Source: a virus. Taken from it: DNA of 64,000 nt. The stretch is taken from the IMG/VR virus record IMGVR_UViG_3300011189_000006, positions 1 to 64,000 of that record. One strand, written 5' to 3'. The notes beneath the pieces are model-generated. The model did not search any database and had not been told where the DNA came from. It saw nothing but the letters and a program-made list of their open reading frames with translations. Shown piece by piece: positions 1 through 64,000 of this stretch (positions are counted from its first letter, which is position 1; every line of letters starts with the position of its first letter). Made by a program: the position numbers and the translations under genes.

Positions 1-425
1 AAGGTTGTCCACAAACAGTAGGTGGTGGTTTTCAATGTAGCCAAAATGAATTAAAAACATTAGAAGGTTGTCCACAAACAGTAAGTGGTAGTTTTTATTG
101 TTATTTTAATGAATTAAAATCGTTAGAAGGTGGTCTACAAACAGTAGGTGGTTACTTTGGTTGTGAAGATAATAAATTAAGAGATTTAGAACATTTCCCA
201 GAAGTAAGTGGTAGTATAAATATAGAGGGAAACACAGTAAATTTATTAGTGTATACCTTTATTAAAAAAGCCGATAGCTTTATGATAGAAGATTTTATAG
301 ACTATGAGATAGTTAGAAACGGAGACACTGTTATGTTGGATAGGCTACAAACATTTATAAGGGATAATGATTTAGAAATGCCTGATTTAAAAGAAATTAA
401 AAAACACTATAAAATAATAGAATAA
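1..425 (+). CDS. LRR-like repeat protein, 5'-partial (paralog 1 of 3)
   Basis: Frame from nt 3 reads GCPQTVGGGFQCSQNELKTLEGCPQ... and ends ...EIKKHYKIIE* (TAA 423-425), a C-terminus nearly identical to the next two ORFs. Confidence 0.85.
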   Translation, partial: GCPQTVGGGFQCSQNELKTLEGCPQTVSGSFYCYFNELKSLEGGLQTVGGYFGCEDNKLRDLEHFPEVSGSINIEGNTVNLLVYTFIKKADSFMIEDFIDYEIVRNGDTVMLDRLQTFIRDNDLEMPDLKEIKKHYKIIE

Positions 426-427
426 AA

Positions 428-1156
428 ATGAGACATATAAAACACTATAAAATATTTGAAAGAAATAGTCCTAATTTTCCAACTACTAGAGAGGAAGTTA
501 TACAAGTGTGTGATAAGTATAGGATAGAGAACTACACTATTAATGACGATTTAAGTATTGATGTTGATGGTATTGTTAGATTGTTTGGCAAAAATCTAGA
601 ATACTTACCCCTTAAATTTAATTATGTGAGTGGTAATTTCTATTGTAATGATAATGCATTAGAATCCTTGGAAGGTTCTCCACAGACAATAGGTGGTTGT
701 TTTGATTGTTCTCGTAATGGTTTATTATCATTAGATGGTTGTCCACAAACAATAAATGGGTTTTTTGACTGTAGTGATAATAATTTAGAATCATTAGAAG
801 GTGGTATGCAAATAGTAGGTGGGTATTTTGATTGTTCTTATAATGAATTAATATCATTAAAAGGAGTTTCAGAAATAGGTAGATACTTTGATTGCCAATT
901 TAATAATTTAACCGATTTAGAGCATTTCCCAGATGTAAATGGGAGTGTGTACTTAGCTTCAAATCCAGTGAATAATATTGTATATACCTTTATCAAAAAT
1001 GCTGATATCTTTATGATAGAAGATTTTGTAGATTATGAAATAGTTAGAAATGGTGATACTGTTATGTTGGATAGGCTTCAAACTTTCATAGAAGGATTTG
1101 ATTTAGAAATGCCTAATTTAAAAGAAATAAAAAAACATTATAAAATAATAGAATAG
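428..1156 (+). CDS. LRR-like repeat protein (22-aa SLEGxPQxxGGxFxCxxN repeats), paralog 2
   Basis: Tandem LxSLEGxPQxIGGxFDCSxN repeats; N- and C-terminal caps shared with neighbours. Confidence 0.8.
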   Translation: MRHIKHYKIFERNSPNFPTTREEVIQVCDKYRIENYTINDDLSIDVDGIVRLFGKNLEYLPLKFNYVSGNFYCNDNALESLEGSPQTIGGCFDCSRNGLLSLDGCPQTINGFFDCSDNNLESLEGGMQIVGGYFDCSYNELISLKGVSEIGRYFDCQFNNLTDLEHFPDVNGSVYLASNPVNNIVYTFIKNADIFMIEDFVDYEIVRNGDTVMLDRLQTFIEGFDLEMPNLKEIKKHYKIIE

Positions 1157-1157
1157 A

Positions 1158-1766
1158 ATGAAACATATAAAACATTACAAGATATTTGAGAGTACAAGTC
1201 CTAACTTCCCAACTACTAGAGAGGGTGTTATAGAAGTGTGTGAAAAGTATAGAATAAAAAACTACACTATTAATGATGATTTAAGCATTGATGTTGATAG
1301 TTATGTATATTTAGATAATAAAGGCTTAAAATATCTACCTCTTAGATTCAATTATGTGAGTGGTTATTTGAGTTGTTATTATAACAATTTAGTGTCATTA
1401 GAAGGTTGTCCACAAGAATTAGGGAGTTATTTTGATTGTTCTAATAATAAACTGAAATCATTGAAAGGTGGTCCACAAATAGTAGGTGGTGACTTTATCA
1501 ATTGTTCTAATAATAAATTAACAGACTTAGAATACTTCCCAGAAGTAAGTGGTTATATAAACACAAAATTTAACTTAATAAATTTATTAGTATACACCTT
1601 TATCAAAGATGCTAATAGTTTTATGATAGAAGATTTTAACGACTATGAGATAGTTAGAAACGGGGATACTGTTATGTTGGATAGGCTACAAACATTTATA
1701 AGGGATAATGATTTAGAAATGCCTGATTTAGATGAAATTAAAAAACACTATAAAATAATAGAATAA
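1158..1766 (+). CDS. LRR-like repeat protein, paralog 3
   Basis: Same caps as 428..1156 with fewer repeats. Confidence 0.8.
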   Translation: MKHIKHYKIFESTSPNFPTTREGVIEVCEKYRIKNYTINDDLSIDVDSYVYLDNKGLKYLPLRFNYVSGYLSCYYNNLVSLEGCPQELGSYFDCSNNKLKSLKGGPQIVGGDFINCSNNKLTDLEYFPEVSGYINTKFNLINLLVYTFIKDANSFMIEDFNDYEIVRNGDTVMLDRLQTFIRDNDLEMPDLDEIKKHYKIIE

Positions 1767-1867
1767 ATCCTCTAAGATAGTAAAATATATATTTAAACTT
1801 ATCATAATATTTGTATATAAATAGGGAAAAGTACAATAAAATATATATAAAATAAAAGAAATAAAAA

Positions 1868-2827
1868 ATGTCAGATAAAGAAAATCTTAGTGAAGAAGAT
1901 TACTTAAAAAAACACCTAGGAAACCAAGACTCTAATGGTAATAATCAAACGAATAGTGATATACCAACTAGTGATTATAAACAAGGTGAAGATTCAGAAG
2001 GTATTAAAGTAAGTGATTTAAAATATTTCTCATTTAGTGTAGATATGCTACCATGTGGTAAGTTTTACCCAAGTGGATCAATGCTTATGATTAGACCAGC
2101 AGAAGTTGTTGAAATACAAGCATACTCTACTGTAGATGATAACAACTTCTATGATGTTGTTGAAAAAATGAATGGGATGTTACAATCTTGTGTCCGTATA
2201 AAGTTTCCAGATAATAAGATTGGATCTTATTTGGAATTAAAAGACCAAGATAGATTATATACCATATTTCTAATAAGAGAACTTACATTCCAAAAAGGTA
2301 ATTCTTTAACAGTTAAAGTTCCATCGCCATGTGGTAATGAAGAAGAGGAAATGTCTATTGAATTAGTTAGAGATAACTTTGTGTTTCACGAAATAAGTGA
2401 TAGTCTTAAAAAATACTTTACACCTAGTAATGGTACTTACAATTTTAAATTAACTAATAAAAAGAGCTTTGAACTTGCTCCACCAACAATAGGGATACAG
2501 AAATCATTTAGTGATTATATAATCCAAGAAACTAATGCAGATAAAAAACCTAATTTAGCTTTTCTTAAAATAATTCCTTTTTTATTAGCTAACAGAACTA
2601 GTATCTCATATGAGGGTATTAAGGCTAAGCTAAAAGACTTTAAAGATATGGATGAGGTTTCATTCCAATTTTTAAATTCAGCAGTTAGCAAGCTTTCATT
2701 TGGTATTAAAGAACTTAAAAAAATATCAGAGTGTGGTGAGGAGGTACGCACACCCATGAAGTTTCCCAGCGGAGCATCAAGTATTTTCGTTGTTCAAGAT
2801 GCCTTTGAAGCATATCTTGAAGAATAA
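1868..2827 (+). CDS. Putative baseplate hub subunit / tail assembly chaperone (T4 gp26-like)
   Basis: LPxGKFY, IRP, DRLYxIFxIRELT motifs and C-terminal F..G..S.F; followed by a small gp51-like ORF. Confidence 0.55.
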   Translation: MSDKENLSEEDYLKKHLGNQDSNGNNQTNSDIPTSDYKQGEDSEGIKVSDLKYFSFSVDMLPCGKFYPSGSMLMIRPAEVVEIQAYSTVDDNNFYDVVEKMNGMLQSCVRIKFPDNKIGSYLELKDQDRLYTIFLIRELTFQKGNSLTVKVPSPCGNEEEEMSIELVRDNFVFHEISDSLKKYFTPSNGTYNFKLTNKKSFELAPPTIGIQKSFSDYIIQETNADKKPNLAFLKIIPFLLANRTSISYEGIKAKLKDFKDMDEVSFQFLNSAVSKLSFGIKELKKISECGEEVRTPMKFPSGASSIFVVQDAFEAYLEE

Positions 2828-3047
2828 ATTAATGTTACAAAAACATTTCCACTTACAAGAGTATTCAATAGACTCTTGGCCATTTTGGATGTTTGAGGAA
2901 AACATTAAGATAGTAAATGAAATAGTTGAGGAAGAAGAAAAGAACCAAGGAAAGCAAGAACAACAACAATCTTCTAACTTTGATGCTAACTCAATGATGA
3001 AAAATGCCCAAAGTATGACCAATAACATACCAAAGCCTAAATATTAA
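2799..3047 (+). CDS. Putative baseplate hub assembly chaperone (T4 gp51-like)
   Basis: ATG 2799 overlaps the upstream stop; LQKHFH..EYSIDSWPFW.FE..I pattern with a coiled tail. Confidence 0.5.
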   Translation: MPLKHILKNKLMLQKHFHLQEYSIDSWPFWMFEENIKIVNEIVEEEEKNQGKQEQQQSSNFDANSMMKNAQSMTNNIPKPKY

Positions 3048-3048
3048 G

Positions 3049-3078
3049 AAAGGGATAGGTTTATAGCCTATCCTTTTT
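3049..3078 (+). terminator. Intrinsic terminator
   Basis: AAAGGGATAGGTT / AGCCTATCCTTTT hairpin plus T-run. Confidence 0.7.
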
Positions 3079-3093
3079 AATTTATATAATTAA

Positions 3094-4752
3094 ATGGAAA
3101 AAGAAAGATTATACTTTATAGAGAATGTATTAAAAAATTCACCTAATAGGATTAAAGAATCTTATGTAAGCAAACATTATCCAATAGTATTTGAGCAAAT
3201 AATAGATATAACTAGGGATAAGGATTTCTCATTTAAACAAAGAATTTGGCATTGGGTTTATAATAACACTAATTTCATAAAATGCTACTGTGGTAATAAG
3301 GTATCATTTGGACAATCTTGGAAAGGTGGATATAAAGAATATTGTTCTAACAAATGTTCTTCCAACTCACCAAGTGTTAAAGAAAAGGCAAAAAATACAA
3401 TTGAAGAAAAGTATGGAGTTTCCCACTACTCTAAAACTGATGAGTTTAAAGAAAAATATAAAAAAACTAGTTTGGATAAATATGGTGTTGACAACTATTC
3501 TAAAACCAAAGACTATGTAAATAAGTCTAAAGAAACATATCTTAAAAAGTATGGTGTTGATTCATTTACAAAGACTGAAAAATATAATATAATATCTAGA
3601 AACACATCATTTAAAAAGTATGGAGTTTCCCACTACTCTAAAACGGATGAGTTCAAAGAAAAGTTTTCTAAAACAATGATGGGTAAATACAATTCTGGTT
3701 CTTGCTTTGGTGGAGAGAATTATAGAGGAGAGAACTTTGAAATGTGTAAAAACAATTTATATGTAAAGTATCTAGGTAATGGTATAAGCAAATTTAGGTG
3801 TGATGATGACAAATTGCACACCTTTGATATAAGCACTGATAATTACTTTGGTAGGCTTTATAATTCTAATAAGTTATGCACTGTATGTAGTCCTATTTCT
3901 GACTTAGATTCCATTAAGGAAAAAGAACTATATGAATATGTCAAAAGCATATCATCACATAATGTTGTTAAGAATTATAGGGATAAATACGAAATAGATG
4001 TTTACATACCAGAACTTAGCATAGGCTTTGAATTTAACGGTCTTTATTACCACTCTAACAAGTTTAAAAAGAATAACTATCATATTGTAAAGAAGAACTA
4101 TTTTAAGGACAGAGGGATAAGGATTATACATATATGGGAAGATGATTGGGTAGATAGAAAAGAAATAATAAAATCTCAAATACTATATAATCTTAACAAA
4201 ATAGAAAATAGAGTATATGCTAGAAAATGCATTGTTAAGGAAATATGTACTAAAGCTTCATCTATATTTCTAAACGAAAACCATATACAAGGTACATGTA
4301 ATAGTGTATATAAAATAGGTTTGTTTTATAATGACGAATTGGTTTCTATTATGACGTTCGATAAATTTGAGGGGAGAAAGAAAATGGAAGAAGGTGGTTG
4401 GAATTTAAACAGATACTGTTCTAAAACATACCATAATATAGTTGGTGCACCTTCTAAATTACTAAAACATTTCATAAATGAGAAGAGTCCAATTAGAATT
4501 ATAAGCTATGCAGATTACTATTGGAGTGATGGTAATTTATACGAACAGCTTGGCTTTAAGGAAAAGTATATCACAAAGCCAGATTATAAATATATTGTAA
4601 ATGGTAAGAGGGTTCATAAGTCCAACTATAAGAATAGTAATATTAAAACATCTATGACAGAGAGTGAATACACAAAATCTAATAATATTTACAAAGTTTA
4701 TGATTGTGGTAAAATAAAATATGAATTATTAAAACAAAAAAAAGCCAAATAA
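3094..4752 (+). CDS. Hef-like homing endonuclease (KYGV repeats, Vsr/PD-(D/E)XK-like nuclease)
   Basis: KYGVxxYSKT repeats; EIDVYIPE..IGFEFNGLYYH; HIWEDDW; ARKC...FLNENHIQG. Confidence 0.7.
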   Translation: MEKERLYFIENVLKNSPNRIKESYVSKHYPIVFEQIIDITRDKDFSFKQRIWHWVYNNTNFIKCYCGNKVSFGQSWKGGYKEYCSNKCSSNSPSVKEKAKNTIEEKYGVSHYSKTDEFKEKYKKTSLDKYGVDNYSKTKDYVNKSKETYLKKYGVDSFTKTEKYNIISRNTSFKKYGVSHYSKTDEFKEKFSKTMMGKYNSGSCFGGENYRGENFEMCKNNLYVKYLGNGISKFRCDDDKLHTFDISTDNYFGRLYNSNKLCTVCSPISDLDSIKEKELYEYVKSISSHNVVKNYRDKYEIDVYIPELSIGFEFNGLYYHSNKFKKNNYHIVKKNYFKDRGIRIIHIWEDDWVDRKEIIKSQILYNLNKIENRVYARKCIVKEICTKASSIFLNENHIQGTCNSVYKIGLFYNDELVSIMTFDKFEGRKKMEEGGWNLNRYCSKTYHNIVGAPSKLLKHFINEKSPIRIISYADYYWSDGNLYEQLGFKEKYITKPDYKYIVNGKRVHKSNYKNSNIKTSMTESEYTKSNNIYKVYDCGKIKYELLKQKKAK

Positions 4753-4771
4753 ATCATTATTTGGCTTTTTT
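4738..4771. terminator. Bidirectional intrinsic terminator
   Basis: AAAAAAGCCAAATAA-ATCA-TTATTTGGCTTTTTT between convergent genes. Confidence 0.8.
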
Positions 4772-4786
4772 ATAAATTATTATTTA

Positions 4787-5416
4787 TTAGTAACCCGATA
4801 CTAATGGTGGGTTAATAGTGAAGTTTTGATCTATGTATTCATCAATAAAGTAATCCCATACAAAATTTGCAGTGACTTCTTTGATGATATCATTAGAACT
4901 CCAATCTAAGTCATATCCGTCTAACTTTTTCATTTGAACGTTTTGGAAGGTAACTCGTCTTAATACAACACCTTTTTTATCATGTTGGTTAACTATTATA
5001 GTCCCAATTAAGTCACTCTTATAGTGAAGTGAGCCATTCTGTGAATTAAATACTAAATCATACCATGCTTTCATTGTGTTCCAAGTCTCCATAGCACCTT
5101 CTTGATTAACATTTACCTGAAAAGGTATATTTACCTCACCAGATGTTTTAGTAGGTGTGGTTAGAAACTCTCTTGTAGAGTACTTGTAACGTTGCGTTAC
5201 GCTCTGAATATCAAAGGCAGTTAGGTTGGCTGCATTTAAATCTATTTTAGTGGCATTTTCTAGCAAAAGAATAGGATCTCTACCTTGTGCTTGTAAGATA
5301 ACTGGTAAAATAAAGGTTACTTCAAATAGGTTTAGATATACAACCTCATCTGGGAGTGTCCCTGGTCCACCTGGACTTCCTACGTTTGATATTTGTGTAA
5401 AATGTGGTAATGGCAT
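4787..5416 (-). CDS. Tail tube protein (T4 gp19-like)
   Basis: NLFEVTF, WYDLVF, LDWSSN, A.FVWDY pattern and ~200-aa size typical of myophage tubes. Confidence 0.7.
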   Translation of the reverse strand: MPLPHFTQISNVGSPGGPGTLPDEVVYLNLFEVTFILPVILQAQGRDPILLLENATKIDLNAANLTAFDIQSVTQRYKYSTREFLTTPTKTSGEVNIPFQVNVNQEGAMETWNTMKAWYDLVFNSQNGSLHYKSDLIGTIIVNQHDKKGVVLRRVTFQNVQMKKLDGYDLDWSSNDIIKEVTANFVWDYFIDEYIDQNFTINPPLVSGY

Positions 5417-5533
5417 AATTTTTAGTTATTTTTTATATTTTATATATTAATGTATTTTATCTCTCTAGTATATATATTAAATCAAAAAAACAACTTTTAC
5501 ATTAAATATGGTATAATTATATAAATAAGCAAT

Positions 5534-6673
5534 ATGGCAAAGATATTTTTGATAGGAGATACACACATTGGTTTGGGTTATCCCAATAAGACTGACAAGT
5601 GGTTGAAAGTTCACAAGGAGTACTTTGATGACTTCTTAATACCTACTCTAAAGAGGGAGGTAAAAGAAGGTGATATAATTATCCACCTAGGTGATTTTTT
5701 TGATAATAGAAACGTTGTACCCATTAATCTATTAAATTTTGGAATGGATCAAGTTGAAAGGATAGCACAAATAGCACCATTTCATATACTTGTTGGTAAC
5801 CATGACTGTTGGTCTAGAAGTAGCGATGAGATAAACACTATAAGACCTTTTAAGTACATACCAGGTGTTAGTATTTACGATAAGGTATCAACACTAGAGT
5901 ATAATGGTTATAAGTTCCTTATGATGCCTTATTTTGAGAAAAAGAGTGAACAGATAAGACATTTAAATGAGAATAAGGATTGTGATTATGTTCTTTGTCA
6001 TTCTGATTTAAATGGTGCTAAAATGCATTTAACATCAGTTGGTCATAAAAACAATGATATGATTGGTGTTGATGAATTTAAAGGATTTAAAGGTGTTTAT
6101 TCTGGTCATATACATTTAGTTCAAAGGAATAAGAACTTCACATTTATAGGCTCTAACTTTCAGATGGATAGAAATGATTATGGTGACCAAAAAGGTATGT
6201 TTGTTATTGATACAGAAAATGATAAAGAAGAATTTATAGAAAACAATGTCTCGCCAGTATTTAAAAGAGTTAAAGTAACACAAGAGAGCGATTTAGATAC
6301 TTTAGAAGAATTAAAGGATACTAAAGACTATATAGACTTATTCATATCTAATAATTTATTGATTAATGATAGGAAACTTAGAAGAAAATTAGAAATACTA
6401 CTAGAAAGTGGTAAGTTTGCCTCTGTGGACTATATAGACGATATAACAAATGATTTAGAGGATGGTGATGAAGTAGATTCAGTAAATGAAGAATTTAATG
6501 AAGATAACTTAGATATATCTATTCAACTAGATTATGAAGATTATGTAAAGGAGTATATTCTAAAGCAAAAATATGATAATAATAAATTTAAGGATGGGAT
6601 ATTAGAGCATTATTCTAACATAATAGGAATATATAAAGATAACTTTAAGCTTAACAAAAACGATAATGACTGA
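5534..6673 (+). CDS. Recombination endonuclease subunit (gp47/Mre11/SbcD-like)
   Basis: DTHIG, HLGDFFDNR, GNHD and SGHIH phosphoesterase motifs. Confidence 0.85.
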   Translation: MAKIFLIGDTHIGLGYPNKTDKWLKVHKEYFDDFLIPTLKREVKEGDIIIHLGDFFDNRNVVPINLLNFGMDQVERIAQIAPFHILVGNHDCWSRSSDEINTIRPFKYIPGVSIYDKVSTLEYNGYKFLMMPYFEKKSEQIRHLNENKDCDYVLCHSDLNGAKMHLTSVGHKNNDMIGVDEFKGFKGVYSGHIHLVQRNKNFTFIGSNFQMDRNDYGDQKGMFVIDTENDKEEFIENNVSPVFKRVKVTQESDLDTLEELKDTKDYIDLFISNNLLINDRKLRRKLEILLESGKFASVDYIDDITNDLEDGDEVDSVNEEFNEDNLDISIQLDYEDYVKEYILKQKYDNNKFKDGILEHYSNIIGIYKDNFKLNKNDND

Positions 6674-6881
6674 GACCATTGATGCGTATGAGGTTTATGA
6701 AAGAATTTTCACAAACAGACCTTATGGTAAAAACTTAAAAATATACTCAAAAGATATAATAAAGATTGTGATAGAATTACTATCAGACTATGAAGAATAT
6801 GAGATGTGTATTGAACTAGATAAATACCTAGAATCTAGGTTTGATCATAATAAGGGTTATAAAGACTTTAAAATGTTTTAG
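6666..6881 (+). CDS. Hypothetical protein
   Basis: Start overlaps the gp47 stop; EEYEMC helical motif. Confidence 0.6.
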   Translation: MTETIDAYEVYERIFTNRPYGKNLKIYSKDIIKIVIELLSDYEEYEMCIELDKYLESRFDHNKGYKDFKMF

Positions 6882-6887
6882 AATATC

Positions 6888-7580
6888 TTATTTATTCTTA
6901 AGTTTTCTATCTAGAATTTTAGAAATATTAGATCCAATAGTCATATGTATATTTTTTATATCATCTGATTCAACCTCTTCGATTTCACCCATAAACTTAT
7001 AAAAAAATCTATAATATACGCTAGAGTCCAAATCCTCTGGTATCTCTTTTTTAATTGATAAGTCTATCTTATAGCTATTGTTTATGTTTATTTCGAAATC
7101 AAAAGTAGTTTTAGAACATGGTGTTGTTTTAAATTTAGGCTGGTACTTAACCTCAAATACTGAATAGTCTGTTATCTTATTTTTCCTCATATAAAAATTT
7201 AAAAACATTGCAGGTGCTTCTATAAAGTCTGATAGTGTTTGTAAATCATCACCAAAATCATTTGACTCTATTATATCCTCCATTCTTTTCTTTAAATCTA
7301 TAATTGAATCAAAATCTACCTTATGGTAAACGCAATTTATATCATATAAATATACAAATGAATTATCTTCTAACACAGTTTTGTCTAAATCTACTTTAAA
7401 TATAAATTTAGTGTGTATTATAGATACATCCTCAGCCTTTAACCCATGTATTGAAATAACTAGTTTTAAAAACTTTTTATCAATAGTTGATTCATATAGT
7501 GTCTCTACAGAATTAACCATTCCACTATTTTCATCAAATATATCGCTAATTACATTTTCTATTTCAGATATCTTTATCAT
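6888..7580 (-). CDS. Hypothetical protein
   Basis: 230-aa ORF tightly coupled to the upstream NTase. Confidence 0.7.
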   Translation of the reverse strand: MIKISEIENVISDIFDENSGMVNSVETLYESTIDKKFLKLVISIHGLKAEDVSIIHTKFIFKVDLDKTVLEDNSFVYLYDINCVYHKVDFDSIIDLKKRMEDIIESNDFGDDLQTLSDFIEAPAMFLNFYMRKNKITDYSVFEVKYQPKFKTTPCSKTTFDFEININNSYKIDLSIKKEIPEDLDSSVYYRFFYKFMGEIEEVESDDIKNIHMTIGSNISKILDRKLKNK

Positions 7581-7582
7581 TA

Positions 7583-8329
7583 TTAAAATTGTTTTTCATA
7601 AGATTCTTTTCTTAAATCAAGAATTCTCTCTATATAACCATTCCTTCTTAAAAGTTTAAAAACTAAATTTTTTAGAGAATACTCACCACTTTCACTTTCT
7701 AGACCAGACTTTCTATAATTTTTTATCTTATCCCAGAGTTTTTTAACACGCTTTTTATATTCATTATAATCATATTTATCTATTTCGTCTTCCAAGTCAT
7801 CAACTAGCATCATAATACCCTTAGCCTTTTCTTTAATATCCATCTCGTCTGGTATAAAGTCAACCTTAACAGGTTCTATATTCCATTTACTATTAAGCAC
7901 TGAATACACACCAGAAGACCTATGTGGTTCTTTGATATCTTGTATATAGACTTCAACTTCAAAACCATTGACATATAAATCATATGATTTATTCCATAGG
8001 TTTTTAGCAGAATCCGTAAACTTTTTAACTAGTTTAGTATCTGAATTAACCTTTTCAAAATCTATTATTATATGTAAATCAAAGTCTGAATATTTTTCAG
8101 ACCAATTAAAGTTAGCCAGTGATCCAGTTAAGGTAATATCATCTATTTCAACATTTAGGCTAGTTGTATTATAAAAGTCTTGTGATATAGTTAATAACTT
8201 TTCACGCACCTCTTCTTTCATACTTTTATCTTCTTCCCAAATTTTGGTGTTTAATTCATCTTTTATGTGAAAAGATTTAACTGCATCGAAATCTTTTTCC
8301 ACAAATTCTAAAAACTTAGTTACTTTCAT
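7583..8329 (-). CDS. Pol-beta superfamily nucleotidyltransferase
   Basis: LTGSLANFNW..YSDFDLH (GS...DxD) and a third acidic residue in VEVYIQD. Confidence 0.75.
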   Translation of the reverse strand: MKVTKFLEFVEKDFDAVKSFHIKDELNTKIWEEDKSMKEEVREKLLTISQDFYNTTSLNVEIDDITLTGSLANFNWSEKYSDFDLHIIIDFEKVNSDTKLVKKFTDSAKNLWNKSYDLYVNGFEVEVYIQDIKEPHRSSGVYSVLNSKWNIEPVKVDFIPDEMDIKEKAKGIMMLVDDLEDEIDKYDYNEYKKRVKKLWDKIKNYRKSGLESESGEYSLKNLVFKLLRRNGYIERILDLRKESYEKQF

Positions 8330-8408
8330 AATTATATATATTAAAATATTAACACCACATTTCTAAACTTATTGTTTTAAATTAATATAATACTAAATAA
8401 CAAAAGAT

Positions 8409-8618
8409 ATGAAACTTAGAGATAATGGAATTATAACAAAGGCAGACTATATTGGCAAGACTTTGGGCGAAGCTTCTAAACATGCAGAAAATGGTGGGTA
8501 TGTGACAAGAGTGGTTAGTAACAATGGCCATTCTCCTATGTTAGATATGGATGCTAATCAGAATAGAATGAATTTTATTATTAGTAACGATAGAGTTACT
8601 GATGTATATGGTGGATAA
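8409..8618 (+). CDS. Small protein resembling the peptidase inhibitor I78/potato-I fold
   Basis: YIGKT..EA...RVV..G...MD...RMNF.....VT.V..G pattern. Confidence 0.5.
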   Translation: MKLRDNGIITKADYIGKTLGEASKHAENGGYVTRVVSNNGHSPMLDMDANQNRMNFIISNDRVTDVYGG

Positions 8619-8641
8619 TTAAAAAATAATTATAATAAAAC

Positions 8642-8672
8642 TTGTGAGAACCATTTAATAGTTTTATATTTG
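8642..8672 (+). promoter_or_regulatory. Bacteroidota-type housekeeping promoter (-33 TTG / -7 TATATTTG)
   Basis: TTG at 8642-8644, 20-nt spacer, TATATTTG at 8665-8672, upstream of the tRNA locus. Confidence 0.6.
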
Positions 8673-8742
8673 CATAGTAAAATAAATATAAGATTTTTAA
8701 AGAAAAGTATAAAGAGAGAAAATAATTTTAATATATAGAATA

Positions 8743-8841
8743 ATGAGAACAATTAACACATTTAAGCATTTTAGTAAAAAGTCGTTTTGGTTTAGTCCAA
8801 ACTCGGTAAAGAATGTTATTTGTTCTAATTTTATGATTTGA
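8743..8841 (+). CDS. Attenuator leader peptide 1 (MRTINTFKHFSKKSFWFSPNSVKNVICSNFMI)
   Basis: ATG 5 nt after TTAATATATA motif; FKHFSKKSFWF block matches downstream tRNA-Lys/Phe/His/Trp; followed by a terminator. Confidence 0.75.
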   Translation: MRTINTFKHFSKKSFWFSPNSVKNVICSNFMI

Positions 8842-8899
8842 TATAAAAATAGTAAAAAATATATTTAAAGCCGAGCTTCGAAAGAAATTCGGCTTTTTT
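8781..8899 (+). promoter_or_regulatory. Transcription attenuator 1 (anti-antiterminator / antiterminator / terminator)
   Basis: Terminator AAAGCCGAG(8867-8875)...TTCGGCTTTTTT. Leader segment CTCGGT (8802-8807) can pair with GCCGAG. TTTGG/CCAAA hairpin lies in the leader. Confidence 0.7.
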
Positions 8900-8908
8900 G
8901 TTTTATAT

Positions 8909-8982
8909 AATTCTGTAGCTCAGCTGGTTAGAGCATCTGTCTTTTAAACAGAGGGTCGTGGGTTCGAATCCCACCAGGATTA
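8909..8982 (+). tRNA. tRNA-Lys(TTT)
   Basis: Acceptor AATTCTG/CAGGATT; anticodon arm TCTGT-CTTTTAA-ACAGA; GGTTCGAATCC T-arm; no encoded CCA. Confidence 0.95.
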
Positions 8983-8987
8983 CACAT

Positions 8988-9060
8988 GGAGTAGTAGCTC
9001 AGCTGGTAGAGCACTTGGTTGAAGACCAAGGTGTCGTGGGTTCGAACCCCACCTTCTCCA
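8988..9060 (+). tRNA. tRNA-Phe(GAA)
   Basis: CTTGG-TTGAAGA-CCAAG anticodon arm; GGTTCGAACCC T-arm. Confidence 0.95.
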
Positions 9061-9071
9061 CAAGATTAAAT

Positions 9072-9145
9072 GGTGTGTGTAGCTCAGTAGGTAGAGCGTT
9101 GGCTTGTGGTGCCAAAGGTCGGGGGTTCGAAACCCCTCATACACC
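9072..9145 (+). tRNA. tRNA-His(GTG)
   Basis: G-1:C73 pair; TTGGC-TTGTGGT-GCCAA anticodon arm. Confidence 0.95.
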
Positions 9146-9154
9146 CTAAATAAT

Positions 9155-9226
9155 ACGGACGTAGTTCAAAGGCTAGAATAACGATCTCCAAAATCGTAGA
9201 TGAGATTTCGAAATTCTCCGTCCGTG
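9155..9226 (+). tRNA. tRNA-Trp(CCA)
   Basis: ACGGACG/CGTCCGT acceptor; ACGAT-CTCCAAA-ATCGT anticodon arm. Confidence 0.9.
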
Positions 9227-9257
9227 CTAGAGTTTAATAAAAATAATATATAGTATA

Positions 9258-9329
9258 ATGAAACTTATAAACACATCGAGTAGTTCAAGTCGCTTAATAA
9301 TTTCGAAAGAGATTCGATTGTGTGTGTAA
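9258..9329 (+). CDS. Attenuator leader peptide 2 (MKLINTSSSSSRLIISKEIRLCV)
   Basis: ATG 5 nt after TAATATATA; codons TCG AGT AGT TCA AGT CGC match downstream tRNA-Ser(TGA), Ser(GCT) and Arg(ACG). Confidence 0.8.
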   Translation: MKLINTSSSSSRLIISKEIRLCV

Positions 9330-9381
9330 TTATTTTTTAAAAATATTATTAGCCTTTCGAATTTATTTGAAAGGCTTTTTT
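9302..9381 (+). promoter_or_regulatory. Transcription attenuator 2
   Basis: 11-bp terminator AGCCTTTCGAA/TTTGAAAGGCT plus T6; leader TTCGAAAG (9302-9309) is perfectly complementary to terminator 5' arm CTTTCGAA (9354-9361). Confidence 0.8.
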
Positions 9382-9453
9382 AGTTCTATATTTCAACGGA
9401 TAGAATACTCGGCTACGGACCGAGAGATAGGGGTTCGAATCCTCTTAGAACTA
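9382..9453 (+). tRNA. tRNA-Arg(ACG)
   Basis: AGTTCTA/TAGAACT acceptor; CTCGG-CTACGGA-CCGAG anticodon arm. Confidence 0.9.
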
Positions 9454-9461
9454 CTAATTAT

Positions 9462-9551
9462 GGAAGATTTATCCGAAAGATTCTGGGTAGCGGAGACGGT
9501 CTTGAAAACCGTTTGCTTTAGGGCGTGTGGGTTCGAATCCCACATCTTCCG
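9462..9551 (+). tRNA. tRNA-Ser(TGA)
   Basis: GGAAGAT/ATCTTCC acceptor; ACGGT-CTTGAAA-ACCGT; long variable arm; enlarged D-loop. Confidence 0.9.
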
Positions 9552-9563
9552 CATAATTTTAAT

Positions 9564-9652
9564 GGAAGCGTACTCAATGTTGGCAAAGAGGCTGGTTTGC
9601 TAAACCAGTAGGTCTGTAAAAGGGCGAGTGGGATCGACACCCACCGTTTCCG
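9564..9652 (+). tRNA. tRNA-Ser(GCT)
   Basis: GGAAGCG/CGTTTCC acceptor; CTGGT-TTGCTAA-ACCAG; long variable arm. Confidence 0.9.
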
Positions 9653-11296
9653 CTAGTTTTTTATTAGTTCCTTTAATTCGTCTATTTGCTGTTGTAAGCT
9701 ATCTATCTTATTATTTTGCTCTTTATTCTCATTTTCCTGCTCTGCAAGTTTTAGAGATAAGAAACTATTATAATTAACAGACATCATTCCGTCATCCTCT
9801 GGTTTTTTTACAACTTCTGGATTTATCTTTTCTATTTCTTGGGCTATAGTACCATATACAGTAATCCCTGGTTGGGTTTTTAATTCATAAGAATATACTG
9901 ATTTTGATATCTTTTTAATATTGGTTTTAAGCCTTTTGTCAGAGCCTTCGAAAAAGTTATCTGCTGTAAAATCTCCACTCCAATCTAAATTTTTATCAGA
10001 TGTTAAAGCAAGCCTACCATTATTATCTACTCCAGAGTTTGATGCTAAGTGAAAATCTATATATCTTCCAATCTCCATTAATCCATCGGCACCAACATCA
10101 GGTATAAATGGCCAAGGTATATTTGCATTAGCACCTGCTATACTTAAACCATTTAAAGATGAAGCATCTACATTTGTAATCCGTGATCCATTTCCAATAA
10201 AGTTTTGTGCTGTAACATCGCCGAATGCTCTAAAATTACCCGACCCTCTACTAAATATAAACCTATTTAAAAATGAAGAGCCCGCGTCACGATATATAAT
10301 ATCAGCTCCCATATCAGCTATTAAAGTTGTTCCTGTAGCTTGGTATTTTAAATGACCTACATTACCAAAAGGTGAAGTACCACCTATTTTAAATTGAGAA
10401 TTATCGTTAATAGTTAGTGCACTTCCTGAAAAATTATCACTGGTATTGCTTCTTAAAAAATCATTACTATCTAAACTATCTAAAGTTGCAGCATCTACAT
10501 TTGTAATCTGTGATCCATTTCCAATAAAGTTTTGTGCTGTAACATCGCCATTATAATCCAAATTACCGTTTTCTCTTAAAGTTAGAGATTTGTTAGAAGC
10601 ATCATTTCGTATGCTAAGATCCGAGAACATAGTTATAGGAAATCCAATATAACCTTTGCGTGTTGTTCCGTTAGATTGATAAAATGAATAAAAAGAAGAG
10701 CTATTACTTCCTGGAAGACCTGTTTCAGTAGAACCCTTAATACCAGATCCATTTGGTATTAAAATTTTACTAGAAAAAGTCTTCTCACCATTAATAGTTT
10801 CAACTACACTTCCAGTCGCCCTAACAAAATTCGTACTATCAAAACCATCTAAAGTTTCTGCATCCGTACTTACAGAAATAATACCGTTTGAAATAATAAC
10901 TCCACTACCAATTTTTACACCTCCTAGAACTGCATCCGTTGCTGTTTGTAGGGTATAACCTACACCTGGTATCCTCTCCCAAAAAGTACCATTGTGAATA
11001 ACGTCATCTCCAACATCATATGATATAGACTTATTTCCAGAACTTCCTGAATCGTCTAAATCAGAAGTACCTGCTGTTGTAACTCTATAGTAATGTCCTT
11101 GAACGCCTGTACTATCTGCTAAAGTAGGAGTATTTGTATCTGCGTCCCAAGTGCCTTTATAAACTTGTGATGCAGATATTGGTGTCCATGTTGCGTTTCC
11201 ATCAGAGTCTGTTTTTAAAAAGTAACCATCTACTGCTCCTGATGTTAATTTAATTGTAGGTGCTTCTACGATATCTGCTATTAATTTAGTTGCCAT
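9653..11296 (-). CDS. Tail fibre protein with C-terminal intramolecular chaperone (peptidase S74)
   Basis: SDKRLKTNI...G.IAQEIE...PEVV...VNY followed by a coiled coil; DA.TLDG repeats. Confidence 0.8.
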   Translation of the reverse strand: MATKLIADIVEAPTIKLTSGAVDGYFLKTDSDGNATWTPISASQVYKGTWDADTNTPTLADSTGVQGHYYRVTTAGTSDLDDSGSSGNKSISYDVGDDVIHNGTFWERIPGVGYTLQTATDAVLGGVKIGSGVIISNGIISVSTDAETLDGFDSTNFVRATGSVVETINGEKTFSSKILIPNGSGIKGSTETGLPGSNSSSFYSFYQSNGTTRKGYIGFPITMFSDLSIRNDASNKSLTLRENGNLDYNGDVTAQNFIGNGSQITNVDAATLDSLDSNDFLRSNTSDNFSGSALTINDNSQFKIGGTSPFGNVGHLKYQATGTTLIADMGADIIYRDAGSSFLNRFIFSRGSGNFRAFGDVTAQNFIGNGSRITNVDASSLNGLSIAGANANIPWPFIPDVGADGLMEIGRYIDFHLASNSGVDNNGRLALTSDKNLDWSGDFTADNFFEGSDKRLKTNIKKISKSVYSYELKTQPGITVYGTIAQEIEKINPEVVKKPEDDGMMSVNYNSFLSLKLAEQENENKEQNNKIDSLQQQIDELKELIKN

Positions 11297-11325
11297 AATT
11301 ATTTATTAATTTTTTTTGTTAATAC

Positions 11326-13104
11326 TTAAACGATTAGGCTTGTCCAATTATTTTGTATTATTGTTATCCAAGCATAAGTATTATCATTGGTTTGCATACA
11401 CATCTCACAATATGTATTACCCCCATCTTTTCTATACCTCATTGTGCCTACCTTATCTAAAGAGGGTGCATCAGTATCATCAGACATCTTTATTCCACCA
11501 TCAACATCTAATTTAGATTTAGGGTTTGTAGTTCCTATACCTACTTTACCTTCTATAGATTGAGTTGTCTCCCCTGTTTTCTTAACTACATTGTTGTCCA
11601 ATGCATAATCACCTGCTGGTTGTATACCTGCTTGTACTAAGGTATTATTTATCCAAGCAGAACCATTCCATTTAAGTATTTCACCATTGGTATTACTTGT
11701 TATTATTACATTGTCATGTGAATCTAGTGAATGACCTAAAGGTGTTCTAGCATCAGATAGTCTAAAATCGTCTCCTTCTGTTGCTGTATTTGCTGTTGTA
11801 CCATATATTACTGCAAAAGTTCTTACCACAGTTCCATTATAAATATCACCTGATAAACCTGCACCAGGTGTTAAATTTTCATGAACATGATCTAGTAAAG
11901 AATACCTACCATCTAAAGATGTAGTAATATCAGGTAAGCTTCCAGTTCTTCCTGCAGTTAAGATACCAGTAGTATTACCAAAGGATAGAGCATCAACATA
12001 TTCATCTCCGTCTGGTGGTGAGTCTAAATCAGTCCAAGTAGTAGATATTGTACTACCATCTCTTTGTGTAAGCGTGATAGTTTTAGTATTAGTACCCGTA
12101 ACTGCCAATGAAGTAATACCATCATTATAAGAAGTATCCCATTGAGATTGTTTAGTTAATGTTGATATTCCGTAACCTTCTGTTGTAGATAGTACACCTG
12201 AACTGTTATTATAATCTAAACCTAAAACAGACTCACTGAAAGTTGAAGCTATATTAATTACACCTCCAGCTGAATAACTTATACCTATTCCATCACCCTC
12301 TACTAAATCTATAGAGTCATCTGAAAATATTCCTTTTCTTTGAAAACCGTTGCTTTTTAAATTCCAAGAGACGTAGTTATCATAATTACCTACTGGTTGT
12401 ATACCTGCTTGTGCTAAGGTATTATTTATCCAAGCAGAACCATTCCATTTAAGTATTTCACCATTGGTATTACTTGTTATTGTTACATTATTGTGTGAAT
12501 CTAGCGAATGTGATATTGGAGCATATCTACCATCTAAATCAACCGAATTTAAACCACTTACATGACCGAACGTATCCAAAGTAACATCTTGAATAACGAC
12601 ACCATTTGAATTATTAATAGAAGCTTGAGATGATGTGTCTGTGTGTGAAAATACAGTACCTGATAAATCTAAACCATTCCCTGCTGTATATGTTGTATTT
12701 GTATTAGTAACTGTCTCAGTAGCAGTAGTAATACCAGTTATATGACCAAAATCATCTAAAACTATATCTTGGATATAAGTTCTACCAGAATTATTACTGG
12801 AACCTTGTGAAGAAGTATCTTCATGACTAAAGACTAATCCTGTTAAATCTAATCCTGCACCAGGAGTGTAAGTAGTATCATTAGAGCTTGTTCCAGCACC
12901 TATTAGACTTCTAATTTCACTTGCAGTTATACCTGAATTTAAGCTTGGTGTTGATCCATTAGAAGTTATCGCAGGTGTACCTGTGTCTGAAACTAGTCCT
13001 GATATGCTTATGGAATTATCTACAAGCAAAACAATATTATCAGCATCTATATTACTATAGTCTGTTTCTGATGTGTTGTCTAATAAGTATATTTGGTGTT
13101 TCAT
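11326..13104 (-). CDS. Tail fibre-like structural protein with internal duplications
   Basis: Duplicated HSLDSHxNVxITSNTNGEILKWNGSAWINNTL and TYTxGxGLDL..FSH.DTSSQ blocks; VGIGTTNP motif. Confidence 0.7.
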   Translation of the reverse strand: MKHQIYLLDNTSETDYSNIDADNIVLLVDNSISISGLVSDTGTPAITSNGSTPSLNSGITASEIRSLIGAGTSSNDTTYTPGAGLDLTGLVFSHEDTSSQGSSNNSGRTYIQDIVLDDFGHITGITTATETVTNTNTTYTAGNGLDLSGTVFSHTDTSSQASINNSNGVVIQDVTLDTFGHVSGLNSVDLDGRYAPISHSLDSHNNVTITSNTNGEILKWNGSAWINNTLAQAGIQPVGNYDNYVSWNLKSNGFQRKGIFSDDSIDLVEGDGIGISYSAGGVINIASTFSESVLGLDYNNSSGVLSTTEGYGISTLTKQSQWDTSYNDGITSLAVTGTNTKTITLTQRDGSTISTTWTDLDSPPDGDEYVDALSFGNTTGILTAGRTGSLPDITTSLDGRYSLLDHVHENLTPGAGLSGDIYNGTVVRTFAVIYGTTANTATEGDDFRLSDARTPLGHSLDSHDNVIITSNTNGEILKWNGSAWINNTLVQAGIQPAGDYALDNNVVKKTGETTQSIEGKVGIGTTNPKSKLDVDGGIKMSDDTDAPSLDKVGTMRYRKDGGNTYCEMCMQTNDNTYAWITIIQNNWTSLIV

Positions 13105-13107
13105 TTT

Positions 13108-13212
13108 TTATATTTCTGTTTCCCAATTTGTAATATCACCTGTGAACCCTTCAGCGTCTTTAAACTGTAAAAGGCTTTCTTCTTCACTAAATGTTTTTGT
13201 ATGATCTTTCAT
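13108..13212 (-). CDS. Small hypothetical protein (34 aa, one BspA-like FxGDIxNW unit)
   Basis: ATG at 13212 to TAA at 13108; fills the gap in a co-directional operon. Confidence 0.4.
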   Translation of the reverse strand: MKDHTKTFSEEESLLQFKDAEGFTGDITNWETEI

Positions 13213-13235
13213 GGTGTTTATTTTTTAGTTATTGT

Positions 13236-14771
13236 TTAAGGACAAGTTCCCCATATTGGTCTTGAGTTTGCAAGCACCCAGGCGTCTGCTCCTGTGTCAA
13301 AGTTATTTGGTTCACTAGCTATATTAGTTACGCACCATCCTGACAAATCTTGGTTAAACGCTTCTGCATTAATAAACATTTGATCCATAAACGTAACATT
13401 ACTTACATCCCAATTATTAAGAGGTTGGTTGAATGCAGTTGTACCATTAAACATCCCTCCTATAGTAGTAACATTACTTACATCCCAATTATTTAAAGGT
13501 TGGTTAAATGAAGTTGTATTCATAAACATCCCTCCTATAGTAGTAGCACTGCTTAAATTCCAATTATTTATAGATTGGTTAAATAACAATGCACCATTAA
13601 ACATATTATTAAACAGAGTAACATTCGAGACATCCCAATTATCGAGTAGTTGGTTAAATGATGATGAATTATAAAACATTGAACTCATGCTAGTAACATT
13701 ACTTACATCCCAATTATTTAGAGGTTGGTTAAAAATAGAGTCTCTAAACATCCCTGACATATCTGTAACATTACTTACATCCCAATTATTTAATGGTTGG
13801 TTAAAAATAGAGCTTGTAAACATATTTCCTATACTATTTACACTACTAACATCCCAATTATTTAAAGGTTGGTTAAATGAAGTTGTATTCATAAACATAA
13901 ATCGCATAGTTGTGACATTACTAACATCCCAACTTGAAATATCCTGATTAGAACCAGAATTTATAAATGGTGTTATCTGATAACTAGGCGATATAGTTCC
14001 CTCCATATTAGTCACTAAAGTTGTACAAAATCCTGTTAAATCTGTGTTAGCATCTCCTTCGTTTATTATAGCTCTTAACTGTGTCTCATTGACTGCTGTA
14101 TAAATTTTACCACTATTATCTCCATCTACTGTTCCTAAAGAACCTGCTGGGAAACCCTCTTTTAAGACTACAGTTACACCATTAGGTGCATAGTAGAATG
14201 GGTTCTCAGTTAATTTCCATTTATGTAAAGTATTTAGTTCTCTTGTTATACTATTAGATATTGCATAAGCTTTTATTTTTGTGGGAATATCATCTTCAAA
14301 ATTTGAAGCCCCTATGTCTCCTAAACTAACTGTTATTAGTTTTTCTTTAATAGATGGCTTATTATCTAAATCATTATAATCATTGCTATAGATTCCCAAA
14401 AGAGGGTTATCTTCTTTGAATATATTACCATTTACATCATAAACCAAATAATCTCCCTTTTCCCAATCTATTCCAAAACGAGTAAATACAGTTGTGCATA
14501 TATATGCATTCCTAGCTTCTGATACATTATCATCAGTAAGTGTTGGTGTATTGGTTGTTGGATTCCATTGAGATATATACACTATACTATTACTAACAGA
14601 ATCAACATAACCCTTATTCACAATTTCAGTCGCATCAGAGGGAGTTCCAACATAATATAGTTTAGCACCAGACAAAAACTCAATTATTGCACCACTGTTT
14701 AATGATACACTACCGTTACCATCTAACTTTTCTAAACTTACTGAGTTATTTATAATTTGTTTTCCTCTCAT
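13236..14771 (-). CDS. BspA/DUF285-type LRR surface protein fused to a virion N-terminal anchor
   Basis: About 9 FNQPLNNWDVSNVTxMxxMF repeats; N-terminal GKQI..NS..LEKL motif. Confidence 0.8.
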   Translation of the reverse strand: MRGKQIINNSVSLEKLDGNGSVSLNSGAIIEFLSGAKLYYVGTPSDATEIVNKGYVDSVSNSIVYISQWNPTTNTPTLTDDNVSEARNAYICTTVFTRFGIDWEKGDYLVYDVNGNIFKEDNPLLGIYSNDYNDLDNKPSIKEKLITVSLGDIGASNFEDDIPTKIKAYAISNSITRELNTLHKWKLTENPFYYAPNGVTVVLKEGFPAGSLGTVDGDNSGKIYTAVNETQLRAIINEGDANTDLTGFCTTLVTNMEGTISPSYQITPFINSGSNQDISSWDVSNVTTMRFMFMNTTSFNQPLNNWDVSSVNSIGNMFTSSIFNQPLNNWDVSNVTDMSGMFRDSIFNQPLNNWDVSNVTSMSSMFYNSSSFNQLLDNWDVSNVTLFNNMFNGALLFNQSINNWNLSSATTIGGMFMNTTSFNQPLNNWDVSNVTTIGGMFNGTTAFNQPLNNWDVSNVTFMDQMFINAEAFNQDLSGWCVTNIASEPNNFDTGADAWVLANSRPIWGTCP

Positions 14772-14847
14772 CTGACCTAGTACTTTATTTTAAGTATATA
14801 TTATTAAACCAACTCTCCATTTATGTTGAAATACTTACTTAATTCAA

Positions 14848-15114
14848 TTAAAAGAATAATGTTGCTAGATACACACCTAGTGAAATCGAAAATCCACTAA
14901 CTAGAATAGCATGTTTGTCTATCTTTTTCTGAAATCTTTCCCATATATAACCAATTAAAAGAGCTGGTAAGATGGAAATAATAGTAATGCTAGATGGTTG
15001 TTGGTTTGATAAGTCCTCAAATACATATGCTATGATTGAGCAAGAAATAATCCCCAATATAATCCCAACAATTATATTTAAATGATATTGCGGTTTTTTG
15101 AAATATTTTTTCAT
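14848..15114 (-). CDS. Small membrane protein (3 TM)
   Basis: Three hydrophobic segments. Confidence 0.6.
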   Translation of the reverse strand: MKKYFKKPQYHLNIIVGIILGIISCSIIAYVFEDLSNQQPSSITIISILPALLIGYIWERFQKKIDKHAILVSGFSISLGVYLATLFF

Positions 15115-15140
15115 AAGTTTTTATTTATTTTATTTATTTT

Positions 15141-16853
15141 TTATGCTTCATATACTATTTCTACATCATCACCTGATCCCAAACTAAAACCAGCATTCCC
15201 AGCATTCCATACTAACAAATCACCGCTATTTAAGTTATCAAGAGCAAGTGGTACACTAGTTGCATTTGATGCAACAAAATAAGCATCTAAAGAATTGCTA
15301 CCATCTGCAACTTTTTGTTTTTGTCCATTTACTAATACTGAAACTCTAGAAAAATCACTAGGTGTATCACTAAGTGCTATAGTTGTAACAGAATCGTTGG
15401 AAGTATATGATGTTGCTAATGTTGTAAGATTATATACAGGTGTTGCATTTAAAAAAGCATTATCAACTTCAATCTGTCCACTTCCATTTATTGTTAATGT
15501 ACTATTATCTATATTTGCTTTTAATCCATTTCCGTTAAAAGCTAATCCAGAGCTAGTTGCTAAATCAATAGCTATTGCATCAGTTAATATTTCTAGACCT
15601 ACTCCAACATTTACTTCTAATACACCTGAATTAAGTGCTAGACCAGCACCAGCTAGACTAGAAGCAATTACTACATTATCACCAGAAACATCAAGTCCAC
15701 CACTAGCATTTACTGCAAAAACACCTGTTGTGAAGCTAAGTCCTGCACCAGCAGCACTAGAGGCAATAGATACACTAGTACCATTTACGGTAAGTCCATT
15801 ATTAGCACCTACGCTTAATACGCCAGAATTGAGTGTTAAGCCATTCCCAGCAGCACTAGAAGCAATAGATACATTAGTACCATCTACAGTAAGTCCACCA
15901 CTAGCACCCACGTTAAATACACCATTCGTTAGCGTAAGACCATCACCAGCAGTACTAGAAGCAAGTGTTACATCATCACCATCAATTACAAGTCCACCAC
16001 TAGCATTTACTGCAAAAACACCTGTTGTAAAGCTAAGTCCACTACCAGCGGCAAGTGGATTTATAGATACACCATTCACATCAGCGATAATGCCTTCATT
16101 TGGAACAATATCTATCTTACTCCCATTGTCAGTTAAGCCAAGACCAGCTAAATCACTAGCAACTTGTGCAGTATCTAAAGAAACTACATTATTATTTCTT
16201 GATAAACCTGTACCAATATCCGTTAACAGTGCTAACTCAGAACCATCGATACCAGCAACCCAAACAGATGCAGATTCATCCCATATAAGATTGGCTCGTG
16301 GATCTGTACCTCTGTCTATTTCTATACCAGCATCAACTCCACTTCCTGCGGAATTTCCTTTGGCTAATGTTATAATATCATCAGTTATTTCTAATTGAGT
16401 CGTATTTACAAAAGTGGTAGTTCCATTGACTGTAAAATCACCATCAACTATTAAATTATTTGAAAATGTTCTGTTACCAGCTATAGTACTTTTCAATGTA
16501 ACTGTATCACTAGTTACTTCTAATGCATCTGAATCAACATTAACGCTATATACACCAGTTGTGTATGCTAACCCACCACCTGCACTAAGAGGATCTAGGC
16601 TAAATGTTAAATTTGTGAGTTCTAAACCATCACCAGCTACGTATATTGCATCTTGTGATGCTTGTGATACCAGTCCATCAACATATAGTTTGTTGACTAA
16701 TTCATCATCTGTTGTTGGAGCATCTGTATAAAGCAGTTTAGCTCCTGTTAAAAAATTGATTTCAGTAGTACTATCTAAAGATACTTGACCACCTGTTAAT
16801 TTGTTAAGAACAATAGAATTATCCCTAATTTGCTTTCCGTGTAATTTACTCAT
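15141..16853 (-). CDS. Virion fibre-like protein with ~33-aa Gly/Ala repeats
   Basis: GL.L..GV..V.A.GGL.V.G..V.IASS.AG repeats; NL.VDGDFTVNGTTT motif. Confidence 0.7.
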   Translation of the reverse strand: MSKLHGKQIRDNSIVLNKLTGGQVSLDSTTEINFLTGAKLLYTDAPTTDDELVNKLYVDGLVSQASQDAIYVAGDGLELTNLTFSLDPLSAGGGLAYTTGVYSVNVDSDALEVTSDTVTLKSTIAGNRTFSNNLIVDGDFTVNGTTTFVNTTQLEITDDIITLAKGNSAGSGVDAGIEIDRGTDPRANLIWDESASVWVAGIDGSELALLTDIGTGLSRNNNVVSLDTAQVASDLAGLGLTDNGSKIDIVPNEGIIADVNGVSINPLAAGSGLSFTTGVFAVNASGGLVIDGDDVTLASSTAGDGLTLTNGVFNVGASGGLTVDGTNVSIASSAAGNGLTLNSGVLSVGANNGLTVNGTSVSIASSAAGAGLSFTTGVFAVNASGGLDVSGDNVVIASSLAGAGLALNSGVLEVNVGVGLEILTDAIAIDLATSSGLAFNGNGLKANIDNSTLTINGSGQIEVDNAFLNATPVYNLTTLATSYTSNDSVTTIALSDTPSDFSRVSVLVNGQKQKVADGSNSLDAYFVASNATSVPLALDNLNSGDLLVWNAGNAGFSLGSGDDVEIVYEA

Positions 16854-17041
16854 TTCGTTATTTTTTTTTGTATATTGACTTATTATAGATTATATATTAA
16901 ATATTAAAACTCTTATTTATATATCTTGATAAAAGAGCTATTTGATATTTGATATATAAACAAAATTAAATACCACTATTTATAACTTTTAAGAAAAAAA
17001 GGTATTTGATATTTAATATATAAACAAAATTAAATAACGAA

Positions 17042-19204
17042 ATGAGCCAATTAGACGGAAAGCAAATTAAAAATGATTCTATTACCCTTAATAAATTAAC
17101 GGGTGGTGACCAAACATTTTCAGTAGGAACAACTCTTAATTTTAACACAGGATCTGTACTAACAATAAGTGCTGACTCCATATCAGCACCAAATTCAGTC
17201 GTAAATAAACAATATGTAGACTCCGTTGTAGAAGGATTAGACGTAAAAGAATCTGTGATTCTTAGAATATTTGATGATGCTACTGTATTAACTGGTGAAC
17301 AAACTATACAAAGTGTTGTTTTGGTTGATGGTGATCGAGTTTTGGTAAACAGAACAACCGCAACTACTGATAGTAATTTATATATAGTAAGAAGTGGTGC
17401 ATGGGAAGTTGCTTTAGATGCAGTTCCTAATGATACTTTAACATCTGGTTCTTTTGTTTTTATAGAAGAGGGTGATTTCTCTAATAGTGGCTTTGTTCTA
17501 ATTACTTCTGATGAAGATTTAGCAGAAGTAACGCCATTACTATCATGGACACAATTTACTAATGCTAGTCTAGTGAATACTGGTGTAACACCAGATACTT
17601 ATGGTGATGAGACAACCAATACTGTTCCAACTTTTACAGTGGATTCTAAGGGTCGAATTACAAGTGCTAGTTCATATACAATAAATTTAGGAATAGGTGC
17701 TGCTGAGGATGGTTCTTACACAGATGGTATTTTTAATGATTTTACTGAAACTACACCAGTTGGAACAGCAGTAGATAGATTTAATGAGGTTTTGCTTTTA
17801 TTAGCACCAGCACCACCAAAGAATTGGAATAATACAATTACATCATTATCGTTTGTAGAGAGTCCTAGAAATGCTAGAACCTTAACATCTGGTACAACTA
17901 TAAATAACCTTTATATAGATAACACTCCTTCACTTTCTAGTTATGGTGGTTCTCAAAATATAGGAATAGGTGAAGATGCAAGAGTTGCAACTGGGTTGTT
18001 TGAATTATTAGATAATGGGGTATCTTTAGAGACTTTTACATTAGATGGTGAAAATACAACAGCTAATACTAGTGGATATTTAAGACATAGTGCATCTGTT
18101 GATACTTATGATGGTCAAGCTGGTAAGGCTGGGTTTTGGACAGGTATAACTAGCTTTTCATTTGGCTCGACTGCTTTTCCAGCAATAACACCTTCTAGTA
18201 CTGAAAGAACAGTTACACTAACTTATCCTGGTAATAATTCACCAGTTGAATTAGATTATTATATTGATTCGCCATTAGCAGTAAGCATATCAAATGCAAG
18301 TGCTGACTTCCCAGCTATGAATAATTTTATAAGTGGTCTACCATCGTTAACAAATGGTGCTACTATAACCAACATAGATTTTGATATTAATAACGTTGCT
18401 TCATTTTTTTACTCACCAAACGATGTTTGGCAAATAGAACAAGGTGTGGTAAACGCACAGACTGGTGACCCAGATACAATACCAACAACAAATGGGGAGA
18501 CTGGTGTATCAACTGGTAATTCAACAACAATAAGAAATGCTCAATTTAGTGATACGAGTGTATCGTTTTCAATAAGAGGAAGAAACTCAATAGGTGTGTA
18601 TGGTAGTACAGAAACAGTATCATCTAATACAACTAGAATAGATACAGTATCTGATGAAAGTAATAGATTTACATCTGGTGCAGGTTCCTATCCAACAACT
18701 GGATTTGGTAACAATTATGACTCGACACAATCTTTATTAACAGGTAGTTATGTAAACGAGTTACTTTTAATTAATGGTACTTATGAGTATCCAACTGGTG
18801 ACTATACTGCTTTTGGTGCAGATAATTATGATAATGCTACTGGAACTAGATTTGCGACATTCAAGTTCCCTAATGCATTTACTAACAACTCAGCTTTTAC
18901 ATTAAATATTAATAACTCTAGTGGTATAACACAAAAAATTAACGAATCAGATATGTTATTGGAGGTAAAAATAGAAGGCTCTACTTCTTCATCTTGGGTT
19001 GATGCTGATAGTGGATATAGTGGTGTTGGTAATCCAGGGTCTGGTGTTGATGGAGTTGCATCGGTTGTGGTAGCAAGTTCTACCTCAACTTCTAGAAGAA
19101 TAACATTTGGATCTGCTATCTACACTGGTGATATAATAATAAGAATAGGGTTTACTGCTAGTTCTTCTAAGACTTTTAGAAGTATAACAGTAAGTGATAT
19201 ATAA
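17042..19204 (+). CDS. Virion structural / fibre protein
   Basis: GKQI N-terminus, NKQYVD..V.GLDVKES and GDRVLV motifs; Ser/Thr/Gly-rich. Confidence 0.7.
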   Translation: MSQLDGKQIKNDSITLNKLTGGDQTFSVGTTLNFNTGSVLTISADSISAPNSVVNKQYVDSVVEGLDVKESVILRIFDDATVLTGEQTIQSVVLVDGDRVLVNRTTATTDSNLYIVRSGAWEVALDAVPNDTLTSGSFVFIEEGDFSNSGFVLITSDEDLAEVTPLLSWTQFTNASLVNTGVTPDTYGDETTNTVPTFTVDSKGRITSASSYTINLGIGAAEDGSYTDGIFNDFTETTPVGTAVDRFNEVLLLLAPAPPKNWNNTITSLSFVESPRNARTLTSGTTINNLYIDNTPSLSSYGGSQNIGIGEDARVATGLFELLDNGVSLETFTLDGENTTANTSGYLRHSASVDTYDGQAGKAGFWTGITSFSFGSTAFPAITPSSTERTVTLTYPGNNSPVELDYYIDSPLAVSISNASADFPAMNNFISGLPSLTNGATITNIDFDINNVASFFYSPNDVWQIEQGVVNAQTGDPDTIPTTNGETGVSTGNSTTIRNAQFSDTSVSFSIRGRNSIGVYGSTETVSSNTTRIDTVSDESNRFTSGAGSYPTTGFGNNYDSTQSLLTGSYVNELLLINGTYEYPTGDYTAFGADNYDNATGTRFATFKFPNAFTNNSAFTLNINNSSGITQKINESDMLLEVKIEGSTSSSWVDADSGYSGVGNPGSGVDGVASVVVASSTSTSRRITFGSAIYTGDIIIRIGFTASSSKTFRSITVSDI

Positions 19205-19231
19205 AAAAATAAAAAAAATAAAAATATAAAA

Positions 19232-20029
19232 ATGGGATTATCATCAGAACAAAAATCAAGTAGACTATTTAAGAAGTCATTAGGTGCAGGGGAAACTTTG
19301 TTATCAAGACCATTTTTTCAAGAACCTAAATTAGGAAGTTCTGCAATTTTACCAGAACAGATATGGACAGAAGCGGTGGCTATCCCATCAACTGCACCAA
19401 CTCTTTCAGGTGATGGTGAAGATGGTGTTGTTAAATACCTAGAATTGTTAGAACTAGAACATGTTGCTGGTTCTCAAGACCTATCTTACTTCTCATCAGA
19501 TTTAATAGATACTATACCATTTAACTTTGGTGATGGTAGTTATAATTATGGTCTGTTTAAGAACAATGGAACAACTGTGATAAATTTTGGTGAAGGAGAT
19601 TGGTTACTTGATACTTCAGCTGGACTTCTTACATTTTATGGTAGTTTACCAAGTGGTGTTAATGCAGCAAATCCACCAAAGATTAGTTTCTATAAATATA
19701 TAGGTACTAAAGGTCTAGGAACAAGTTCTTTACAACCAGTATACCAAACAGTATCACCATCTACAACACATAATGGAACTGCATCACTAACTAGTATAGT
19801 GTTAACACAAACACCATCTATCGCATTTACTGTTGAAATATATGTTAATGGACAAAGACAAAGCCTTGGTGAAACTAATACATCAAATTGTTGGTTTGGT
19901 ACTGTAAATAGTGCTATTTTATTTACAAATTTGAGTTCAAATGATGCATTTGTATGGAATGCAGATGGATCGGGCTTTGAACTAGACACTGATGATATAA
20001 TTGATATAGTATATGCATATGAAGCTTAG
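19232..20029 (+). CDS. Virion structural protein
   Basis: C-terminal VNGQ...G..L...D.I.I.Y domain shared with 15141..16853 and 20040..21605. Confidence 0.6.
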   Translation: MGLSSEQKSSRLFKKSLGAGETLLSRPFFQEPKLGSSAILPEQIWTEAVAIPSTAPTLSGDGEDGVVKYLELLELEHVAGSQDLSYFSSDLIDTIPFNFGDGSYNYGLFKNNGTTVINFGEGDWLLDTSAGLLTFYGSLPSGVNAANPPKISFYKYIGTKGLGTSSLQPVYQTVSPSTTHNGTASLTSIVLTQTPSIAFTVEIYVNGQRQSLGETNTSNCWFGTVNSAILFTNLSSNDAFVWNADGSGFELDTDDIIDIVYAYEA

Positions 20030-20039
20030 TAAAAAAATA

Positions 20040-21605
20040 CTAAGTTTCATATATTATTAACACTGTGTCTGATGTAGATAAGTGATAACCAGCTACATTA
20101 CCATTGAAATATAAACCACTCCCTTGTTTTATTTGACTATAAGAAAGCACTGAAGCACCATTATCATCACTAAAATAACATGGTTCAGTAACAACCCCGT
20201 TTCCTATTGCCTGAGCTTGTCCATTTATAAATACTCTAACACTTGTTATTAGATTAGGTGTTCCACTTATATCAATACCAGTATATCGATTAATATCACT
20301 AGTTGCTCCTAATGGATTTTCTCTTTGGGATATAGTATCAGAAGATACAATTTCAGTACTTGGCAACCACTTGAATTTACCATCCTCATTTGATAATATA
20401 TATCCATTAATAGCATCACCATGAATACTAGTGTCCAATTTACCAACATCTATACTATTATCTATTACATCAAATGAATAAGATGTATCATCACTATTTT
20501 GTACTTCTGTTACTTGAATAGTATCTGTGCTTGAAAATTCTAGTGATGATGACTCTATAAGCGATATAAGTTTATACTCTCCTTGATTATCAAATACACC
20601 ATCGTTTATGATTACAAGAGAGCCGTTGGATATTAAAACCTCACCATAGTTTAATAGAGTTCCTTCTATTTCTAAATCACCATATATCAAATATTGGTGA
20701 TTTTCTGGTACTATAATATAATCATCAGCTGCAATTTTATTTTGTACCTTTAAAGAATCATTTGAATAATGTTGTATTAGTTGAAAAAATTGACCATTAT
20801 ATAAAAGTGAGTATATCACTCCTGATTTAATATCATTAGGTACTATATTTACTAAACCATCATCGCTAGCTTTTTTTATAATAATATCACCTAATCCATT
20901 TATATTAATAGTCGATTGTACGCTAGTATTGTCAATATCAAATGATGTAAGTAATATAGTGTTTTTGACATATTCACTATACTCAGTCTCTGTTGTTGAT
21001 TGGTATGAAATACCATCTTGTGATGTTGTATTAACTTCTATAACTTGGTTTAAATTCTCTTTAATCCAGACACCATCTGGGTATACACCATCATATCTAT
21101 AAACTGCATTTTTTTGGTCATTAATCCTGATAGAATCACCATTGTTAGGTTCTGTTTCTAACCATTCAGATGAATTCCACTCGAATACTATACCAGGAGA
21201 TTTACTATCCCATATACCACTCAATGAATCACCATCTCCTAAACCACCTAGATATCTAGAACCAGTTTGTGGTGTGCTAACTGGTGATGTTATAATTGAT
21301 TTAACAGAGTCTAACCATTGTGAAGATCCAGAAGATTCTCCACTACTAAACTCAACCCAGTTATTATTATTTGTTATTACCTCATCTACCTCGTCAAATA
21401 TTAATTGGTATGTTTTATCTTCTGATTTTACATAACAAAGCATACCCCAATCCCTTCTTTCCTCGATAATACTATTTCTATTAGATATATCATCCTTGGA
21501 ATGTACACCACCCTTTATCTCCGAGGAAAATGCAGATGCTATTGGATCTAAAGAATCATTCGGTCTTATTGATGCAGTTATTAGTGTTCCAGTATTTTGA
21601 CTCAT
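20040..21605 (-). CDS. Virion structural protein
   Basis: R..GMLCYV...KTYQL motif; same C-terminal domain as 19232..20029. Confidence 0.6.
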   Translation of the reverse strand: MSQNTGTLITASIRPNDSLDPIASAFSSEIKGGVHSKDDISNRNSIIEERRDWGMLCYVKSEDKTYQLIFDEVDEVITNNNNWVEFSSGESSGSSQWLDSVKSIITSPVSTPQTGSRYLGGLGDGDSLSGIWDSKSPGIVFEWNSSEWLETEPNNGDSIRINDQKNAVYRYDGVYPDGVWIKENLNQVIEVNTTSQDGISYQSTTETEYSEYVKNTILLTSFDIDNTSVQSTININGLGDIIIKKASDDGLVNIVPNDIKSGVIYSLLYNGQFFQLIQHYSNDSLKVQNKIAADDYIIVPENHQYLIYGDLEIEGTLLNYGEVLISNGSLVIINDGVFDNQGEYKLISLIESSSLEFSSTDTIQVTEVQNSDDTSYSFDVIDNSIDVGKLDTSIHGDAINGYILSNEDGKFKWLPSTEIVSSDTISQRENPLGATSDINRYTGIDISGTPNLITSVRVFINGQAQAIGNGVVTEPCYFSDDNGASVLSYSQIKQGSGLYFNGNVAGYHLSTSDTVLIIYET

Positions 21606-21633
21606 TTGCTTATTTTATTTTTAATTCTTTATA

Positions 21634-22608
21634 TTAACTTATTTGAAAAGTTCCTATCGGTGAATTTTGAACCGTGTTTGTTATCCATATCTCATAATTT
21701 GATACAAATCCGTGTATATTTTCAAATGTCCAATCTGTTCTAACTCTAGTAAATGCACTATTTGGTTGTCCATTAACTGTGAAACTAGGTGTTTTTGATC
21801 CAGATACAGAACTTGGCCATGCAAATATCAAATGTTGTCCACCCCCATTTATGCCATTATAGTTTTTATTTTTAGAGTTCGATAACTCATTCCCATTAAG
21901 ACCCTTTATAAGTTCAGAAGTTACAAGACCTGATATGGCAACAACTGCTCCTGGATTACTACTTAGATTCGGGTTATTTAGACTACTTAAATTTATTGTA
22001 CCCCAATAAATTCTATTTTGCCATATTAGGTTAACAGAACTATTACTTGTTTCTGTACCATCTGATGATGACATAGAAAATTGGTTAGTTTCTTGTGAGC
22101 TACCAGTTACACTGTGTGTACCAGATGTTAATTTAGTACCACTTTGGTCTAATCCAGTTGGTACAAATGACTGACCATCAACTATTATAGACGTTATTGT
22201 TTCTGATACCTTACCAACCCGCCAGTTTAGCGTTAAGCTATTAGTTGATAAACCAGAAGGATTGCCAAATTCTCTAATACTAGCACCTGATAAGGTTAAT
22301 GATGATGATAATGGTATATATGGATATAATAATTTATTCCACATTTCTTGCATATCAGTTGGATTCTCAAATGTTGTCCCAGCATCTATACCACCAACTT
22401 TAACAGGTACTGGATCTGAATTCACGAATGTTGTGTCATTCGAACCATTTGCATCCTCTGAGCGTAACCATAGAGTATATATACTATCCCTAATATCTTT
22501 TGCTGCTATAAGGTTAGTGTTATTATCTTTTAATTTATTTATTACTACAAGTAAATCATCTAACTCGTTAGATAATGTTGATCCACTTCCTACTGTACGT
22601 GCTGCCAT
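21634..22608 (-). CDS. Virion structural protein (beta-rich)
   Basis: VGGIDAGTTF, LLYPY..P motifs; lies in the structural cluster. Confidence 0.55.
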   Translation of the reverse strand: MAARTVGSGSTLSNELDDLLVVINKLKDNNTNLIAAKDIRDSIYTLWLRSEDANGSNDTTFVNSDPVPVKVGGIDAGTTFENPTDMQEMWNKLLYPYIPLSSSLTLSGASIREFGNPSGLSTNSLTLNWRVGKVSETITSIIVDGQSFVPTGLDQSGTKLTSGTHSVTGSSQETNQFSMSSSDGTETSNSSVNLIWQNRIYWGTINLSSLNNPNLSSNPGAVVAISGLVTSELIKGLNGNELSNSKNKNYNGINGGGQHLIFAWPSSVSGSKTPSFTVNGQPNSAFTRVRTDWTFENIHGFVSNYEIWITNTVQNSPIGTFQIS

Positions 22609-22678
22609 ATAAAAATTAATACTTTTTATTATATATTAATTTTAGAATTTCAGTTTATGTAAGATTTATTCAATATGT

Positions 22679-23407
22679 TTATATTCTATCCTTTAACTCC
22701 CATATAAAGTATTTATTGTTATCATTCTTCACTAAATCACCATTTATAATATCTGATATAATATCTATTAAATTACTATCACTTCCAAATTCTAATCTTT
22801 TTGAAAGAACACGTTCTAAGTTTTCTCTTGTCATTAAATCAAACATTCTTATTGTTATGTTATCACTTAGTATAACATCTTTATTCTTTAACTCATTATA
22901 ATAGAAGTCTATTACATTACCTTTTATGACCTCCATATCTTCATCTGTATAAATAATAACATTTACATCCTTATAAGACCAAGCACTGACTCTAAAAAGT
23001 CTTTTATCAGTATCAACTATATCTATATCACTTAGATTAGTGTCATAGTAATCTGCAAGGTATTTTTCCATAGAAACATTTGCCTTACCCAAACCTTTGT
23101 ATAAAGTAGTTTCTAGTTCTACTAAATTATAATCTTCTGATTCAAAGAACTTGTAATTTTCAAATGTCATTATACTATCTTTTTCCATAGCTACTCTATC
23201 TTCTATAACGTCTTTTAAGACCTTATCAGCACCTTTAATACCATTTAACTTATTCTTTGTAAGGAAGTTATCAAACCTCTTTGTACCAGGCTTTAAATAC
23301 CTTTTTAATCGACTTGGTTTTATTTTCCACTTTTCTATATATTGATCAATTAAAGAATTGATAATTTCATAGTACTTATTAGCATCCTCTCTGTTATTTA
23401 TAGACAT
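22679..23407 (-). CDS. Hypothetical protein
   Basis: 242-aa ORF preceded by the TAATATATA motif. Confidence 0.65.
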   Translation of the reverse strand: MSINNREDANKYYEIINSLIDQYIEKWKIKPSRLKRYLKPGTKRFDNFLTKNKLNGIKGADKVLKDVIEDRVAMEKDSIMTFENYKFFESEDYNLVELETTLYKGLGKANVSMEKYLADYYDTNLSDIDIVDTDKRLFRVSAWSYKDVNVIIYTDEDMEVIKGNVIDFYYNELKNKDVILSDNITIRMFDLMTRENLERVLSKRLEFGSDSNLIDIISDIINGDLVKNDNNKYFIWELKDRI

Positions 23408-23533
23408 TATGTTATTAATTTTTATGTCTTTATATATTAAAAACGAATAGCTTATAATTAATATATATGGTTCAAACTACTTATTAGCAAATTAAAACTT
23501 GTTAATGCAAAACAATATATTAATATATAGACT

Positions 23534-24436
23534 ATGAATTTAAGAGAGGTAAGAGCTTATTATAATACTAAACCAGTTGAGTTTGTTTTAAAGGAAAACT
23601 ATAACTTAGTAGAGGATAGGGAATACATCCCTAGATTTTCGCTTAAAAATGTTAAAGAAATACAAGATGTTCCGATTAACCAACCAATAAAATATTCTGA
23701 AAAAATAGCAATTAAAGCCATAAAATATGGTATGATTTTTTTAGTAAACTATAAAGGTGCAGAAGATGACCACTTTGCTGGACATGAAAGAGTTGTTTAT
23801 TTTATGGTGCTTGGTCGTTCATCTAAAGGTAAGCCTTTGCTTAGAGGGTGGCACATGAATGGTTGGTCAGTATCTAATAAAAGACATATAAATAAGATAT
23901 GGAGACTATTTAGAACTGATAGAATATTATCAATGACATTTACTGGCTCTTTTTATAGATTACCACCTAGTGGCTATAATGCTAATGATAAGGGAATGAG
24001 AGGTGGTATAATAGCTAAAGCTGATTTTAATCAGATAAGAAGAAACCAACAGAACTTAGTTAAGCAAAATACAATACAAAATAGAGATGATATAACTATT
24101 GGTGATGAGAAAAGGAAATTTGCAACAGTTGTTGTAGAAACAACTGACACACAACTAAACTTAGACAAACCAATGGACAATGCTTATATAAATAATGCAA
24201 AGGATTTACAAAGTATTAGAATTTCTTTTTGTAAATCAGTATATGGGTCAAAATATATTGCTATATTAGGAGCATTGGGACAACCTGGTAATACAGTAAA
24301 AGTTTTAGACCAAAACAATAAGCAAGTGGGTGTCTTTAAAGTACTAGATTCTATAACTGGGCAAGTATTAAAGAATATAAAAGCAGTAAAGGGAAATAAA
24401 TTATATGACCTTTATGTATTTGATAAAAAATTATAA
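23534..24436 (+). CDS. WYL-domain-like protein
   Basis: Y....ER......LG.....LLRGW......WRLFRTDRI signature. Confidence 0.6.
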   Translation: MNLREVRAYYNTKPVEFVLKENYNLVEDREYIPRFSLKNVKEIQDVPINQPIKYSEKIAIKAIKYGMIFLVNYKGAEDDHFAGHERVVYFMVLGRSSKGKPLLRGWHMNGWSVSNKRHINKIWRLFRTDRILSMTFTGSFYRLPPSGYNANDKGMRGGIIAKADFNQIRRNQQNLVKQNTIQNRDDITIGDEKRKFATVVVETTDTQLNLDKPMDNAYINNAKDLQSIRISFCKSVYGSKYIAILGALGQPGNTVKVLDQNNKQVGVFKVLDSITGQVLKNIKAVKGNKLYDLYVFDKKL

Positions 24437-24441
24437 TATCT

Positions 24442-24843
24442 ATGAAATATCTAAACCACATATACGAAGAACTAAGCATTTCTGATTTAAATCACAAAAA
24501 CCTTAATAAGTACATAGACAACCTATTATTTAGACTAGGTGAATACGAAAGCTATATAGTAGAAGATGCAGAAAAGCTAAAATCTATTGATGTTAAGATA
24601 ATAATTAGAGAGTTAAGAAATGAATTTACAGACGAGTTTATAAAAGAGCTTAAACTAACAAGCTTTATCTTAAACATAAATGAAATACTTAGACAAGATA
24701 ACAAACATTCTAGAAGGTTAGTAATTAACACTTTTAAAAGATATTATGCTTATCTAGAAAATATTAAAAAAGATAAGGTTAATAAAGAGATTGAATCTAT
24801 TAAGGGATTTGATACTTGGAAAAAATACGTAAATAAGAAATAA
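24442..24843 (+). CDS. Hypothetical protein
   Basis: ORF with MKYLNHIYEE N-terminus. Confidence 0.6.
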   Translation: MKYLNHIYEELSISDLNHKNLNKYIDNLLFRLGEYESYIVEDAEKLKSIDVKIIIRELRNEFTDEFIKELKLTSFILNINEILRQDNKHSRRLVINTFKRYYAYLENIKKDKVNKEIESIKGFDTWKKYVNKK

Positions 24844-24868
24844 TATATAAAGAAAATAATCAACTAAT

Positions 24869-25285
24869 ATGAAAAAAATAAAAATACAAAAGTTTAACGA
24901 GTCACATGAAGGAAAAAGTGAGAACTATATGTTTTTTGCTAACCTAAATCATGTTTGTAGAATGGTATCAGAGATGATGTGTATGGATAAGGGTGATGTA
25001 GATGAAATCTTAAAACAACATGATTGGGCAAATGACCACCTATCTAAATCTATGGAGTCAATACAACACGTTTATAATTTTCTATTAGCATGTGAAAAGG
25101 GTGAAAATCCAGAAGTACCAGAAGAATGTAGAGACACACAGCACCACGATATGCATAGTGGTGACACACAAGGACACGATACACATAGTGGTGAAATGCA
25201 CGATGATGAAATGCATAGCGAAGAAGAAATGGAAGAAGATATGAAAATGGAATCTAAAATATCTAAGTTTAAAGACTTTAAATAA
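24869..25285 (+). CDS. Hypothetical protein with His/acidic repeats
   Basis: NYMFFANL...HDWA.DH motif; DTQHHDMHSG-type repeats. Confidence 0.65.
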   Translation: MKKIKIQKFNESHEGKSENYMFFANLNHVCRMVSEMMCMDKGDVDEILKQHDWANDHLSKSMESIQHVYNFLLACEKGENPEVPEECRDTQHHDMHSGDTQGHDTHSGEMHDDEMHSEEEMEEDMKMESKISKFKDFK

Positions 25286-25304
25286 TAGAATAAAATTTGT
25301 AAGT

Positions 25305-25335
25305 AAAAAGGACCATTAGTTTGGTCTTTTTTTTT
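25305..25335 (+). terminator. Intrinsic terminator
   Basis: AAAAAGGACCA / TGGTCTTTTTT hairpin plus long T-run. Confidence 0.7.
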
Positions 25336-25376
25336 GAATTATACCCAACAAAATATAATATAATAATATAACTGAT

Positions 25377-25883
25377 ATGAGTACAAGTAAATCATATGAC
25401 CAAGCTGAGGTAGATAGAATAGAGAAAGCAAAAGAGACTAACGAAAAGCTAGAAATTTTTTTTGAAAACAAAAGGAAAGATTGGAACAATAAAGTGAAGC
25501 CAATATTTGAGGTTTTAAAATTAGATCCAACAAACCCTGGTAACTCTAAAAAATTACTAGACTACCAATCTATGGCATTGGTATATAGACAAGATATAAA
25601 TGACCAAATAAACCTATTCCTTAATAAAAGGAGCAAAGAGTCTGTAAAGTTAAAGGGATTAAAGCAAGAGAAGTTTATATTCTATGCAACAGGCTTTGGT
25701 ATAAAAACCAATCTAGGAGAAAAGGGCATATTGATAGATGGCCATATAGCACAAAATCAAAGAACTATGGAACTTATAGAGTCTTACATTCAGTTTCTAA
25801 GAGATACTGTCAAAAATATTGAATCCTTTGGATATAGTATTAAAAACATAATTGAATTATTAAACTACTTAGGTAGCCAATAG
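25377..25883 (+). CDS. Putative recombination mediator (UvsY-like)
   Basis: All-helical ~170 aa; C-terminal FLRDTVKNIESFGYSIKNII resembles the UvsY C-terminus. Confidence 0.5.
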   Translation: MSTSKSYDQAEVDRIEKAKETNEKLEIFFENKRKDWNNKVKPIFEVLKLDPTNPGNSKKLLDYQSMALVYRQDINDQINLFLNKRSKESVKLKGLKQEKFIFYATGFGIKTNLGEKGILIDGHIAQNQRTMELIESYIQFLRDTVKNIESFGYSIKNIIELLNYLGSQ

Positions 25884-25895
25884 AGAGAACGCAAT

Positions 25896-26249
25896 ATGAA
25901 TAATATAAGTTTTAAGTTGAAAAAAAATTGGGAAATTAAGTCTGACTTACTTGAAAATGGATCTCAAATTATCTTCTATGAGGGTCATATATTCGAACCA
26001 GATGAAAATAGTTTATATGTGATAAGTAGCCCAGTTGGTACTAGGACACTCTCGCTAGAACAGATGAGAGAACATGATAAATTTATGGAAGTAAAGCAAC
26101 ATAATATGAATATAACTAATACTGATGATGAGGTAACTAATGATGAAGTTGTTAATAACTGGAGAATACAACTTGATGTCAAAACTACTAAAAGTAAGCT
26201 CAAAGAAGTTCAGGTATTAATTGAAAAGCATATATATCCAATTCTTTAA
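25896..26249 (+). CDS. Hypothetical protein
   Basis: 117-aa ORF. Confidence 0.6.
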   Translation: MNNISFKLKKNWEIKSDLLENGSQIIFYEGHIFEPDENSLYVISSPVGTRTLSLEQMREHDKFMEVKQHNMNITNTDDEVTNDEVVNNWRIQLDVKTTKSKLKEVQVLIEKHIYPIL

Positions 26250-27067
26250 CTCTTAACCTTTGCCTTCTTTGTATTACTAACACTTTTTTTACCCTCTTTA
26301 CCAGCTTTAATCTTTTTGGTAACAGTAGCCTTTCTTTCACTCTTTGATAATGACTCGGCTTTTTTCCTAGGTAAACACCTTTGCATACTTTTTCCTTCTG
26401 GCATACTCCCACAAGATCCTGCTATATTACCTTGTGTATCTATTCTAACCCAATCATCGTCAAACCATTTGTCTAGAGCTTCATTCTTCTTCCAAGAACC
26501 ACCCCAACTATTATATTTTTTAACTGCTGCACCATTTGAGTAAGCACTAGGATATACATCAAAGCCTTTACCATCATTCGGAGAGTCGTATGTCTCGCCT
26601 TTGTGTCTAACAGATGCAACACCACCGTGTCTAGTTCCCTTAACCCATCTAAGTGCTTTCTGCCAAAGTTTTTTATCAGTTGCAGTGTTTCCTTTGGACT
26701 CATTTTTCGAAAAATCTTGAAATTTAATTAAAGTTTTTCTATCTTCCATAACACCTATCAATTGTTGTATCTCTTTCTCTATCATAGAAAGACCTTCATC
26801 AACAGAAGATACCTTTTTACTAAAATCTATTTTATTCCCAACAATCTTCATCATAAACAAATCATCAATCTCAAACTCAAATCTTATTGGGTTATCATCT
26901 ATCACAAAATTTACAATTAGTTCATTATCATTATCCCCTTCCCATTGATACATAAGGTCAGATCCATTTGTAGAGTTTTTCAACAAATCACTCAACTCCT
27001 GCATCTTAGCATTTATATTATCAGAGTCTTTACTTTCGTTTATAAAATTTAAATATTTCTTTATCAT
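26246..27067 (-). CDS. Hypothetical multi-module protein (likely head-associated)
   Basis: Likely start MIKKYLNFINES just after the AATATATA motif; YPSAYSNG and LDKWF..DWV...CG...CLP modules. Confidence 0.65.
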   Translation of the reverse strand: MIKKYLNFINESKDSDNINAKMQELSDLLKNSTNGSDLMYQWEGDNDNELIVNFVIDDNPIRFEFEIDDLFMMKIVGNKIDFSKKVSSVDEGLSMIEKEIQQLIGVMEDRKTLIKFQDFSKNESKGNTATDKKLWQKALRWVKGTRHGGVASVRHKGETYDSPNDGKGFDVYPSAYSNGAAVKKYNSWGGSWKKNEALDKWFDDDWVRIDTQGNIAGSCGSMPEGKSMQRCLPRKKAESLSKSERKATVTKKIKAGKEGKKSVSNTKKAKVKS

Positions 27068-27100
27068 AATACTATATATTATTTTCAAAACTTGTATTTG

Positions 27101-27508
27101 TTACATATTATCATAATCTAAATCTTCTAAGCCTAAATAATCCATAAACTCACCTATTGCATTATTAGTATCTTCTTTACTGAAGTAGCCAGTGAGTTCC
27201 ATTACAATATCACCTTCACTCATTCCATTCAGTATCGATTTTTTAAAAATTGAATATAAACCAGTATATACACGTCCTTGTAATTGTCCTTCAAAATTAC
27301 TTGGAGAGTACTGTGCATGTCTTGATGAAGAGTTTGGTGGTGTGCCTTTCTTAACAGCACCAGATGATATATCGGAAAAAAACTCAACACCATCAACAAC
27401 AATGTTGCCTCTAGTATTAATCTCTACTTTTCTACCAAATAAGCTAAGTATTTTACTTTTTTTACTTTCTTTCATCATTCTTTGTTTAAAGCTATCTATG
27501 TTTTTCAT
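27101..27508 (-). CDS. Hypothetical protein
   Basis: 135-aa ORF with promoter motifs upstream. Confidence 0.6.
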   Translation of the reverse strand: MKNIDSFKQRMMKESKKSKILSLFGRKVEINTRGNIVVDGVEFFSDISSGAVKKGTPPNSSSRHAQYSPSNFEGQLQGRVYTGLYSIFKKSILNGMSEGDIVMELTGYFSKEDTNNAIGEFMDYLGLEDLDYDNM

Positions 27509-27690
27509 CTTGTGTTATTTTTTTTTATACAAATATATATTAAATAAGAAGTATGGCAAAACTTATAATGATATATTCAACTATTTAATACTTATGGTCT
27601 ATAACATTATAATGTCTGTTGTATGTAATACATTATAGTTTATTTATGACAACAAATTATTTTTTTCAAATACAAATACAAATAAATAAA

Positions 27691-28476
27691 ATGTCTGATA
27701 AAATAAAATTCAAAATTAAAAATGATATGTTTCCCGATTTCATATCAAAATTAAAAGACTTAACGAATATTGATAAGACAATAAAGTTAAAAATAGACAG
27801 GGATAATATACTTATGTACTCTATGCTAGGTAGTGGTTCTATAATGGTAGCTTTTAAAAATTATATCCTAAAGACTAGCGATTATCTAGAAACAAAAGAA
27901 GATATAGAATACACATACGATATTATTATCACTAGTTGTGATAAGTTTGTAAAGAATCTTAGTTTTATAAAAGAAGAAGATTTAATTGGTATGGTTATTA
28001 CACATAGAGATTCTAATGAGAATGATGATGTTAGGGTTGCTAGAAAAATAGAAATAAAGGGTGGTAAACTAAAAGTAAATTGGCTAGCAGGTGAGTACTA
28101 TGAGGTGAGAGATTTAACCAAAGAAAAATTAGAAGAAAATCTTGACTTAGACAATAGAACTTGGAACTTTTCTCTTACACAATCACAATTTAGTGATGTG
28201 AAGAAGCTATCAAAAATAAACACTGACAATATAATAACGTTCAATGTTGATAAAGGAAAAGTATCTATATTTGAAAGAGCAGCATGGGATTTAGAAATTG
28301 GGATGATAGAAAATATTGATAAGAACTTTATATTTAATAAGAGGTTTTTAAAGTGTGTTGATGAAACAATGGAAAACATAGAGTTTAGTTTGTTCGACAC
28401 TTTCATACTTGTCAAAAACAACGATAACAATCTGATGTTGTCATATGAACAAGATTTTTCAGATGAAGATTTATAA
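27691..28476 (+). CDS. Putative DNA polymerase sliding clamp (gp45/PCNA-like)
   Basis: ~260 aa, two-domain alpha/beta pattern, upstream of the polymerase; likely start MSDKIKF. Confidence 0.5.
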   Translation: MSDKIKFKIKNDMFPDFISKLKDLTNIDKTIKLKIDRDNILMYSMLGSGSIMVAFKNYILKTSDYLETKEDIEYTYDIIITSCDKFVKNLSFIKEEDLIGMVITHRDSNENDDVRVARKIEIKGGKLKVNWLAGEYYEVRDLTKEKLEENLDLDNRTWNFSLTQSQFSDVKKLSKINTDNIITFNVDKGKVSIFERAAWDLEIGMIENIDKNFIFNKRFLKCVDETMENIEFSLFDTFILVKNNDNNLMLSYEQDFSDEDL

Positions 28477-28491
28477 AAAAATAAAAAATAT

Positions 28492-28839
28492 ATGATTGAT
28501 AGAGATAACGACTTAGACTTAAAAAAACCTATTTTTGTTCTATATGTTAATGGTGAAGGATATTCAAGACATAATACAGAAGAAAAGATAGATCATTACA
28601 AGCATTACTTAGAAAAAGATAATATAACACTTGTTGTTATTGTATCCGATAGGGATTCATTAGAAATAGTGTGGAATGGTAGTGATTACATGAAATCTGA
28701 TCAACTACTACAAACTGATATTGATAAGATAAAGAAAAGTATGTGTAAAATATATGAAGTGGTATCCGAAGATATTACAGATGCTAACATAAAAAGAAAG
28801 TTAAGAAAATATCTAATAGAAGATATACTAGATGAATAA
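28492..28839 (+). CDS. Hypothetical protein
   Basis: 115-aa ORF coupled to the methyltransferase. Confidence 0.6.
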   Translation: MIDRDNDLDLKKPIFVLYVNGEGYSRHNTEEKIDHYKHYLEKDNITLVVIVSDRDSLEIVWNGSDYMKSDQLLQTDIDKIKKSMCKIYEVVSEDITDANIKRKLRKYLIEDILDE

Positions 28840-29584
28840 AAAAGTAATACACGGCGACTGTTTTGACTATATGCCAAATATAGCAAGTAAAAGTATAGAC
28901 TTGATATTTGCAGATTTACCATATGGGACTACTAAGTGTAAGTGGGATTGTATTTTACCACTAGATAAACTATGGTTAGAATATAAGAGAATAATCAAAG
29001 ATGATGGTGCTATATTATTGTTTGCTCAGACACCATTTGATAAAGTTTTGGGAAGCTCTAATTTAGAAATGCTAAGATATGAATGGATATGGGAGAAAAC
29101 ACAATCTACTGGGTTTTTTAATGCAAAGAAAATGCCTATGAAATCGCATGAGAATATTTTGGTATTTTACAAAAAACTACCAACTTACAATCCACAGATG
29201 ACAAATGGGCATAAACCTATGAATTCATATACTAAGAAAGCATCTGTTCAGAATAAGACAAAAATATATGGGAAGGTAGATAAAGATGTAAGTGGGGGTG
29301 GTGAAACAATAAGGTATCCTAGAAGTGTACAGATATTCCCTTCTGATAAGCAAAAAAACAAATTAAATGGAACTATACACCCAACACAAAAGCCGTTAAA
29401 ACTTATAGAGTTTTTCATAAAATCGTATACAAATAAGGATGACTTAGTATTAGATAATGTAGCGGGTAGTGGAACAGTTGCCGTTGCGTGTGAGAACTTA
29501 GAAAGAAATTATATAGTCATTGAAAAGGAAATAGAGTATTATAATATTATATTGAAAAGATTAGAAATTAATAAAAATTTATGA
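28832..29584 (+). CDS. DNA methyltransferase (N6A/N4C, beta class)
   Basis: DLPYG (motif IV), HPTQKP, VLDNVAGSGT (motif I). Confidence 0.9.
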   Translation: MNKKVIHGDCFDYMPNIASKSIDLIFADLPYGTTKCKWDCILPLDKLWLEYKRIIKDDGAILLFAQTPFDKVLGSSNLEMLRYEWIWEKTQSTGFFNAKKMPMKSHENILVFYKKLPTYNPQMTNGHKPMNSYTKKASVQNKTKIYGKVDKDVSGGGETIRYPRSVQIFPSDKQKNKLNGTIHPTQKPLKLIEFFIKSYTNKDDLVLDNVAGSGTVAVACENLERNYIVIEKEIEYYNIILKRLEINKNL

Positions 29585-29648
29585 AATTACATTAAACATA
29601 GTACTTAGTAAAAACTATAAATAAAAACGAATAATAAACAAAAACTCT

Positions 29649-30365
29649 ATGAAGGCTGAAACCAAAAAAGAAATAGAGTCATTGAAAAAACAAGCGAGCA
29701 AGCTAAAAAAGGAAGTTGATTACTACAACGCCTTACAGCTTGCTCTTTGTTAACCCCCGCTAATTTATTTAGGGGGGGGTGGATGACTAAAATTAGTATT
29801 AAACGGAAGCTATGGTGCTTTTGCTGCTCCTTACTTTATCTTATATAATAACCACGTTGCTGGTACTATTACATCAGAAGGTAGGGAACTTACAAAAAAG
29901 ATGGACAAAGATAATGAGGACTATTGGTACAAACAATGGCACTTAGACTTTGAATTGCATAAAAAACTATACATTGATAATGTAACACAAATATCTGAAA
30001 AAGAACCAGTTAGTATATATGGTGATAGTGTAGATGGGAAGTCCATTATAAATACACTAGAGGGTAAATTTACGATAAAAGATCTTTATGATAAACAAAA
30101 TAAATTATCTATCAGAAAAGATAAAGAAGTTATACCTGTTAACTTTAAGTCATTAAATTGGACTGATGATGAAAAAATACATTATTCTAAGGTGAAGAAT
30201 ATAATTAGACACAAAACTTCTAAAAAGAAATGGAAAATAAAGAGTGGTGGTAAGGAAATCATTATAACAGAAGATCATTCCCTAATTGTTTTTAGAAATG
30301 GTGAAAAAATGGAAATAAAACCAAAGGAATTAAAAAGTGGTGATAGAGTTATAATACATAATTAA
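29649..30365 (+). CDS. Family B DNA polymerase fingers/palm fragment (gp43B-like) fused to N-half of a split intein; interrupted by a 42-nt in-frame insert
   Basis: ATG 29649 is in frame with ORF 29901. Reads ...QLAL[C*PPLIYLGGGG*L]KLVLNGSYG...ITSEGR...IYGD|SVDG. Confidence 0.75.
29746..29787 (+). other. 42-nt hairpin insertion with two in-frame stops in PolB motif B
   Basis: TTTGTTAACCCCCGCTAATTTATTTAGGGGGGGGTGGATGAC; removing it restores QLALKLVLNGSYG. Confidence 0.8.
30027..30362 (+). mobile_element. Split intein N-fragment (112 aa) at the PolB YGD/TDS site
   Basis: Starts SVDGKS after YGD; block B ITEDHSL; ends LKSGDRVIIHN*. Confidence 0.85.
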
Positions 30366-30394
30366 AAAGACTATAGACAGAATAGAACTAGCAT

Positions 30395-30532
30395 ATGAAA
30401 AAAGAAAATTATAAACTTTTAGAAATTGAAAGTGTAGAAGAAATTGGAAGCTTTGAGGATGAATACGTATATGATTTAGAAATGGAAGACGAATCACATA
30501 CCTTCATAGCAAATGATATATTAGTACATAAC
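30395..30532 (+). mobile_element. Split intein C-fragment (46 aa)
   Basis: YVYDLEM...HTFIANDILVHN followed by TDS of motif C. Confidence 0.85.
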
Positions 30533-31711
30533 ACAGATTCAATTTTTGTATCATTCAAACCATGTATGGATCACTGTGATTGGAAAAATAAAGTATTTAA
30601 CAAAGAGTATTTAAACTCTATTGATAAACCATTCATAGTATTATCAAGAACTAAACTAGATATAGACAATCCAAATTTAGTTGGGAAGATTATATCTAAT
30701 AATAACACGGAAGATGATATTGATAAATTTGAAGAACTTTTAAAAAAGCCACATGATTTAATTTTAATGGATGGGTTTTACTCTAATAACAGAGATATAG
30801 TAAAAATTGTTAAAGACATGAACTTTGGTGATAATCTAATCTGGAACTGGTCTAATGAAGTTGACTTTATCAACGGGATTGACCAAATAAGATTTGCTAA
30901 CTTCTTCAAACAAATGCTTGATGAACATGCTGATAGTTATGGTGTTGAGAATAAAGAAGATTTTGAATTAGAAAGAATATCAGAGTCTATTATCAATATA
31001 GCTAAGAAAAAGTATATCCAACACATATTATTCGAAGATGGAATTCCTTATGAAAGAATGGATTATATATTCCCAAAAGGTGTTGAATTAGTTAGATCAT
31101 CAACACCCGCATTTGCTAGAACTAAGATTGTTGATATTGTAAAGTATTTATTTTCTCACCCAGATACATTTAATATAAAGGATTTGTTAAGATTAGTTAA
31201 AGACCTTAGAAATGAGTTTGAATTAGCAGATATTGATGATATATCAATGCAATCTTCCGTTTCTAAATATGATGTTAAGGTTATAAACGATAAGTCGTTA
31301 CCACTTCAATTTGTAAGTGGTGCACATTTTGCAGTCAAGTCGGCAGCACATCACAACTATCTATTAAACGAGAACAAGTCACTACAAAATAAGTACGAGT
31401 TTATAAAATCTGGGACTAAAATAAAGTACTATGTTTGTAAGGATAAAAAGATAACAGGTATGTTTGCTTATATAAGAGGATCTTATCCTATCGAAATGGC
31501 ACCAGAGATTGACTATGATACACAATTTTCTAAGTCTATACTATCACCTATAAATTCTATTATAGAGCCACTAGGGATGCCAGAAATAACCAAAAGGTTA
31601 TCAGTGGTAATGGATATATTCTCTGGGTTTGGTATGTCACCAAATAAAAAGAAAAATGACGATGATGATTTGGGAGATATTCACGATGATGGCGATGATT
31701 TTCCATGGTAA
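30395..31711 (+). CDS. Family B DNA polymerase C-terminal part (palm/thumb) preceded by IntC
   Basis: HN|TDSIFV, FELERI, AKKKY and KGVELVRSSTP motifs. Confidence 0.9.
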   Translation: MKKENYKLLEIESVEEIGSFEDEYVYDLEMEDESHTFIANDILVHNTDSIFVSFKPCMDHCDWKNKVFNKEYLNSIDKPFIVLSRTKLDIDNPNLVGKIISNNNTEDDIDKFEELLKKPHDLILMDGFYSNNRDIVKIVKDMNFGDNLIWNWSNEVDFINGIDQIRFANFFKQMLDEHADSYGVENKEDFELERISESIINIAKKKYIQHILFEDGIPYERMDYIFPKGVELVRSSTPAFARTKIVDIVKYLFSHPDTFNIKDLLRLVKDLRNEFELADIDDISMQSSVSKYDVKVINDKSLPLQFVSGAHFAVKSAAHHNYLLNENKSLQNKYEFIKSGTKIKYYVCKDKKITGMFAYIRGSYPIEMAPEIDYDTQFSKSILSPINSIIEPLGMPEITKRLSVVMDIFSGFGMSPNKKKNDDDDLGDIHDDGDDFPW

Positions 31712-31718
31712 TTAAAAC

Positions 31719-31756
31719 AAAACTCTTACTATTTCATATAATAGTAAGAGTTTTTT
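31719..31756 (+). terminator. Intrinsic terminator after the polymerase
   Basis: AAAACTCTTACTATT / AATAGTAAGAGTTTT hairpin plus T-run. Confidence 0.65.
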
Positions 31757-31760
31757 AATT

Positions 31761-32081
31761 ATGCATATAAGGAAGGAAATAATACAAGGTGTTGAATATA
31801 ATTTCTATAATGATATAGATTATAAAACTGTCTTAAATCACTGTAACGAAGGCACAGATGGGTTTATGTATATTCTTATTAAAGATTTAGAAGAAGAAAG
31901 CAAAAAATTTGAAAGAAGTTCTAAAATAAATAATATATTAAATAATACACCAATACTTACAATTGATAATATAAATAACTCATACATATCATCTTACCTT
32001 TATGGGTCAGAAGACATTGATACATTTTTGAGTATAATAATAGATAAAATAAGAAGAGATTATAATAATACCAAGTACTAG
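31761..32081 (+). CDS. Hypothetical protein
   Basis: 106-aa ORF. Confidence 0.6.
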   Translation: MHIRKEIIQGVEYNFYNDIDYKTVLNHCNEGTDGFMYILIKDLEEESKKFERSSKINNILNNTPILTIDNINNSYISSYLYGSEDIDTFLSIIIDKIRRDYNNTKY

Positions 32082-32101
32082 GAGAGTAAACCATATATTT
32101 A

Positions 32102-33397
32102 GTGAACTACTTAACCGCTAAAGGCGGTTAAGTTTCAAGAGTCAACACTTCCTCTAATGAGGACAGTTCGTCATGATTTTCGGTGGCAGTCCCTGACACC
32201 GTATTATTTTTAATTAAAGCAAAGTTTTTAATGTTTATAGCTGCATTAATATCTCTATCATGTTGTGCGTTACACTCCTTACAAGACCACTCACGGTCTT
32301 TAAGCGTTAATTCGTGGTTTATGTCTCCACAACTAGAACAAGTCTTGCTAGAGGGATCGTATCTACCTATTTTAAGTAGATTAACACCATACCAATCACA
32401 TTTGTATTCTAGCATAGTGGTAAACATACCCCACCCAACATCTGAAATAGCCTTGGCTAGTTTTCTATCTTTCATCATGCCTTTAATATCTAAATCTTCT
32501 ATAGCTATAGATTGGTTCTCTTTAACTAGTCTAGAAGATTCCTTATGTAAAAAGTCTTTCCTTTGAAAAGCCGTTTTTTCATGTATTTTTGATAATTTCC
32601 TTTTAGTACGTACTCCTTTGTTTCTAGAGTATTTCCTTTGTGTATATTTTAACTTTGATTCATTATTTTTTAAATATCTAGGATTATTGACTTTATCTCC
32701 TTTTGAGAATACCATAAAATCTTTAATGCCTAAATCTATACCAATGGTCGTCTCAGCTTTTATGACTGGCTTAGGCTTTCTGCCTACACCAGTATCACAT
32801 GATATGCTTACATAATACTTACCAGTTGGTCTTCTAGATATAGTAGCGAACTTTATCGCTCCCTTTGCCGCTCTATGCAACTCAATTTTTATACCTTCTC
32901 TGAATTTAGGTATGGATAGTTTTCCATCATCAAAATATATATTTTGTGGTATATGGAACGATTGCTTACCACTCCATTTAGACTTAAATTTAGGATAGCC
33001 ACTTGTTTTTCTACGAAATCTTTTAAAAGCATTATCTAGGTTTTTAATTGGTGCTTGTAAGGTTTGGCTATTTATTTCTTTTAACCACTCAACATCTTTT
33101 TTAAGACCAGGTATTTGCTTTATTAGGTAGTAACAATCAAAAGGAGTTGTTTTATTTTCGTTAGAAGAATTGTTTACCTCCAACCCTATATTATATATGA
33201 ATCTAGCAGAACCAATATGTTTATTGATTAGTTCTACTTGTTCCTTATTTGGATATAATCTGTACTCAAATGCTCTTAACATAATGTATATATTAATAAA
33301 TATCCCTTCTCTATTACTATTCTAGATTTTATTTGTATATTTGCCTACGCCTTACATCACATCGGCTGAAGACCAATGTGTTTCACGACATGATTTT
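32102..33397 (-). mobile_element. IS200/IS605-family (tnpB-only, IS1341-like) element
   Basis: Right-end hairpin TTAACCGC-CTTTA-GCGGTTAA followed by GTAGTTCAC (minus strand); left-end hairpin CACATTGG/CCGATGTG at 33358-33380; left boundary approximate. Confidence 0.75.
32128..33282 (-). CDS. tnpB: RNA-guided endonuclease TnpB
   Basis: YRLYP HTH; RuvC GIDLG / IEDL / DRDINAA intact; CxxC...CxxC zinc finger. Confidence 0.92.
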   Translation of the reverse strand: MLRAFEYRLYPNKEQVELINKHIGSARFIYNIGLEVNNSSNENKTTPFDCYYLIKQIPGLKKDVEWLKEINSQTLQAPIKNLDNAFKRFRRKTSGYPKFKSKWSGKQSFHIPQNIYFDDGKLSIPKFREGIKIELHRAAKGAIKFATISRRPTGKYYVSISCDTGVGRKPKPVIKAETTIGIDLGIKDFMVFSKGDKVNNPRYLKNNESKLKYTQRKYSRNKGVRTKRKLSKIHEKTAFQRKDFLHKESSRLVKENQSIAIEDLDIKGMMKDRKLAKAISDVGWGMFTTMLEYKCDWYGVNLLKIGRYDPSSKTCSSCGDINHELTLKDREWSCKECNAQHDRDINAAINIKNFALIKNNTVSGTATENHDELSSLEEVLTLET

Positions 33398-33434
33398 ATA
33401 AATTAATATATAGTATATAAAAATAATGTAAAAT

Positions 33435-33935
33435 ATGAATGCCCTTATGAGATATGATGGTTATACATCAAGTGATAGAGTGGATGATTTACTAGATAAA
33501 ATATTAAGATATGGAATTGGTTCTATAACAGAACTTGAAATATCATTTTTAGACTCATATTCATGTAATGAAGAAGAATCCATACATAATATTATAATAA
33601 AAGAAGAATCTGAAAAGGTTTTTGAAGATGATGATAGTAACTTTAGGTTTGAGTATTCACATACTGAAATTCTTGATGAAGAGAGGCATTTTATAGGTAC
33701 TCTATATGTACCAGATATGATTTTAAATAAAAGACATAAAATAGAAGGTATATTAAGTGGTAAAATAATATTATTCCATAATGGTACTACATCACCAGAC
33801 TTTTATCATTTTATTGATAATAAAACACATTACGATGTATTTGAGTTCTGTTCTAGACTAGAATATGAATTAGATATGTTTATTGATTATGTAATAGGTG
33901 AGATAACTAATAATGATTTCGAATCAAAGGTTTAA
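33435..33935 (+). CDS. Hypothetical protein
   Basis: VDDLLDKI..YG..S.T..E..FL motif. Confidence 0.65.
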   Translation: MNALMRYDGYTSSDRVDDLLDKILRYGIGSITELEISFLDSYSCNEEESIHNIIIKEESEKVFEDDDSNFRFEYSHTEILDEERHFIGTLYVPDMILNKRHKIEGILSGKIILFHNGTTSPDFYHFIDNKTHYDVFEFCSRLEYELDMFIDYVIGEITNNDFESKV

Positions 33936-33945
33936 GGTTTAAATT

Positions 33946-34470
33946 TTAAAGATTTCTGGGTAAGTCAGCATCTGTATCTTCTGGCTCTATATTCTCATCA
34001 TCCTCTAAATCGCTATAAAAGTCTTCCTCCTCTAAATAATATTCATCAGATTTTCTTCTTTTTTCTTTCTGTATCTGATTAACATAATAACCAGCGATTA
34101 TAAATTCAGTACCAGCCCAAAGTAAAAACTCTGACATTGTCATAAATTTATAATGGTGTAATAAATATAATACCATACCAGTCTGTCCTATTATAAAACC
34201 AATTGATGATTCAAACCTTTTCTTAGAGAAAAATGATGGCTCATCAGAATATATTTTACAAAATTCTCTAATCACCCATTTCAAATTCATCCAACCAAAG
34301 AATCCGTATATAAATATGTTTCTATTTTTTTTAGTATCAGTACAATTGTCACTACATCTTCTTTTACTAGTACCTGTTTTTAAATTTACTTGAATAGTTT
34401 TATTGCCTCTTGATCTACTCTTTGACACATCTAGGTTAATTACGTATCTCTTTGATTTCTTGTTTTCCAT
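33946..34470 (-). CDS. Membrane protein
   Basis: SFFSKKR followed by two TM helices; acidic tail. Confidence 0.6.
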   Translation of the reverse strand: MENKKSKRYVINLDVSKSRSRGNKTIQVNLKTGTSKRRCSDNCTDTKKNRNIFIYGFFGWMNLKWVIREFCKIYSDEPSFFSKKRFESSIGFIIGQTGMVLYLLHHYKFMTMSEFLLWAGTEFIIAGYYVNQIQKEKRRKSDEYYLEEEDFYSDLEDDENIEPEDTDADLPRNL

Positions 34471-34633
34471 ACAGTATATATTATTTTATGAAAATAGATT
34501 ATTAATATATAAGCCATATTTGATTATGGGCTTAACGAAAACATTACAATCTTTGCTAAAAGAGCAAAACAAACACTTTATATCGGTTGATAATAAGTTT
34601 TTCAAAAGATGGAAATATATTATTATACTTATT

Positions 34634-34993
34634 ATGAAAATGAATCCAAATTATAAACATTGTGTTATATACAGAAAAAGGTATAAAAGACTAAATTACT
34701 TTGTGGTTGTTGGGTTAAAATATAGTGGTGAAAATGTTAAGAGGAGAACTTCGGGATTTGCTAAAAGATATATAAACCGACATAGAAATTATAGATGTAT
34801 ATATTGTGATGATAAGTTAAATTATGATAATGCTACTTCTGATCATATAATACCAATAAGTAGTGGTGGTAATAACACGAAGGTTAATTTAATTGTGTGT
34901 TGTAGATACTGTAACAACGAAAGGGGAAATACTCCATTTAGAGAATACTTAAGATATAAAAACAAAAACTATAGAAGTATAAAATTCATATAG
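34634..34993 (+). CDS. HNH endonuclease
   Basis: CIYC...DHIIP.S.GG.N...NL..CC..CN; start trimmed to ATG 34634. Confidence 0.8.
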   Translation: MKMNPNYKHCVIYRKRYKRLNYFVVVGLKYSGENVKRRTSGFAKRYINRHRNYRCIYCDDKLNYDNATSDHIIPISSGGNNTKVNLIVCCRYCNNERGNTPFREYLRYKNKNYRSIKFI

Positions 34994-34996
34994 TGT

Positions 34997-36193
34997 TTAT
35001 AAGTATTTTAAAGCCTCTATCTTCTTGGAATAATCAATATCGTTATAATTTGGCTTATATTTGTTTTTAGGAATCCATTTTAAGTCCATGACATCCTTGC
35101 TAAAGAAACCCTCTAGGTCAAGGCTTTTGTAAGCATTTGGTTTTACCTCACATAGTTTATTTAAGTCCTTAACTTTTGATATTTTATGTAACAATCTAAA
35201 TGGGTCTTCAACATTTTTTTTATCAACAATATCTTCAAATAACTTTTTCCATAAAAATACAGGATATCCTTCTATTATTTTTTCTTGTGATTTCTTAAAC
35301 CCTGCTAGGTCATTATCGAAAAAATATCTTAAATCTAAGTCATTAGTTTCTAAGAAGCGATAATCGGTGTTTATACCAACCATACCAAGACTATTAGGAA
35401 AAAATAAAGAATCTAAATATCCCTCAAATATAGTTAGTGGACTAGAAAAGTCTACATTTAATATATTAAAATAGTAAGATAGTTTATTATAGATAACCAT
35501 CTGATTTATATCTGGTTCTTCAACATTTTCTTTACCATGGTTGGTCCATTCTAAAAGGTTTTCATAATTGTATATTTTAAACATTCTTCTTTTCCCCATC
35601 TTCAAATTACGAATTTGCATACCAAGAACCTTATCATCTCTTTTGTTGAGCATTATTATAATCCATTGAGATTCATTTTCGTTTATCCAAAATTTACCTT
35701 GATAAATGTTAGTATGTGCAGAAGGTGGTATTCCTCTATCTACTAGATACTTATATATACCACTATTAGTAACAATTGGCTTAAAATCTGATATCGGTGT
35801 TATATTTTCATTGAATACTCTTTCAAGTTCTGATAAATCAATTAAGTCATCAAACTTAGCATCTACAAAATCATTACTATAATCAGTATATGTCATAACA
35901 CTATCTAGATATTCAATCATTTCTAATTTCTTATCAGGATCTATTTGTTCATTATGGTCTTTGGCAAACTTATCTAATGTAGTTTTTTTATCACAGTTAA
36001 AGCATACGTAAAAAAGTCTATTCAAATATAAGTTCCCTCTCTTAGCATTATTATTATTATGACTATCTCCACAGTAAGGGCATGCAAAATTGAATCTATC
36101 ATTATAATCAATGACTTTTCTTTTCTGTGTGTTAGAAAATTCTTTACTAACTACCTTCTGTATTATATTTTTTATGTAATCTTTATCCATCAT
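34997..36193 (-). CDS. DNA primase (T4 gp61-like)
   Basis: CPYCGD...CFNC zinc finger; TOPRIM EGYLD, FDND, KDLN. Confidence 0.85.
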   Translation of the reverse strand: MMDKDYIKNIIQKVVSKEFSNTQKRKVIDYNDRFNFACPYCGDSHNNNNAKRGNLYLNRLFYVCFNCDKKTTLDKFAKDHNEQIDPDKKLEMIEYLDSVMTYTDYSNDFVDAKFDDLIDLSELERVFNENITPISDFKPIVTNSGIYKYLVDRGIPPSAHTNIYQGKFWINENESQWIIIMLNKRDDKVLGMQIRNLKMGKRRMFKIYNYENLLEWTNHGKENVEEPDINQMVIYNKLSYYFNILNVDFSSPLTIFEGYLDSLFFPNSLGMVGINTDYRFLETNDLDLRYFFDNDLAGFKKSQEKIIEGYPVFLWKKLFEDIVDKKNVEDPFRLLHKISKVKDLNKLCEVKPNAYKSLDLEGFFSKDVMDLKWIPKNKYKPNYNDIDYSKKIEALKYL

Positions 36194-36265
36194 TATATAT
36201 ATAGTTTTAATGTAACTAAGTTCACTATATGATTGACATTTAACTATAATTTGGTATAATGTTGA

Positions 36266-37387
36266 TTAGTTTCCCTCTTTCTTAGAATTTTTATTCTTAT
36301 CTATGCTTTTTCGAGATTTCTTTCCTTTAAATTCCTTATTAAGTTCTCTTCTTTTATCAACTAGTTCTTTAGATAACTTAGCTAAATATTCTGTTTGTTG
36401 GTTATGTTGATTAGCAAAGTCGTCTTGTCTATTATCTGGTCCTTGTGGATAAAGCCTACTAGTCATGTTTCCAAATTGTGTAAGTGATAGTACTGAACTT
36501 TCTTTACCAGGTGTTGATATTTCTTCATCAAACTTTTTAATGGTCTTAGTAACATTGTCAGGATTTTTAGTTCTCTTAACAACATACTTTATAATATTGG
36601 GAAACTTTTCTTTGGTTATGTTAGCTATTAAATCTTCTATGTGTTTGGCATTTTTTAAATCATCATCAGAAAATCCTAATATAGCCTTTATACCAACTCT
36701 ATCAGAAAATGCATTTATCCTATTCTTAAACTCTAGAAGTGCTTCTCCTTTAAGTACTTCTGTATTGGTGGTTATACCACCCCTAGAAGGTGATGAAACA
36801 CCAATAAACTCACAATTCTTTAAATATTTTTTAACTAATTCGTTTTCCGTAGGTATTCCCACTAAAACTCTCTCATATTCTTTTTCATAATTGAACAAAT
36901 ATGCAAATTTTAGTAAGTTATTGTACATTAGGTACAACTCTTCCTCTGTTAGTATATTGTCTATAATCCAAGAAACACCCTTAATTATGGATTCTCTTTC
37001 ATGTCCTCTTGCAGTAATTATAGAAAAAATTGAACCATTTGTCAAACACTCTTTAAAGTCTTGCCAAGATGGTCCATAATTTTCTTTACTAATAGCTTCC
37101 TTCACATCTAATAAAAAAGCATTATCTTCCCTGAGTCCATCGTCTCTGAATTCAGAAAAGGCTTTCTCTGGATTGTTATTAGACAATCGCCATTTATCAG
37201 AAGCATCTCTAACATTTGCATAAAAAGATGTAGAAATGCTTTTTTCAACCCATTTACCATCAACCAACTCTTCCATATGTATCGGTGTTGACATATCTAA
37301 TACGTTATCATCCCAATCGAAACTATAATATAGGAGGTATTTATCCGAACTAGATTCGGATATGTATTGGTTAAAGCTTTTGAGCAT
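36266..37387 (-). CDS. HAD-like hypothetical protein
   Basis: FDWDDN, IITARGH and GFSDDD motifs. Confidence 0.55.
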   Translation of the reverse strand: MLKSFNQYISESSSDKYLLYYSFDWDDNVLDMSTPIHMEELVDGKWVEKSISTSFYANVRDASDKWRLSNNNPEKAFSEFRDDGLREDNAFLLDVKEAISKENYGPSWQDFKECLTNGSIFSIITARGHERESIIKGVSWIIDNILTEEELYLMYNNLLKFAYLFNYEKEYERVLVGIPTENELVKKYLKNCEFIGVSSPSRGGITTNTEVLKGEALLEFKNRINAFSDRVGIKAILGFSDDDLKNAKHIEDLIANITKEKFPNIIKYVVKRTKNPDNVTKTIKKFDEEISTPGKESSVLSLTQFGNMTSRLYPQGPDNRQDDFANQHNQQTEYLAKLSKELVDKRRELNKEFKGKKSRKSIDKNKNSKKEGN

Positions 37388-37392
37388 TGGTA

Positions 37393-37701
37393 TTATTTTT
37401 TCCTTTTTGAAAAAGAGTCAAAAGATTCTAATGCAGGAAGCTCTTGTGCTTCATCATCATCTTCATCATCATCTCCTTGAGCCTGTCCTTCTTCATCGAA
37501 GTCATCCTCTTTTTCAAAGTCATCAAAGCCTTGAACATCATCACCTTCTTCTTGTGATTGTCCTTCTTCTTGATCACCTTCTGTCAATTCAATAGTAAAT
37601 TCTTCTACTACTTCATCGTCTTTTTCTGCCTTTACCTCAATAAATCCGTCTTTTTCACAAACTTCGATACAGTAATCGCCTATTTCAATTTTAGTTTTCA
37701 T
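37393..37701 (-). CDS. Acidic hypothetical protein
   Basis: 102-aa ORF after the TAATATATA motif. Confidence 0.6.
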   Translation of the reverse strand: MKTKIEIGDYCIEVCEKDGFIEVKAEKDDEVVEEFTIELTEGDQEEGQSQEEGDDVQGFDDFEKEDDFDEEGQAQGDDDEDDDEAQELPALESFDSFSKRKK

Positions 37702-37810
37702 ATAATTAATTATTTTTTATTATATATTAAAAATCTACATCCCTTTTATATAATAAAAATCCACTTGTTTTTAACATAAACAAGTGGATCTGGTATATTT
37801 GTTCCTTTAC

Positions 37811-38104
37811 CTATTTCTTAGTTTTTTTAGTAGGTGCTTTTTTAGTAGGTGTCTTCTTAGTTGATACTTTTTTAACATCTTTCTTAACATCTTTCTTAAC
37901 ATCTTTCTTAGGGACTTTCTTCTTATTAGGTTTTTTCTTTTTAAAATCACCATCTTTTAAAGTCTTTTTCTTTACTTTTTCAACTTTTTGTAAAGGCTTA
38001 CTAGGATTTTTCACAATAGGTTGTGCCACTCCAATGCTTGGTTCTTTTTTATCTGTTTTAATACCAAATAATTTCTTGAAAAATTTAATAATTGCTTTTA
38101 TCAT
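37811..38104 (-). CDS. Lys-rich (histone H1-like) small protein
   Basis: KKDV and KKxPT repeats. Confidence 0.55.
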   Translation of the reverse strand: MIKAIIKFFKKLFGIKTDKKEPSIGVAQPIVKNPSKPLQKVEKVKKKTLKDGDFKKKKPNKKKVPKKDVKKDVKKDVKKVSTKKTPTKKAPTKKTKK

Positions 38105-38197
38105 TTTTAGTTTATTTTTTCAGTATATATTATAGAATACAAATCCCTTTTTGTTAAAAATAGTAAACAAACCACCTAATTTAATATATAACATTAT

Positions 38198-39808
38198 ATG
38201 AAATTTAGGTATAGTAAGGAAAATGAGGAATTAATAGTATCAGAAGCATCTAGGATAGAATACCACCAAATGAGTATTTGGTTAACAAGACACGTAAAGG
38301 GATATAGGTATATGCCACCATTTAAAATGGGTGTGTGGGATGGTAAGCAGAAATACTTTAGAGATGGTAAAATAAATTTGGGACTGTGGAAAGAAGCTCT
38401 TAGAGGGTGTTCTGAAATAGGCGTTTCTTTTAGTGTAGATAATAAAGAAGATTTCCCAATAAACAGAGATGTTACATTAGATAAAGTTACTAAATTCTGT
38501 GATAACTTTTTTAAGACACACAAAGTAAAAAATAAAAAAGGCGAGTGGGTTAAATTTATGCCATATGAACACCAAATTCAGTCAGCATATAAGATACTTA
38601 AAAACAGATATTGTATGGCAGAAGTTGCCACATCTGGTGGTAAATCACTTATAATATCAATAGTTTTATTCTATACTTTGAAAAATATAAAAAAGGATGC
38701 TAAATTTCTAATAATAGTACCTTCTATAACATTAGTTACCCAGTTCTATGATAATTTTATAGAATATAATTTTGGTGACAATAATTTAGTAGATATGAAA
38801 GAGAAAGATTCTGAAGAAATACTAAATAAAAAACACAAACCATGTGATATAAGGGTAGAAGAAGTTATGTCAGATAAACCTAGAAAACATTCAGGTGAAA
38901 AAAATGCCAATGTCTATATAGGAACATATCAATCCTTGGAAAAGTGGCCAAAGACATTCTTCGAAAAATTTCACACAGTTGTTACTGATGAGGCACATGG
39001 TGCAAAATCGAAGTCACTGACTAAAATACTCAAAAGGACATTTGGTACTGCATACTCTAGATTTGGTGTATCTGGTACATTCCCAGAAGAGGATACTTGT
39101 GAGATATTGACTATACAATCTGTATTAGGTCCAAAAATAACAGAGGTATCAGCAGATGAATTAAAGAAAAAGGGAATCATATCTGATATGCAAATAAAGG
39201 CAGTTATAATGAATCATAATGATCCAGAATTTGGTGATAAAGTTAAACAAATACGTAAGGCTGGAATGGGTAAAGAAGCATTAGGCATAGAAAAGGATTA
39301 TATACACATATCTGATAAAAGACTTAATTTAATAAAGAAAATAGTTAATAAGTGTGATAACAACACATTAGTGTTATTCCATACAATAGAATATGGAAAT
39401 ACTGTCTTAAAGGAATTAAGAGAAAGCCTACCAGACAAAGAGTTCTATTATATTGATGGTGGTGTTAGTGGCAAAGATAGGGAAAGGATTAAAAAAGAAA
39501 TGGAAAACACAGATGGGAAAACTAAGGTCTTAGTTGCAAGCTATGGAACATTGAGCACTGGTGTCTCTATAAATGCTATTTTTAATATATTGTTTATAGA
39601 CTCGTTTAAATCTGAACAAGTTATTATACAATCTATTGGTAGAGCGTTAAGGTTACATGATGAAAAAAAGGTAGCAACTATCTTTGACTTGGTTGATGTA
39701 TTTGATAGCAATAGTTTTAATAATATATTATGGAAACACTTTAAAGAACGCCAAGGTTTCTATGACAAAAGAAAATATCCTTATAAGTTTATAAAAATAA
39801 ATTTGTAA
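38198..39808 (+). CDS. uvsW: SF2 DNA helicase (UvsW-like)
   Basis: ATSGGKS, DEAH, GVSGT, STGVSI and QSIGRALR motifs. Confidence 0.88.
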   Translation: MKFRYSKENEELIVSEASRIEYHQMSIWLTRHVKGYRYMPPFKMGVWDGKQKYFRDGKINLGLWKEALRGCSEIGVSFSVDNKEDFPINRDVTLDKVTKFCDNFFKTHKVKNKKGEWVKFMPYEHQIQSAYKILKNRYCMAEVATSGGKSLIISIVLFYTLKNIKKDAKFLIIVPSITLVTQFYDNFIEYNFGDNNLVDMKEKDSEEILNKKHKPCDIRVEEVMSDKPRKHSGEKNANVYIGTYQSLEKWPKTFFEKFHTVVTDEAHGAKSKSLTKILKRTFGTAYSRFGVSGTFPEEDTCEILTIQSVLGPKITEVSADELKKKGIISDMQIKAVIMNHNDPEFGDKVKQIRKAGMGKEALGIEKDYIHISDKRLNLIKKIVNKCDNNTLVLFHTIEYGNTVLKELRESLPDKEFYYIDGGVSGKDRERIKKEMENTDGKTKVLVASYGTLSTGVSINAIFNILFIDSFKSEQVIIQSIGRALRLHDEKKVATIFDLVDVFDSNSFNNILWKHFKERQGFYDKRKYPYKFIKINL

Positions 39809-39846
39809 GGATTTAATGAGAACGTTCTTGTAAAAATATATACTAT

Positions 39847-42264
39847 ATGTCTGTAAATACAAAGTTAACACTATCGGTAAAAAGTGGTCCTGGTGATATA
39901 GTTGGTGTCACTGAAATCCAATCAATAAATGGTAGGGCTGACTTTAATGGAATACAATTTACTGAAGCTGGATCATATATACTAACTATAACACCAGATA
40001 ACATAAATGTCGAAAGTGCTGAAGTAGAAATAAATGTATCACCAGAGGAAGATTTTATCCCACAAGATAATCCAATCGAACAGAGTGAAGAAGGAGAAGA
40101 AGAACAAGAAGCATTAGAAGGGTCTAGACCTATTATAAGCCAAATAAAAGAACCTACTCTAGATTTAAAAGCTATGCAATTTGATGCTAGTCCTAATGAG
40201 GGAGATAATAGCGAACTTTTGACTAGTCTGGGATTTACACCATTTCTTTGGTATAATGGTGTTCAGATGAGAGTATCAGATATAAAATCATTGTATTTAT
40301 ATTATGAGAATAATATCCCAAGGTGTAGAGCAATTATAATAGACACACTTGGATTCATAGGTACGCAAGATAGTATGCCATTAAATGATACTAAATTTGA
40401 ACTTTTTATAAATTCTGGCTCTGATATTTTAAAATCTATACATCTTAGATTTAAAATGCAATTTAACCAAGAAAACAAGAAAAATGGTACATATACAATT
40501 ACTGGTACTTTAGATGTAGATAATTTTTATAAAAAAGGCTACAAGTCATACAAAGGAACTTCTTTCAATGTTCTAAAAGAATTAGCAGTAGAGAATGGTA
40601 TTGGATTTAATTCAAACATAGGAAATACAAACGATACAATGACTTGGAGAAAAAATGGTAGTAATATACCAGAATTTGTAAAGAATGTAGTCAAACATTC
40701 GTATATATCAGATAATTCTTTCATTTTAGGTTATTATGATTATTATTGGTGTTATAACTGCATTGATATCGAAAAGGAGTGGAATAGAGATATAAAAAAT
40801 GACCTAGGTCTTAACACACAAGGATTGTCTTCATTAGATAGCAACATGGAACTAACACCACTAGTTCTAACAAATGATGCTAGTTCTGATGCATCTGGAT
40901 TCTATTTCAATAAGTATAGATTTAGGAATAATTCAACGTATCAGACAACAAATAGTGGTATTTATACAATTTCAAGAGTTTATGATAGAAGCACAAAACA
41001 ATTCTTAAAATTTGATATAGATTCTTTAAATTCTGATAATAGTGATAATATAATTTTAAAGGGAAGACCAAACGATACAGAAGAATTAAAACAAAGTTAT
41101 AATACAGATTATGGTGGTAAGATAGATACTGATAACATCCACCAAAACTATATGTATGCTCTTTCACAGAATGAAAGAAATGTTAAGAACTTACATAACA
41201 TATCAATTGAATTAGATATGCCACAGCCAAACTTTAATGTTTATAGATATCAAAAAATAAGAGTGAATTTTATTAACCAAAAACAGACACCAATAAATAC
41301 GGTTGTTGTAAATGAGAGGCTAACTGGTGAGTGGTTAATCACGGATATATCTTTTGTGTGGAAGAGGGGAACTTTAACACAGAAGTTAACTATTGTAAGA
41401 AAAGAATTAGGCAAAACACTAAAAGAAAAAGAAACTCAACAAACCGAAGATACTGCTGAAAATAATTCTGAAATAAATGAAAATCCATTAGATAATTTAC
41501 AAACAGAAGGATTGGAATTACAAGAAGAACAAAATGATGATTTTATATTTAGTGGTGGTACTTTCACAGAGGGTGAAGAGTTCACAGAGAGAGAATTCCA
41601 AGGTGAAGAAGAATCAGAACTTACTATACCACCAGAAGACCAAAGGCTTTATGAAACTGAATCTAACCAAATAAATAATAGTCCAACACCTATATCAGAG
41701 GGGAATTATAATATAGATTTTATAGAAGGGAGTTATGTAGATAACCAAGGTAATGACATAGAGGTTTGTCAGATTGATGGAAGTGCTATAAATGTAAAAG
41801 TGGTTGGTAAGTATCTGGATATGAAAGAAGCAGCACGAAGTGATGGTATATTACTTAGTGTTAATTCTGGATTTAGATCACCGATAGATACTATAAACAC
41901 GAAGTCAAATAATGGTGTCTTAGTTAGAGCTAGCTCACAGAAATACCTATATGATAACTGGGTAGCTAGAAAACCTGGATTTAACTTAGCCGCAAAGCCA
42001 TATACTTCTAAACATGGAAATGGTATAAGTTTAGACTTAAATACTGGTAGTAGAACAAAGAATACATTAAATGAATCTTTATATTCTTGGTTAATTAAAA
42101 ACTCATGGAAGTATGGATTTGTTAGATCTGTTAGAAGTGAAGAGTGGCATTTTGATTATTTACCAAACTTAATAAATAGTTCACAAGGTGGTCCTTACTC
42201 TAAACTAGCTGCCAACGACTCAAATTTATTTTTTAGTGATTTGGGCTTAGATAGATTAAGCTAG
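39847..42264 (+). CDS. Putative baseplate hub (gp27-like) with C-terminal M15B Zn-peptidase
   Basis: LTGEWLITDI hub motif; SGFRS...SKHGNGISLD...EEWHFDY peptidase motifs. Confidence 0.65.
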   Translation: MSVNTKLTLSVKSGPGDIVGVTEIQSINGRADFNGIQFTEAGSYILTITPDNINVESAEVEINVSPEEDFIPQDNPIEQSEEGEEEQEALEGSRPIISQIKEPTLDLKAMQFDASPNEGDNSELLTSLGFTPFLWYNGVQMRVSDIKSLYLYYENNIPRCRAIIIDTLGFIGTQDSMPLNDTKFELFINSGSDILKSIHLRFKMQFNQENKKNGTYTITGTLDVDNFYKKGYKSYKGTSFNVLKELAVENGIGFNSNIGNTNDTMTWRKNGSNIPEFVKNVVKHSYISDNSFILGYYDYYWCYNCIDIEKEWNRDIKNDLGLNTQGLSSLDSNMELTPLVLTNDASSDASGFYFNKYRFRNNSTYQTTNSGIYTISRVYDRSTKQFLKFDIDSLNSDNSDNIILKGRPNDTEELKQSYNTDYGGKIDTDNIHQNYMYALSQNERNVKNLHNISIELDMPQPNFNVYRYQKIRVNFINQKQTPINTVVVNERLTGEWLITDISFVWKRGTLTQKLTIVRKELGKTLKEKETQQTEDTAENNSEINENPLDNLQTEGLELQEEQNDDFIFSGGTFTEGEEFTEREFQGEEESELTIPPEDQRLYETESNQINNSPTPISEGNYNIDFIEGSYVDNQGNDIEVCQIDGSAINVKVVGKYLDMKEAARSDGILLSVNSGFRSPIDTINTKSNNGVLVRASSQKYLYDNWVARKPGFNLAAKPYTSKHGNGISLDLNTGSRTKNTLNESLYSWLIKNSWKYGFVRSVRSEEWHFDYLPNLINSSQGGPYSKLAANDSNLFFSDLGLDRLS

Positions 42265-42305
42265 GATTGATAATATTTTATATATAAGGAAAATATTTAA
42301 TACTG

Positions 42306-44159
42306 ATGGCTGAGGATAAAAACCCTTTAGATAAATTAAGAGATACAGCAGTTGCAACTGCCGAGGGTCTGAAAAGACAGTACGGCATAGGTGCTAATAA
42401 TAATCCTTGGCCACAGACCGAGTACCAACCTATTTTGGGATTAAATTCTAATAGACAAACAAAGGGATTCCTTCCTTCTGCAAAAATAGAACCTATTAAC
42501 AAAGAAGGTGAAGGTGGTGCAGATGGTGAAGGACGTATAAATAGATTTGGTAACTACGAATATAAAGATTGGCGAGGACATTTGCTTAACCCTGCTAAGG
42601 AGGTAGATGGTCTAGAACATGATAAGTTTAAAAAAAGTATAAGAATACCAAAATCTGATGATTCCCTTGTAGATAGTCCATATTCAACTAGGGATTTCTA
42701 TGCTATATTTAATGACAATACAACAGATTATTTTAAACATGGACTTCAAGTTATAAATGGGGAGAGTGGTGTGCTTGGTTCATCACCTGGTACATCTTTT
42801 GAAAACAATGATCCTATTATATATGGCTTTGAAGTGATAATAGATGATATATCTTCTCCTTTACTTAATGGTGCAATAGATGATTTTTTAAATAATTATT
42901 CAGGTGTTAGTGAAATAGCAGCAAGAAGACCAGTCTATGAAGATTTCAAAAAACAGTTTACTAAGTTCTTCAAAACAAGGGGGACTGTATTAGAGAGAGA
43001 GACCGATAATGCTAGTATTTCCAAATCTAGAAATTCATCATCACCAGAATTACAAACTGGACAAGGAATAGGAATAACACAACCTGGTAAAGCTGCATAC
43101 ATGGCATATTATCTAAAAAAAGTAGGTGGCTTAGGGAACTTAGCAGAGAGAAACACAGCTACTGAAAAGAAATATTTAGTAGATTATAATAAGGATGTAA
43201 TAACCTTAGATTTCTTAGAAGATACAAGCCAGAGTGTTACCACACTTGCACATCTATACAAGTTGTTATATTGGTCTAAACCTAATGGAAAGGGCATTAT
43301 ACCAGAGAATTTACTTAGGTTTAATTGTGATATAATAGTATCTGAAATAAGAAATTTTAAGCGTGTTAAGAAAACACTTAACAGTGTGCAAGAAGGAACA
43401 CCACCTCAGCTAGAAATAGTAAAAGATAATGTATCTAGGCAAGTTTATTCTCTTAGAGATTGTCAGTTATACTTTAATGGGATGCCACACCCCAATGATA
43501 TTGATATGACACAAACACCATCAGTTTATGATTCATATAGTATACAGTTTGACTATAAATACACTTCTAATAAATTAGAAAGATTTATGCCAACACCAAA
43601 TGGAGATGGACAATATGTTGGTTATGATGGTGGTGCTATTTGGAAAGTTGGTAATAAAGGTGCTACAACAGCGGCAGGTGGTAATAGTATATTATCTTCT
43701 GTTCCTAATTTCTATACTACTGATGAAAATACATATAACAAAACTGGAACAGATGGTAGGTTCTTATTATCTAGACCAGAAAATGGTAGAACAGAAAGAA
43801 CTTTCAATTCAGAGGATTTAGATAATCTTGAATCTTTTAAAAGACAAAGTACATCTTTTGGAAAAAGACTAAAGAACAGACTTGAGGATGTTGCCATTAG
43901 GTCAGCAACTAGAGAGTTACAAACTTTTGTAAATACTAGAACTGCTATACTTAATAGAACTTTAAATAAAATAATAACTGCAAATGGAATAGTTGGCGTA
44001 AGACCACCTAGAAATGTTTATACAGATAGACCATTAAGTGCTGGGGAAAGGATATTCTATGACGTTAGAGGGGATTTAATAAACTTTTTAGGTAATGCAG
44101 CAGGTGGTGCTTTAGGTGGTGGTGGTATAATAGGTGGGAATCCATTTTCACCAAGATAA
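42306..44159 (+). CDS. Baseplate/tail-tube-associated structural protein
   Basis: IIPENLLRFNCDIIVSEIR tube-like fold; baseplate context. Confidence 0.45.
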   Translation: MAEDKNPLDKLRDTAVATAEGLKRQYGIGANNNPWPQTEYQPILGLNSNRQTKGFLPSAKIEPINKEGEGGADGEGRINRFGNYEYKDWRGHLLNPAKEVDGLEHDKFKKSIRIPKSDDSLVDSPYSTRDFYAIFNDNTTDYFKHGLQVINGESGVLGSSPGTSFENNDPIIYGFEVIIDDISSPLLNGAIDDFLNNYSGVSEIAARRPVYEDFKKQFTKFFKTRGTVLERETDNASISKSRNSSSPELQTGQGIGITQPGKAAYMAYYLKKVGGLGNLAERNTATEKKYLVDYNKDVITLDFLEDTSQSVTTLAHLYKLLYWSKPNGKGIIPENLLRFNCDIIVSEIRNFKRVKKTLNSVQEGTPPQLEIVKDNVSRQVYSLRDCQLYFNGMPHPNDIDMTQTPSVYDSYSIQFDYKYTSNKLERFMPTPNGDGQYVGYDGGAIWKVGNKGATTAAGGNSILSSVPNFYTTDENTYNKTGTDGRFLLSRPENGRTERTFNSEDLDNLESFKRQSTSFGKRLKNRLEDVAIRSATRELQTFVNTRTAILNRTLNKIITANGIVGVRPPRNVYTDRPLSAGERIFYDVRGDLINFLGNAAGGALGGGGIIGGNPFSPR

Positions 44160-44171
44160 AAAAAATATAAT

Positions 44172-44981
44172 ATGGCAGATAAGAGTAAAACGTATGTAGG
44201 TGTAGTAGAAGATAATGCTGATCCTAAGAAGCTAGGTAGGTTGAAAATAAGAGTCATGGATGTCTATGAAGGTATATTAACCGAAGATATCCCTTGGGCA
44301 AATCCTTGGAAGGATTTAAATGGCAATGAATTTAATTTACCAGAAATAGGCAAAGTGATGGTGGTTACATTTGATCAAGGTAATGAGAATAGTCCAGAAT
44401 ATATCTATGCAGACCATTATAATGTCAATTTGGAGAAGAAGCTAGCTTCAATGGATATCTCTGATTATAAGTCTATGAAGTCAATTATTTTTGACCATAA
44501 GACACAGTTCTATATAAACGATACAGAAGGTTTAAAGCTAGATTATAAATATAACAATCTTAATATAAAAAGTGATTCTATAAACTTAAACTTAAAAGAT
44601 AATAATGCTAATTTAAATCTAGGAGATGAGTCTGCTGACCAACAAGCAATACTTGGTAACTACTTCATAGATTGGTTAGGTAAATTTTTAGACACATTAC
44701 AAAATGGTGGTTTATATAATGCTGGTGGGCCAACAATGGCTAATCCTGCATTGGTAAAGTTAATACTTGAGTTTAAAGCAACAAAAGATTTAAAATTTTT
44801 ATCACATAATGTTAATGTTGTTGATAACAATGGTGTGAGGACAGTTGCTAATAATAATAGAGAAGATGAGGCACAATATGGAGATGCCTGGACTTCATCA
44901 CAAGAAGAAAATAACTTAACCGATATAAAAGACGATAATAACAAACCTAAAGATGGTCCAAGAGATGAATTTAATGTTTAG
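44172..44981 (+). CDS. Baseplate spike (gp5/VgrG OB-fold)
   Basis: YVGVVEDNADP.KLGR.KIRV...IPWA...P.IG..V.V.F..G. Confidence 0.8.
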   Translation: MADKSKTYVGVVEDNADPKKLGRLKIRVMDVYEGILTEDIPWANPWKDLNGNEFNLPEIGKVMVVTFDQGNENSPEYIYADHYNVNLEKKLASMDISDYKSMKSIIFDHKTQFYINDTEGLKLDYKYNNLNIKSDSINLNLKDNNANLNLGDESADQQAILGNYFIDWLGKFLDTLQNGGLYNAGGPTMANPALVKLILEFKATKDLKFLSHNVNVVDNNGVRTVANNNREDEAQYGDAWTSSQEENNLTDIKDDNNKPKDGPRDEFNV

Positions 44982-45029
44982 TTTATTTGATTTTTATATT
45001 TAATACATAAGTAAAATAATATACTACTT

Positions 45030-45272
45030 ATGATTCCCACAGAACACAATATTAGCATTTCATATAATGAGAGAAGACCAATTGATCAGGAGGAAGTAAT
45101 AATTGGTGGTGTTACACAATCTGTGATAGTTTATTCTATACCATATTATCTAGCATATATACATAATTTGAAAATTGGTGCAGAAGGAATAAAATATAAC
45201 AGTTCAGGACAAACAGGGAAAGATATAATGCTCAATACTTATAATTGGATCATCACGGATGGTGGGTTATAA
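45030..45272 (+). CDS. Hypothetical protein
   Basis: 80-aa ORF ending W.ITDGG, like BspA C-termini. Confidence 0.45.
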   Translation: MIPTEHNISISYNERRPIDQEEVIIGGVTQSVIVYSIPYYLAYIHNLKIGAEGIKYNSSGQTGKDIMLNTYNWIITDGGL

Positions 45273-45420
45273 ATCTAAGTGTTAGTATTATTTCCAATAA
45301 ACACGGTTATGGGAGGCATATCTTCTCTGACCCTAATATTCACATTTTCTGGTTTTATAACCTCTAACTTTATCTTTGGATTTACTTGTTCATCTTCTTC
45401 CATATTTGTCTTTATTTCAA

Positions 45421-45918
45421 TTATAATCCACCAACTGACATTCTGCTACCATCTAACCTAATGGGTGCTTTAGGAGTCCTTAAAACAACTGGTGGGAGGG
45501 AATAGTCTTGTTCAATATATCTAAGTCTATTTTTGTCTTTTTTAGTGCTTTTATTAGGAACTATCAGCTTCTCTTTAATTGATAGTCTGCTTTGGTCTAT
45601 TTGTTCTTCTGTTTTTCTAAATTTTTCCATATCATCTAAAGATGGGTAAAGTATTACTTGTCCCTTAATTATATTAAGTGGATTATCGATACCGTTTATA
45701 AATAATATGATATCTATGTTTTCTAAACTCATACCAACTTCGTTGGCTTCAAGTCCATATATTTTTTGAAATATTATATCAATTCTCATAATATCACCTT
45801 GGTCAACCGTATAACTGTTTAAATTAACATCTGACCTATATGTTAGGTTAGGTGTTGATAGGTCAAATAGTCCATTTGGTGATTCTTTTTTAATATCTGC
45901 AATTGATTTAAAATCCAT
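45421..45918 (-). CDS. Baseplate wedge subunit (gp53/LysM-like)
   Basis: YTV......RID.I...YG...IILFINGIDNPL.I..GQ.I..P; start trimmed to MDFKS. Confidence 0.75.
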   Translation of the reverse strand: MDFKSIADIKKESPNGLFDLSTPNLTYRSDVNLNSYTVDQGDIMRIDIIFQKIYGLEANEVGMSLENIDIILFINGIDNPLNIIKGQVILYPSLDDMEKFRKTEEQIDQSRLSIKEKLIVPNKSTKKDKNRLRYIEQDYSLPPVVLRTPKAPIRLDGSRMSVGGL

Positions 45919-45931
45919 AATAAGTTTATTT

Positions 45932-47719
45932 TTATAAGTCGGTCTCTTTTGTTGATGCACCGTTTTGGGATGGTGGGAGTGTTGGTCCAACCGAATCAGG
46001 ATCTGTTGATGCACGAATACCAACTGGTAAATTATTAGTAGCACCATTACTTGTAGTTGTAGTATTTGTATTAGTAGTTTGGCTACTGATAACCTCTGTC
46101 CCAGTCACATTTTCTACTTGATTAACATTATCTTCAGTATTAAAGAAGTAACCACCACCATCAACATATTCACCATCCCCATTTGGTGGTGTGGATATAT
46201 CTGATAAGTAATCTTTTCTAGTATTTATAGTCCTTAAATATCCTGTATTAAATTTAGCTAGTATTTCTTGAAGCCCTAATGGTCTAGCATTTGTAAGAGT
46301 GAACCCAACTGTTATATCAGATGGTAAATCATTGAATGATAATGTTGGTCCTAGTTTTAAATTCACTCTATCAGTATACATATCACCAGAACAAAATATT
46401 GGTCTAAGTGGATTACCTACTGTTATATGCCATGGTGTAGATGGTAAGCCTGATAAGGCATGTGTTATACCTAATAATTGAACTCTATATTTTTGAATAG
46501 TTTTAGAAATAGAATCACTTATGGCATCAAACAATCCAGCAGCATTACCAGCAGCATCAGTAATAGCATCTAAACCAGCTTCAGCATTACCTTCTATTAT
46601 ATTGTTCACTAAATTAACTACTTTACTTTTTATTTCCTCAAAACTTTCTGTAATCGCTACTATTATTTCACCTATAAGGCTAGATATACCATTTTTACCA
46701 GTCCATCTATTTATATTGTTGGCAAAGTTAGACGATAAGCCATAGTTTGTACTATTTGATGTACCAAAAGATGTAGCATTAGATACTATATCCATCCATG
46801 CAATAGTTGGATCTATACCTGATATAAACTTTTGTTCATACTTAACAACCATTTTTATAGATACGGTACATGATAGTCCACTACCATTTTCTCCATAACC
46901 AATTGTTTTTCTTCTCTTAGCCATTTTTATTATATTAGGATTCCCAGTTGGTAAAGGTTGGTCATTGTTATCTAGTATTCCTAGTTTAGCCAAGAAGTCC
47001 CTTTGTAAATTCTCAGTAAATCCTGCTAATGGTATGAAGTTAATTCCACTACCCATTCCACTACCTGCACCACCAATGCTAAAATCCTGACCTAGATTAT
47101 TTATAACCTTTGTAAAGTCAGCATCTGCATCCTCCCATTTCTCACCAAAATCTATGTCTAGGAAATCTTCGCTTTGTGGCTTCCACCCAATCAGTACTGA
47201 TAGTGGTGGTGTTCCACCTTTATCTAATATATTATCCTTCATTGGTTTATCAAATCGCCTAGCTATCATTAATCTATTATTTGGAAAAACTCCTATATCT
47301 TTTAGATATGCAAAGTCTTGTGCTCTTAAAGCAGCCTTGCTAGAGAATGATAATTTTTCTATTATGTTTAAAATACTAGTATCATATATATCATCATTGT
47401 GTAGTACACTTCTATTCAATGTGTTGTATGAAGAATCAAATCCAGTAGAATCTTGATCTGTACCTATTTTTCCGATATTCCCCCAAAATTGTGGTATTGA
47501 ACGACCTGTGAATAGTGAAACTCTTGACTGTATGGGATTACCATCACTATCTAGATTAGATGATGATTGTTTTCTACCAGCATTATAATCATTAACATTG
47601 ACATTTCTGGTAGCACCGCCTGTGAAATTAGATATCCCATCACGTGTTGGCCCACTCCTAGTAACCAAACCAAGCGGAGATCCACCTAATACTGGGGATA
47701 TATTTACACTATTAGCCAT
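45932..47719 (-). CDS. Baseplate/tail tube initiator-like protein
   Basis: PNNR..I.RRF, PWH.TVGNP.RPI, FNDLP...V..TL..ARP motifs; upstream of the gp53-like gene. Confidence 0.5.
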   Translation of the reverse strand: MANSVNISPVLGGSPLGLVTRSGPTRDGISNFTGGATRNVNVNDYNAGRKQSSSNLDSDGNPIQSRVSLFTGRSIPQFWGNIGKIGTDQDSTGFDSSYNTLNRSVLHNDDIYDTSILNIIEKLSFSSKAALRAQDFAYLKDIGVFPNNRLMIARRFDKPMKDNILDKGGTPPLSVLIGWKPQSEDFLDIDFGEKWEDADADFTKVINNLGQDFSIGGAGSGMGSGINFIPLAGFTENLQRDFLAKLGILDNNDQPLPTGNPNIIKMAKRRKTIGYGENGSGLSCTVSIKMVVKYEQKFISGIDPTIAWMDIVSNATSFGTSNSTNYGLSSNFANNINRWTGKNGISSLIGEIIVAITESFEEIKSKVVNLVNNIIEGNAEAGLDAITDAAGNAAGLFDAISDSISKTIQKYRVQLLGITHALSGLPSTPWHITVGNPLRPIFCSGDMYTDRVNLKLGPTLSFNDLPSDITVGFTLTNARPLGLQEILAKFNTGYLRTINTRKDYLSDISTPPNGDGEYVDGGGYFFNTEDNVNQVENVTGTEVISSQTTNTNTTTTSNGATNNLPVGIRASTDPDSVGPTLPPSQNGASTKETDL

Positions 47720-47752
47720 TCTTTTGTATAATTTTATTTATATATTAAAGAC

Positions 47753-48142
47753 TTAGTAATCTCTAACTATTTGTGAGTTAGAAAACTTTGATAGATTAGA
47801 CAAGACATTGTCTATTATTTTAGGATTTTTTCTGAATTCGTTATAAAATATTAGGACATTGAAGTTATTATCTCCCAATATTTTTTTAAGGTTTAATAAT
47901 TTTTCTACAGAAAATTCTTTCTCAAAGTCTGGTATGTAGTAAATATCTTTATTTTTATCAATAGCCTGTTGAATTTTATTAAATATTAGTATTTTTAAAT
48001 ATGTTTTATCTTTCTTAAAATCAACATCTTCATCATCCACTATTTTTTTTATATCTACTATGTATTTATTCTTTATCTTATTAACTTTTACAAACTTGTC
48101 AAATTTCTTTCTGGTTTTACAATATACACAAAAAAAGTCCAT
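47753..48142 (-). CDS. Hypothetical protein
   Basis: 129-aa ORF. Confidence 0.6.
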   Translation of the reverse strand: MDFFCVYCKTRKKFDKFVKVNKIKNKYIVDIKKIVDDEDVDFKKDKTYLKILIFNKIQQAIDKNKDIYYIPDFEKEFSVEKLLNLKKILGDNNFNVLIFYNEFRKNPKIIDNVLSNLSKFSNSQIVRDY

Positions 48143-48264
48143 TCAATCTTACATTATTTTACATATATATTTGTATTATAGCCTTCCCTCAATAGAGTGT
48201 GATTAAACATTATTAATATATAATATATAATAACTATTAGCCACCAAATAAATCAAGGTCTATT

Positions 48265-49872
48265 ATGATAAAAAGCAAAGAAGTTAGAATAAAAGCAAAT
48301 ACAAGGAATATTAAAAGATTAAGAGAATGTAAGAATAAAGATTTAAAAATAGGGGATTATTTGGATATACCAATATCTTTTCTAACTAGTGGTAGTCATC
48401 AGAAAGTTAGTTGTATATGTGATGTATGTGGTAAAGAGACACAGATAATGTATCAAAAATATATTAAAAATATATCTAATGCTGGTTATTATTCTTGTAG
48501 TTCAAAGTGTTCACAAGATAAGGTTAAGAAAACCTCTAAAGAGAATTGGGGTGTAGAACATTATTCTAAAACAAATGAGTATGAAAGCAGAGTTAAGAAA
48601 ACTAATTTAGATAAATATGATAACGAATATTATTTAAGTTCTAAGAAAGGTAAACAAGTTATAAAACAATCTGTTCTTACTAAATATGGTGTTGATAATG
48701 TTTTCTCAAATAAAAAGATAATTGATAAAATAAAGAAAACTAACATAAAGAAATATGGTGTTGATAATCCATCAAAGTCAAATATTGTTAAGGATAAAAT
48801 AGGTAAAAAAAGTAAAGAAAATTGGATTAAACAGTATAAAAATCATTATAAAGATAAATATGACTTAGATGTTATATCCCTTGATAATAGTATATATGAT
48901 ATTGTTTGTGAATCTTGTAATAAGACATTTAGTATAAATAAATTTTTATTATCAAACAGGCTTCAATTAAACATGGATATATGTACATTATGCAATCCAC
49001 TACTATCTTCTAAATCAAGCTATGAATCAAAAGTTTTAAACTTTTTGGAAAGTATATATGATGGTCAGATATTAACAAATACTAGAGGGATAATAAAGCC
49101 ATTAGAATTAGACTTTTATATCCCAGACCTAAAAATAGCTATTGAGTTTAATGGATTATATTGGCACAATGAGATGCATAAACCAAAAGATTACCATTTT
49201 AATAAACACAAAATGTGTAAAGATTTAGGAATTGAATTATTTCAAATTTGGGAAGATGATTGGTTATACAAAAACGATATAATTAAATCTGTTATAAAGA
49301 ATAAGTTAGGAAAAAATGTAGAGAATAAAATCTTTGGAAGAAAGTGTAAGGTAGAATATGTTCCTAGCAAAATAGCTAACCGCTTTTTAGAGGATAACCA
49401 CCTAAAGGGTAGTTCTAAATCTAAGACAAACATTGGTCTTTATTATAATAATGATTTGGTAAGTCTTATGTCGTTTGGTAGAAATAGAGTATTTATGAAT
49501 AAGAATAGCATGGATGTTTATGAATTACATAGATTTTGCAATAAAATAAACCATTCTGTTATTGGTGGTGCATCAAAATTATTAAAATTTTTTAAAAATA
49601 ATTTTGATTTTAAAGAACTTATCTCATATTATGACAAGTCTTTCGGATTTAAATCTTTCTACGAGAGTATTGGATTTGAATTTATAAAAGAAACTAGCAT
49701 TAACTACCACTATATAAAGAGAGGTATCAGACTACATCGTTATAATTTTAACAAAGCTAAACTAGTAAAATTAGGATATGATCCAAACATGACAGAGAAT
49801 GAAATAACTAAATCTATGGGAATCTACAAAATATATGGTGTTGGTAATTACAAATATTCAATTAGCAAATGA
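48265..49872 (+). CDS. Hef-like homing endonuclease (paralog of 3094..4752)
   Basis: CDVCG zinc ribbon, KYGVDN repeats, ELDFYIP...EFNGLYWH, QIWEDDW. Confidence 0.7.
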   Translation: MIKSKEVRIKANTRNIKRLRECKNKDLKIGDYLDIPISFLTSGSHQKVSCICDVCGKETQIMYQKYIKNISNAGYYSCSSKCSQDKVKKTSKENWGVEHYSKTNEYESRVKKTNLDKYDNEYYLSSKKGKQVIKQSVLTKYGVDNVFSNKKIIDKIKKTNIKKYGVDNPSKSNIVKDKIGKKSKENWIKQYKNHYKDKYDLDVISLDNSIYDIVCESCNKTFSINKFLLSNRLQLNMDICTLCNPLLSSKSSYESKVLNFLESIYDGQILTNTRGIIKPLELDFYIPDLKIAIEFNGLYWHNEMHKPKDYHFNKHKMCKDLGIELFQIWEDDWLYKNDIIKSVIKNKLGKNVENKIFGRKCKVEYVPSKIANRFLEDNHLKGSSKSKTNIGLYYNNDLVSLMSFGRNRVFMNKNSMDVYELHRFCNKINHSVIGGASKLLKFFKNNFDFKELISYYDKSFGFKSFYESIGFEFIKETSINYHYIKRGIRLHRYNFNKAKLVKLGYDPNMTENEITKSMGIYKIYGVGNYKYSISK

Positions 49873-49920
49873 TATACGTGAACATCAACAAACCACGTTT
49901 GTCTTTTTAATATATATGAT

Positions 49921-51309
49921 ATGGAAAAATATTCGGACAAGTTTTTAAATCATTCACATAAGCTAAAAGATAGTGTTATTGGTATGGAATTTGAATTTTA
50001 TATGAAAGAAATGTCATACTATAAAACAATAGAAATGCTTAACAAAGAATTAAGCCCAGTGAAGGTATGGGGTTTTAGACAGTATCACTCTAGCTTTAAA
50101 CCAGATTTTAACAATTTTAAGATAGAACCAGACTTATCTGGTGGTTCAAATATGGTAGAATTAGTAACTGGTCCAATGAATTATTACGATGCTAAGTATT
50201 TTTTAGTTAAAATAGTAAAGTTTATACAAAATTATGGATATACAAATGAGAAATGTTCATTACACTTTAATGTTTCTTTTAATGATGATGAGATAGATCT
50301 AAAGGATATAAACATTCTTAAATTGATTTTAAATACTGATGAGGAAGAAATATACAGAGCATATCCTTCTAGAAAGAACAATGTATATGCTAAGTCTGTT
50401 AAAAACGTCATTCCTTTTAAAGAGTATGATTTTTTTAATATTCCATTATCTGTTGTTAAAAATAACATGAGACTACCTAGTGATAAATATTACGGTGTTA
50501 ATGTTCTAAATATTAACTCACCAAGGGATGAACAAAGGGTAGAATATCGTTACATTGGTGGTGATGATTATGAGAAAAATTTAGGACAAATAATATATTT
50601 TATGGAACGTTTTGTTATTAGTGTGAGGGATAGTATAACACTACCTTTTAATAACGAAGATAAAAATAAGCTAGAAGATTATTTAGAAGAAAACATATCA
50701 TCATATAAGAACTTATCTAGTTATGATAATTTCATTGTTGAGCTTCCTAAGATACAAATACAAATTGATCAGAATAGTAATTATGATGTAGTAAACTCCT
50801 ATTATACTAGTATTTATGATAAGATTTATAATTTCATAAAATCTTGTGATGAATTAAAAGAAGGTATAATGAATTACGTTACACAAACCCAATCATTAGA
50901 AATAATAGATGCTGATATAAAAGCAACATCTACTATAAAAACTGTTGATTTGGTTAACTGCACACTAACTGGCATATTCTATGATTGTTATATAGTAGGT
51001 TCTGAACTTATGAACTCTCAGATAACAAGATCAAAATTATATCAAAGTGATGCATATAAAAGTAAAATTCTAAATTGTAATATAGAGACTTCAACATTAG
51101 AGGATTGCTATTTCGTAGAGGGGTACTTAAATGGTGATATGAGAGGAGGTGTTTATCGCTCTGGTAAATTAGGTCCTTATGCAAGTATGGATTCTAATGT
51201 AAAAGTTATTGATAACGATAGGAATTTCTTTGATACCAAGTTTAACTCAGAAGATGACAAGGCTAGTGATAAAAAAGGACTTAGTGTGTTTGGTAAAGAT
51301 TTTAAATAA
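49921..51309 (+). CDS. Putative amidoligase (COOH-NH2 ligase superfamily) with beta-helix C-terminus
   Basis: GMEFEF, EPDLS, ELVTGP, CSLHFN, KYYGVN and EYRYIGG motifs. Confidence 0.6.
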   Translation: MEKYSDKFLNHSHKLKDSVIGMEFEFYMKEMSYYKTIEMLNKELSPVKVWGFRQYHSSFKPDFNNFKIEPDLSGGSNMVELVTGPMNYYDAKYFLVKIVKFIQNYGYTNEKCSLHFNVSFNDDEIDLKDINILKLILNTDEEEIYRAYPSRKNNVYAKSVKNVIPFKEYDFFNIPLSVVKNNMRLPSDKYYGVNVLNINSPRDEQRVEYRYIGGDDYEKNLGQIIYFMERFVISVRDSITLPFNNEDKNKLEDYLEENISSYKNLSSYDNFIVELPKIQIQIDQNSNYDVVNSYYTSIYDKIYNFIKSCDELKEGIMNYVTQTQSLEIIDADIKATSTIKTVDLVNCTLTGIFYDCYIVGSELMNSQITRSKLYQSDAYKSKILNCNIETSTLEDCYFVEGYLNGDMRGGVYRSGKLGPYASMDSNVKVIDNDRNFFDTKFNSEDDKASDKKGLSVFGKDFK

Positions 51310-51377
51310 TTTTAAATAATTCTATAAATTACTAAACAAATTGCCTTTTTTGTATATAACTAAGAAACAATTTAATT

Positions 51378-51815
51378 ATGATAGAAAATGGAAAATTAGT
51401 TTCAGTTCACTACACTGGAAAAGTAAAAGGTAGCGAAGAAGCATTTGATAGTTCAAAAGATAGAGACCCACTTAAATTTCAAGTTGGATCTGGACAAATT
51501 ATACCAGGATTTGAGAAATCTATTCTAGGTAAAAATGTAGGAGATAAGGTAACTATTGATGTATCTTCAGAAGAAGGATATGGAAGTATTCGTGAAGATC
51601 TTTATGCAAAAGTAAATCAAGATCAATTACCAGGTGATGTAACAGTTGGGCAACAACTACAAGCACAATCAGATAATGGTCAACCAGTTAACGTTGTGGT
51701 AAAAGAAGTCAATGAAGACCATGTCTTAGTTGATGCAAATCATCCATTAGCGGGTAAAGATTTAACTTTTGATATTGAAGTATTAACAGTAGAAAATGTA
51801 GAAAAAGAGGATTAA
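51378..51815 (+). CDS. slyD: FKBP-type peptidyl-prolyl isomerase (SlyD-like)
   Basis: VSVHYTG..FDSS..PL.F.VG.GQII.GFE...DANHPLAGKDLTF. Confidence 0.9.
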   Translation: MIENGKLVSVHYTGKVKGSEEAFDSSKDRDPLKFQVGSGQIIPGFEKSILGKNVGDKVTIDVSSEEGYGSIREDLYAKVNQDQLPGDVTVGQQLQAQSDNGQPVNVVVKEVNEDHVLVDANHPLAGKDLTFDIEVLTVENVEKED

Positions 51816-51835
51816 TAATCCTTAATATCTAGTAC

Positions 51836-51869
51836 AAAAAAAGCTTGTGGAAACACAAGCTTTTTTTTT
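51836..51869. terminator. Bidirectional intrinsic terminator
   Basis: AAAAAAAGCTTGTG-GAAA-CACAAGCTTTTTTTTT. Confidence 0.85.
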
Positions 51870-51882
51870 GTTAATAAAATAA

Positions 51883-52080
51883 TTAATAGTTAGGTGCTAC
51901 TTTAATAACTTCTACGTAGTCATTATGCCACCCCCTAAATAGGTTCTTTTTTCTAAGGGAATGGACAGAGATATCTAGTGCAGTAGAATCGTGTTTTTTA
52001 TATAACTTACCTAGGTTAGTAAATACTTCAATTCTACCAGTTAGTTTCCACCTAAGACATATAACACTTGCATTTCTCAT
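51883..52080 (-). CDS. Hypothetical protein
   Basis: Translationally coupled to the upstream NUDIX gene. Confidence 0.55.
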   Translation of the reverse strand: MRNASVICLRWKLTGRIEVFTNLGKLYKKHDSTALDISVHSLRKKNLFRGWHNDYVEVIKVAPNY

Positions 52081-52661
52081 TATATAATTATTGATTTACT
52101 ATTAGTACCAATCTTTATACCATCTGTTGTCTCTCCACTTAGTATTTCATCCTTAGATATTAATCTTATATTTGGCTTATTTTCCATTGATAAGAATATT
52201 TCTCTTGCTTTTGATATATTAAACTTTATTTTAAAAATATCAAAGTACATAAAATTTTCAAATCCTTCCCTATCTGTTTTTATTTTTTCAGATTTAATAT
52301 ACTCACTAGCATAATCCTCCTTAGACAAAGAACTAAATACACCTTCCTCATCTACCATCTCTTCAATCATTTCTCTATCAACACTAAACTCTCTATTGCC
52401 CTTTTTACTAAACCATATTTCAAAAAGATCTATATTATCTTTTTCCATAAACAATCTCAAGTCGGGTTCTTTTCTCTCATACTCAACACCAATATTGTCC
52501 AGAAATACACTGGCTTCTTTATCATACTCTAAAGCACCACCAAATGGTGTAAAGACTTGATATCCCTTGGATAGTTGGCTTTTGTTTAGACAAAGGAGGT
52601 AATCATCTCCCATTTTTATAGATGCAAATGATGCACAAGATACTCTTACTTTATTTTCCAT
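52080..52661 (-). CDS. SMODS-associated NUDIX-like hydrolase
   Basis: VRVSCA...YLL...FTPFGG...DLRL...WF....RE....RE..EE pattern; likely start MENKVRV. Confidence 0.6.
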   Translation of the reverse strand: MENKVRVSCASFASIKMGDDYLLCLNKSQLSKGYQVFTPFGGALEYDKEASVFLDNIGVEYERKEPDLRLFMEKDNIDLFEIWFSKKGNREFSVDREMIEEMVDEEGVFSSLSKEDYASEYIKSEKIKTDREGFENFMYFDIFKIKFNISKAREIFLSMENKPNIRLISKDEILSGETTDGIKIGTNSKSIII

Positions 52662-53385
52662 ATTTTTCGTATAATTCATTGACCCCTAATAGTCGGTGTA
52701 TAGTACCATCTATTTCTGTTACTTTACTAGCATGAAAGTGTCCGTAATAATGATTCGCTATTTTGTTATTTTGCTTTATAATTCTAAATGCTTCTGTTAT
52801 AAGATACCTCTCTGTGTGTAAATCTGTCTTCAGCATATCATCATTCATTGCCATGTTATCCACAAATATCCCAAACCCATGTGTAGTATCTGGATAACAG
52901 TACACAGGTGATGTGTGTGTCACGATAGTATCTATGCCTCTTATACTAGATAGTATTTCTTCATTTAATTCAAAGCTCTCATCACCCCACCAACTCTTTT
53001 GGACTCTATTTTTATCGGCTATTATTCTACTAACTCTGTCTACACTTATTGCACCACCCATAAAGAGTATATTTTTGGATGATATATTAATCACTGAATA
53101 ATCCTTTACAAAAGTTATGTTAGTAAAGCCAAATGAGTCATTGTCAAAATATGGCTTGTAATCGTGGTTTCCTCTTATTGCATATAGATTTATACATCTT
53201 TCGTATAAATCATCATTGAGAGATGATAGTAATTCATTCTCATTATTAAAATCAGTAAATCCAATACCAAAATCTCCAACTTGTATGATATTAGCATTAT
53301 TTATATCATATCGATTAATTAAATCAGTTATGACATAATACTTTCTATGTATATCTCCCAAAAAAAGCAATCTTTTTTCTTGCAT
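52651..53385 (-). CDS. Calcineurin-like metallophosphoesterase
   Basis: GDIH, VGDFG, RGNHD, GGA.SVDR, THT and GHFH motifs. Confidence 0.85.
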   Translation of the reverse strand: MQEKRLLFLGDIHRKYYVITDLINRYDINNANIIQVGDFGIGFTDFNNENELLSSLNDDLYERCINLYAIRGNHDYKPYFDNDSFGFTNITFVKDYSVINISSKNILFMGGAISVDRVSRIIADKNRVQKSWWGDESFELNEEILSSIRGIDTIVTHTSPVYCYPDTTHGFGIFVDNMAMNDDMLKTDLHTERYLITEAFRIIKQNNKIANHYYGHFHASKVTEIDGTIHRLLGVNELYEKYGK

Positions 53386-53402
53386 AATTATTATATTATT
53401 TT

Positions 53403-53771
53403 TTATGTCAAAGTTTCAAAAATCCTAGATAAATTAAAATCTCTAGTTATACATTTGATACTTTTACCACTTAATGGTATATATGCTTCAATCAATCCTT
53501 CTATTTCATATATAGCATCTAAGTTTAGTGTATAAACCACATCATGTATTATATGTTTATATCTTGATGCTATGATAACACCAACTATAAGATTATCTGA
53601 GTTTCTTTTTGTCCAAGTATCAATACTAACCCAGAAATGACCACATAATATTTTGTGCGATGTACCCACATTGTACATCTTTCCATCTATTTTAATAACT
53701 TTAATAGCTTTGTTACAAATAAATCCGTTACTCAATAAGTAATCGCTTAAAATTTTTAATGATATTTCCAT
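53403..53771 (-). CDS. Hypothetical protein
   Basis: 122-aa ORF. Confidence 0.55.
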   Translation of the reverse strand: MEISLKILSDYLLSNGFICNKAIKVIKIDGKMYNVGTSHKILCGHFWVSIDTWTKRNSDNLIVGVIIASRYKHIIHDVVYTLNLDAIYEIEGLIEAYIPLSGKSIKCITRDFNLSRIFETLT

Positions 53772-53786
53772 ATTAATATATAGCTT

Positions 53787-54737
53787 ATGATAACATGCAA
53801 ATATAACGAATTTTTACTAGACAAGGAATTTAATACCATATTATTTGAAACTTTATTTATTTTAGAGACTAAAGGAGAGTGGGTGGATAACAATACATAC
53901 GAATGGAATATGGAAAAGAAATCAAAACTAAAAAAGTTTTTAGAAAAACTTCCTAAGAGTAGCTTAAAGAAATACTTTTATAAACTTATGTCTAGTCTAA
54001 AAAAATTACCAAAGAACAAAAGAAAAAGACTGGTATTATCTTTATCAACATTATTCTTTACATTTGCTAGCATAAGCTTCTATTTACCAGATGGTGATAT
54101 AGATAAGGATTATGTTGAAGCTAATGATAGAGACTTCTATAAAGAACTTTCTAATACTATAAAAGAATTTAGTAAAGTTGTTATCACTAAAGCTAAGTTC
54201 ACAACTGCACAGAAGTATGTAAAGGAAATAGAAAAGGGTTATTCTAATGACAGAGGTGACTATGGTAATTTTGTAAAGACTGCTTATGGAAAAAGGTTTG
54301 TTGGTAGTAATTACGGTATATCAGCACCAGTTTTAATGGAGTATACAAACAAATTACCAAGTAAGGAGGATATGATTAATCTAAAGTATACAACTGCTTT
54401 AGATATATATAAAAAAAAGTATTGGGAACGACAGAACTTAGATAGCCTTAATAACCAATCAATAGCTAATATAATATATGATGGCTGTGTTAACCAAGGA
54501 ATAAATGGTATGAGAAAAATATTAAGAAAGGCATTTAATGAAAACTCAATACCAATAACATCTAGCGAAAATCCGTTTAGTGAAGATTTCTTAAATCTAG
54601 TAAATGAAGTTGATTCACAAAAGCTCTTTAATTCCATAAAGAAAGAGAGAATAGCAAAATATAAAGTATCTAGAACCTTCAAAAGACATGGGAAAGGATG
54701 GCTTAAAAGAGTAAATTCTATAAAGTATAGTGATTAA
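53787..54737 (+). CDS. Glycoside hydrolase family 108 lysozyme with N-terminal extension/TM segment
   Basis: EKGYSND.GD.G, NYGIS, YKKKYW, D..VNQG, F.RHGKGWL.R motifs. Confidence 0.75.
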   Translation: MITCKYNEFLLDKEFNTILFETLFILETKGEWVDNNTYEWNMEKKSKLKKFLEKLPKSSLKKYFYKLMSSLKKLPKNKRKRLVLSLSTLFFTFASISFYLPDGDIDKDYVEANDRDFYKELSNTIKEFSKVVITKAKFTTAQKYVKEIEKGYSNDRGDYGNFVKTAYGKRFVGSNYGISAPVLMEYTNKLPSKEDMINLKYTTALDIYKKKYWERQNLDSLNNQSIANIIYDGCVNQGINGMRKILRKAFNENSIPITSSENPFSEDFLNLVNEVDSQKLFNSIKKERIAKYKVSRTFKRHGKGWLKRVNSIKYSD

Positions 54738-54771
54738 CTAATATTTTTTTATATATTTGTAAAAAAATATT

Positions 54772-55380
54772 ATGAAAGTCTATCTTACTATGTTACCAAT
54801 CTATATATTTTTCATTTTAATTAAAAATATAGGAAAAACTATCCTTATAACACTCACTATTCTGTCTTATTGTTTTGCTGGTAGTTTTACGGATGATGTT
54901 TATGTTAGGAGTGTTATAGAGGAAGTAGAAGTTCCTACTGGATATGTATATGTATACCATGATGCTAACAATACTGATGGTGTTTCTACTATATTTTTAG
55001 AAGAAAAGGTTGATATTAACAAGGGAACTATAACATATGAAAGCTACGGGGGTCTTAATATTATTTTGTGGGTCTTATTTGCTTTCTTAGTAATAATAAC
55101 TATTATAATTTTGGTAGATGATGGCGTAGGTGATGGCTATGAACTAGATGATGCCTTGAAAAGAACTGTTGTTTTCTTTACAAGGTCAACTATGAACAGA
55201 GATAGCATAGATTACATAGTTCTGGATAGATTCCTACTCAGGACAGACGATATGAATACTACCAGTCAATATAATATAACTAGAAATATATATAATATAG
55301 GTGATGTAATGAGACTTCCTAAATATAACACTATCTTATTAGAAAGAAAAAGGAAGCTTAAAAAACTAAAAATAAGTTAA
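54772..55380 (+). CDS. Membrane protein
   Basis: Two hydrophobic regions; preceded by TATATTTG. Confidence 0.6.
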   Translation: MKVYLTMLPIYIFFILIKNIGKTILITLTILSYCFAGSFTDDVYVRSVIEEVEVPTGYVYVYHDANNTDGVSTIFLEEKVDINKGTITYESYGGLNIILWVLFAFLVIITIIILVDDGVGDGYELDDALKRTVVFFTRSTMNRDSIDYIVLDRFLLRTDDMNTTSQYNITRNIYNIGDVMRLPKYNTILLERKRKLKKLKIS

Positions 55381-55869
55381 TTACAAGTATGTCAAATTCC
55401 TTGTCGATACATTAGGACTTTGAAATCCTATATGGTTTTTATCACCACCACCATCTACTAGAGACATTACTTTATCTACTATTTGAGTTGTGTTTATCCC
55501 CTTGTCATACATATCAGAAATCATATCGGGATAAGAGTCCATTATTTTATTTATTGTAATTGGTGATAAGTTTTTTTGTTTTAGATTATCTAGGACTTCA
55601 GAGAATATATCTTGTTTAGAATATATTTCATCTATCTTTTCCATCTCATCAGCATCATCTAAATCTCTTAAATCACTTACATCAGAGGGATTTCCTTTCT
55701 TTCCTCTATCTTTTTTAAAAACAAATGAGACATCTCCACTACCAGTTGTACCAGTTTGTCCTGGTAATGCCCCTGGTTGTGCAGATACAACAGCACCCAT
55801 CCCACTAGATGAATCACCACCACCTTCACCATCTTCAAAAAATTTGTTATAACTAGCTAAATACTTCAT
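55381..55869 (-). CDS. Hypothetical protein
   Basis: MKYLASYNKFFED N-terminus; GMGAVV..QP...G..GSGD motif. Confidence 0.65.
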   Translation of the reverse strand: MKYLASYNKFFEDGEGGGDSSSGMGAVVSAQPGALPGQTGTTGSGDVSFVFKKDRGKKGNPSDVSDLRDLDDADEMEKIDEIYSKQDIFSEVLDNLKQKNLSPITINKIMDSYPDMISDMYDKGINTTQIVDKVMSLVDGGGDKNHIGFQSPNVSTRNLTYL

Positions 55870-55940
55870 AATTTATATATTAAATAAAAATATTATGTTT
55901 ATCTAAATTTTATTCTTATATTTGTACAAACAAAATAGTT

Positions 55941-56093
55941 ATGGCAACTGATATAGGAGATTTGAAGGAGATGGATTTTGACGAGTTTACTACTTTGTGC
56001 CTAGGTGGATTGGATTTCCGAGAAAGGAAATGCCCAATACAACACTTCATTAGAACTAATATCTTGGAATTTTGTATAAATTATGATATATAA
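55941..56093 (+). CDS. Small hypothetical protein (50 aa)
   Basis: ATG just downstream of a TATATTTG promoter. Confidence 0.4.
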   Translation: MATDIGDLKEMDFDEFTTLCLGGLDFRERKCPIQHFIRTNILEFCINYDI

Positions 56094-56579
56094 AGGATTT
56101 AGAAGCTTAAAAAAAGCAAACCACCTATAAACGTGTTGGTCGAACTACAACATAAGATTATTGGTATTGGTGCACCAGAAAGAGAAGGATGGACTAGTGT
56201 TGGTAGATTGAGACCAAATGGTAGGTTTAGCATTAAACAAAATGTTAGTAATACAGTAGATTTTAGATCACCAACACACTGGAAATTAATAATCGAAAAA
56301 TGACAATAAAAATAAACTGTAAGTATAACGATAATGGTGCTTGGTGTACCAATAAGAAAATTAAGAGGCCATTATTTGGATTAGGTGCAAGAAGATTTTA
56401 CTTATCATCAACATTTAACGATTGATTATATCGATGGAACTTATGCGGAGGGAATAGATTGTAAAGGAAATAGATGGGGAGTTCATGCAAGTGGGAACGG
56501 TGATTGTTTCAATCACAAAATAGAATTTGACTTATTAAACAAAATAACTGATGGCAATTTTTAAACAATACATGCGAAT

Positions 56580-56747
56580 ATGAGAAAGACTAGAGAACAA
56601 AGGAGAAATGAAAGTTCTGAAAAGGTATGTAGGGAACTTAGATACCAAATGGCTAAATATGGCTTAATAGGTGATTGGGGTGCTATAAATAAACACTTTG
56701 ATTGTTGGATGAATAATGCAAAGAGTAATAAGTACAAAAGACCTTAA
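56580..56747 (+). CDS. Small hypothetical protein (55 aa)
   Basis: MRKTREQRR...KYKRP*. Confidence 0.4.
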   Translation: MRKTREQRRNESSEKVCRELRYQMAKYGLIGDWGAINKHFDCWMNNAKSNKYKRP

Positions 56748-56972
56748 CACTTTATATCAAAAACAAAATATATTAAGTGATATATTTTGTTTTTATTTGG
56801 TAGTCTAAATTAAATAGTATATATTTGTGCTATAATAGAAATAATATTAAAATATATAATTATGTTAATTGGAGAAAATTGGTATTACTGGGACAAAGAT
56901 TCAGAGCAATGGAAGCCAGAATCTTATAAATTTGAATTAACAAAATAAACAAATTATAAAACTAATACACTT

Positions 56973-57275
56973 ATGAACATACATTTTTATTTAAATAACG
57001 AAGAAGAAACACCAATAACATCTTTACACGACTTAGTAAGCAACCCATTCTCATTAAATGATATAATTAATTTAGATGTAGAAGAACTTTATCCTGCTGA
57101 TTACAATAAGTATAAAGAAGATTTTAGAAGAAAGATGGTTGAAGATAGTGAAGAGTTCAAAAAAACCTTTAAAAGAAAAAGTGTTAAGTTGGTTAAAGAG
57201 GGTAAGTTTATGAATATGAAAATAATGTCAGAAAGCAAATTAATTATAGAGTATCATTGTGAATTAGTAGATTAG
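56973..57275 (+). CDS. Hypothetical protein
   Basis: 100-aa ORF. Confidence 0.6.
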   Translation: MNIHFYLNNEEETPITSLHDLVSNPFSLNDIINLDVEELYPADYNKYKEDFRRKMVEDSEEFKKTFKRKSVKLVKEGKFMNMKIMSESKLIIEYHCELVD

Positions 57276-57350
57276 GTATGCTGATAATAACCATTGGTTT
57301 ATAAACGAGACTCCTAGAGTACAGTATTAATAATTATACAAACTTTAAAA

Positions 57351-57575
57351 ATGAGAATAGCTAAGATAGCAAATGAAGGCAATGTATATGAATTAACTAG
57401 ATATCCAAATTTTATAGAAAGGTTTTTTGGTATAAAGACAAGAACTGATGTATATGAAGACACAGGAGATTCATATAGTTATGGTGGTAGAATATATGTT
57501 GATCAGAAGGGAATAAAAATAAGAAATGGATCTGAAGTCCAACAAATTATTGAATATTGGAGACGTAGATTATAG
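57351..57575 (+). CDS. Hypothetical protein
   Basis: 74-aa ORF. Confidence 0.55.
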   Translation: MRIAKIANEGNVYELTRYPNFIERFFGIKTRTDVYEDTGDSYSYGGRIYVDQKGIKIRNGSEVQQIIEYWRRRL

Positions 57576-57600
57576 TAATTATACAACAAACTTATATATC

Positions 57601-57810
57601 ATGAGAAAAGCTAATAATACAAAGAAAATATTTACAGACTATTATTTAAATGGTTTTAGATGGTATAGAAAATGTCGCAAAGTTAATTGGTATAAGCATC
57701 AATTTACGAAAGATGCTTTAGAACTATCACCAAACTTTACTGGTACTTGGTGGGTTTTGTATGGGAAGGTAAATAGATATAGCAAAGTCACCAAAGAAGA
57801 AAAATGGTAA
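57601..57810 (+). CDS. Hypothetical protein (Trp-rich)
   Basis: Likely start MRKANN; FRWYRK...WY motif. Confidence 0.55.
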   Translation: MRKANNTKKIFTDYYLNGFRWYRKCRKVNWYKHQFTKDALELSPNFTGTWWVLYGKVNRYSKVTKEEKW

Positions 57811-57825
57811 TATAACAGAGAAAGT

Positions 57826-58044
57826 ATGAACAAAACATTAAGATTAGCAGCAGAAAACATTTTAAAGAATTTACTTCTTGAATGCACAGAAGATCAGAAA
57901 ACAATATTTAAGCGTATGTATTGTCACAAAAACTTAGAGTTACCGATAAATGATGCAGTTGATCAAATATCAGATGATAAAATTGATTGGGCTATCACAC
58001 AGTGCGAAAGAAGCGTAGTTAAAAACAGAGCATCAATAATTTAA
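57826..58044 (+). CDS. Hypothetical protein
   Basis: LL..CT..Q...FKRMY...DWA..Q.ER phage motif. Confidence 0.65.
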   Translation: MNKTLRLAAENILKNLLLECTEDQKTIFKRMYCHKNLELPINDAVDQISDDKIDWAITQCERSVVKNRASII

Positions 58045-58087
58045 ATAAAATTTATTGTTTTTCGTAGTTTTAACCAATTAGTAGTTG

Positions 58088-58095
58088 TATATTTG
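58088..58095 (+). promoter_or_regulatory. Bacteroidota -7 box (TATATTTG) upstream of the ncRNA array
   Basis: Exact TAnnTTTG about 35 nt before the first structured module. Confidence 0.5.
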
Positions 58096-58131
58096 TCTAT
58101 ATTAAATAATTAAAAGAAAGAAGTGATAATT

Positions 58132-59344
58132 AAACTCTTTTGATTGAAGATAAACTAGGATGTTAAAACCGTCAGTACTCATTAGAGCACTGTTTAGCGT
58201 TTGTCTACCCGAATCTGTATCAGCAGTTGTTTTATTAGAGATATGTAAAGAATAATAGTGTATCGCCCTGCGAAGTCAGTTTAAAAGCTAAAGCTATTTG
58301 ATACATTCTAGAGTGATACTAGTCAGAAGAGTTTTTATTAAAATAATTAACCCTTTAATTAAAAGTAAATAATAATTTAAGTAATCACGTACTGGATATG
58401 GATGTAGTACTTACTACCTGACCTATTAAAAGCCAAATAGACAACGTGTTGGCAAATTATTATACTGTTTATCAGCAGTTGTGTTTATTTTTATGATGTT
58501 TAACTAGCTTTGAAAGCAAAACATCCCAAGTGATGCTGGTTTTGAAGAGGCTATATAATTACTTACAAAGTAATAAAACTCGTACTGACTCTTAACTGAG
58601 AAGTACATGTATATATAAAAGGCAGGTAAAGATCCTGAAGTAAGTAATTTTTTATTAAAATTAAATATTATGAATATAAAGGGAATGTTAATATATGTAG
58701 GATCAGCAATTATACTTTTTATAATATGTTGTTTAATAGACAGGTATGGTAATAAGCCCGATAAACCTACTCCTCCTGGATTTAGATGGGGGGATTGAAG
58801 GAAACCGTTAAGCCTTGAATACGGTGTGATTAAATTAAATAGTCCCAAAACAGATAAACTCCTAGATGAGGTAATGTAATAAGAGGTTAATCACTAAAGA
58901 TAGGTAGGTTATAAGATGTAGTATTAAGTTAATCAATCGTCTATATAGTAGGATAGTTAGCTAACAGCGTACAGAAATGGGTGCAAGTACCATTTGGTTA
59001 TTAAATAAGAAATTAGGAGTCGAAATCTTTAGTTAATACTACATATTATATTTATTAAGTGTACCAACTAATTGTAATAAGGTTGGAAGTAATAATAGGG
59101 AAATAGCTAGTTACTCAGCCCGAACTCAATTGGGGGATTTTGCCAAGAGGTTATGAAAAACAAAATACACTTAGGCAAACAATTTACAGAAAAAAGACAA
59201 TCAGTGACACGCATTAGACGAAACGTAGTAGAATTTTGATTCTAGCGACATTATCTTTTTATCCATTTGTAGTAGTGATAACCCGAACAAAGCTAAAGTA
59301 CACAAAAGGTTATAGGCGATGTACGCTACTACAGATGGTTTTTT
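58132..59344 (+). ncRNA. Array of ~8 stem-closed structured RNA modules (family unknown)
   Basis: Nearly ORF-free; successive long-range closing stems with G-U pairs favouring the + strand (see findings). Confidence 0.6.
58670..58798 (+). CDS. Small single-TM peptide (42 aa) inside the ncRNA array
   Basis: MNIKGMLIYVGSAIILFIICCLIDRYGNKPDKPTPPGFRWGD. Confidence 0.45.
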   Translation: MNIKGMLIYVGSAIILFIICCLIDRYGNKPDKPTPPGFRWGD

Positions 59345-59368
59345 AATAAATATATAGTATAAGTTATA

Positions 59369-59881
59369 TTAGTGGGGTTCTACTTCCTCAATGTCAACTA
59401 TTTTCAATCCTCTATCATCAATTATTGCAATTTCATACTCATCTGGGTATTCAGCTCTATTACCTAATGTTGAAGACATATCAATATTTTCTGATGACAT
59501 TTCAATAGTTACAATGAACCACTTTTTAGTTTCTTCTCCGTAACGGTGTAAAAAAGACTCTACAAAATCATAATCATCATACATATCTTTATCACCTACA
59601 AAAGATTTACCTAAATCTTCTTTGTTTATATCATCAATACTATCAACATTCAATAATCTATAAAGGATGACTGTATTTGGAATGTCTTGTATTCCATATG
59701 GGAAATCAGTATTACAGAAATCATTTAATCTATCAAGAATTTCATAATAATCACCATATGGACCACCCTTTACCTCATCGTGATAATATTTATTTGCGTA
59801 GTCAAGTGCTATTTCATTATAGTCATCTTCATCAAAATTTTCATCATAGTCTTCAAATAATTTTAAATACTTCATTATCAC
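59369..59881 (-). CDS. Hypothetical protein, possible ADP-ribosyltransferase fold
   Basis: ILYR...LGKSF...PDEYEI (R-S-ExE-like); MKYLKLFE N-terminus. Confidence 0.45.
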   Translation of the reverse strand: MIMKYLKLFEDYDENFDEDDYNEIALDYANKYYHDEVKGGPYGDYYEILDRLNDFCNTDFPYGIQDIPNTVILYRLLNVDSIDDINKEDLGKSFVGDKDMYDDYDFVESFLHRYGEETKKWFIVTIEMSSENIDMSSTLGNRAEYPDEYEIAIIDDRGLKIVDIEEVEPH

Positions 59882-59992
59882 AATATTTTTTATAACCTAT
59901 ATATTAATTTAGTTAAACCCATGTTAAATCATTGAAGAAACAAACATGCATATCTTTACACAGAGTAATTATTAAACAACATACAAAATAAA

Positions 59993-60196
59993 ATGAAAAA
60001 ATTAGTTAGAGCCTTACAAATTTTTAACAGATACACAGATAGTGAGTTTCCTACTAGTTGTGTACACAATCAGATGTTCGTACATGTTGATCCAAAACAA
60101 GTCAATAATTCAGATATAATAGAGTTGGAAAGTATTGGCTTTGAAGTAGATTATGGACTAGAGTGCTTTGTATCTAATAAGTATGGAAGTTGTTGA
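59993..60196 (+). CDS. Hypothetical protein
   Basis: AL.IF..Y....P..C.H...LE..GF...YGSC phage motif. Confidence 0.65.
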   Translation: MKKLVRALQIFNRYTDSEFPTSCVHNQMFVHVDPKQVNNSDIIELESIGFEVDYGLECFVSNKYGSC

Positions 60197-60253
60197 TATT
60201 AGTGTATAGATAAGACAAGATGGCTAAATATAATATTAATCAGAAATAAAAAA

Positions 60254-60460
60254 ATGGATAACAACGAATTAGAAAGAATTAGCGATTTGATATGGTCTAC
60301 ATTAAACGCAGTAGATAATCAAGATTTGAGCAAAGATGAACAAATTGATTTGATTAAACCAATAATAAGGGAATGTCATAGTTCTTCAAGAAAACTCGGA
60401 AGGAGACAAATATTAAACCATCTAGATGAAGAGATTAATCATCTACGCAAAGATGTATAA
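60254..60460 (+). CDS. Hypothetical protein
   Basis: 68-aa ORF. Confidence 0.55.
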   Translation: MDNNELERISDLIWSTLNAVDNQDLSKDEQIDLIKPIIRECHSSSRKLGRRQILNHLDEEINHLRKDV

Positions 60461-60531
60461 TAAATATTATACACAAATAACAAAAACCCTTTTTAGTTAA
60501 AAACTTTAAGTGTTTTTATTATATAATCCAT

Positions 60532-60930
60532 ATGAGTAAGATATTAGCACATGTACCATCAAGGTTCGAAGACCTAATGATAACGAATTACCATCTTCTA
60601 GCAATTGATGCTAAAACAGGTGAAATATTTAGATTTCCATTAGATAGTGATTATGAGTGGTTTATTGGTAGTAAAAATTATATTGATGGTTTGATAGAGG
60701 TTAAGTTATTAAAAAATAAGATAAAAAAGAAAAACATATTCTGTATGCTTGGCACACATAACTATGAAAATGTTGGTGTACAAAAGGCAAGGGGTTTATA
60801 TAATAGTTTTGACCCAATAACTAGAAAAGTTCAAGAATGTACTATTTGTGGTAAATATATGTATATGTATAATAAAGACGTAAAGTCTTTTAAAGGCTTA
60901 GATTTAGAGTGGATTTATATTAAAACATAG
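60532..60930 (+). CDS. Hypothetical protein (C..G.H / CxxCG zinc motif)
   Basis: FCMLGTH...CTICG. Confidence 0.55.
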   Translation: MSKILAHVPSRFEDLMITNYHLLAIDAKTGEIFRFPLDSDYEWFIGSKNYIDGLIEVKLLKNKIKKKNIFCMLGTHNYENVGVQKARGLYNSFDPITRKVQECTICGKYMYMYNKDVKSFKGLDLEWIYIKT

Positions 60931-60950
60931 TATTTTTTAATATATAGTCT

Positions 60951-61427
60951 ATGGAAAGAATATTAAAATACTATGATTTTATAAATGAAAGTTATGAATT
61001 TAAAAACACAACAAGAGACCTCTATGACACAGCAGTTTCATATACATTCACAAATAGAGATAATATCGAATTTAGAGTAATATTTGAATTAAAAGATTAT
61101 ACATGGTGTAGAGTATATGGTATAGTTGGTGCTAAACAATTTAGAGAATTAGATAAACCAGATGCGATAAATGTTGTGAAAACAGTTACTGAGATAACCA
61201 TCGATTTCATCAATAGGTATGATCCAAAAATAATATTGATAGAACACATACCCTCTGAATCAGAAAAAGATGACGAACTCTATAGACCAAGTGATGAAAA
61301 CAAAAGAACTAGAGTCCATAGAAGATTTTTACTACGTCTTTTACCCAAAAATTATAAATATTCTAATGAAGGCCCAAGTTCTATGATAACTAGAATAGAA
61401 GATCAAAACAAAGAATACCATGAATAA
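60951..61427 (+). CDS. Hypothetical protein, paralog A
   Basis: Shares YTFTNRDNI.F.VIF and IT.DF..R.RFL.R.LP..Y.Y with the next ORF. Confidence 0.7.
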   Translation: MERILKYYDFINESYEFKNTTRDLYDTAVSYTFTNRDNIEFRVIFELKDYTWCRVYGIVGAKQFRELDKPDAINVVKTVTEITIDFINRYDPKIILIEHIPSESEKDDELYRPSDENKRTRVHRRFLLRLLPKNYKYSNEGPSSMITRIEDQNKEYHE

Positions 61428-61872
61428 CTTAATTAAATATTACGAGTTTATATCGGAGAAGTATAATTTTGAGATTATAAACAATCCCTCACCTTTCCGT
61501 ATCCAATATACTTTTACTAATAGAGACAATATAAAATTTAATGTAATTTTCACACAATTTAGTAAGTACTGGGAGCGTGAATACTCTACTACATTAGATA
61601 CTCCATTTGCAATGCTTGAAAAACCTGATTCCATAAATGTAATAGCTACTATCACTGCAATAACTATTGATTTTTTAAATAAAAATAAACCAAATGTTAT
61701 AATTATACCACACATATCTAGCAAAAAAGAAAAAGAAAAAAATAACTATGATCCATATTCTGAAAATCAAAGACTCATAGCAAACAGAAGGTTCTTAACA
61801 AGGGAATTGCCTAGTGATTATATGTATACCAACGATGGGAGTAGTTCTATAATAACTAAGAGAACTTCTTAG
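61420..61872 (+). CDS. Hypothetical protein, paralog B
   Basis: Tandem duplicate of 60951..61427. Confidence 0.7.
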   Translation: MNNLIKYYEFISEKYNFEIINNPSPFRIQYTFTNRDNIKFNVIFTQFSKYWEREYSTTLDTPFAMLEKPDSINVIATITAITIDFLNKNKPNVIIIPHISSKKEKEKNNYDPYSENQRLIANRRFLTRELPSDYMYTNDGSSSIITKRTS

Positions 61873-62548
61873 CCTTTTCTTCAAGATCTTTAAGATTAGT
61901 CTTATATGGATTTTCTTTTATCATATTATGTGCATGTATAGTATTACTAACTAAAAAATATGCCCCCTTATTTGTATAAAGGTGTTTCTCACCACCAGCC
62001 TCTATATACGAAGCACCTGGACCAGCATCACCTACCCAATAACAATCTGCATTAGGTGGTATTGTACAACCCAAGTGTGCAAGATTGAAAAGTGTTATTG
62101 AAGCAACACCATGTACACCATCCTCATTACCAGTTATGACAACACCACCAACTTTTCCATATAGTTTGGGTTGACCTAAGTCATTAGTATCTGAATAAGC
62201 ACCTATCATTCTCTCAAATATAATTTGTGTGATTGATGTTCTTTCACCAAACCATATAGCGGTTCCTATTAATATGATATCAGCATCTAGCATTTTCTGA
62301 TAAATTTCTGGAAACTTATCATCTTCTGATATCTTATCAACCGTATTACCAAAGTCCATTTTATATTTTGCTACTCTAACTATTTCAACCTCTACATCTT
62401 GGTCATGATCCTCATATGCTTGTTCTACTCTTTTTAGGAGTGCATCAGTATTAGACTCACCACTCTCTTTTAGCGTACAGTTCAACATAAGGACTTTTGT
62501 TTTGTCATTATTTACATCTTCTCTAAAGTATTCTATGAATTTTTTCAT
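61856..62548 (-). CDS. Flavodoxin-family NAD(P)H-dependent FMN reductase
   Basis: LNCTLK....SNT, ADII.IGT.IWFG, GKVGG..ITGNEDG, G.TIPP.A motifs. Confidence 0.85.
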   Translation of the reverse strand: MKKFIEYFREDVNNDKTKVLMLNCTLKESGESNTDALLKRVEQAYEDHDQDVEVEIVRVAKYKMDFGNTVDKISEDDKFPEIYQKMLDADIILIGTAIWFGERTSITQIIFERMIGAYSDTNDLGQPKLYGKVGGVVITGNEDGVHGVASITLFNLAHLGCTIPPNADCYWVGDAGPGASYIEAGGEKHLYTNKGAYFLVSNTIHAHNMIKENPYKTNLKDLEEKAKKFS

Positions 62549-62612
62549 ACTCTATATATTAATTTTTTAGTAGTTAAAACATTATATTAATTTTATATAT
62601 AGAAGAAAAAAA

Positions 62613-62843
62613 ATGTTAGATTTTATTGGATGGGTTGCAACAATTTTAATAATAATATCATTTATATTCAGAGACATATATAAATTAAGGCTATTTAGTA
62701 TGATAGGAGCTTTCTTATGGATTGTATATGGTATCATGGCTAATGCTTATCCAATTATAATTTTAAACGTTGTAGTGGCAATTATACAAGTTTATTGGCT
62801 TAATAGAATAAAAAGAGATAAAAAGTTAGATTGTTCTAAATAA
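62613..62843 (+). CDS. Small inner-membrane protein (YgjV/PQ-loop-like)
   Basis: IGW.A...SF....KLR....G...W..YG...YPII.LN. Confidence 0.6.
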   Translation: MLDFIGWVATILIIISFIFRDIYKLRLFSMIGAFLWIVYGIMANAYPIIILNVVVAIIQVYWLNRIKRDKKLDCSK

Positions 62844-63014
62844 TGTTTAGATATAAACAACAATTTAAGTCATGTACTAACATCTGATGGAATATGTCGT
62901 GGTATGAACATCCCAAATACAAACACATCACGCACAATTAGTGAGTGGATGCAAATTCTATTGGAATAACTAAAGCCTATTCAGATACTAACGACTATTC
63001 CATTAATTGATATT

Positions 63015-63407
63015 TTAAAATTGGGATATGAAGTATATCGACATAGAGATATAACTAATTAATAAGATAACAAAGACTATGTTTTCGTATTTTTTAAGCG
63101 TTTTATCAATTATATTACTACTATCAGATAGATAACTTATTTTATTACCACGTAGTAAATTAATTGTTGAGTTTAATAGGAACATTCTGCTTATACCCAT
63201 ATAGAATAAGAATATAAAAGCATCAATAGAGAAGTAGAAAATAAGGTATGATACTAGCGACCAGATAAGTACATTATATACAAAATCTACTTTATGCCAC
63301 ATTTTCATATATACATATTTGTGTGCACTACTTGACTTCCATACATAATAGTCCTGCAAACCCTCTATTATAAATATTACCGATATTATTGCTATTATTA
63401 TTTCCAT
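63015..63407 (-). CDS. Membrane protein
   Basis: Four hydrophobic segments. Confidence 0.6.
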   Translation of the reverse strand: MEIIIAIISVIFIIEGLQDYYVWKSSSAHKYVYMKMWHKVDFVYNVLIWSLVSYLIFYFSIDAFIFLFYMGISRMFLLNSTINLLRGNKISYLSDSSNIIDKTLKKYENIVFVILLISYISMSIYFISQF

Positions 63408-63451
63408 TTTTATTATATTTTTTATAAAGATACAACTAAATATTTAATTCC

Positions 63452-63805
63452 TTACTTTTTATTGAAAATATATTTAACCCATGCAAACCTTTTTCGATTA
63501 TCTAAATAATCAAAATCCTTCTCATTTTTATATGCTTCTATCTCAAAAGATATATTTCTATAAGCACCTTGCCCAGATCCAAATATGAACAGTCCAAAAA
63601 AGTACTCTAATATATAAACGATATAGAATAAAATGACTAGCATTTCTTCTTGTTGTTTTATATGTATTTTCTCGTGGTTTAGTGTTTTAACAGTAGAATA
63701 AGACCTTAAAATAATATAAGGATATAATGTTATTCCACCTATTTTCATAAACCAACTAAGATTGTCTAGAATTTTGTTTGATCGAATAACGATTGGTATC
63801 TTCAT
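63452..63805 (-). CDS. Zincin-like membrane protein (HExxH)
   Basis: GITLYPYI...NHEKIH..QQ.E...AYRNISFE.EAY. Confidence 0.7.
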   Translation of the reverse strand: MKIPIVIRSNKILDNLSWFMKIGGITLYPYIILRSYSTVKTLNHEKIHIKQQEEMLVILFYIVYILEYFFGLFIFGSGQGAYRNISFEIEAYKNEKDFDYLDNRKRFAWVKYIFNKK

Positions 63806-63932
63806 ATTTTTTGTTTATTATTATATATTATTTACGTAAAATGTAAATTATTTTAATATATTTGTAGCAGATTAAATTGTACGCATTTAAATAATAAGAC
63901 TAAAATTAATATATAATAATAAACAAAAAAAT

Positions 63933-64000
63933 ATGGATAAGAAAACAAAAGAGGTGCTAGACAAGTTAAGACTACCAATCCACTATACTTTTATAGCAAA
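63933..64000 (+). CDS. Hypothetical protein, 3'-partial
   Basis: MDKKTKEVLDKLRLPIH... after the TAATATATA motif. Confidence 0.5.
   Translation, partial: MDKKTKEVLDKLRLPIHYTFIA

What the first reader, a model, noticed from the sequence alone, without database searches (positions are those of the whole stretch)
8728..9652. Phage tRNA cassettes gated by codon-matched leader-peptide attenuators (tRNA supply on demand)
Seen: the locus is built twice with the same layout: TAATATATA motif, ATG 5 nt later, short peptide starting MxxINT, intrinsic terminator with a competing antiterminator, then tRNA genes. In both units the control codons specify the amino acids of the tRNAs downstream (K/F/H/W; R/S/S). 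Established: trp/his/phe-type attenuation uses ribosome stalling on leader codons to allow read-through, normally into amino-acid biosynthesis genes. Hosts cleave tRNAs as an anti-phage defence (e.g. PrrC, PARIS AriB and VapC-type toxins). Inference: the phage senses loss of specific charged tRNAs and then transcribes replacement tRNAs, a feedback counter-defence circuit. I know of no described case of attenuation controlling phage tRNA genes, but could not check the literature.
Basis: partly seen in the sequence, partly recalled or inferred. Interest (0 to 1): 0.95.

Follow-up and report, generated by a model that had tools for sequence, protein, structure and literature searches.

The report
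Leader-peptide attenuators gating phage tRNA genes
In this lake phage, each of two blocks of tRNA genes sits behind a tiny test gene written in the codons those tRNAs read and wired to a switchable transcription stop. The phage therefore probably makes these tRNAs only when ribosomes run short of them, a trp-operon-style control that I could not find described for tRNA genes.

Summary
Two units lie in series (8743-9227 and 9258-9653). Each has a short ORF (32 and 23 codons), an intrinsic terminator that abuts the first tRNA, and then tRNA genes: Lys/Phe/His/Trp, then Arg/Ser/Ser. Codons 7-18 of leader 1 and 7-12 of leader 2 are all read by the tRNAs downstream, including very rare codons (CGC, TCG). 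No other stretch of the phage's genes or short ORFs reaches this density.

In both leaders, a segment just 3' of the control codons pairs with the terminator's 5' arm (shuffles: 5/1000 and 2/1000). A ribosome held on the control codons would leave that segment free.

Relatives settle the matter. A 642-kb huge phage and 17 IMG/VR loci carry the same design with other amino-acid sets, for example seven Gln codons before four tRNA-Gln genes. Three permutation tests support it: leader against tRNA set (0/200,000), reading-frame specificity, and own against swapped terminators (0/100,000).

The best reading is ribosome-mediated attenuation of phage tRNA genes, that is, supply on demand. The counter-defence purpose is untested. 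There are no expression data. I found no published account. This scan has already reported the same design on other phage DNA.

The parts
8642..8672 (+). Bacteroidota-type promoter-like element (TTG, 20 nt, TAtaTTTG), ending 70 nt upstream of the leader-1 ATG
   Evidence: Regex scan. An element of the same form ends 33-70 nt before the leader ATG in 15 of 21 related units. That this consensus marks Bacteroidota promoters is my own knowledge.
8729..8737 (+). TAATATATA motif, 5 nt before the leader-1 ATG; a general gene-start motif of this phage
   Evidence: 35 exact copies in the window, 30 of them upstream of ORFs of at least 80 aa.
8743..8841 (+). Leader ORF 1, 32 codons plus stop
   Evidence: Same N-terminus (MRTIN) as leaders in 17 IMG/VR loci and in LR756502.1.
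8761..8796 (+). Control run 1: codons 7-18 (FKHFSKKSFWFS), all 12 read by the tRNAs encoded downstream
8802..8807 (+). Antiterminator 5' strand of unit 1 (CTCGGT). It pairs with 8870-8875 and closes a longer helix.
   Evidence: it stays free while the A site is at codon 16 or earlier. ddG is -9.9; 5/1000 shuffles reach this.
8867..8899 (+). Intrinsic terminator 1 (hairpin 8867-8896, then a T-tract); it ends 9 nt before tRNA-Lys
   Evidence: hairpin dG about -14.
8909..9227 (+). tRNA-Lys(ttt), tRNA-Phe(gaa), tRNA-His(gtg), tRNA-Trp(cca)
   Evidence: ARAGORN. Rfam RF00005, 55-74 bits.
9244..9252 (+). TAATATATA motif, 5 nt before the leader-2 ATG
9258..9329 (+). Leader ORF 2, 23 codons plus stop. 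It has no promoter-like element of its own and starts 31 nt after tRNA-Trp.
9276..9293 (+). Control run 2: codons 7-12 (SSSSSR = TCG AGT AGT TCA AGT CGC), all 6 read by the three tRNAs downstream
9310..9317 (+). Antiterminator 5' strand of unit 2 (AGATTCGA); pairs with 9357-9364
   Evidence: it stays free while the A site is at codon 15 or earlier. ddG is -10.8; 2/1000 shuffles reach this.
9351..9381 (+). Intrinsic terminator 2 (11-bp hairpin 9351-9376, with a run of six T at 9376-9381); it abuts tRNA-Arg directly
9382..9653 (+). tRNA-Arg(acg), tRNA-Ser(tga), tRNA-Ser(gct)
   Evidence: ARAGORN and Rfam. Rfam places Ser(tga) at 9463-9550.

Best explanation
These are two ribosome-mediated (leader-peptide) transcription attenuators in series that control a phage tRNA operon.

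Transcription probably starts at a host-type promoter near 8642-8672. A ribosome translates leader 1 on the nascent RNA.

- If Lys, Phe, His, Trp (and Ser) codons are decoded quickly, the ribosome runs over the segment at 8802-8807. The terminator at 8867-8899 then forms and transcription stops before the tRNAs.
- If any cognate aminoacyl-tRNA is scarce, the ribosome stalls within codons 7-16. The segment at 8802-8807 pairs with the terminator's 5' arm at 8870-8875, and RNA polymerase reads into tRNA-Lys/Phe/His/Trp.

The same decision is repeated at leader 2 (Ser and Arg codons; antiterminator 9310-9317 with 9357-9364; terminator 9351-9381) for tRNA-Arg/Ser/Ser. The new tRNAs relieve the stall, so the circuit is a negative feedback that matches tRNA supply to decoding demand.

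Shown: the anatomy, the codon match, the alternative pairings, and their co-variation in relatives. Inferred: translation of the leaders, stalling, coupling with RNA polymerase, and read-through.
For: 1. Layout. The terminators end 9 and 0 nt before the first tRNA of each block. That leaves no room for a separate promoter, so the tRNAs can only be made by read-through.

2. Codon match in the window.
- 12 of 12 and 6 of 6 consecutive cognate codons.
- These include CGC (0.04% of the phage's codons), CGA (0.11%) and TCG (0.26%).
- The density is unique among about 20,000 gene windows and 517 short ORFs.

3. Co-variation in relatives.
- LR756502.1 has homologous K/H/F/W and S/R leaders.
- It also has units with other amino-acid sets: E/Y before Glu/Tyr tRNAs; ATA-Ile/Gly/Ala before Ile(tat)/Gly/Ala; N/L/T/V before Asn/Leu/Val/Ile/Thr; Q/D/P before Pro/Asp/Gln; and Q7 before four tRNA-Gln genes.
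- A 16-mer of the leader start, chosen blind to the control codons, found 17 IMG/VR loci with tRNAs downstream. Their control runs were IHMISISNWRR, FEFDFFAAEADF and LQVLLLCLLVVV, and each matches its own tRNAs.
- Permutation of leaders against tRNA sets: own match 0.254 against 0.082 +/- 0.025, and 0.423 against 0.167 +/- 0.040. No permutation out of 200,000 reached the observed value.

4. Frame. The match is 0.44 in the ATG frame against 0.14 and 0.10 in the other two frames. The ATG frame is highest in all 10 units.

5. Switch geometry.
- The antiterminator strand lies just 3' of the control run.
- In a ribosome-mask simulation, a clean cut-off at or just after the end of the control run was computed for 9 of the 13 units summarised. 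Unit 2's terminator was mispicked there; one search shows the same cut-off for it.
- Antiterminator ddG exceeds shuffles in both window units.
- Each leader pairs best with its own terminator arm in 12 of 13 units: -9.97 against -4.55 +/- 0.73 kcal/mol, 0 of 100,000 permutations.
- Between the window and LR756502.1, the unit-2 antiterminator changes from ATTCGA to GTTCGA where the terminator arm changes from TCGAAT to TCGAAC, a compensatory pair.

6. The leaders have the same TAATATATA-N5-ATG start context as ordinary genes of this phage.
Against: - There are no expression data. No RNA run was listed for this DNA.
- All structures are thermodynamic predictions, and the ribosome mask is a crude model.
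- The core of the unit-1 antiterminator is only 6 bp.
- In 3 of the 13 units summarised, the masking boundary is not clean.
- The units in LR756502.1 were picked by eye. The IMG/VR ones were not.
- Transcription-translation coupling and leader-peptide attenuation have not been shown here for the presumed Bacteroidota host.
- A stall caused by amino-acid starvation would not be cured by more tRNA.
- The phage's own genes almost never use the CGN codons read by its tRNA-Arg(acg), so the benefit of that tRNA is unclear.
Confidence: 0.8

Rival explanations
1. The device is the same attenuator, but its purpose is specifically counter-defence. It detects cleavage of particular host tRNAs by anticodon nucleases (PrrC, PARIS AriB and the like) and then releases replacement phage tRNAs.
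For: - Unit 1 contains tRNA-Lys(ttt). By my own knowledge, tRNA-Lys is the target of PrrC and of some PARIS effectors.
- The phage carries tRNA-Arg(acg) although its own genes hardly use CGN codons. That tRNA is therefore poorly explained by codon-usage compensation.
Against: - Nothing in the sequence distinguishes this purpose from general homeostasis.
- In relatives, the design covers nearly every amino acid, far more than the known nuclease targets.
Confidence: 0.2
2. The leader ORFs are translated and do sense decoding, but the output is not intrinsic termination. Ribosome position might instead control Rho loading, RNase processing or the stability of the pre-tRNA.
For: - The codon match and frame specificity show only that translation of these codons matters.
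- Internal leaders sit directly behind tRNAs, where processing occurs.
Against: - Every unit has a strong hairpin plus T-tract (dG -13 to -19) directly before the tRNAs.
- Every unit has a leader segment that is specifically complementary to its own terminator arm. Alternatives to termination do not require that.
Confidence: 0.07
3. The ORFs are unrelated small genes or chance ORFs that end in ordinary terminators. The tRNAs are expressed constitutively by leaky read-through, and the codon match is coincidence or a composition effect.
For: - K, F, S, N and I are common in a genome of 30% G+C.
- TAATATATA precedes most genes.
Against: - Permutation tests: 0 of 200,000.
- The match is frame-specific.
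- The window's leaders are unique among its genes and short ORFs.
- Rare codons (CGC, TCG, CGA) are used.
- Relatives with different tRNA sets have correspondingly different leaders.
Confidence: 0.02
4. The leader RNA senses tRNA directly, as a T-box does. The codon-like triplets would pair with anticodons without any translation.
For: The triplets are complementary to the anticodons of the tRNAs downstream.
Against: - No T-box or other Rfam family matches the leaders, even at E<=1.
- The leaders are about 100-160 nt long and have no conserved T-box sequence.
- The triplets lie in frame with an ATG and are bounded by a stop codon in all units.
- Up to 12 different triplets in a row is unlike a single specifier.
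Confidence: 0.02

Closest known systems
Leader-peptide attenuators of amino-acid biosynthetic operons (trpL, hisL, pheL, leuL; multivalent thrL and ilvL)
   Same: - A short translated ORF with a run of control codons.
- An intrinsic terminator.
- An antiterminator strand just 3' of the control codons that competes for the terminator's 5' arm.
- Several amino acids sensed by one leader, as in thr and ilv.
   Different: - The regulated genes are tRNA genes, not enzymes.
- The element is phage-encoded.
- Two or more attenuators lie in series within one tRNA operon.
- There is no sequence or Rfam relationship to the known leader families.
pheM leader of the E. coli pheST operon (attenuation of a tRNA synthetase operon; from my own knowledge)
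   Same: Leader-peptide attenuation applied to a component of the translation apparatus that serves the same amino acid as the control codons.
   Different: - It regulates a protein-coding synthetase operon.
- It senses one amino acid.
- It is cellular, not viral.
T-box riboswitches
   Same: They sense the state of a specific tRNA and act through a terminator/antiterminator choice upstream of translation-related genes.
   Different: - T-boxes bind uncharged tRNA directly and need no translation.
- No T-box match here.
- The triplets here are frame-bound.
Anabaena sp. PCC 7120 trn operon (long tRNA array induced under translational stress; PMC8421152, PMC10272220)
   Same: An accessory tRNA array that is silent by default and is switched on when translation is impaired.
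   Different: - PMC10272220 attributes control to a protein repressor, TrcR.
- Neither paper contains the words 'attenuat' or 'leader'.
- It is a cellular megaplasmid, not a phage.
Phage tRNA clusters such as that of T4 and those of huge phages (PMC7162821)
   Same: Clusters of phage-encoded tRNA genes, sometimes interrupted by homing-endonuclease genes.
   Different: I found no report of leader peptides or attenuation upstream of them. PMC7162821 has no occurrence of 'attenuat', 'leader' or 'terminator'.

Membership tests
Ribosome-mediated (leader-peptide) transcription attenuators | A short ORF with a start codon, ending upstream of the terminator | tested here: met
   ORFs 8743-8841 (32 codons) and 9258-9329 (23 codons). 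The stops lie 26 and 22 nt before the hairpins.
Ribosome-mediated (leader-peptide) transcription attenuators | A run of control codons that correspond to the regulated product | tested here: met
   - 12/12 and 6/6 consecutive cognate codons.
- Permutation across 10 units: 0 of 200,000.
- Frame-specific.
Ribosome-mediated (leader-peptide) transcription attenuators | An intrinsic terminator between the leader and the regulated genes | tested here: met
   Hairpins 8867-8896 and 9351-9376, each followed by a T-tract and directly abutting the tRNAs.
Ribosome-mediated (leader-peptide) transcription attenuators | An alternative antiterminator that uses the terminator's 5' arm. It is left free by a ribosome stalled on the control codons and masked by one that has passed them. 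| tested here: met
   In silico only.
- Mask simulation.
- Shuffles: 5/1000 and 2/1000.
- Own against swapped terminators: 12 of 13 units rank first, 0 of 100,000 permutations.
Ribosome-mediated (leader-peptide) transcription attenuators | Read-through rises when the cognate charged tRNA is limiting | not testable with these tools
   No RNA run was listed for this DNA. This needs Term-seq or reporter assays.
Ribosome-mediated (leader-peptide) transcription attenuators | Regulated genes encode amino-acid biosynthesis or synthetase proteins (as in all described members) | tested here: not met
   The only genes downstream are seven tRNAs. A convergent tail-fibre-like gene ends at 9653. This is why I call it a new variant.
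Rfam leader families (His, Leu, Thr and Trp leaders) and T-box (RF00230) | A match to the covariance model | tested here: not met
   In 8550-9750 only RF00005 (tRNA) passes. Nothing at E<=1 matches a leader or T-box family. The whole window gives only tRNAs.

The most novel reading that the evidence does not exclude
Phages of Bacteroidota, and by this scan's other notes phages of other hosts too, carry a widespread and unreported class of codon-resolved tRNA-demand sensors. These are modular leader-peptide attenuators, often several in series within one tRNA operon. Each leader is written in the codons of the tRNAs behind it, so the virus monitors the host's decoding capacity amino acid by amino acid. 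It tops up only the tRNAs that fall short, whether through codon-usage mismatch, host shut-off or anticodon-nuclease defence.
Probability: 0.75. Interest if true: 0.85.

Novelty: new variant of a known kind. Interest (0 to 1): 0.8.

Why it matters
Why phages carry tRNA genes is a long-standing question. The candidate answers are codon-usage compensation, replacement of a degraded host pool, and escape from anticodon nucleases.

If these tRNAs are expressed only when ribosomes stall on their codons, phage tRNAs are a regulated, demand-driven resource rather than constitutive cargo. The leaders then state which codons the phage regards as limiting.

This makes the question directly testable, by asking which perturbation opens the attenuator. 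It would extend classical attenuation to RNA genes and to viruses. It would also offer compact, programmable sensors of codon-specific translation speed.

Tried and rejected
- Expression data: the look-up of sequencing runs listed no RNA holder, only lake and salt-lake DNA runs.
- Intermediate relatives of the window's own units: the search for related loci with the upstream 69-aa protein returned only near-identical contigs. Those contigs have no changes in the leaders, so fine-scale co-variation rests on LR756502.1 and the MRTIN family.
- Bacterial origin: the leader-start 16-mer scanned against genome contigs (120-row sample) gave only chance matches, none followed by tRNAs.
- Automated blind detection (terminator within 60 nt of an ARAGORN tRNA, plus the longest upstream ORF) recovered only 8 non-redundant units. 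ARAGORN misses many first tRNAs in the huge phage. All 8 recovered units matched.
- RNA-repair genes as a hint of counter-defence: no RtcB match in the 91-kb fragment. The T4 Rnl1 search also found nothing, but that family did not ring in the controls either. The fragment is 42% complete, so both results are uninformative. The neighbouring genes are SbcD-like, tail tube and tail fibre.
- The simple terminator scan found terminator 2 but not terminator 1, which has an internal bulge. Folding found terminator 1.
- My automatic terminator picker mislocated unit 2, so I used the values.
- Literature: seven full-text searches and four papers read turned up no account of leader-peptide attenuation of tRNA genes. 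The library lacks most subscription journals, so this is not proof of absence.
Full report
**What the window is.** The window is the first 64 kb of a 91,134-bp IMG/VR virus record that CheckV estimates to be 42% complete. It has 30% G+C. It carries phage genes: a tail tube, a tail-fibre chaperone domain and an SbcD-like nuclease. Near-identical DNA occurs in lake and salt-lake metagenomes.

**The observation.**
- Unit 1: TAATATATA (8729-8737), 5 nt, ATG 8743, a 32-codon ORF to 8841, a hairpin at 8867-8896 with a T-tract, then tRNA-Lys(ttt), Phe(gaa), His(gtg) and Trp(cca) at 8909-9227.
- Unit 2: it starts 31 nt after tRNA-Trp. TAATATATA (9244-9252), 5 nt, ATG 9258, a 23-codon ORF to 9329, an 11-bp hairpin at 9351-9376 with T6, then tRNA-Arg(acg), Ser(tga) and Ser(gct) at 9382-9653.
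- All seven tRNAs pass the Rfam cut-off.
- The terminators end 9 and 0 nt before the first tRNA. The tRNAs can therefore be transcribed only by reading through them.

**Is the codon match more than chance?** I measured codon usage in the record's 67 ORFs of at least 150 aa.
- The codons read by unit 1's four tRNAs make up 15.7% of codons. Those read by unit 2's three tRNAs make up 5.7%.
- Leader 1 has 11 of 31 such codons. It has 15 of 31 when the two Ser tRNAs further downstream are counted, and codons 7-18 (FKHFSKKSFWFS) are then 12 of 12.
- Leader 2 has 8 of 22, and codons 7-12 (SSSSSR) are 6 of 6.
- The match holds at isoacceptor level. Leader 2 uses TCG, TCA, AGT, CGC and CGA, although CGC, CGA and TCG are 0.04%, 0.11% and 0.26% of the phage's codons and AGA is its usual Arg codon.
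- No 11-codon or 6-codon window in the phage's long ORFs reaches 9/11 or 6/6. Among 517 short ORFs, only these two leaders do.

**Relatives.** A blastn search of phage records found a 74%-identical stretch covering leader 1 in LR756502.1, a 642-kb uncultured huge phage.
- There, a homologous leader rich in K, H, F and W precedes a terminator and Phe, His, Phe, a Trp-like gene and three Lys tRNAs.
- A homologous S/R-rich leader precedes Arg and Ser tRNAs.
- The record has at least 50 tRNA genes in clusters. I fetched these clusters.
- Seven units in those clusters have a short ORF plus a strong terminator, and each ORF spells out the tRNAs that follow:
  - E/Y before Glu-Tyr-Glu-Tyr-Glu.
  - Three ATA-Ile plus Gly and Ala codons before Ile(tat)-Gly-Gly...Gly-Ala.
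  - N/L/T/V before Asn-Asn-Leu-Val-Ile-Thr-Val-Thr-Leu.
  - Q/D/P before Pro-Pro-Asp-Asp-Asp.
  - Seven consecutive Gln codons before four tRNA-Gln genes.

**A blind sample from IMG/VR.** I scanned IMG/VR for the first 16 nt of leader 1, which carry no control codons. Of 74 loci, 17 had tRNAs within 400 nt downstream.
- Two are near-identical relatives of the window.
- The others share the MRTIN start but have other control runs:
  - IHMISISNWRR before Ser, His, Trp, Ile, Met, Asn and Arg tRNAs.
  - FEFDFFAAEADF before Phe, Glu, Asp and Ala tRNAs.
  - LQVLLLCLLVVV before Cys, Val and Leu tRNAs.

**Co-variation tests.**
- For ten non-redundant units, I scored the fraction of leader codons read by the unit's own downstream tRNAs. 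The fraction is 0.254 (tRNAs within 700 nt) or 0.423 (within 1600 nt). With permuted tRNA sets it is 0.082 +/- 0.025 or 0.167 +/- 0.040. None of 200,000 permutations reached the observed value.
- Reading the same nucleotides in the other two frames gives 0.14 and 0.10, against 0.44 in the ATG frame. The ATG frame is best in all ten units. This argues for translation and against a composition effect or direct RNA-tRNA pairing.

**The switch.**
- Folded whole, every leader forms its terminator.
- Folded without the terminator's 3' arm, the 5' arm pairs with a leader segment just 3' of the control run.
- In unit 1, 8802-8807 (CTCGGT) pairs with 8870-8875 and closes a longer helix.
- In unit 2, 9310-9317 pairs with 9357-9364.
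- I masked the RNA up to 11 nt past the A-site codon to imitate a ribosome. In unit 1 the antiterminator can form while the A site is at codon 16 (TGG) or earlier, and is lost from codons 17-18. In unit 2 the limit is codon 15. In the Q7 leader the pairing weakens after the last Gln codon (12) and falls below the threshold after codon 14.
- A cut-off at or just after the end of the control run appears in 9 of the 13 units summarised, and in unit 2. Three units are not clean.
- The pairing energy contributed by the terminator arm is -9.9 and -10.8 kcal/mol, against -3.05 +/- 1.95 and -2.71 +/- 1.99 in dinucleotide shuffles (5/1000 and 2/1000).
- Terminators were exchanged between units. In 12 of 13 units the leader pairs best with its own terminator arm: mean -9.97 against -4.55 +/- 0.73, 0 of 100,000 permutations.
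- The two unit-2 homologues show a compensatory change. ATTCGA pairs with TCGAAT in the window, and GTTCGA with TCGAAC in LR756502.1. This also explains the conserved E-I/V-R-L near the end of both peptides.

**Promoter and series wiring.**
- A Bacteroidota-type element (TTG, 17-22 nt, TAnnTTTG) ends 33-70 nt before the leader ATG in 15 of 21 units. In the window it lies at 8642-8672. That this consensus is typical of Bacteroidota is my own knowledge. It suggests such a host.
- The units without this element are mainly those that directly follow other tRNAs: the window's unit 2, and the E/Y, I/G/A and Q7 units of the huge phage. These are internal attenuators within one operon.
- This fits leader 1, which also carries four Ser codons (AGT and TCG) that are read by unit 2's tRNAs.

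**The TAATATATA motif.** It is not part of the device proper. It has 35 exact copies in the window, and 30 lie upstream of ORFs of at least 80 aa. The spacing to the ATG clusters at 4-5 nt and at 19-25 nt. It does show that the leaders have the start context of real genes.

**Mechanism.** The best-supported reading is classical ribosome-mediated attenuation applied to tRNA genes. Slow decoding of the control codons opens the terminator, and the tRNAs then made restore decoding.
- Shown: the anatomy, the statistics and the co-variation.
- Inferred: translation of the leaders, stalling, coupling with RNA polymerase, and read-through.

I put this reading at about 0.8. No RtcB match turned up in the incomplete record, and the T4 Rnl1 search found nothing either but did not ring in the controls. 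The design in relatives covers almost all amino acids.

**Comparison with what is known.** The logic is that of trpL, hisL, thrL and ilvL, and of pheM-pheST. The regulated genes are tRNAs and the element is viral. It matches no Rfam leader or T-box family.
- The nearest published system I could check is the stress-induced tRNA array of Anabaena. PMC10272220 attributes its control to the repressor TrcR, and neither paper contains 'attenuat' or 'leader'.
- The paper that described the huge phages mentions neither leaders nor attenuation.
- Seven full-text searches found no account of attenuation of tRNA genes.

**Earlier notes of this scan.** The scan's notes report the same design in several other phage genomes, including Caulobacter phages and a roughly 330-kb phage. 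Those are unchecked AI notes. I tested the claim independently, on this window and on relatives that I fetched myself.

**Verdict.** I rate it a new variant of a known kind.

Noticed in passing
window, whole (e.g. 8335-8343 minus strand, 23521-23529, 33287-33295 minus strand, 49908-49916, 53774-53782): TAATATATA is a general gene-upstream motif: 35 exact copies, 30 within 120 nt upstream of ORFs of at least 80 aa. The spacing to the ATG is bimodal, 4-5 nt or 19-25 nt. This fits a phage-specific promoter, with leaderless or very short leaders, better than a fixed-distance ribosome-binding signal. Host-type TTG/TAnnTTTG elements are rare in the window (9 in all).
   Followed up: partly
window 9382-9454, and codon usage of the 91-kb record: The phage carries tRNA-Arg(acg), yet CGN codons make up only about 0.3% of the codons in its long ORFs, against 2.45% for AGA. 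This tRNA is not explained by the phage's own codon usage.
   Followed up: partly
window 8761-8796 and 9276-9293: Most control codons are decoded by wobble rather than by Watson-Crick pairing with the phage anticodons: TTT, CAT and AGT by G-U; AAG and TCG by U-G. AAG (3 of 4 Lys codons) and TCG are preferred against the genome's A/T bias. This may make the sensor more sensitive.
   Followed up: no
window 9463-9552: ARAGORN delimits tRNA-Ser(tga) as 9475-9552 with the anticodon at an odd position. Rfam places it at 9463-9550, which gives a proper GGAAGAT/ATCTTCC acceptor stem.
   Followed up: partly
window 8939-8940 and 8948-8949, compared with L036: Between near-identical relatives, the tRNA-Lys anticodon stem shows a double compensatory change (GT...AC to CC...GG), while both leaders are unchanged.
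   Followed up: no
L003:3678-4305 and L004:3470-3895 (LR756502.1): ORFs are inserted inside the tRNA clusters of the huge phage. One begins with a GIY-YIG-like motif by eye, and the other has an HNH-like Cys/His pattern. They are probably homing endonucleases that split an attenuator-controlled block. In L004 a 67-codon ORF also lies between the N/L/T/V terminator and its tRNAs.
   Followed up: no
L008 (LR756502.1 373098-373168 and neighbours), L005:2085-2410: Several tRNA genes found by Rfam, or visible by eye (e.g. a CCA-anticodon Trp-like gene), are missed by ARAGORN. My codon-match scores for the huge phage are therefore underestimates.
   Followed up: partly
window 58088-59344: Other readers of this scan flagged this ORF-poor stretch as an array of structured RNAs. 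It has no tRNA and no Rfam family at the gathering threshold.
   Followed up: partly

Follow-up and report, generated by a model that had tools for sequence, protein, structure and literature searches.

A putative leader-peptide transcription attenuator upstream of four phage tRNA genes

Can a set of tRNA genes be switched on by a shortage of the very tRNAs that it encodes? Regulation of bacterial tRNA genes is generally attributed to their promoters, through growth-rate and stringent control, and to our knowledge codon-specific feedback has not been reported for any tRNA gene, in cells or in viruses. The question is raised by a tRNA region in the window analysed here, a stretch of 64,000 nucleotides that makes up the first 64 kb of a 91-kb IMG/VR phage contig with an estimated completeness of about 42% and a G+C content of 30%. 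The window carries seven tRNA genes on the + strand, arranged in two groups and flanked by a 69-codon ORF and a convergent tail-fibre gene. ARAGORN and Rfam agree on the tRNA positions in the window, and the genes that follow the first leader (8909-9227) are indeed those for tRNA-Lys, Phe, His and Trp, as a preliminary description of this DNA had listed them. We refer to the first leader and its four genes as cassette 1, and to the leader unit of the same plan that lies directly downstream, with the second tRNA group, as cassette 2.

8409-8618: 69-codon ORF, upstream of the tRNA region
8909-8983, + strand: tRNA-Lys (UUU), 74 bits, beginning 9 nt past the T-run of the terminator
8988-9061, + strand: tRNA-Phe (GAA), 68 bits
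9073-9146, + strand: tRNA-His (GUG), 66 bits
9155-9227, + strand: tRNA-Trp (CCA), 55 bits
9244-9381, + strand: cassette 2 leader unit
9244-9252, + strand: cassette 2 gene-start motif TAATATATA
9258-9329, + strand: cassette 2 leader ORF MKLINTSSSSSRLIISKEIRLCV
9311-9318, + strand: cassette 2 antiterminator segment AGATTCGA
9351-9381, + strand: cassette 2 terminator
9382-9653, + strand: group 2, tRNA-Arg (ACG), tRNA-Ser (UGA) and tRNA-Ser (GCU), called by ARAGORN/Rfam
9653-11296, convergent to the tRNAs: tail-fibre gene with a Peptidase_S74 chaperone domain

Upstream of tRNA-Lys lies a short ORF, most of whose middle part is spelled in codons for the amino acids of the downstream tRNAs.

8743-8841, + strand: leader peptide ORF of 32 codons plus TGA, reading MRTINTFKHFSKKSFWFSPNSVKNVICSNFMI
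8761-8796, + strand: control block, codons 7-18 (FKHFSKKSFWFS), each codon read by a cassette 1 or cassette 2 tRNA

Codons 7-17 read F K H F S K K S F W F, and the four Phe, three Lys, one His and one Trp counted in the preliminary description are exact; the two remaining codons are Ser. These Ser codons, AGT and TCG, match the tRNA-Ser (GCU) and tRNA-Ser (UGA) genes found in cassette 2. Taken together, the seven tRNAs that the phage encodes here cover 12 of the 12 codons 7-18, or 9 of the 11 codons 7-17 if Ser is left out. Given that Lys, Phe, His and Trp codons make up 15.3% of the long ORFs of the phage, the binomial expectation of at least 9 such codons in 11 is 1.8e-6 per 11-codon window. 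The three + strand frames contain 30,152 windows of 11 codons without a stop, and of these just the one at 8761 reaches this number. The sole run of six Ser/Arg codons cognate to group 2 is at 9276, within leader 2. Furthermore, the match extends to the isoacceptor level. The Arg codons of leader 2, CGC and CGA, account for 1% and 3% of the Arg codons of the phage, with AGA at 71%, and TCG accounts for only 3% of its Ser codons, yet it occurs in both leaders; each of these rare codons is cognate to an encoded tRNA. The locus thereby meets one criterion for an attenuator, that the control codons be tied to the downstream genes. An alternative genetic code was considered and dropped: with TGA or TAG taken as a sense codon, the total of long ORFs grows by only about 10%.

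The leader is preceded by two putative expression signals.

8641-8673, + strand: candidate Bacteroidota-like host-type promoter, CTTG..N20..TATATTTG, with the -7 box at 8666-8673, about 70 nt before the ATG
8729-8737, + strand: gene-start motif TAATATATA, 5 nt before the ATG of leader 1

The motif TAATATATA occurs in 35 copies in the window against 8.8 expected, and it precedes the ATG by 4-5 nt in long genes (230-536 aa) as well as in both leaders. Since many long genes have it at this same distance, the leaders carry the normal gene-start signal of the phage, which is also kept ahead of the leaders of the homologues described below. A second criterion is that a short ORF with a plausible start should precede the genes under control. 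This start context satisfies it, and translation of the leader is inferred. The host-type promoter differs by one mismatch from TTTG-N20-TAnnTTTG, and a TTTG..TAnATTTG pair is found at the equivalent place in most homologues. Across the window, TTTG-N20-TAnnTTTG is not enriched (16 found, 18 expected). We thus treat the element as a candidate only, albeit a positionally conserved one. A sigma-70-like hexamer pair also lies at 8838-8865, where it could in principle initiate inside the terminator and bypass the stop; such matches are common in DNA of 30% G+C.

We identified 13 further distinct homologues of leader 1, yielding a set of 14 sequences including that of the window, from IMG/VR phage contigs and two GenBank phages. 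A blastn search of GenBank phages with the leader alone returned only LR756502 and LR745206, uncultured phages of 630-640 kb, as true homologues, the rest being short A-T-rich chance matches. These two phages belong to huge-phage clades that we take to be assigned to Bacteroidota hosts. In IMG/VR, a pattern made from the start of the leader gave mostly chance matches plus two near-identical relatives, and two pattern scans filtered for downstream tRNAs gave 11 distinct leader 1 homologues together with further leader 2 homologues. In cellular genomes, the cassette 2 pattern hit only four unrelated genes in high-G+C genomes, none with tRNAs; as all of these matches are due to chance, the scan gives no host assignment.

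All leader 1 homologues share HKHFSKS[SN]KWFS. Behind each of them stands a T-tailed hairpin and, further on, a selection of the tRNA genes for Lys, His, Phe and Trp, to which L091 adds Ser tRNAs. Because the homologues were found by a leader-derived pattern, the invariance of the codons TTT-AGT-AAA and TGG-TTT-AG and of the shared block is partly a matter of ascertainment. Positions free of this constraint vary mostly synonymously in Lys and Ser codons (AAA/AAG, TCG/TCA/TCT, AGC to TCG/TCA). In two IMG/VR relatives, which are 97%-98% identical to the window over about 4 kb, 316 of 316 nt of both leader-plus-terminator regions are unchanged, including 99 of 99 in the leader 1 ORF; the upstream ORF shows 9 changes in 210 nt and the group 1 tRNAs 4-7 in 319. 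The leader-plus-terminator regions thus appear to be under purifying selection, which we count as evidence for an attenuator.

Other cassettes of the same plan occur in the same genomes, and each leader matches its tRNA set in composition; the cassette 1 type is listed first.

Leader HKHFSKSSKWFS: downstream tRNAs His, Lys, Phe and Trp
Leader of the SSSSSR type: downstream tRNAs Arg (ACG) and Ser
Leader MKTK[LR]KYKR: downstream 3-4 tRNA-Lys
Asn-rich leader: downstream 2 tRNA-Asn
Leader IEAIGYAYEAG: downstream tRNAs Tyr, Glu, Ile (UAU), Gly and Ala

Where the last of these clusters is split, in L018 and L076, so is the leader: a Y/E-rich one stands before Glu/Tyr and an I/G/A-rich one before Ile/Gly/Ala. 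When each leader was scored against each cluster of its genome, no other assignment did as well as the true one, among 120 permutations in L018 and among 6 in each of five further genomes. As far as sequence comparison can tell, this result rules out coincidence and does not fit easily with an ordinary small protein gene. It bears directly on an alternative in which the ORF encodes a functional small peptide or is not translated at all, a constitutive leaky terminator sets a fixed low level of tRNA, and the codon match reflects coincidence or shared ancestry. Conservation of the block HKHFSKSSKWFS at the amino-acid level is what a functional peptide would lead one to expect, and direct evidence of regulation is lacking. 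However, this alternative would account neither for the five or more types of cassette whose leaders are rich in the amino acids of their own tRNAs and split along with their clusters, nor for genome-rare codons cognate to the encoded tRNAs. We regard this alternative as very improbable, and the structural data below add to its difficulties.

Between the leader and tRNA-Lys, the sequence folds into an intrinsic terminator.

8867-8899, + strand: intrinsic terminator, 9-bp stem AAAGCCGAG/TTCGGCTTT, 12-nt loop with a 3-bp inner helix, T6 and then GTTTT

Its fold energy is -13.7 to -14.1 kcal/mol, in support of the terminator AAAGCCGAG...TTCGGCTTT proposed earlier, which folds at about -14 kcal/mol and is followed by T6. 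The hairpin itself occupies 8867-8896. A simple terminator scan missed it because of the 12-nt loop. In the 14-sequence alignment, the stem is 91% paired and 7 of its 12 pairs show changes on both sides, a covariation that none of 500 shuffles equalled. Cassette 1 and all 13 homologues have a G-C-rich stem followed directly by at least five T. The gap from the T-run to the first tRNA is 4-31 nt in most homologues; in four it is about 91-101 nt and holds a tRNA-like element that ARAGORN does not call. With only 9 nt between the T-run and tRNA-Lys, the window leaves no room for a separate promoter after the terminator. Accordingly, the criterion of an intrinsic terminator between leader and tRNAs, without a promoter after it, is met.

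A hairpin at this place could also have another function. In place of intrinsic termination, a stalled ribosome that still senses the tRNAs might govern Rho access, processing by RNase or precursor stability, and the hairpin would be a processing or stability element. The Lys mini-leaders MKTK[LR]KYKR of related phages lend this some weight, as a hairpin without a T-run follows them, so that at least one cassette type is not a canonical intrinsic terminator. The covarying, T-tailed stems of cassette 1 and its 13 homologues speak against it, and so does a segment of the leader that mimics the 3' arm of the terminator, the signature of a choice between termination and antitermination. On balance we consider an output other than termination unlikely for cassette 1.

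This segment forms one strand of an alternative structure that uses the 5' arm of the terminator, and a smaller hairpin precedes it.

8782-8806, + strand: 1:2 hairpin (TCG.TTTGG / CCAAA..CGG), including the Trp codon, -5.2 kcal/mol alone
8802-8875, + strand: antiterminator hairpin, long and irregular, -15.6 kcal/mol, with the leader stop codon in its apical loop

In the antiterminator, a core of CTCGGT (8802-8807) paired with GCCGAG (8870-8875) is extended by inner A-U helices between 8811-8821 and 8857-8866; the G-C core in the window is only 6 bp, the remainder being A-U. The hairpin is the minimum-energy fold before the 3' arm of the terminator is transcribed, and the terminator wins in the equilibrium fold of the full-length leader. 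As long as the 3' arm is not yet made, the core has a predicted pair probability of 0.86-0.95 without a ribosome and of 0.96-1.0 with a ribosome stalled at codons 7-16. The CTCGGT/GCCGAG (2:3) pairing of the preliminary description thus holds at a probability of 0.86-0.95, but two details attached to it have to be revised. The antiterminator is not a helix of 6-8 bp but the long hairpin 8802-8875, and it is not the weaker of the two, at a predicted -15.6 kcal/mol versus -12.3 kcal/mol for cassette 2. The 1:2 pairing proposed at the same time stands in part. The hairpin at 8782-8806 is seen in the minimum-energy fold of the full leader, and a TGG...CCA hairpin with varying flanks appears in most homologues on reading the alignment by eye, without a formal count. 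However, it does not sequester segment 2 and coexists with the antiterminator. From these folds, we infer that its role is possibly one of pausing or synchronising, and less that of an anti-antiterminator.

Comparison of the homologues revealed that the leader segment after W-F-S resembles the 3' arm of the terminator and changes together with the 5' arm.

Window: leader segment CTCGGT, terminator 5' arm GCCGAG
Most relatives: leader segment AGTTCGG.ACT, terminator 5' arm AGTCCGAACT
L019, L068 and L096: leader segment GAACTTGG, terminator 5' arm CCAAGTTC
L018: leader segment ATTCGA, terminator 5' arm TCGAAT
L088: leader segment GGTTCGTGCT, terminator 5' arm AGCTCGAACC

In a register-free swap test, each leader segment was paired with each 5' arm, every one of the six terminator classes being represented by a single sequence. 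Each segment paired best with its own arm. The native pairings added up to -75.2 kcal/mol, whereas the permutations averaged -48.6, and none of the 720 arrangements surpassed the native one. In fixed alignment columns, the antiterminator pairing is barely above shuffles (76% versus 72% paired); the excess is small because the pairing register shifts between classes, and MAFFT sets L018, L088 and L091 one column off. The criterion of an alternative pairing that uses the 5' arm of the terminator is thus met, and a covarying antiterminator is left unexplained by a functional peptide with a leaky terminator.

We then asked where on the leader a ribosome would leave the antiterminator free. The ribosome was modelled as a mask from -15 to +13 around the A-site nucleotide, placed on each codon in turn, and the sequestration of the 5' arm was computed before the 3' arm exists. 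In the window, the 5' arm is sequestered at P of at least 0.9 with A-site codons 2-16, and at about 0 from codon 17 onward. The same step occurs right after K-W-(F) in 14 of the 14 sequences, P staying at or above 0.9 up to codon 16 or 17 and then dropping; the corresponding step of cassette 2 comes after codon 13. In this model, the end of the control block coincides exactly with the point from which a stalled ribosome would overlap the antiterminator. Whichever control codon holds the ribosome, as far as Trp-16, the predicted outcome is the same, which fits an OR gate; Phe-17 lies at the boundary. Such a placement of the control codons relative to the antiterminator, found in 14 of 14 sequences, is again without explanation if the leader is merely a small protein gene or is untranslated. 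The criterion that a stalled ribosome favours the antiterminator and an advancing one disrupts it is met, in silico only. The antiterminator also forms in the folding model without any ribosome (P 0.92), so that the default of an untranslated leader is predicted to be read-through. The thermodynamic model leaves out sterics, kinetics and RNA polymerase pausing.

Taken together, these features enable us to propose a putative working cycle for cassette 1. Initially, transcription would start upstream of the leader, at the TAATATATA motif or at the host-type promoter about 70 nt upstream, and a ribosome would translate the 32-codon leader. A shortage of charged tRNA-Lys, Phe, His, Trp or Ser would make the ribosome stall within codons 7-16, leaving CTCGGT and the A-U-rich stretch after it free during the stall. 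The freed segment would then pair with the emerging 5' arm of the terminator to form the antiterminator hairpin 8802-8875, and RNA polymerase would read through into tRNA-Lys, Phe, His and Trp and onward to cassette 2. When decoding is smooth, the ribosome would unzip the whole 5' strand of the hairpin and halt at the TGA in its apical loop. Afterwards the terminator 8867-8899 would form, and the transcript would end 9 nt short of the first tRNA. A single stalled control codon should suffice, which amounts to OR logic. Finally, the loop would be closed, since the new tRNAs relieve the stall; the tRNAs are probably made only when ribosomes run short of them. The coupling of transcription and translation in the unknown host, as well as the response of read-through to tRNA supply, is inferred.

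We therefore consider it likely that cassette 1 controls its four phage tRNA genes through ribosome-mediated, leader-peptide attenuation of transcription with product feedback, its function being inferred in the absence of experimental data. The multivalent attenuator suggested in the preliminary description has passed its sequence-level predictions, namely the codon match, the covariation of terminator and antiterminator, and the placement of the control codons. Amino-acid starvation would trip the same switch, although extra tRNA would then be of no help. It can thus be argued that the attenuator mainly reports starvation or a general slowdown of translation, the tRNA genes merely happening to lie downstream; a hungry codon cannot separate a missing amino acid from a missing tRNA, and the classical leaders act in this way. 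But extra tRNA is no cure for starvation, so it would be difficult to see why selection should match the leader, codon by codon, to the tRNAs behind it, and this match reaches the isoacceptor level and follows the tRNA content across genomes. Of the accounts weighed here, we find this one the least probable.

If the attenuator works as we read it, phage tRNAs are supplied on demand and not constitutively. With somewhat better than even confidence, we suggest that large phages of Bacteroidota-type hosts possess a modular closed-loop tRNA supply, in which each tRNA block has its own checklist leader, monitoring those very tRNAs in real time, and is transcribed only when they are limiting, be it through codon demand, host shut-off or anticodon nucleases. 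Such a system would be both a homeostat and a defence sensor, with four to six tRNA inputs per leader acting as an OR gate. If true, it bears on why phages carry tRNAs, as compensation for codon usage or as replacement of tRNAs destroyed by defence. The leaders would then be a readable list of the tRNAs that the phage treats as limiting. One tRNA on this list is tRNA-Arg (ACG), which reads just 9% of the Arg codons in the phage. At about 160 nt, the cassettes are compact as well as modular, and could serve as sensors of the availability of individual tRNAs.

How does cassette 1 compare with known systems? A cmscan of 8500-9800 with the Rfam leader families (His, Trp, Thr, Leu, Phe and other), at E values up to 1, gave no match to any of them, only tRNAs and sub-threshold noise. 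The T-box covariance model, with its specifier loop and T-box sequence, had no Rfam match in the same region either, nor had any other cis-regulatory family, and by this test cassette 1 is not a T-box. T-box riboswitches resemble cassette 1 in that transcription antitermination reports the state of a specific tRNA. However, they bind uncharged tRNA directly, without an ORF, and regulate synthetase or amino-acid genes, whereas cassette 1 has an ORF, presumably translated, at its centre. Among inducible accessory tRNA arrays, the trn operon of Anabaena PCC 7120 comes nearest as a precedent, a long array that stays silent until translation is impaired (PMC8421152). It is switched on by translational stress, as we propose for cassette 1. 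Unlike cassette 1, it relies on a protein repressor without codon-specific input: TrcR binds direct repeats in the promoter, and the paper makes no mention of a leader, attenuator or terminator (PMC10272220). Phage tRNAs are known to counter defences that target tRNAs (PMC10264068), as T5 tRNA-Lys does against PARIS (PMC11464382). These studies provide a reason for replacing specific tRNAs on demand, Lys included; they concern the role of the tRNAs and not the regulation of their genes, and describe no sensor.

For control of the translation apparatus, the nearest precedents are T-boxes and the leaders of pheST and hisS. Leader-peptide attenuation acts on a translation component of the same amino acid in pheST, through the pheM leader, and in hisS/hisZ, as it would in cassette 1; in Firmicutes, the hisS/hisZ leader peptides control aminoacyl-tRNA synthetase genes (PMC2965389). 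There the charging enzyme is controlled, with one amino acid per leader and in cells, whereas the targets of cassette 1 are tRNA genes and the system is viral. In the full-text literature searched, we found no report of leader-peptide or attenuator control of tRNA genes. The mechanism proposed here is classical ribosome-mediated attenuation; what is new, being absent from that literature, is the tRNA-gene target and the closed feedback loop.

The closest relatives in design are the leaders of enterobacterial amino-acid operons, whose features used for this comparison are textbook knowledge. Like cassette 1, they combine a short ORF rich in control codons with an intrinsic terminator and a mutually exclusive antiterminator that uses the 5' arm, and their control codons are placed such that a stalled ribosome frees the antiterminator. 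The trp, his, leu and phe leaders (for pheL, see PMC3082878) differ in sensing a single amino acid. Cassette 1 departs from all of these in being phage-encoded and in its ORF, which spans the whole 5' strand of the antiterminator with the stop in the apical loop. Moreover, its targets are tRNAs instead of biosynthetic enzymes, so that the product acts directly on the sensor. In their logic, the thr (Thr and Ile) and ilvGMEDA (Ile, Leu and Val) leaders come closest, each monitoring several amino acids at once, as cassette 1 would do with its four tRNAs.

The gene-start motif TAATATATA occurs at 35 sites in the window, corresponding to a four-fold enrichment. Relative to the start codons of long genes, it adopts two spacings: 4-5 nt upstream at some sites and about 16-25 nt upstream at others. 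The motif is likely a phage promoter that yields near-leaderless mRNAs, or else a translation-start signal. Example sites, and the genes around the tRNA cassettes, are as follows.

Window 8729, 9244, 23521, 49908, 53774 and 60938: TAATATATA copies
Window 8343, 27081, 33295 and 62561, minus strand: TAATATATA copies
Window 7583-8329, minus strand: 248-aa gene adjoining the tRNA cassettes
Window 9382-9454: tRNA-Arg(ACG)
Window 9653-11296, minus strand: 547-aa tail-fibre-like protein, Peptidase_S74

The 248-aa gene starts 5 nt past a copy of the motif. Its product contains a GS...DxD nucleotidyltransferase motif and gives a weak, sub-threshold match (E 0.009) to PF22600, a poly(A)-polymerase-like palm domain; judged from sequence, the protein is possibly a tRNA or RNA nucleotidyltransferase. 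The tail-fibre-like gene, which encodes an intramolecular chaperone domain of the Peptidase_S74 type at the C-terminus of its product, is convergent with the tRNA cassettes, and its end abuts the last tRNA. The presence of tRNA-Arg(ACG) is not accounted for by simple compensation for the codons that the phage itself uses, because CGU/CGC/CGA make up only 9% of its Arg codons, with AGA at 71%.

Inspection of related phages (L-numbered loci) revealed further elements beside tRNA genes. A 9-codon mini-leader, MKTK[LR]KYKR, is located immediately upstream of 3-4 tRNA-Lys genes. Given that the hairpin following it, which begins at the stop codon, is devoid of a T-run, this cassette may employ a mechanism other than intrinsic termination. 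In some relatives, a tRNA-like element of ~90 nt separates the terminator from the first tRNA recognised by ARAGORN; besides an acceptor arm and a T arm, it has a GUG anticodon loop and, in the region of the D arm, a big insertion. ARAGORN fails to call several elements of this kind in these phages. Two further cassette types carry an Asn-rich leader upstream of two tRNA-Asn genes, or an IEAIGYAYEAG leader upstream of Tyr/Glu/Ile(UAU)/Gly/Ala tRNAs.

L018:18591-18661, L017:7492-7564, L022:12437-12506, and others: MKTK[LR]KYKR mini-leader
L018:18096-18174; L022, about 11336-11435; L027; L113: tRNA-like element
L019 6265-6381, minus strand: further cassette (Asn-rich or IEAIGYAYEAG type)
L068 2453-2539; L096 9336-9422: same types
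L018 33949-34041 and 34657-34740: same types
L076 10349-10420 and 10800-10880: same types

Where the tRNA cluster is split, the IEAIGYAYEAG-type leader is split too, yielding one leader of the Y/E type and another of the I/G/A type.

Follow-up and report, generated by a model that had tools for sequence, protein, structure and literature searches.

A phage operon of three tRNA genes is probably gated by a ribosome-mediated (leader-peptide) transcription attenuator, as judged from the sequence of the locus and of its relatives. The window analysed here (64,000 nucleotides) makes up the first 64 kb of a contig of 91 kb from an AT-rich tailed phage (G+C ~30%); a tail tube, an SbcD-like nuclease and tail fibres are among its gene products. 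A search of sequencing runs found sequence of this phage in 23 DNA runs, from lake and salt-lake metagenomes, and in no RNA run. The whole contig contains only seven tRNA genes, which lie in two blocks (8909-9227 and 9382-9653). The 154 nt between the blocks hold, in order, the motif TAATATATA, an ATG 5 nt further on, a 23-codon ORF and a terminator hairpin (Table 1). We refer to these elements, together with the second tRNA block, as cassette 2.

A leader ORF and a terminator between two tRNA blocks

The TAATATATA motif occurs 46 times in the 91-kb genome, and 16 of the 46 copies are followed by an ATG at a distance of 4-5 nt. Twelve of these 16 sites head ORFs of at least 60 aa; examples of gene starts that have the motif and the ATG lie at 8343(-), 23521, 53774, 60938 and 62561(-). 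Since the order of motif, 4-5 nt and ATG is common with long genes, the leader begins in the same way as real genes of this phage. The layout suggests that TAATATATA is a phage promoter giving leaderless or near-leaderless mRNAs, and we infer from it that transcription of the leader mRNA would start at the motif. Downstream of the leader ORF and ahead of the tRNA, we found no sigma-70-like site on the + strand. An independent promoter 3' of 9381, which an initial annotation of this locus had named as an observation that would speak against attenuation, is excluded by geometry because tRNA-Arg already begins at 9382.

The control run of the leader can be decoded in full by the tRNAs that follow it. 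Under standard wobble rules (I34 reads U/C/A, U34 reads A/G and G34 reads U/C), Ser(TGA), Ser(GCT) and Arg(ACG) read all six control codons, as the initial annotation had claimed; its listing of those codons, TCG AGT AGT TCA AGT CGC with a later CGA, is also exact. Among 1,236 ATG-initiated ORFs of 10-45 codons on both strands of the 91 kb, a run of at least six codons readable by the three tRNAs occurs in just one, which is this leader. Further into the ORF, codon 16 is TCG and codon 20 is CGA (9315-9317). Across 67 long ORFs of the phage, TCG accounts for 3.1% of Ser codons, while CGC, CGA and AGR account for 1.2%, 3.3% and 91% of Arg codons, respectively. The earlier suggestion that TCG and CGC are unexpected in this genome holds in that both are rare, but the TCG codons 7 and 16 and the CGA codon 20 all lie inside TCGA pairing cores, so the use of these rare codons is at least partly explained by RNA structure. 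The later CGA is indeed present, but because it falls within the conserved antiterminator strand (region 2, below), codon sensing is no better an explanation for it than RNA pairing.

The terminator hairpin has an energy of -12.8 kcal/mol and was also found by a terminator scan. Its T-run had been said to end at the base before tRNA-Arg, and it does so (9381, with the tRNA beginning at 9382). For tRNA-Ser(TGA), the limits assigned by ARAGORN (9475-9552) are misplaced, and we give those from Rfam. The tRNA-Arg(ACG) reads CGU, CGC and CGA, which together make up 8.6% of the Arg codons of the phage; the cargo is thus not tuned to phage codon usage. Between cassette 2 and the sister cassette upstream of it (cassette 1), we found no terminator besides the attenuator of cassette 2. 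The cassette 1 leader contains Ser codons (AGT, TCG and AGT) amid its Lys, Phe, His and Trp codons, and the Ser tRNAs sit in cassette 2. An Arg/Ser cassette lies downstream of a Lys/Phe/His/Trp cassette in several other contigs too.

Table 1. Positions of cassette features in the window, and control runs of related leaders with the tRNA genes that follow them.
Feature	Position	Strand	Description
Sister cassette 1	8729-9227	+	Same motif, leader, terminator; tRNA Lys, Phe, His, Trp
Cassette 1 leader, control run FKHFSKKSFWF	8743-8841	+	From sequence
Cassette 1 terminator	8870-8899	+	From sequence
Promoter-like motif TAATATATA	9244-9252	+	5 nt 5' of leader ATG
Leader ORF, 23 codons	9258-9329	+	ATG 9258, TAA 9327-9329; MKLINT, SSSSSR run, C-terminus EIRLCV
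Control codons 7-12	9276-9293	+	TCG AGT AGT TCA AGT CGC; readable by downstream tRNAs
Region 1 (tentative)	9275-9281	+	Overlaps start of control run; partner of 9311-9317 when no ribosome is present (MFE and centroid folds)
Segment TTCGAAAG	9302-9309	+	Exact reverse complement of 9354-9361 (CTTTCGAA); can also pair with 9366-9372
Region 2, conserved antiterminator strand GATTCGA	9311-9317	+	Ends 9 nt 5' of stop codon
Intrinsic terminator	9351-9381	+	11-bp stem 9351-9361/9366-9376, one G-U, loop TTTA, 6-T run 9376-9381
Region 3, TCGAATT	9357-9363	+	In terminator 5' arm, reaching loop edge; pairs with region 2
tRNA-Arg(ACG)	9382-9454	+	ARAGORN; Rfam 58.7 bits
tRNA-Ser(TGA)	9463-9550	+	Rfam limits; ARAGORN anticodon
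tRNA-Ser(GCT)	9564-9653	+	ARAGORN and Rfam
HKHFSKSSKWF leader			Then tRNA His, Phe, Lys, Trp
SSSLSRSSR leader and many variants			Then tRNA Arg(ACG), Ser
IEAIGYAYEAG leader			Then tRNA Tyr, Glu, Ile(TAT), Gly, Ala
PQDQDQP leader			Then tRNA Pro, Gln, Asp
NLNMNLNNTLNMVNTLCIR leader (N/L/M/T/V/C/I/R run)			Then tRNA Asn, Arg(TCT), Ile(GAT), Leu, Thr, Cys, Val
IIAKIAIGGG leader			Then tRNA Ile(TAT), Gly, Ala
KYFTFKSYKMY leader			Then tRNA Lys, Tyr, Met
HTHP leader			Then tRNA Pro, His
NKNKKNK leader			Then odd tRNA, Lys, Lys

A family of leaders and their tRNA cargo

The two leaders of this phage have the N-terminus M-K/R-x-I-N-T in common. We scanned viral contigs, metagenome contigs and two uncultured huge phages for the shared N-terminus positioned behind the motif, and extracted 46 distinct leader ORFs with the N-terminus M-K/R-T-I-N and 53 distinct cassettes. 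These represent at least 10 independent leader classes, from at least five viral contigs, ~40 metagenome contigs and the two huge-phage genomes (LR745206.1 and LR756502.1, 634-642 kb), which have the same scaffold. Using an explicit search for a hairpin followed by a T-run, we detected in all 53 cassettes a G+C-rich hairpin whose T-run comes, at most, a few bases ahead of the first tRNA; helices taken from plain MFE folds of the tails were discarded, being confounded by A-U outer pairs. Variation within the M-K/R-T-I-N N-terminus is found at wobble positions, with the Thr codon 3 being ACA or ACT and the Asn codon 5 being AAT or AAC, and we predict that the leader ORF is translated. A pattern scan of cellular genome contigs yielded no cassette and five chance matches in bacterial genes. 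In a phage collection, similar leaders were confined to the uncultured LR745206.1 and LR756502.1, and none came from a cultured phage. Going by the style of promoter and gene start, and by the hosts reportedly proposed for the huge phages, the hosts are probably lake Bacteroidota. A looser pattern was of little use; among the matches listed, most were chance MK.INT starts of ordinary genes. Two sister contigs identified by a search with neighbouring proteins are 98.5% identical to the phage and have identical leaders, and are hence uninformative as a comparative test. Among these sister contigs (L001 and L002), tRNA-Lys (8909-8983 of the window) differs in its anticodon stem by two mutually compensating changes, GT..AC to CC..GG, with both leaders unchanged.

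Control runs differ between classes, and they differ together with the tRNA genes downstream. For one representative of each of nine classes, we counted how many of leader residues 4-22 have a tRNA for the same amino acid downstream. The count was 80 of 158, compared with a mean of 23 and a maximum of 51 when leaders and tRNA sets were re-paired in all 133,496 possible derangements; P values are optimistic, since related sequences are not independent. Because the control runs change with the tRNA cargo, and 0 of the 133,496 re-pairings is as good, we conclude that the arrangement is not due to chance. Some leaders hold residues that have no matching tRNA downstream, such as R, N, T and S in the Pro/His leader.

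The agreement extends to the isoacceptor level, as had been proposed from cassette 2 by itself: codons for Arg, Ile and Ser track the cargo across classes. Ahead of Arg(ACG), the Arg control codon is CGY (CGC or CGT) in 15 of 15 Arg/Ser-class leaders. In the Asn/Ile/Leu class it is AGA in all four leaders, and the three complete clusters carry Arg(TCT). The Ile control codon is ATA in 5/5 cases ahead of Ile(TAT) and ATY (ATT or ATC) in 9/9 cases ahead of Ile(GAT). Both Ser boxes, TCN and AGY, are used in each of the 15 Arg/Ser leaders. Decoding the two boxes takes two isoacceptors, Ser(TGA) and Ser(GCT), and both are found in complete clusters. An apparent covariation of TCT with Ser(GGA) in L237 was rejected, as the clusters hold several Ser tRNAs that ARAGORN had missed.

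Alternative helices and the position of the ribosome

Comparison within the Arg/Ser class points to a conserved helix between the leader ORF and the 5' arm of the terminator. In alignment A2, which comprises 15 distinct Arg/Ser-class sequences, helix 2:3 (9311-9317/9357-9363) is paired in 91.4% of cells and has two compensatory positions, with A-U replaced by G-C in six sequences and U-A replaced by C-G in five. None of 500 shuffles reached the observed value, and partners slid by 1-3 columns paired in 15-57%. The terminator helix (3:4) was kept outside this scoring, the 3' arm in the row of the window being one column off register. The end of region 2 is separated from the stop codon by 3-11 nt in 15 of 15 members of the class, a distance that a terminating ribosome would cover. 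All classes have, towards the 3' end of the leader ORF, a segment that resembles the terminator's 3' arm. Duplexes between leaders and their own 5' arms average -10.7 kcal/mol, compared with -6.9 kcal/mol for non-cognate combinations (Wilcoxon 4e-9; related sequences are not independent). A helix between regions 1 and 2 (9275-9281/9311-9317), a candidate pause or anti-antiterminator hairpin, is predicted in this phage and is not conserved in relatives; we therefore regard region 1 as tentative, and ribosome-free RNA may read through in the relatives.

We folded the RNA with and without a ribosome footprint, as the initial annotation had proposed. When no ribosome is present, both the 1:2 helix and the terminator are predicted to form. 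When a ribosome occupies any one of codons 7-12, 9310-9317 pairs with 9357-9364 in the nascent RNA, and with a ribosome on codons 8-10 the full-length MFE structure is a composite antiterminator, in which 9301-9307 is also paired with the 3' arm at 9366-9372. Region 2 is covered once the ribosome has reached the stop codon. The same pattern is seen in folds of the family: in the stalled state, the partner of the 5' arm lies within the 18 nt of ORF that precede the stop codon in all 15 members, and a ribosome at the stop codon blocks this pairing. These folds agree with the expectation that a stalled ribosome frees an antiterminator, but the helix they select is 2:3 and not the one that had been anticipated. 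In nearly all simulated states the terminator is the favoured structure at equilibrium, with a probability of ~0.9; the switch must thus be kinetic, as it is in classic attenuators.

The helix anticipated in the initial annotation joins 9302-9309 to 9354-9361, and its 8/8 pairing is confirmed. At -9.1 kcal/mol, it is stronger than any other leader-to-arm duplex in this phage, and equally good pairing with this 5' arm is seen for only 2.6% of non-cognate leaders. These properties would recommend it as the working antiterminator, in place of 9311-9317/9357-9363, within an otherwise identical attenuator. However, it is absent from 14 of 14 relatives, and nascent folds with a stalled ribosome pick the conserved helix. 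Moreover, a ribosome that has reached the stop codon has its footprint just downstream of 9302-9309, such that the helix is left unmasked there and could form under fast translation as well. It is therefore a poorer fit to the switching logic as sole antiterminator, a role that we consider unlikely for it. We suggest instead that this helix may be an auxiliary, lineage-specific reinforcement, the neighbouring helix being the conserved core. The proposal that a stalled ribosome leaves an antiterminator free thus retains its attenuator core, now with strong comparative support, but the conserved helix is 9311-9317/9357-9363.

Other readings bear on whether the leader senses codons at all. A sensor of general translation capacity or coupling, whose gate is opened by any slowing of the ribosome on the leader, would suit the folds of most relatives, in which ribosome-free nascent RNA already forms the antiterminator, such that any loss of translation would give read-through. 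Cargo-specific codons, distinguished down to isoacceptors (CGY versus AGA, ATA versus ATY), would not be maintained for such a general sensor, however, and we judge this reading quite improbable. The hairpin might also terminate constitutively and leakily, or serve 5' processing, and leave the tRNAs unregulated by translation of the ORF, with the ORF being incidental or an independent micro-gene. Terminator-like hairpins 5' of tRNA genes could be RNase sites, and the terminator wins at equilibrium across states; nevertheless, the tracking of cargo by the codon run in at least 10 classes would go unexplained, as would the covariation of the leader with the 5' arm and the fixed distance to the stop codon, which makes this a very improbable account. 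It is hardly credible that the RNA senses tRNA directly, in the manner of a T-box and without translation. The output does depend on tRNA identity, and the codons could be specifiers, but the leader has many different codons in one frame, a start and a stop codon, and a conserved N-terminus with wobble variation, all of which argue against direct sensing. We found no Rfam match to the T-box (RF00230) in 8600-9750 and no T-box motif, nor any match in the same interval to the Rfam leader families (Trp, His, Thr, Leu and Phe) at E <= 1.

Proposed mechanism and relation to known systems

In the leader-peptide attenuator that we favour, transcription would proceed from the TAATATATA motif and the short ORF would be translated almost from the 5' end of the mRNA. 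With Ser-tRNA(UCR), Ser-tRNA(AGY) and Arg-tRNA(CGN) plentiful, the ribosome would reach the stop codon at 9327 and cover region 2; the hairpin at 9351-9376 would then form and RNA polymerase would halt in the T-run (9377-9381). Scarcity of any of those charged tRNAs would stall the ribosome on codons 7-12 and leave region 2 free, to pair with 9357-9363 as the latter emerges, possibly with help from 9301-9309 in this phage. The terminator would thereby be blocked, and the Arg/Ser/Ser tRNAs would be transcribed and released by RNase P and 3' processing. The new tRNAs would speed decoding of the leader and so close the gate; since the output would feed back on the sensor, tRNA would be supplied on demand. 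The anatomy of the locus, the match of codons to tRNAs, the covariation of helix 2:3 and its spacing from the stop codon are seen in the sequences, and we infer the kinetic competition between helices and the direction of the response. The helix at 9302-9309/9354-9361, formable with a ribosome at the stop codon, could blunt termination in this phage. Amino-acid starvation would trip the switch too, though extra tRNA would be of no help then.

The element would work like known leader attenuators but, with no Rfam leader or T-box family matched, is not homologous to them. Like trpL, hisL, pheL, leuL, thrL and ilvL, it combines a short ORF containing regulatory codons with a terminator and an alternative helix on the 5' arm, and its stop codon, like those of enterobacterial leaders, is placed such that a terminating ribosome would mask region 2. 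The sensing of several amino acids by one leader is likewise a feature of thrL and ilvL. Unlike the enterobacterial leaders, which act on biosynthetic enzymes, the phage element would regulate tRNAs, so that the decoding capacity that is sensed is also the product. The cassette also differs in being encoded by a phage, in its leaderless-like start without a Shine-Dalgarno sequence, in having no conserved 1:2 pause hairpin, and in a match that reaches the isoacceptor level. The pheM leader attenuator of the E. coli pheST operon, reportedly described by Springer, Fayat and colleagues in the 1980s, is another case of leader-peptide attenuation of a translation-apparatus gene for the same amino acid as the control codons, but it is a cellular system that responds to one amino acid and controls an aminoacyl-tRNA synthetase. 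Antitermination is also the means by which T-box riboswitches report the state of a specific tRNA and control aminoacylation genes; they differ in binding uncharged tRNA directly without a ribosome, and in having one specifier codon and a conserved T-box motif, features that are absent from the phage element.

The regulation of tRNA genes is a textbook case of growth-rate and stringent-response control, not of attenuation. Clusters of tRNA genes similarly occur in lytic phages (T4, T5 and huge phages), and the role proposed for such sets is to keep translation going after degradation or cleavage of host tRNAs. In the literature searchable by full text, we found no description of demand-sensing control of phage tRNA clusters, nor of leader-peptide attenuation of tRNA genes. 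A leader that measures the decoding speed of the codons served by its own cargo would be a direct negative-feedback controller of tRNA supply. That Arg(ACG) reads so small a share of the Arg codons of the phage speaks for a role other than codon-usage matching. It is possible, though on balance doubtful, that the cassettes constitute a modular phage family of isoacceptor-specific sensors of tRNA depletion, which would detect the loss of particular host tRNAs through ribosome stalling and answer with replacement tRNAs for just those codons, with control codons that co-evolve with the cargo and a spread from phages of ~100 kb to those of >640 kb. If so, the triggers could include host shut-off or an anticodon-nuclease defence. 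A leader that acts as such a controller would offer a testable link between phage tRNAs and depletion of host tRNAs, and would bear on why and when phages use tRNAs. The family would also be a natural set of compact, re-programmable, codon-specific sensors, with more than 10 specificities on one scaffold.

We also noted structures of other kinds near tRNA genes in several contigs. In L193 (minus strand), the gap of ~213 nt between tRNA-Trp and tRNA-Met is occupied by a G+C-rich, structured-looking RNA without a leader ORF. At L194:1518-1703, an NKNKKNK leader is followed by unusually long tRNA-like genes (~88-93 nt), the first of which has no ARAGORN assignment and scores under the Rfam cut-off. 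Nine-codon mini-leaders (MKTK.KYK.) precede three to four Lys tRNAs at L197:3776-3848, L198:3685-3755 and several metagenome loci; their hairpin is without a clear T-run, and may have a different read-out.

Follow-up and report, generated by a model that had tools for sequence, protein, structure and literature searches.

The gene for the family-B DNA polymerase (PolB) of a phage related to uncultured huge phages is interrupted within motif B by a short, stop-containing gap that includes a GC-clamped hairpin. This gap is probably a programmed translational bypass element, across which the ribosome would hop in a manner analogous to T4 gene 60 with its MobA cassette, although in a different gene. 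Similar gaps form a family in related phages, and their frame-free lengths, a stop codon conserved by function, matched and directional junction codons, a sense-strand hairpin held at a fixed distance, and purifying selection jointly fit a mechanism acting at the level of translation. Their size range, their position dozens of codons past a new ORF start, the linkage to a nuclease-like gene and the existence of alleles with the gap alone likewise fit the published picture of gene 60 and MobA. Translational bypass, one of several readings raised by the initial annotation of this DNA, is the best supported of them in view of the matched codons, the covarying hairpin and the selection acting on both flanks.

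Anatomy of the interrupted polymerase gene

The analyzed DNA (the window) comprises the first 64 kb (64,000 nt) of a 91-kb IMG/VR viral record, an AT-rich sequence with a G+C content of about 29%. By protein identity, its closest named relatives are the uncultured huge phages LR745206 (71.9%) and LR756502 (67.3%), with genomes of 634–642 kb, and the record represents only part of a much larger phage genome. Shine-Dalgarno-like leaders were found for 5 of 80 ORFs of this phage, a frequency below background, and its genes are preceded by A-rich leaders lacking this signal. Features of the interrupted gene and its surroundings are collected in Table 1.

Table 1. Features of the window in and around the C-terminal half of PolB
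Feature	Position	Strand	Remarks
N6/N4 DNA methylase gene	28832–29584	+	PF01555, E 2.4e-32
PolB C-half, first 33 codons, from ATG to putative take-off codon CTT (Leu33, 29745–29747)	29649–29747	+	
Coding gap, 42 nt in the window, putatively untranslated	29748–29789	+	
GC-clamped stem-loop: C5-G-CTAA, loop, TTAG-G8	29754–29779	+	single occurrence in the window
Resumed PolB frame, KLVLNGSYG (motif B) to ...VSIYGD (first half of motif C)	29790–30026	+	PF00136, partial match
Predicted split intein, N-terminal half, 112 aa, Ser first after YGD, stop at 30363–30365	30027–30365	+	Pfam Intein_splicing, profile positions 8–93, E 3.6e-11
Predicted split intein, C-terminal half, new ATG, 46 aa, ...VHN directly before TDS	30395–30532	+	Pfam Intein_splicing, positions 121–155, E 1.5e-6
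PolB C-extein, TDS of motif C followed by thumb region	30533–31711	+	
tnpB gene	32128–33282	−	hairpin at 3′ end, 32109–32133

The C-terminal half of PolB (C-half) begins at an ORF start common to all relatives, and its codons upstream of the gap encode a Lys-rich peptide that contains IESLK and ends in YYNALQLAL. The gap then consists, in order, of a TGT triplet, a TAA stop in the upstream, or take-off, frame (29751–29753), a hairpin opening with C5 and closing with G8, the letters TGGA, a TGA stop in the downstream, or landing, frame (29784–29786) that lies within an A/G-rich tail, and the putative landing codon CTA (29787–29789), which is the last triplet of the gap. The C-run begins exactly 6 nt past the take-off codon; in the 3′ arm, the G-run stops 7 nt short of the landing codon. 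Beyond the gap the frame reads AAA TTA GTA, encoding KLVLNGSYGAF and onward, and excision of nucleotides 29748–29789 joins the two flanks into QLALKLVLNGSYG. A profile of uninterrupted relatives aligns this joined stretch to motif B of solved family-B polymerases (1s5j, Sulfolobus PolB1, E 1.3e-4), and the same profile also aligns Pol alpha and herpesvirus UL30; a single-sequence search of solved structures returned no match, so that the profile was needed. The 42-nt stop-containing hairpin splitting motif B thus has the sequence initially described, and joining its flanks restores the motif. Also correct was the observation that the downstream frame offers no ATG between the gap and position 29901, and this holds for GTG and TTG as well.

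Motif B is one of several points at which this polymerase is divided. In relatives, the N-terminal half of PolB, comprising the exonuclease domain and motif A, is a 512–515-aa ORF located about 100 kb from the C-half; PF03104 had no match to such an N-half in the 91-kb record, and a Pfam search of ten large ORFs revealed no polymerase. Motif C forms a second interruption of the C-half, with junctions YGD/S... and ...VHN/TDS on two ORFs that both bear the sequence hallmarks predicted for split-intein halves. Fractured genes in which split inteins flank a free-standing ORF have been described (Dassa et al. 2009, PMC2677866), and the cutting of motif C by N- and C-intein halves on separate ORFs resembles them, particularly in relative L012, where a 366-aa ORF lies between the halves. 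In the window, unlike these fractured genes, the halves are 29 nt apart with no gene between them. The C-extein shares 62–81% identity with 41 viral contigs, and 71.9% with the huge-phage record LR745206.

Purifying selection acts on either flank of the gap. When gapped alleles are compared in pairs, dN/dS is about 0.07–0.15 in the upstream part, in the segment from the gap to motif C, and over the C-terminal 360 codons, as illustrated by the pair L127/L128 (0.018/0.258 from the gap to motif C and 0.027/0.328 in the C-terminal region). In alleles interrupted after a Tyr codon, the Gly-Ser-Tyr codons ahead of the gap vary synonymously (TCT, TCC, AGC), indicating that they are translated. Taken together, selection on both flanks and this synonymous variation rule out a decaying pseudogene.

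The gap in other assemblies and in related huge phages

The stretch containing the gap is present in 23 lake and salt-lake metagenome runs, all of DNA, with no RNA run among those listed. Contigs from four of these (four studies, 2018–2020, word depth 10–68) span the region in one piece, and all four are gapped, which dismisses the notion of an assembly artefact raised at the outset. Alleles lacking the insert, which the initial annotation envisaged, were sought among the assembled contigs of these four runs, and no gap-less joint was seen there, although rare gap-less variants could escape such contigs. In three of the four runs the substitution G29773T is accompanied by a 1-nt deletion, reducing the gap to 41 nt and converting a G:G mismatch in the stem to a G.U pair, while the fourth run reaches 41 nt by having G7 in place of G8; the 41-nt form is also that of L049, a separate contig from JGI. 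Inside one phage population, gap length thus varies between 41 and 42 nt with no disruption of the frames on either side, an argument against in-frame decoding of the gap. Similarly, the exact, in-frame length of 42 nt emphasized earlier is valid for the window, but since four other runs have 41 nt it is not conserved and appears accidental.

The joined peptide was searched against loci for this protein, 41 of them viral and 80 from metagenomes, and within a set of 118 related huge-phage loci those that could be resolved include 64 uninterrupted and 49 interrupted cases. Among the latter, 31 different gap alleles can be distinguished, falling into about 18 families by hairpin sequence, and because alleles share descent their counts overstate independence. 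Gaps occur after four neighboring motif B codons, Ala32, Leu33 (as in the window), Val36 and Tyr41, and range from 36 to 49 nt, all three length classes modulo 3 being represented (10, 12 and 9 alleles). A stop in the take-off frame, for which TAA, TAG and TGA are used interchangeably, is found at codon +2 in 24 of the 31 alleles and at codon +1 in four, and is absent or late in three. Accordingly, the sense codon separating take-off from stop, initially viewed as an imperfect fit to bypassing, is instead the family norm (24/31 gap types); the triplets at codon +1 (TTT, GTT, GCT and others) are not obviously rare. Pairing of the C-run with the G-run sets in exactly 6 nt after the take-off codon in 26 alleles and after 7 nt in five, and the hairpin is followed by an A-rich tail, with the last G-run ending 5–9 nt before the landing codon in 25/31.

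In 24 of the 31 alleles the gap ends with a triplet synonymous to the codon that precedes the gap; this is true of every allele at the Ala, Leu and Val sites (17/17) and of half of those at the Tyr site (7/14), whereas at the nine preceding slid offsets none of the 31 has synonymous triplets. These pairs are also directional, CTT being followed by CTA (10 alleles), GTT by GTA (3), GCT by GCA (1), TAT by TAC (6) and CTG by CTA (1). The take-off codon is NNT in 30/31 alleles, compared with ungapped alleles in which CTT occurs in 15/51, GTT in 18/51 and TAT in 34/51, and the landing codons of the matched pairs are NNA or TAC. By textbook wobble rules, as applied to U34 tRNAs for Leu, Val and Ala and a G34 tRNA-Tyr, one and the same tRNA would give up wobble pairing at take-off in exchange for Watson-Crick pairing at landing. 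We also considered whether take-off could occur at the codon adjoining the stop on its 5′ side (TGT in the window), and rejected this, as no allele offers a matching landing codon and extra residues would be placed inside the motif. Upstream, about 22 residues ahead of the Leu take-off codon, 23/30 gapped N-termini contain E[ST]L[KR], as do 7/45 ungapped ones, an enrichment that may reflect a nascent-peptide signal or could equally result from co-conversion with the cassette.

It is as a structure, and not as a sequence, that the hairpin is conserved. In an alignment of the 31 alleles 92% of cells are paired, compared with 73% in shuffles and 50–58% when partners are slid, and compensatory double changes occur in 9/11 pairs, with a covariation score reached by none of 500 shuffles. 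Folding energies across alleles range from −17 to −35 kcal/mol. The window hairpin is more stable on the sense (−17.9 kcal/mol) than on the antisense strand (−13.1 kcal/mol), as is its 41-nt variant (−21.3 versus −15.3 kcal/mol), and the same preference, owing to G.U pairs, holds for 27/31 alleles; a covariance model of the element also scores higher on the sense strand. There is one copy of the element per genome, including a 98%-complete 483-kb relative, and one in the 91-kb record. The covariance model, together with strict and loose sequence patterns, found matches at PolB motif B only (five records; 673 kb / 100 related loci), apart from extra matches at one shared location in G001 and G003 (E 2e-4 to 4e-4), which in the copy examined fall inside an uninterrupted 88-aa ORF and are ascribed to chance. 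No intrinsic terminator was found at the hairpin, and a search of Rfam (E ≤ 1) gave two chance-level matches only, below gathering scores, and hence no known RNA family.

Gapped alleles are strongly associated with a second gene. A nuclease-like ORF lies 67–85 nt upstream of the ATG of the PolB C-half in 16 of the 25 distinct gapped loci with enough upstream sequence, and in none of 47 ungapped loci (Fisher p = 5e-10). It occupies the opposite strand, reaches a length of about 390 aa, contains DUF7487 repeats and matches PHROG 3339/12131, families annotated as homing endonuclease. A Pfam search of its C-terminal 120 aa found no credible catalytic domain. By eye, an HNH-like motif can be spotted in this ORF. 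Gapped alleles are scattered among ungapped ones in the PolB tree, where the window is sister to the ungapped L002 and L024 to the ungapped L026, and L007 and L008 encode an identical downstream protein yet have their gaps at different sites. Both observations indicate that over short periods the gap moves, either together with the nuclease-like gene or, at times, by itself.

The proposed bypass and the competing explanations

If the gap is bypassed, a ribosome translating the PolB C-half would advance until Leu33 (CUU) occupies the P site, where the GC-clamped hairpin 6 nt downstream would block further decoding. Such a role is plausible by analogy, for a stem-loop this close to the P site may hinder A-site decoding as frameshift-stimulating stem-loops are reported to do (bioRxiv 10.1101/2020.02.05.936120). 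Ribosomes reading through would be terminated by the UAA one codon further on, while in the others the peptidyl-tRNA-Leu would release CUU, the ribosome would slide over 41–42 nt, and the same tRNA would re-pair with CUA so that decoding restarts at AAA. The expected product is one polypeptide with an intact motif B (QLAL-KLVLNGSYG), for which EVDYYNALQLALK is the predicted tryptic junction peptide. Landing assisted by Shine-Dalgarno-like pairing of the G-run is doubtful, because this phage makes no use of such signals. Some features count against a bypass: the A site at take-off would contain a sense codon and not a stop in most alleles, the window (TGT) included, seven Tyr-site alleles would land on AAC, AAT, AGC or TAA, near-cognate triplets that are not Tyr codons, and the bypass cassette in the window would be incomplete, since this gap-only allele lacks the nuclease-like gene and has the N6/N4 methylase in its position.

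As to origin, the gap may be the leftover of a mobile cassette, composed of a homing-endonuclease-like gene and the gap, which would have invaded motif B in huge phages; the window would then have kept the gap and lost, or never received, the gene. We infer that the nuclease-like protein cleaves within motif B, in which case the insert probably destroys its target site and, by analogy with gene 60, would be retained as immunity. A broader proposition, which we consider possible but hold tentatively, is that these gaps constitute a second, independently evolved family of ribosome hops, characterized by a hairpin-triggered take-off with a sense codon in the A site, re-pairing from NNU to NNA or from UAU to UAC, no help from a Shine-Dalgarno interaction, a host (probably of the Bacteroidota) that does not rely on this signal, and a gap kept as immunity against a DUF7487-type homing endonuclease targeting PolB motif B.

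The covarying hairpin, stable on the sense strand, would suit any signal acting at the RNA level, and would thus be compatible with a mini-intron of about 40 nt, cut out of the transcript and religated by a phage or host activity. This is nevertheless unlikely. The 3′ boundary of the gap lies 8–19 nt past the stem within an A-rich tail that is not conserved, and it could not be located by an enzyme that gauges distance from the hairpin. Removal from the RNA would further leave unexplained why a take-off-frame stop of any of three kinds is kept, why the gap closes with a triplet synonymous to the codon that precedes the gap, and why these two codons differ by an asymmetric change from T to A or C; no Rfam family matches the element. 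Introns this small are not known to be removed by any mechanism of bacteria or phages. Separate synthesis of two peptides, with translation stopping within motif B and re-initiating just past the gap, might appeal to the resemblance between the A-rich tail preceding the landing codon and the A-rich leaders of genes in this phage, and to the fact that its polymerase is already built from separate pieces. The absence of an in-frame ATG, GTG or TTG after the gap in the window is difficult to reconcile with such a restart, as are the landing codons of the family (CTA, GTA, GCA, TAC, AAC) and the codons that follow them (AAA, CTA, TTA, GGA), all of which are non-start codons. The split would also fall at four different residues of one helix, and the matching of junction codons would go unexplained, so that re-initiation is highly improbable.

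Inactivation of the gene deserves consideration because the record covers only 91 kb and the N-half of PolB was not found there, leaving room for a second polymerase in the rest of the genome; replication could then depend on a host or unsampled polymerase, or gapped genomes could be defective riders. Several lines of evidence render this quite improbable: dN/dS downstream of the gap is 0.07–0.15 in several gapped lineages, the codons before Tyr-site gaps vary synonymously, and the gapped allele is the assembled form at depth 10–68 in four runs over three years. Moreover, relatives that are 98% and 95% complete carry the split PolB alone, with no second family-B polymerase domain. On these grounds the inactivating or minority variant proposed in the initial annotation is rejected, and the intact copy elsewhere that it contemplated is not seen in these relatives. 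That annotation had also considered the gap a minimal IS200/IS605 end, and in a wider sense it could be a solo end of this type or a REP-like hairpin, kin to the tnpB element 2.3 kb away and precisely excised from the DNA. Both indeed consist of a hairpin followed by a short tail, but the tnpB hairpin and the gap hairpin share no significant similarity. A mobile DNA remnant is further disfavored by the single copy per genome, the lack of conservation of the tail GTGGATGAC in relatives, a structure made strand-specific through G.U pairs, and the uniformly gapped contigs of the four runs. In addition, the gene linked to the gap in relatives is the DUF7487 ORF, and a blastp comparison of the window's TnpB with ORFs upstream of PolB in relatives returned no match; a remnant of this kind is accordingly very improbable.

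Relation to known bypass systems

Translational bypassing of 50 nt in T4 gene 60 occurs within a MobA homing-endonuclease cassette, and homologous cases are found in myovirus topoisomerase genes (Manning and Atkins, bioRxiv 10.1101/2022.08.31.505936), and these cassettes combine a short ORF start, the gap and a neighboring homing endonuclease (bioRxiv 10.1101/2022.08.31.505936). The PolB gaps share many of these traits. In both, an essential replication gene is split, and a short non-coding gap follows a few dozen codons after the start of its second piece; the take-off codon matches the landing codon except at the wobble base, the beginning of the gap contains a stop, a covarying stem-loop is situated at the take-off site, and the 3′ part ahead of the landing codon is A/U-rich. 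Each is also linked to a free-standing gene for a homing endonuclease, or a protein resembling one, has a patchy distribution and includes some gap-only alleles.

The differences are equally distinct. The target is PolB motif B here and topoisomerase II in the gene 60 family, and the linked gene encodes a nuclease-like protein of a different family, with DUF7487 repeats, and is divergently oriented. Take-off codons specify Ala, Leu, Val or Tyr, whereas those of gene 60 cassettes specify Gly or Asp. The stop is usually found at codon +2, and not, as in most gene 60 cassettes, at +1 right after the take-off codon. Likewise, there are usually 6 nt between the take-off codon and the stem, which in gene 60 includes that codon. 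Finally, the phage does without Shine-Dalgarno signals, and the PolB bypass is a prediction from sequence.

A second point of reference is provided by the byps of Magnusiomyces mitochondria, which Lang and co-workers reportedly described in 2014 as translational bypass elements of 27–55 nt. They, too, are GC-rich hairpin inserts of similar length in conserved coding sequence of an AT-rich genome, with matched codons and a non-decodable codon after take-off. In contrast to byps, which are multicopy mobile elements present by the dozens per genome in many genes, the PolB element occurs once per genome, in a single motif of one gene, and is associated with a gene resembling homing endonucleases. 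To our knowledge, efficient long-range bypass has been proven at the bench essentially for a single phage gene, T4 gene 60, and by proteomics for the yeast mitochondrial byps. In a full-text search of the literature, bypass was found for the gene 60 family, mitochondrial byps and candidate cases in Streptomyces phages, and none for PolB.

Should the bypass reading be correct, the PolB gaps would represent a second phage bypass family, located in a catalytic motif of an essential polymerase. With at least 31 natural variants and four take-off codons, they would offer a ready mutational series in hairpin position, stop position, codon pair, tail length and nascent peptide, and they would indicate that hopping works in translation systems devoid of Shine-Dalgarno signals. 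The notion that bypass gaps evolve as target-site immunity in arms races with homing endonucleases would also gain support. On a more practical level, gene callers split or truncate such polymerases, which affects PolB phylogenies and estimates of huge-phage completeness.

Peptide and genes preceding the putative bypass gap

A peptide motif of the form E[ST]L[KR], found about 22 residues ahead of the Leu take-off codon and represented in the window by IESLK, accompanies 23 of 30 gapped alleles of the polymerase, i.e., those interrupted by the putative bypass cassette, vs. 7 of 45 ungapped ones. The motif could be a nascent-peptide signal, or could simply reflect co-conversion with the cassette.

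In the window a conserved 115-aa ORF is separated from the C-terminal half of PolB by an N6/N4 DNA methylase gene, an arrangement peculiar to this phage; in the ungapped sister locus L002 the 115-aa homologue adjoins the polymerase gene directly on its upstream side. Many relatives carry, next to the C-terminal half of PolB on its upstream side, a homologue of translation initiation factor IF3 (IF3_N and IF3_C domains), which accompanies gapped and ungapped alleles alike and is absent from the corresponding position in the window.

Features of the window and of related loci
Feature	Location	Strand	Description
DUF7487 paralogue	3094-4752		~550 aa
tRNA cluster	8909-9653		n=7: Lys-TTT, Phe-GAA, His-GTG, Trp-CCA, Arg-ACG, Ser-TGA, Ser-GCT
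N6/N4 DNA methylase	28832-29584
IESLK peptide	29673-29687
Intein N-half	30027-30365		112 aa; stop codon at end
Intein C-half	30395-30532		46 aa, ending VHN; own new ATG, 29 nt past N-half
Hairpin	32109-32133		perfect, 10 bp; directly beyond 3' end of TnpB/Cas12f-like gene
TnpB/Cas12f-like gene	32128-33282	minus	OrfB_IS605, TNB and HTH domains
DUF7487 paralogue	48265-49872		~550 aa
IF3 homologue	L010:5087-5626		cluster c3, ~13 related loci
ORF between intein halves	L012:4773-5873		366 aa
PolB N-half (L043-L045)	G001:172482, G002:204250, G003:234929

A polymerase in several pieces

The same polymerase is interrupted a second time in the window, at motif C (YGD|TDS), by a split intein. At the related locus L012 the intein halves are separated by an ORF matching no known family, a layout corresponding to a 'fractured gene'. 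In related huge phages the N-terminal half of PolB (512–515 aa, comprising the exonuclease and motif A) is located about 100 kb away from the C-terminal half, and the replicative polymerase is therefore a split gene across the whole clade; the N-terminal half is missing from the 91-kb record of the window.

Mobile elements

The initial annotation had, in one of its hypotheses, likened the polymerase insert to an end of the nearby tnpB element, but the TnpB/Cas12f-like gene, for which no tnpA was seen, and its hairpin are unrelated to the gap. Two paralogous ORFs combine DUF7487 repeats with a REase_MTES_1575 nuclease domain (PHROG 3339 'homing endonuclease', E 1e-116); the gap-linked nuclease-like gene of relatives carries DNA-binding repeats of the same family.

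Translation signals

None of the take-off amino acids (Leu, Val, Ala, and Tyr) has a tRNA gene within the seven-gene cluster of the window. In a survey of the A/T-rich leaders of 80 ORFs of at least 120 aa, covering the whole record, Shine-Dalgarno-like motifs preceded only five start codons, under the 10% background, and a TATATAA-like box was found ~20 nt upstream of many. The paucity of Shine-Dalgarno-like motifs suggests a host with Shine-Dalgarno-independent initiation, possibly one of the Bacteroidota.
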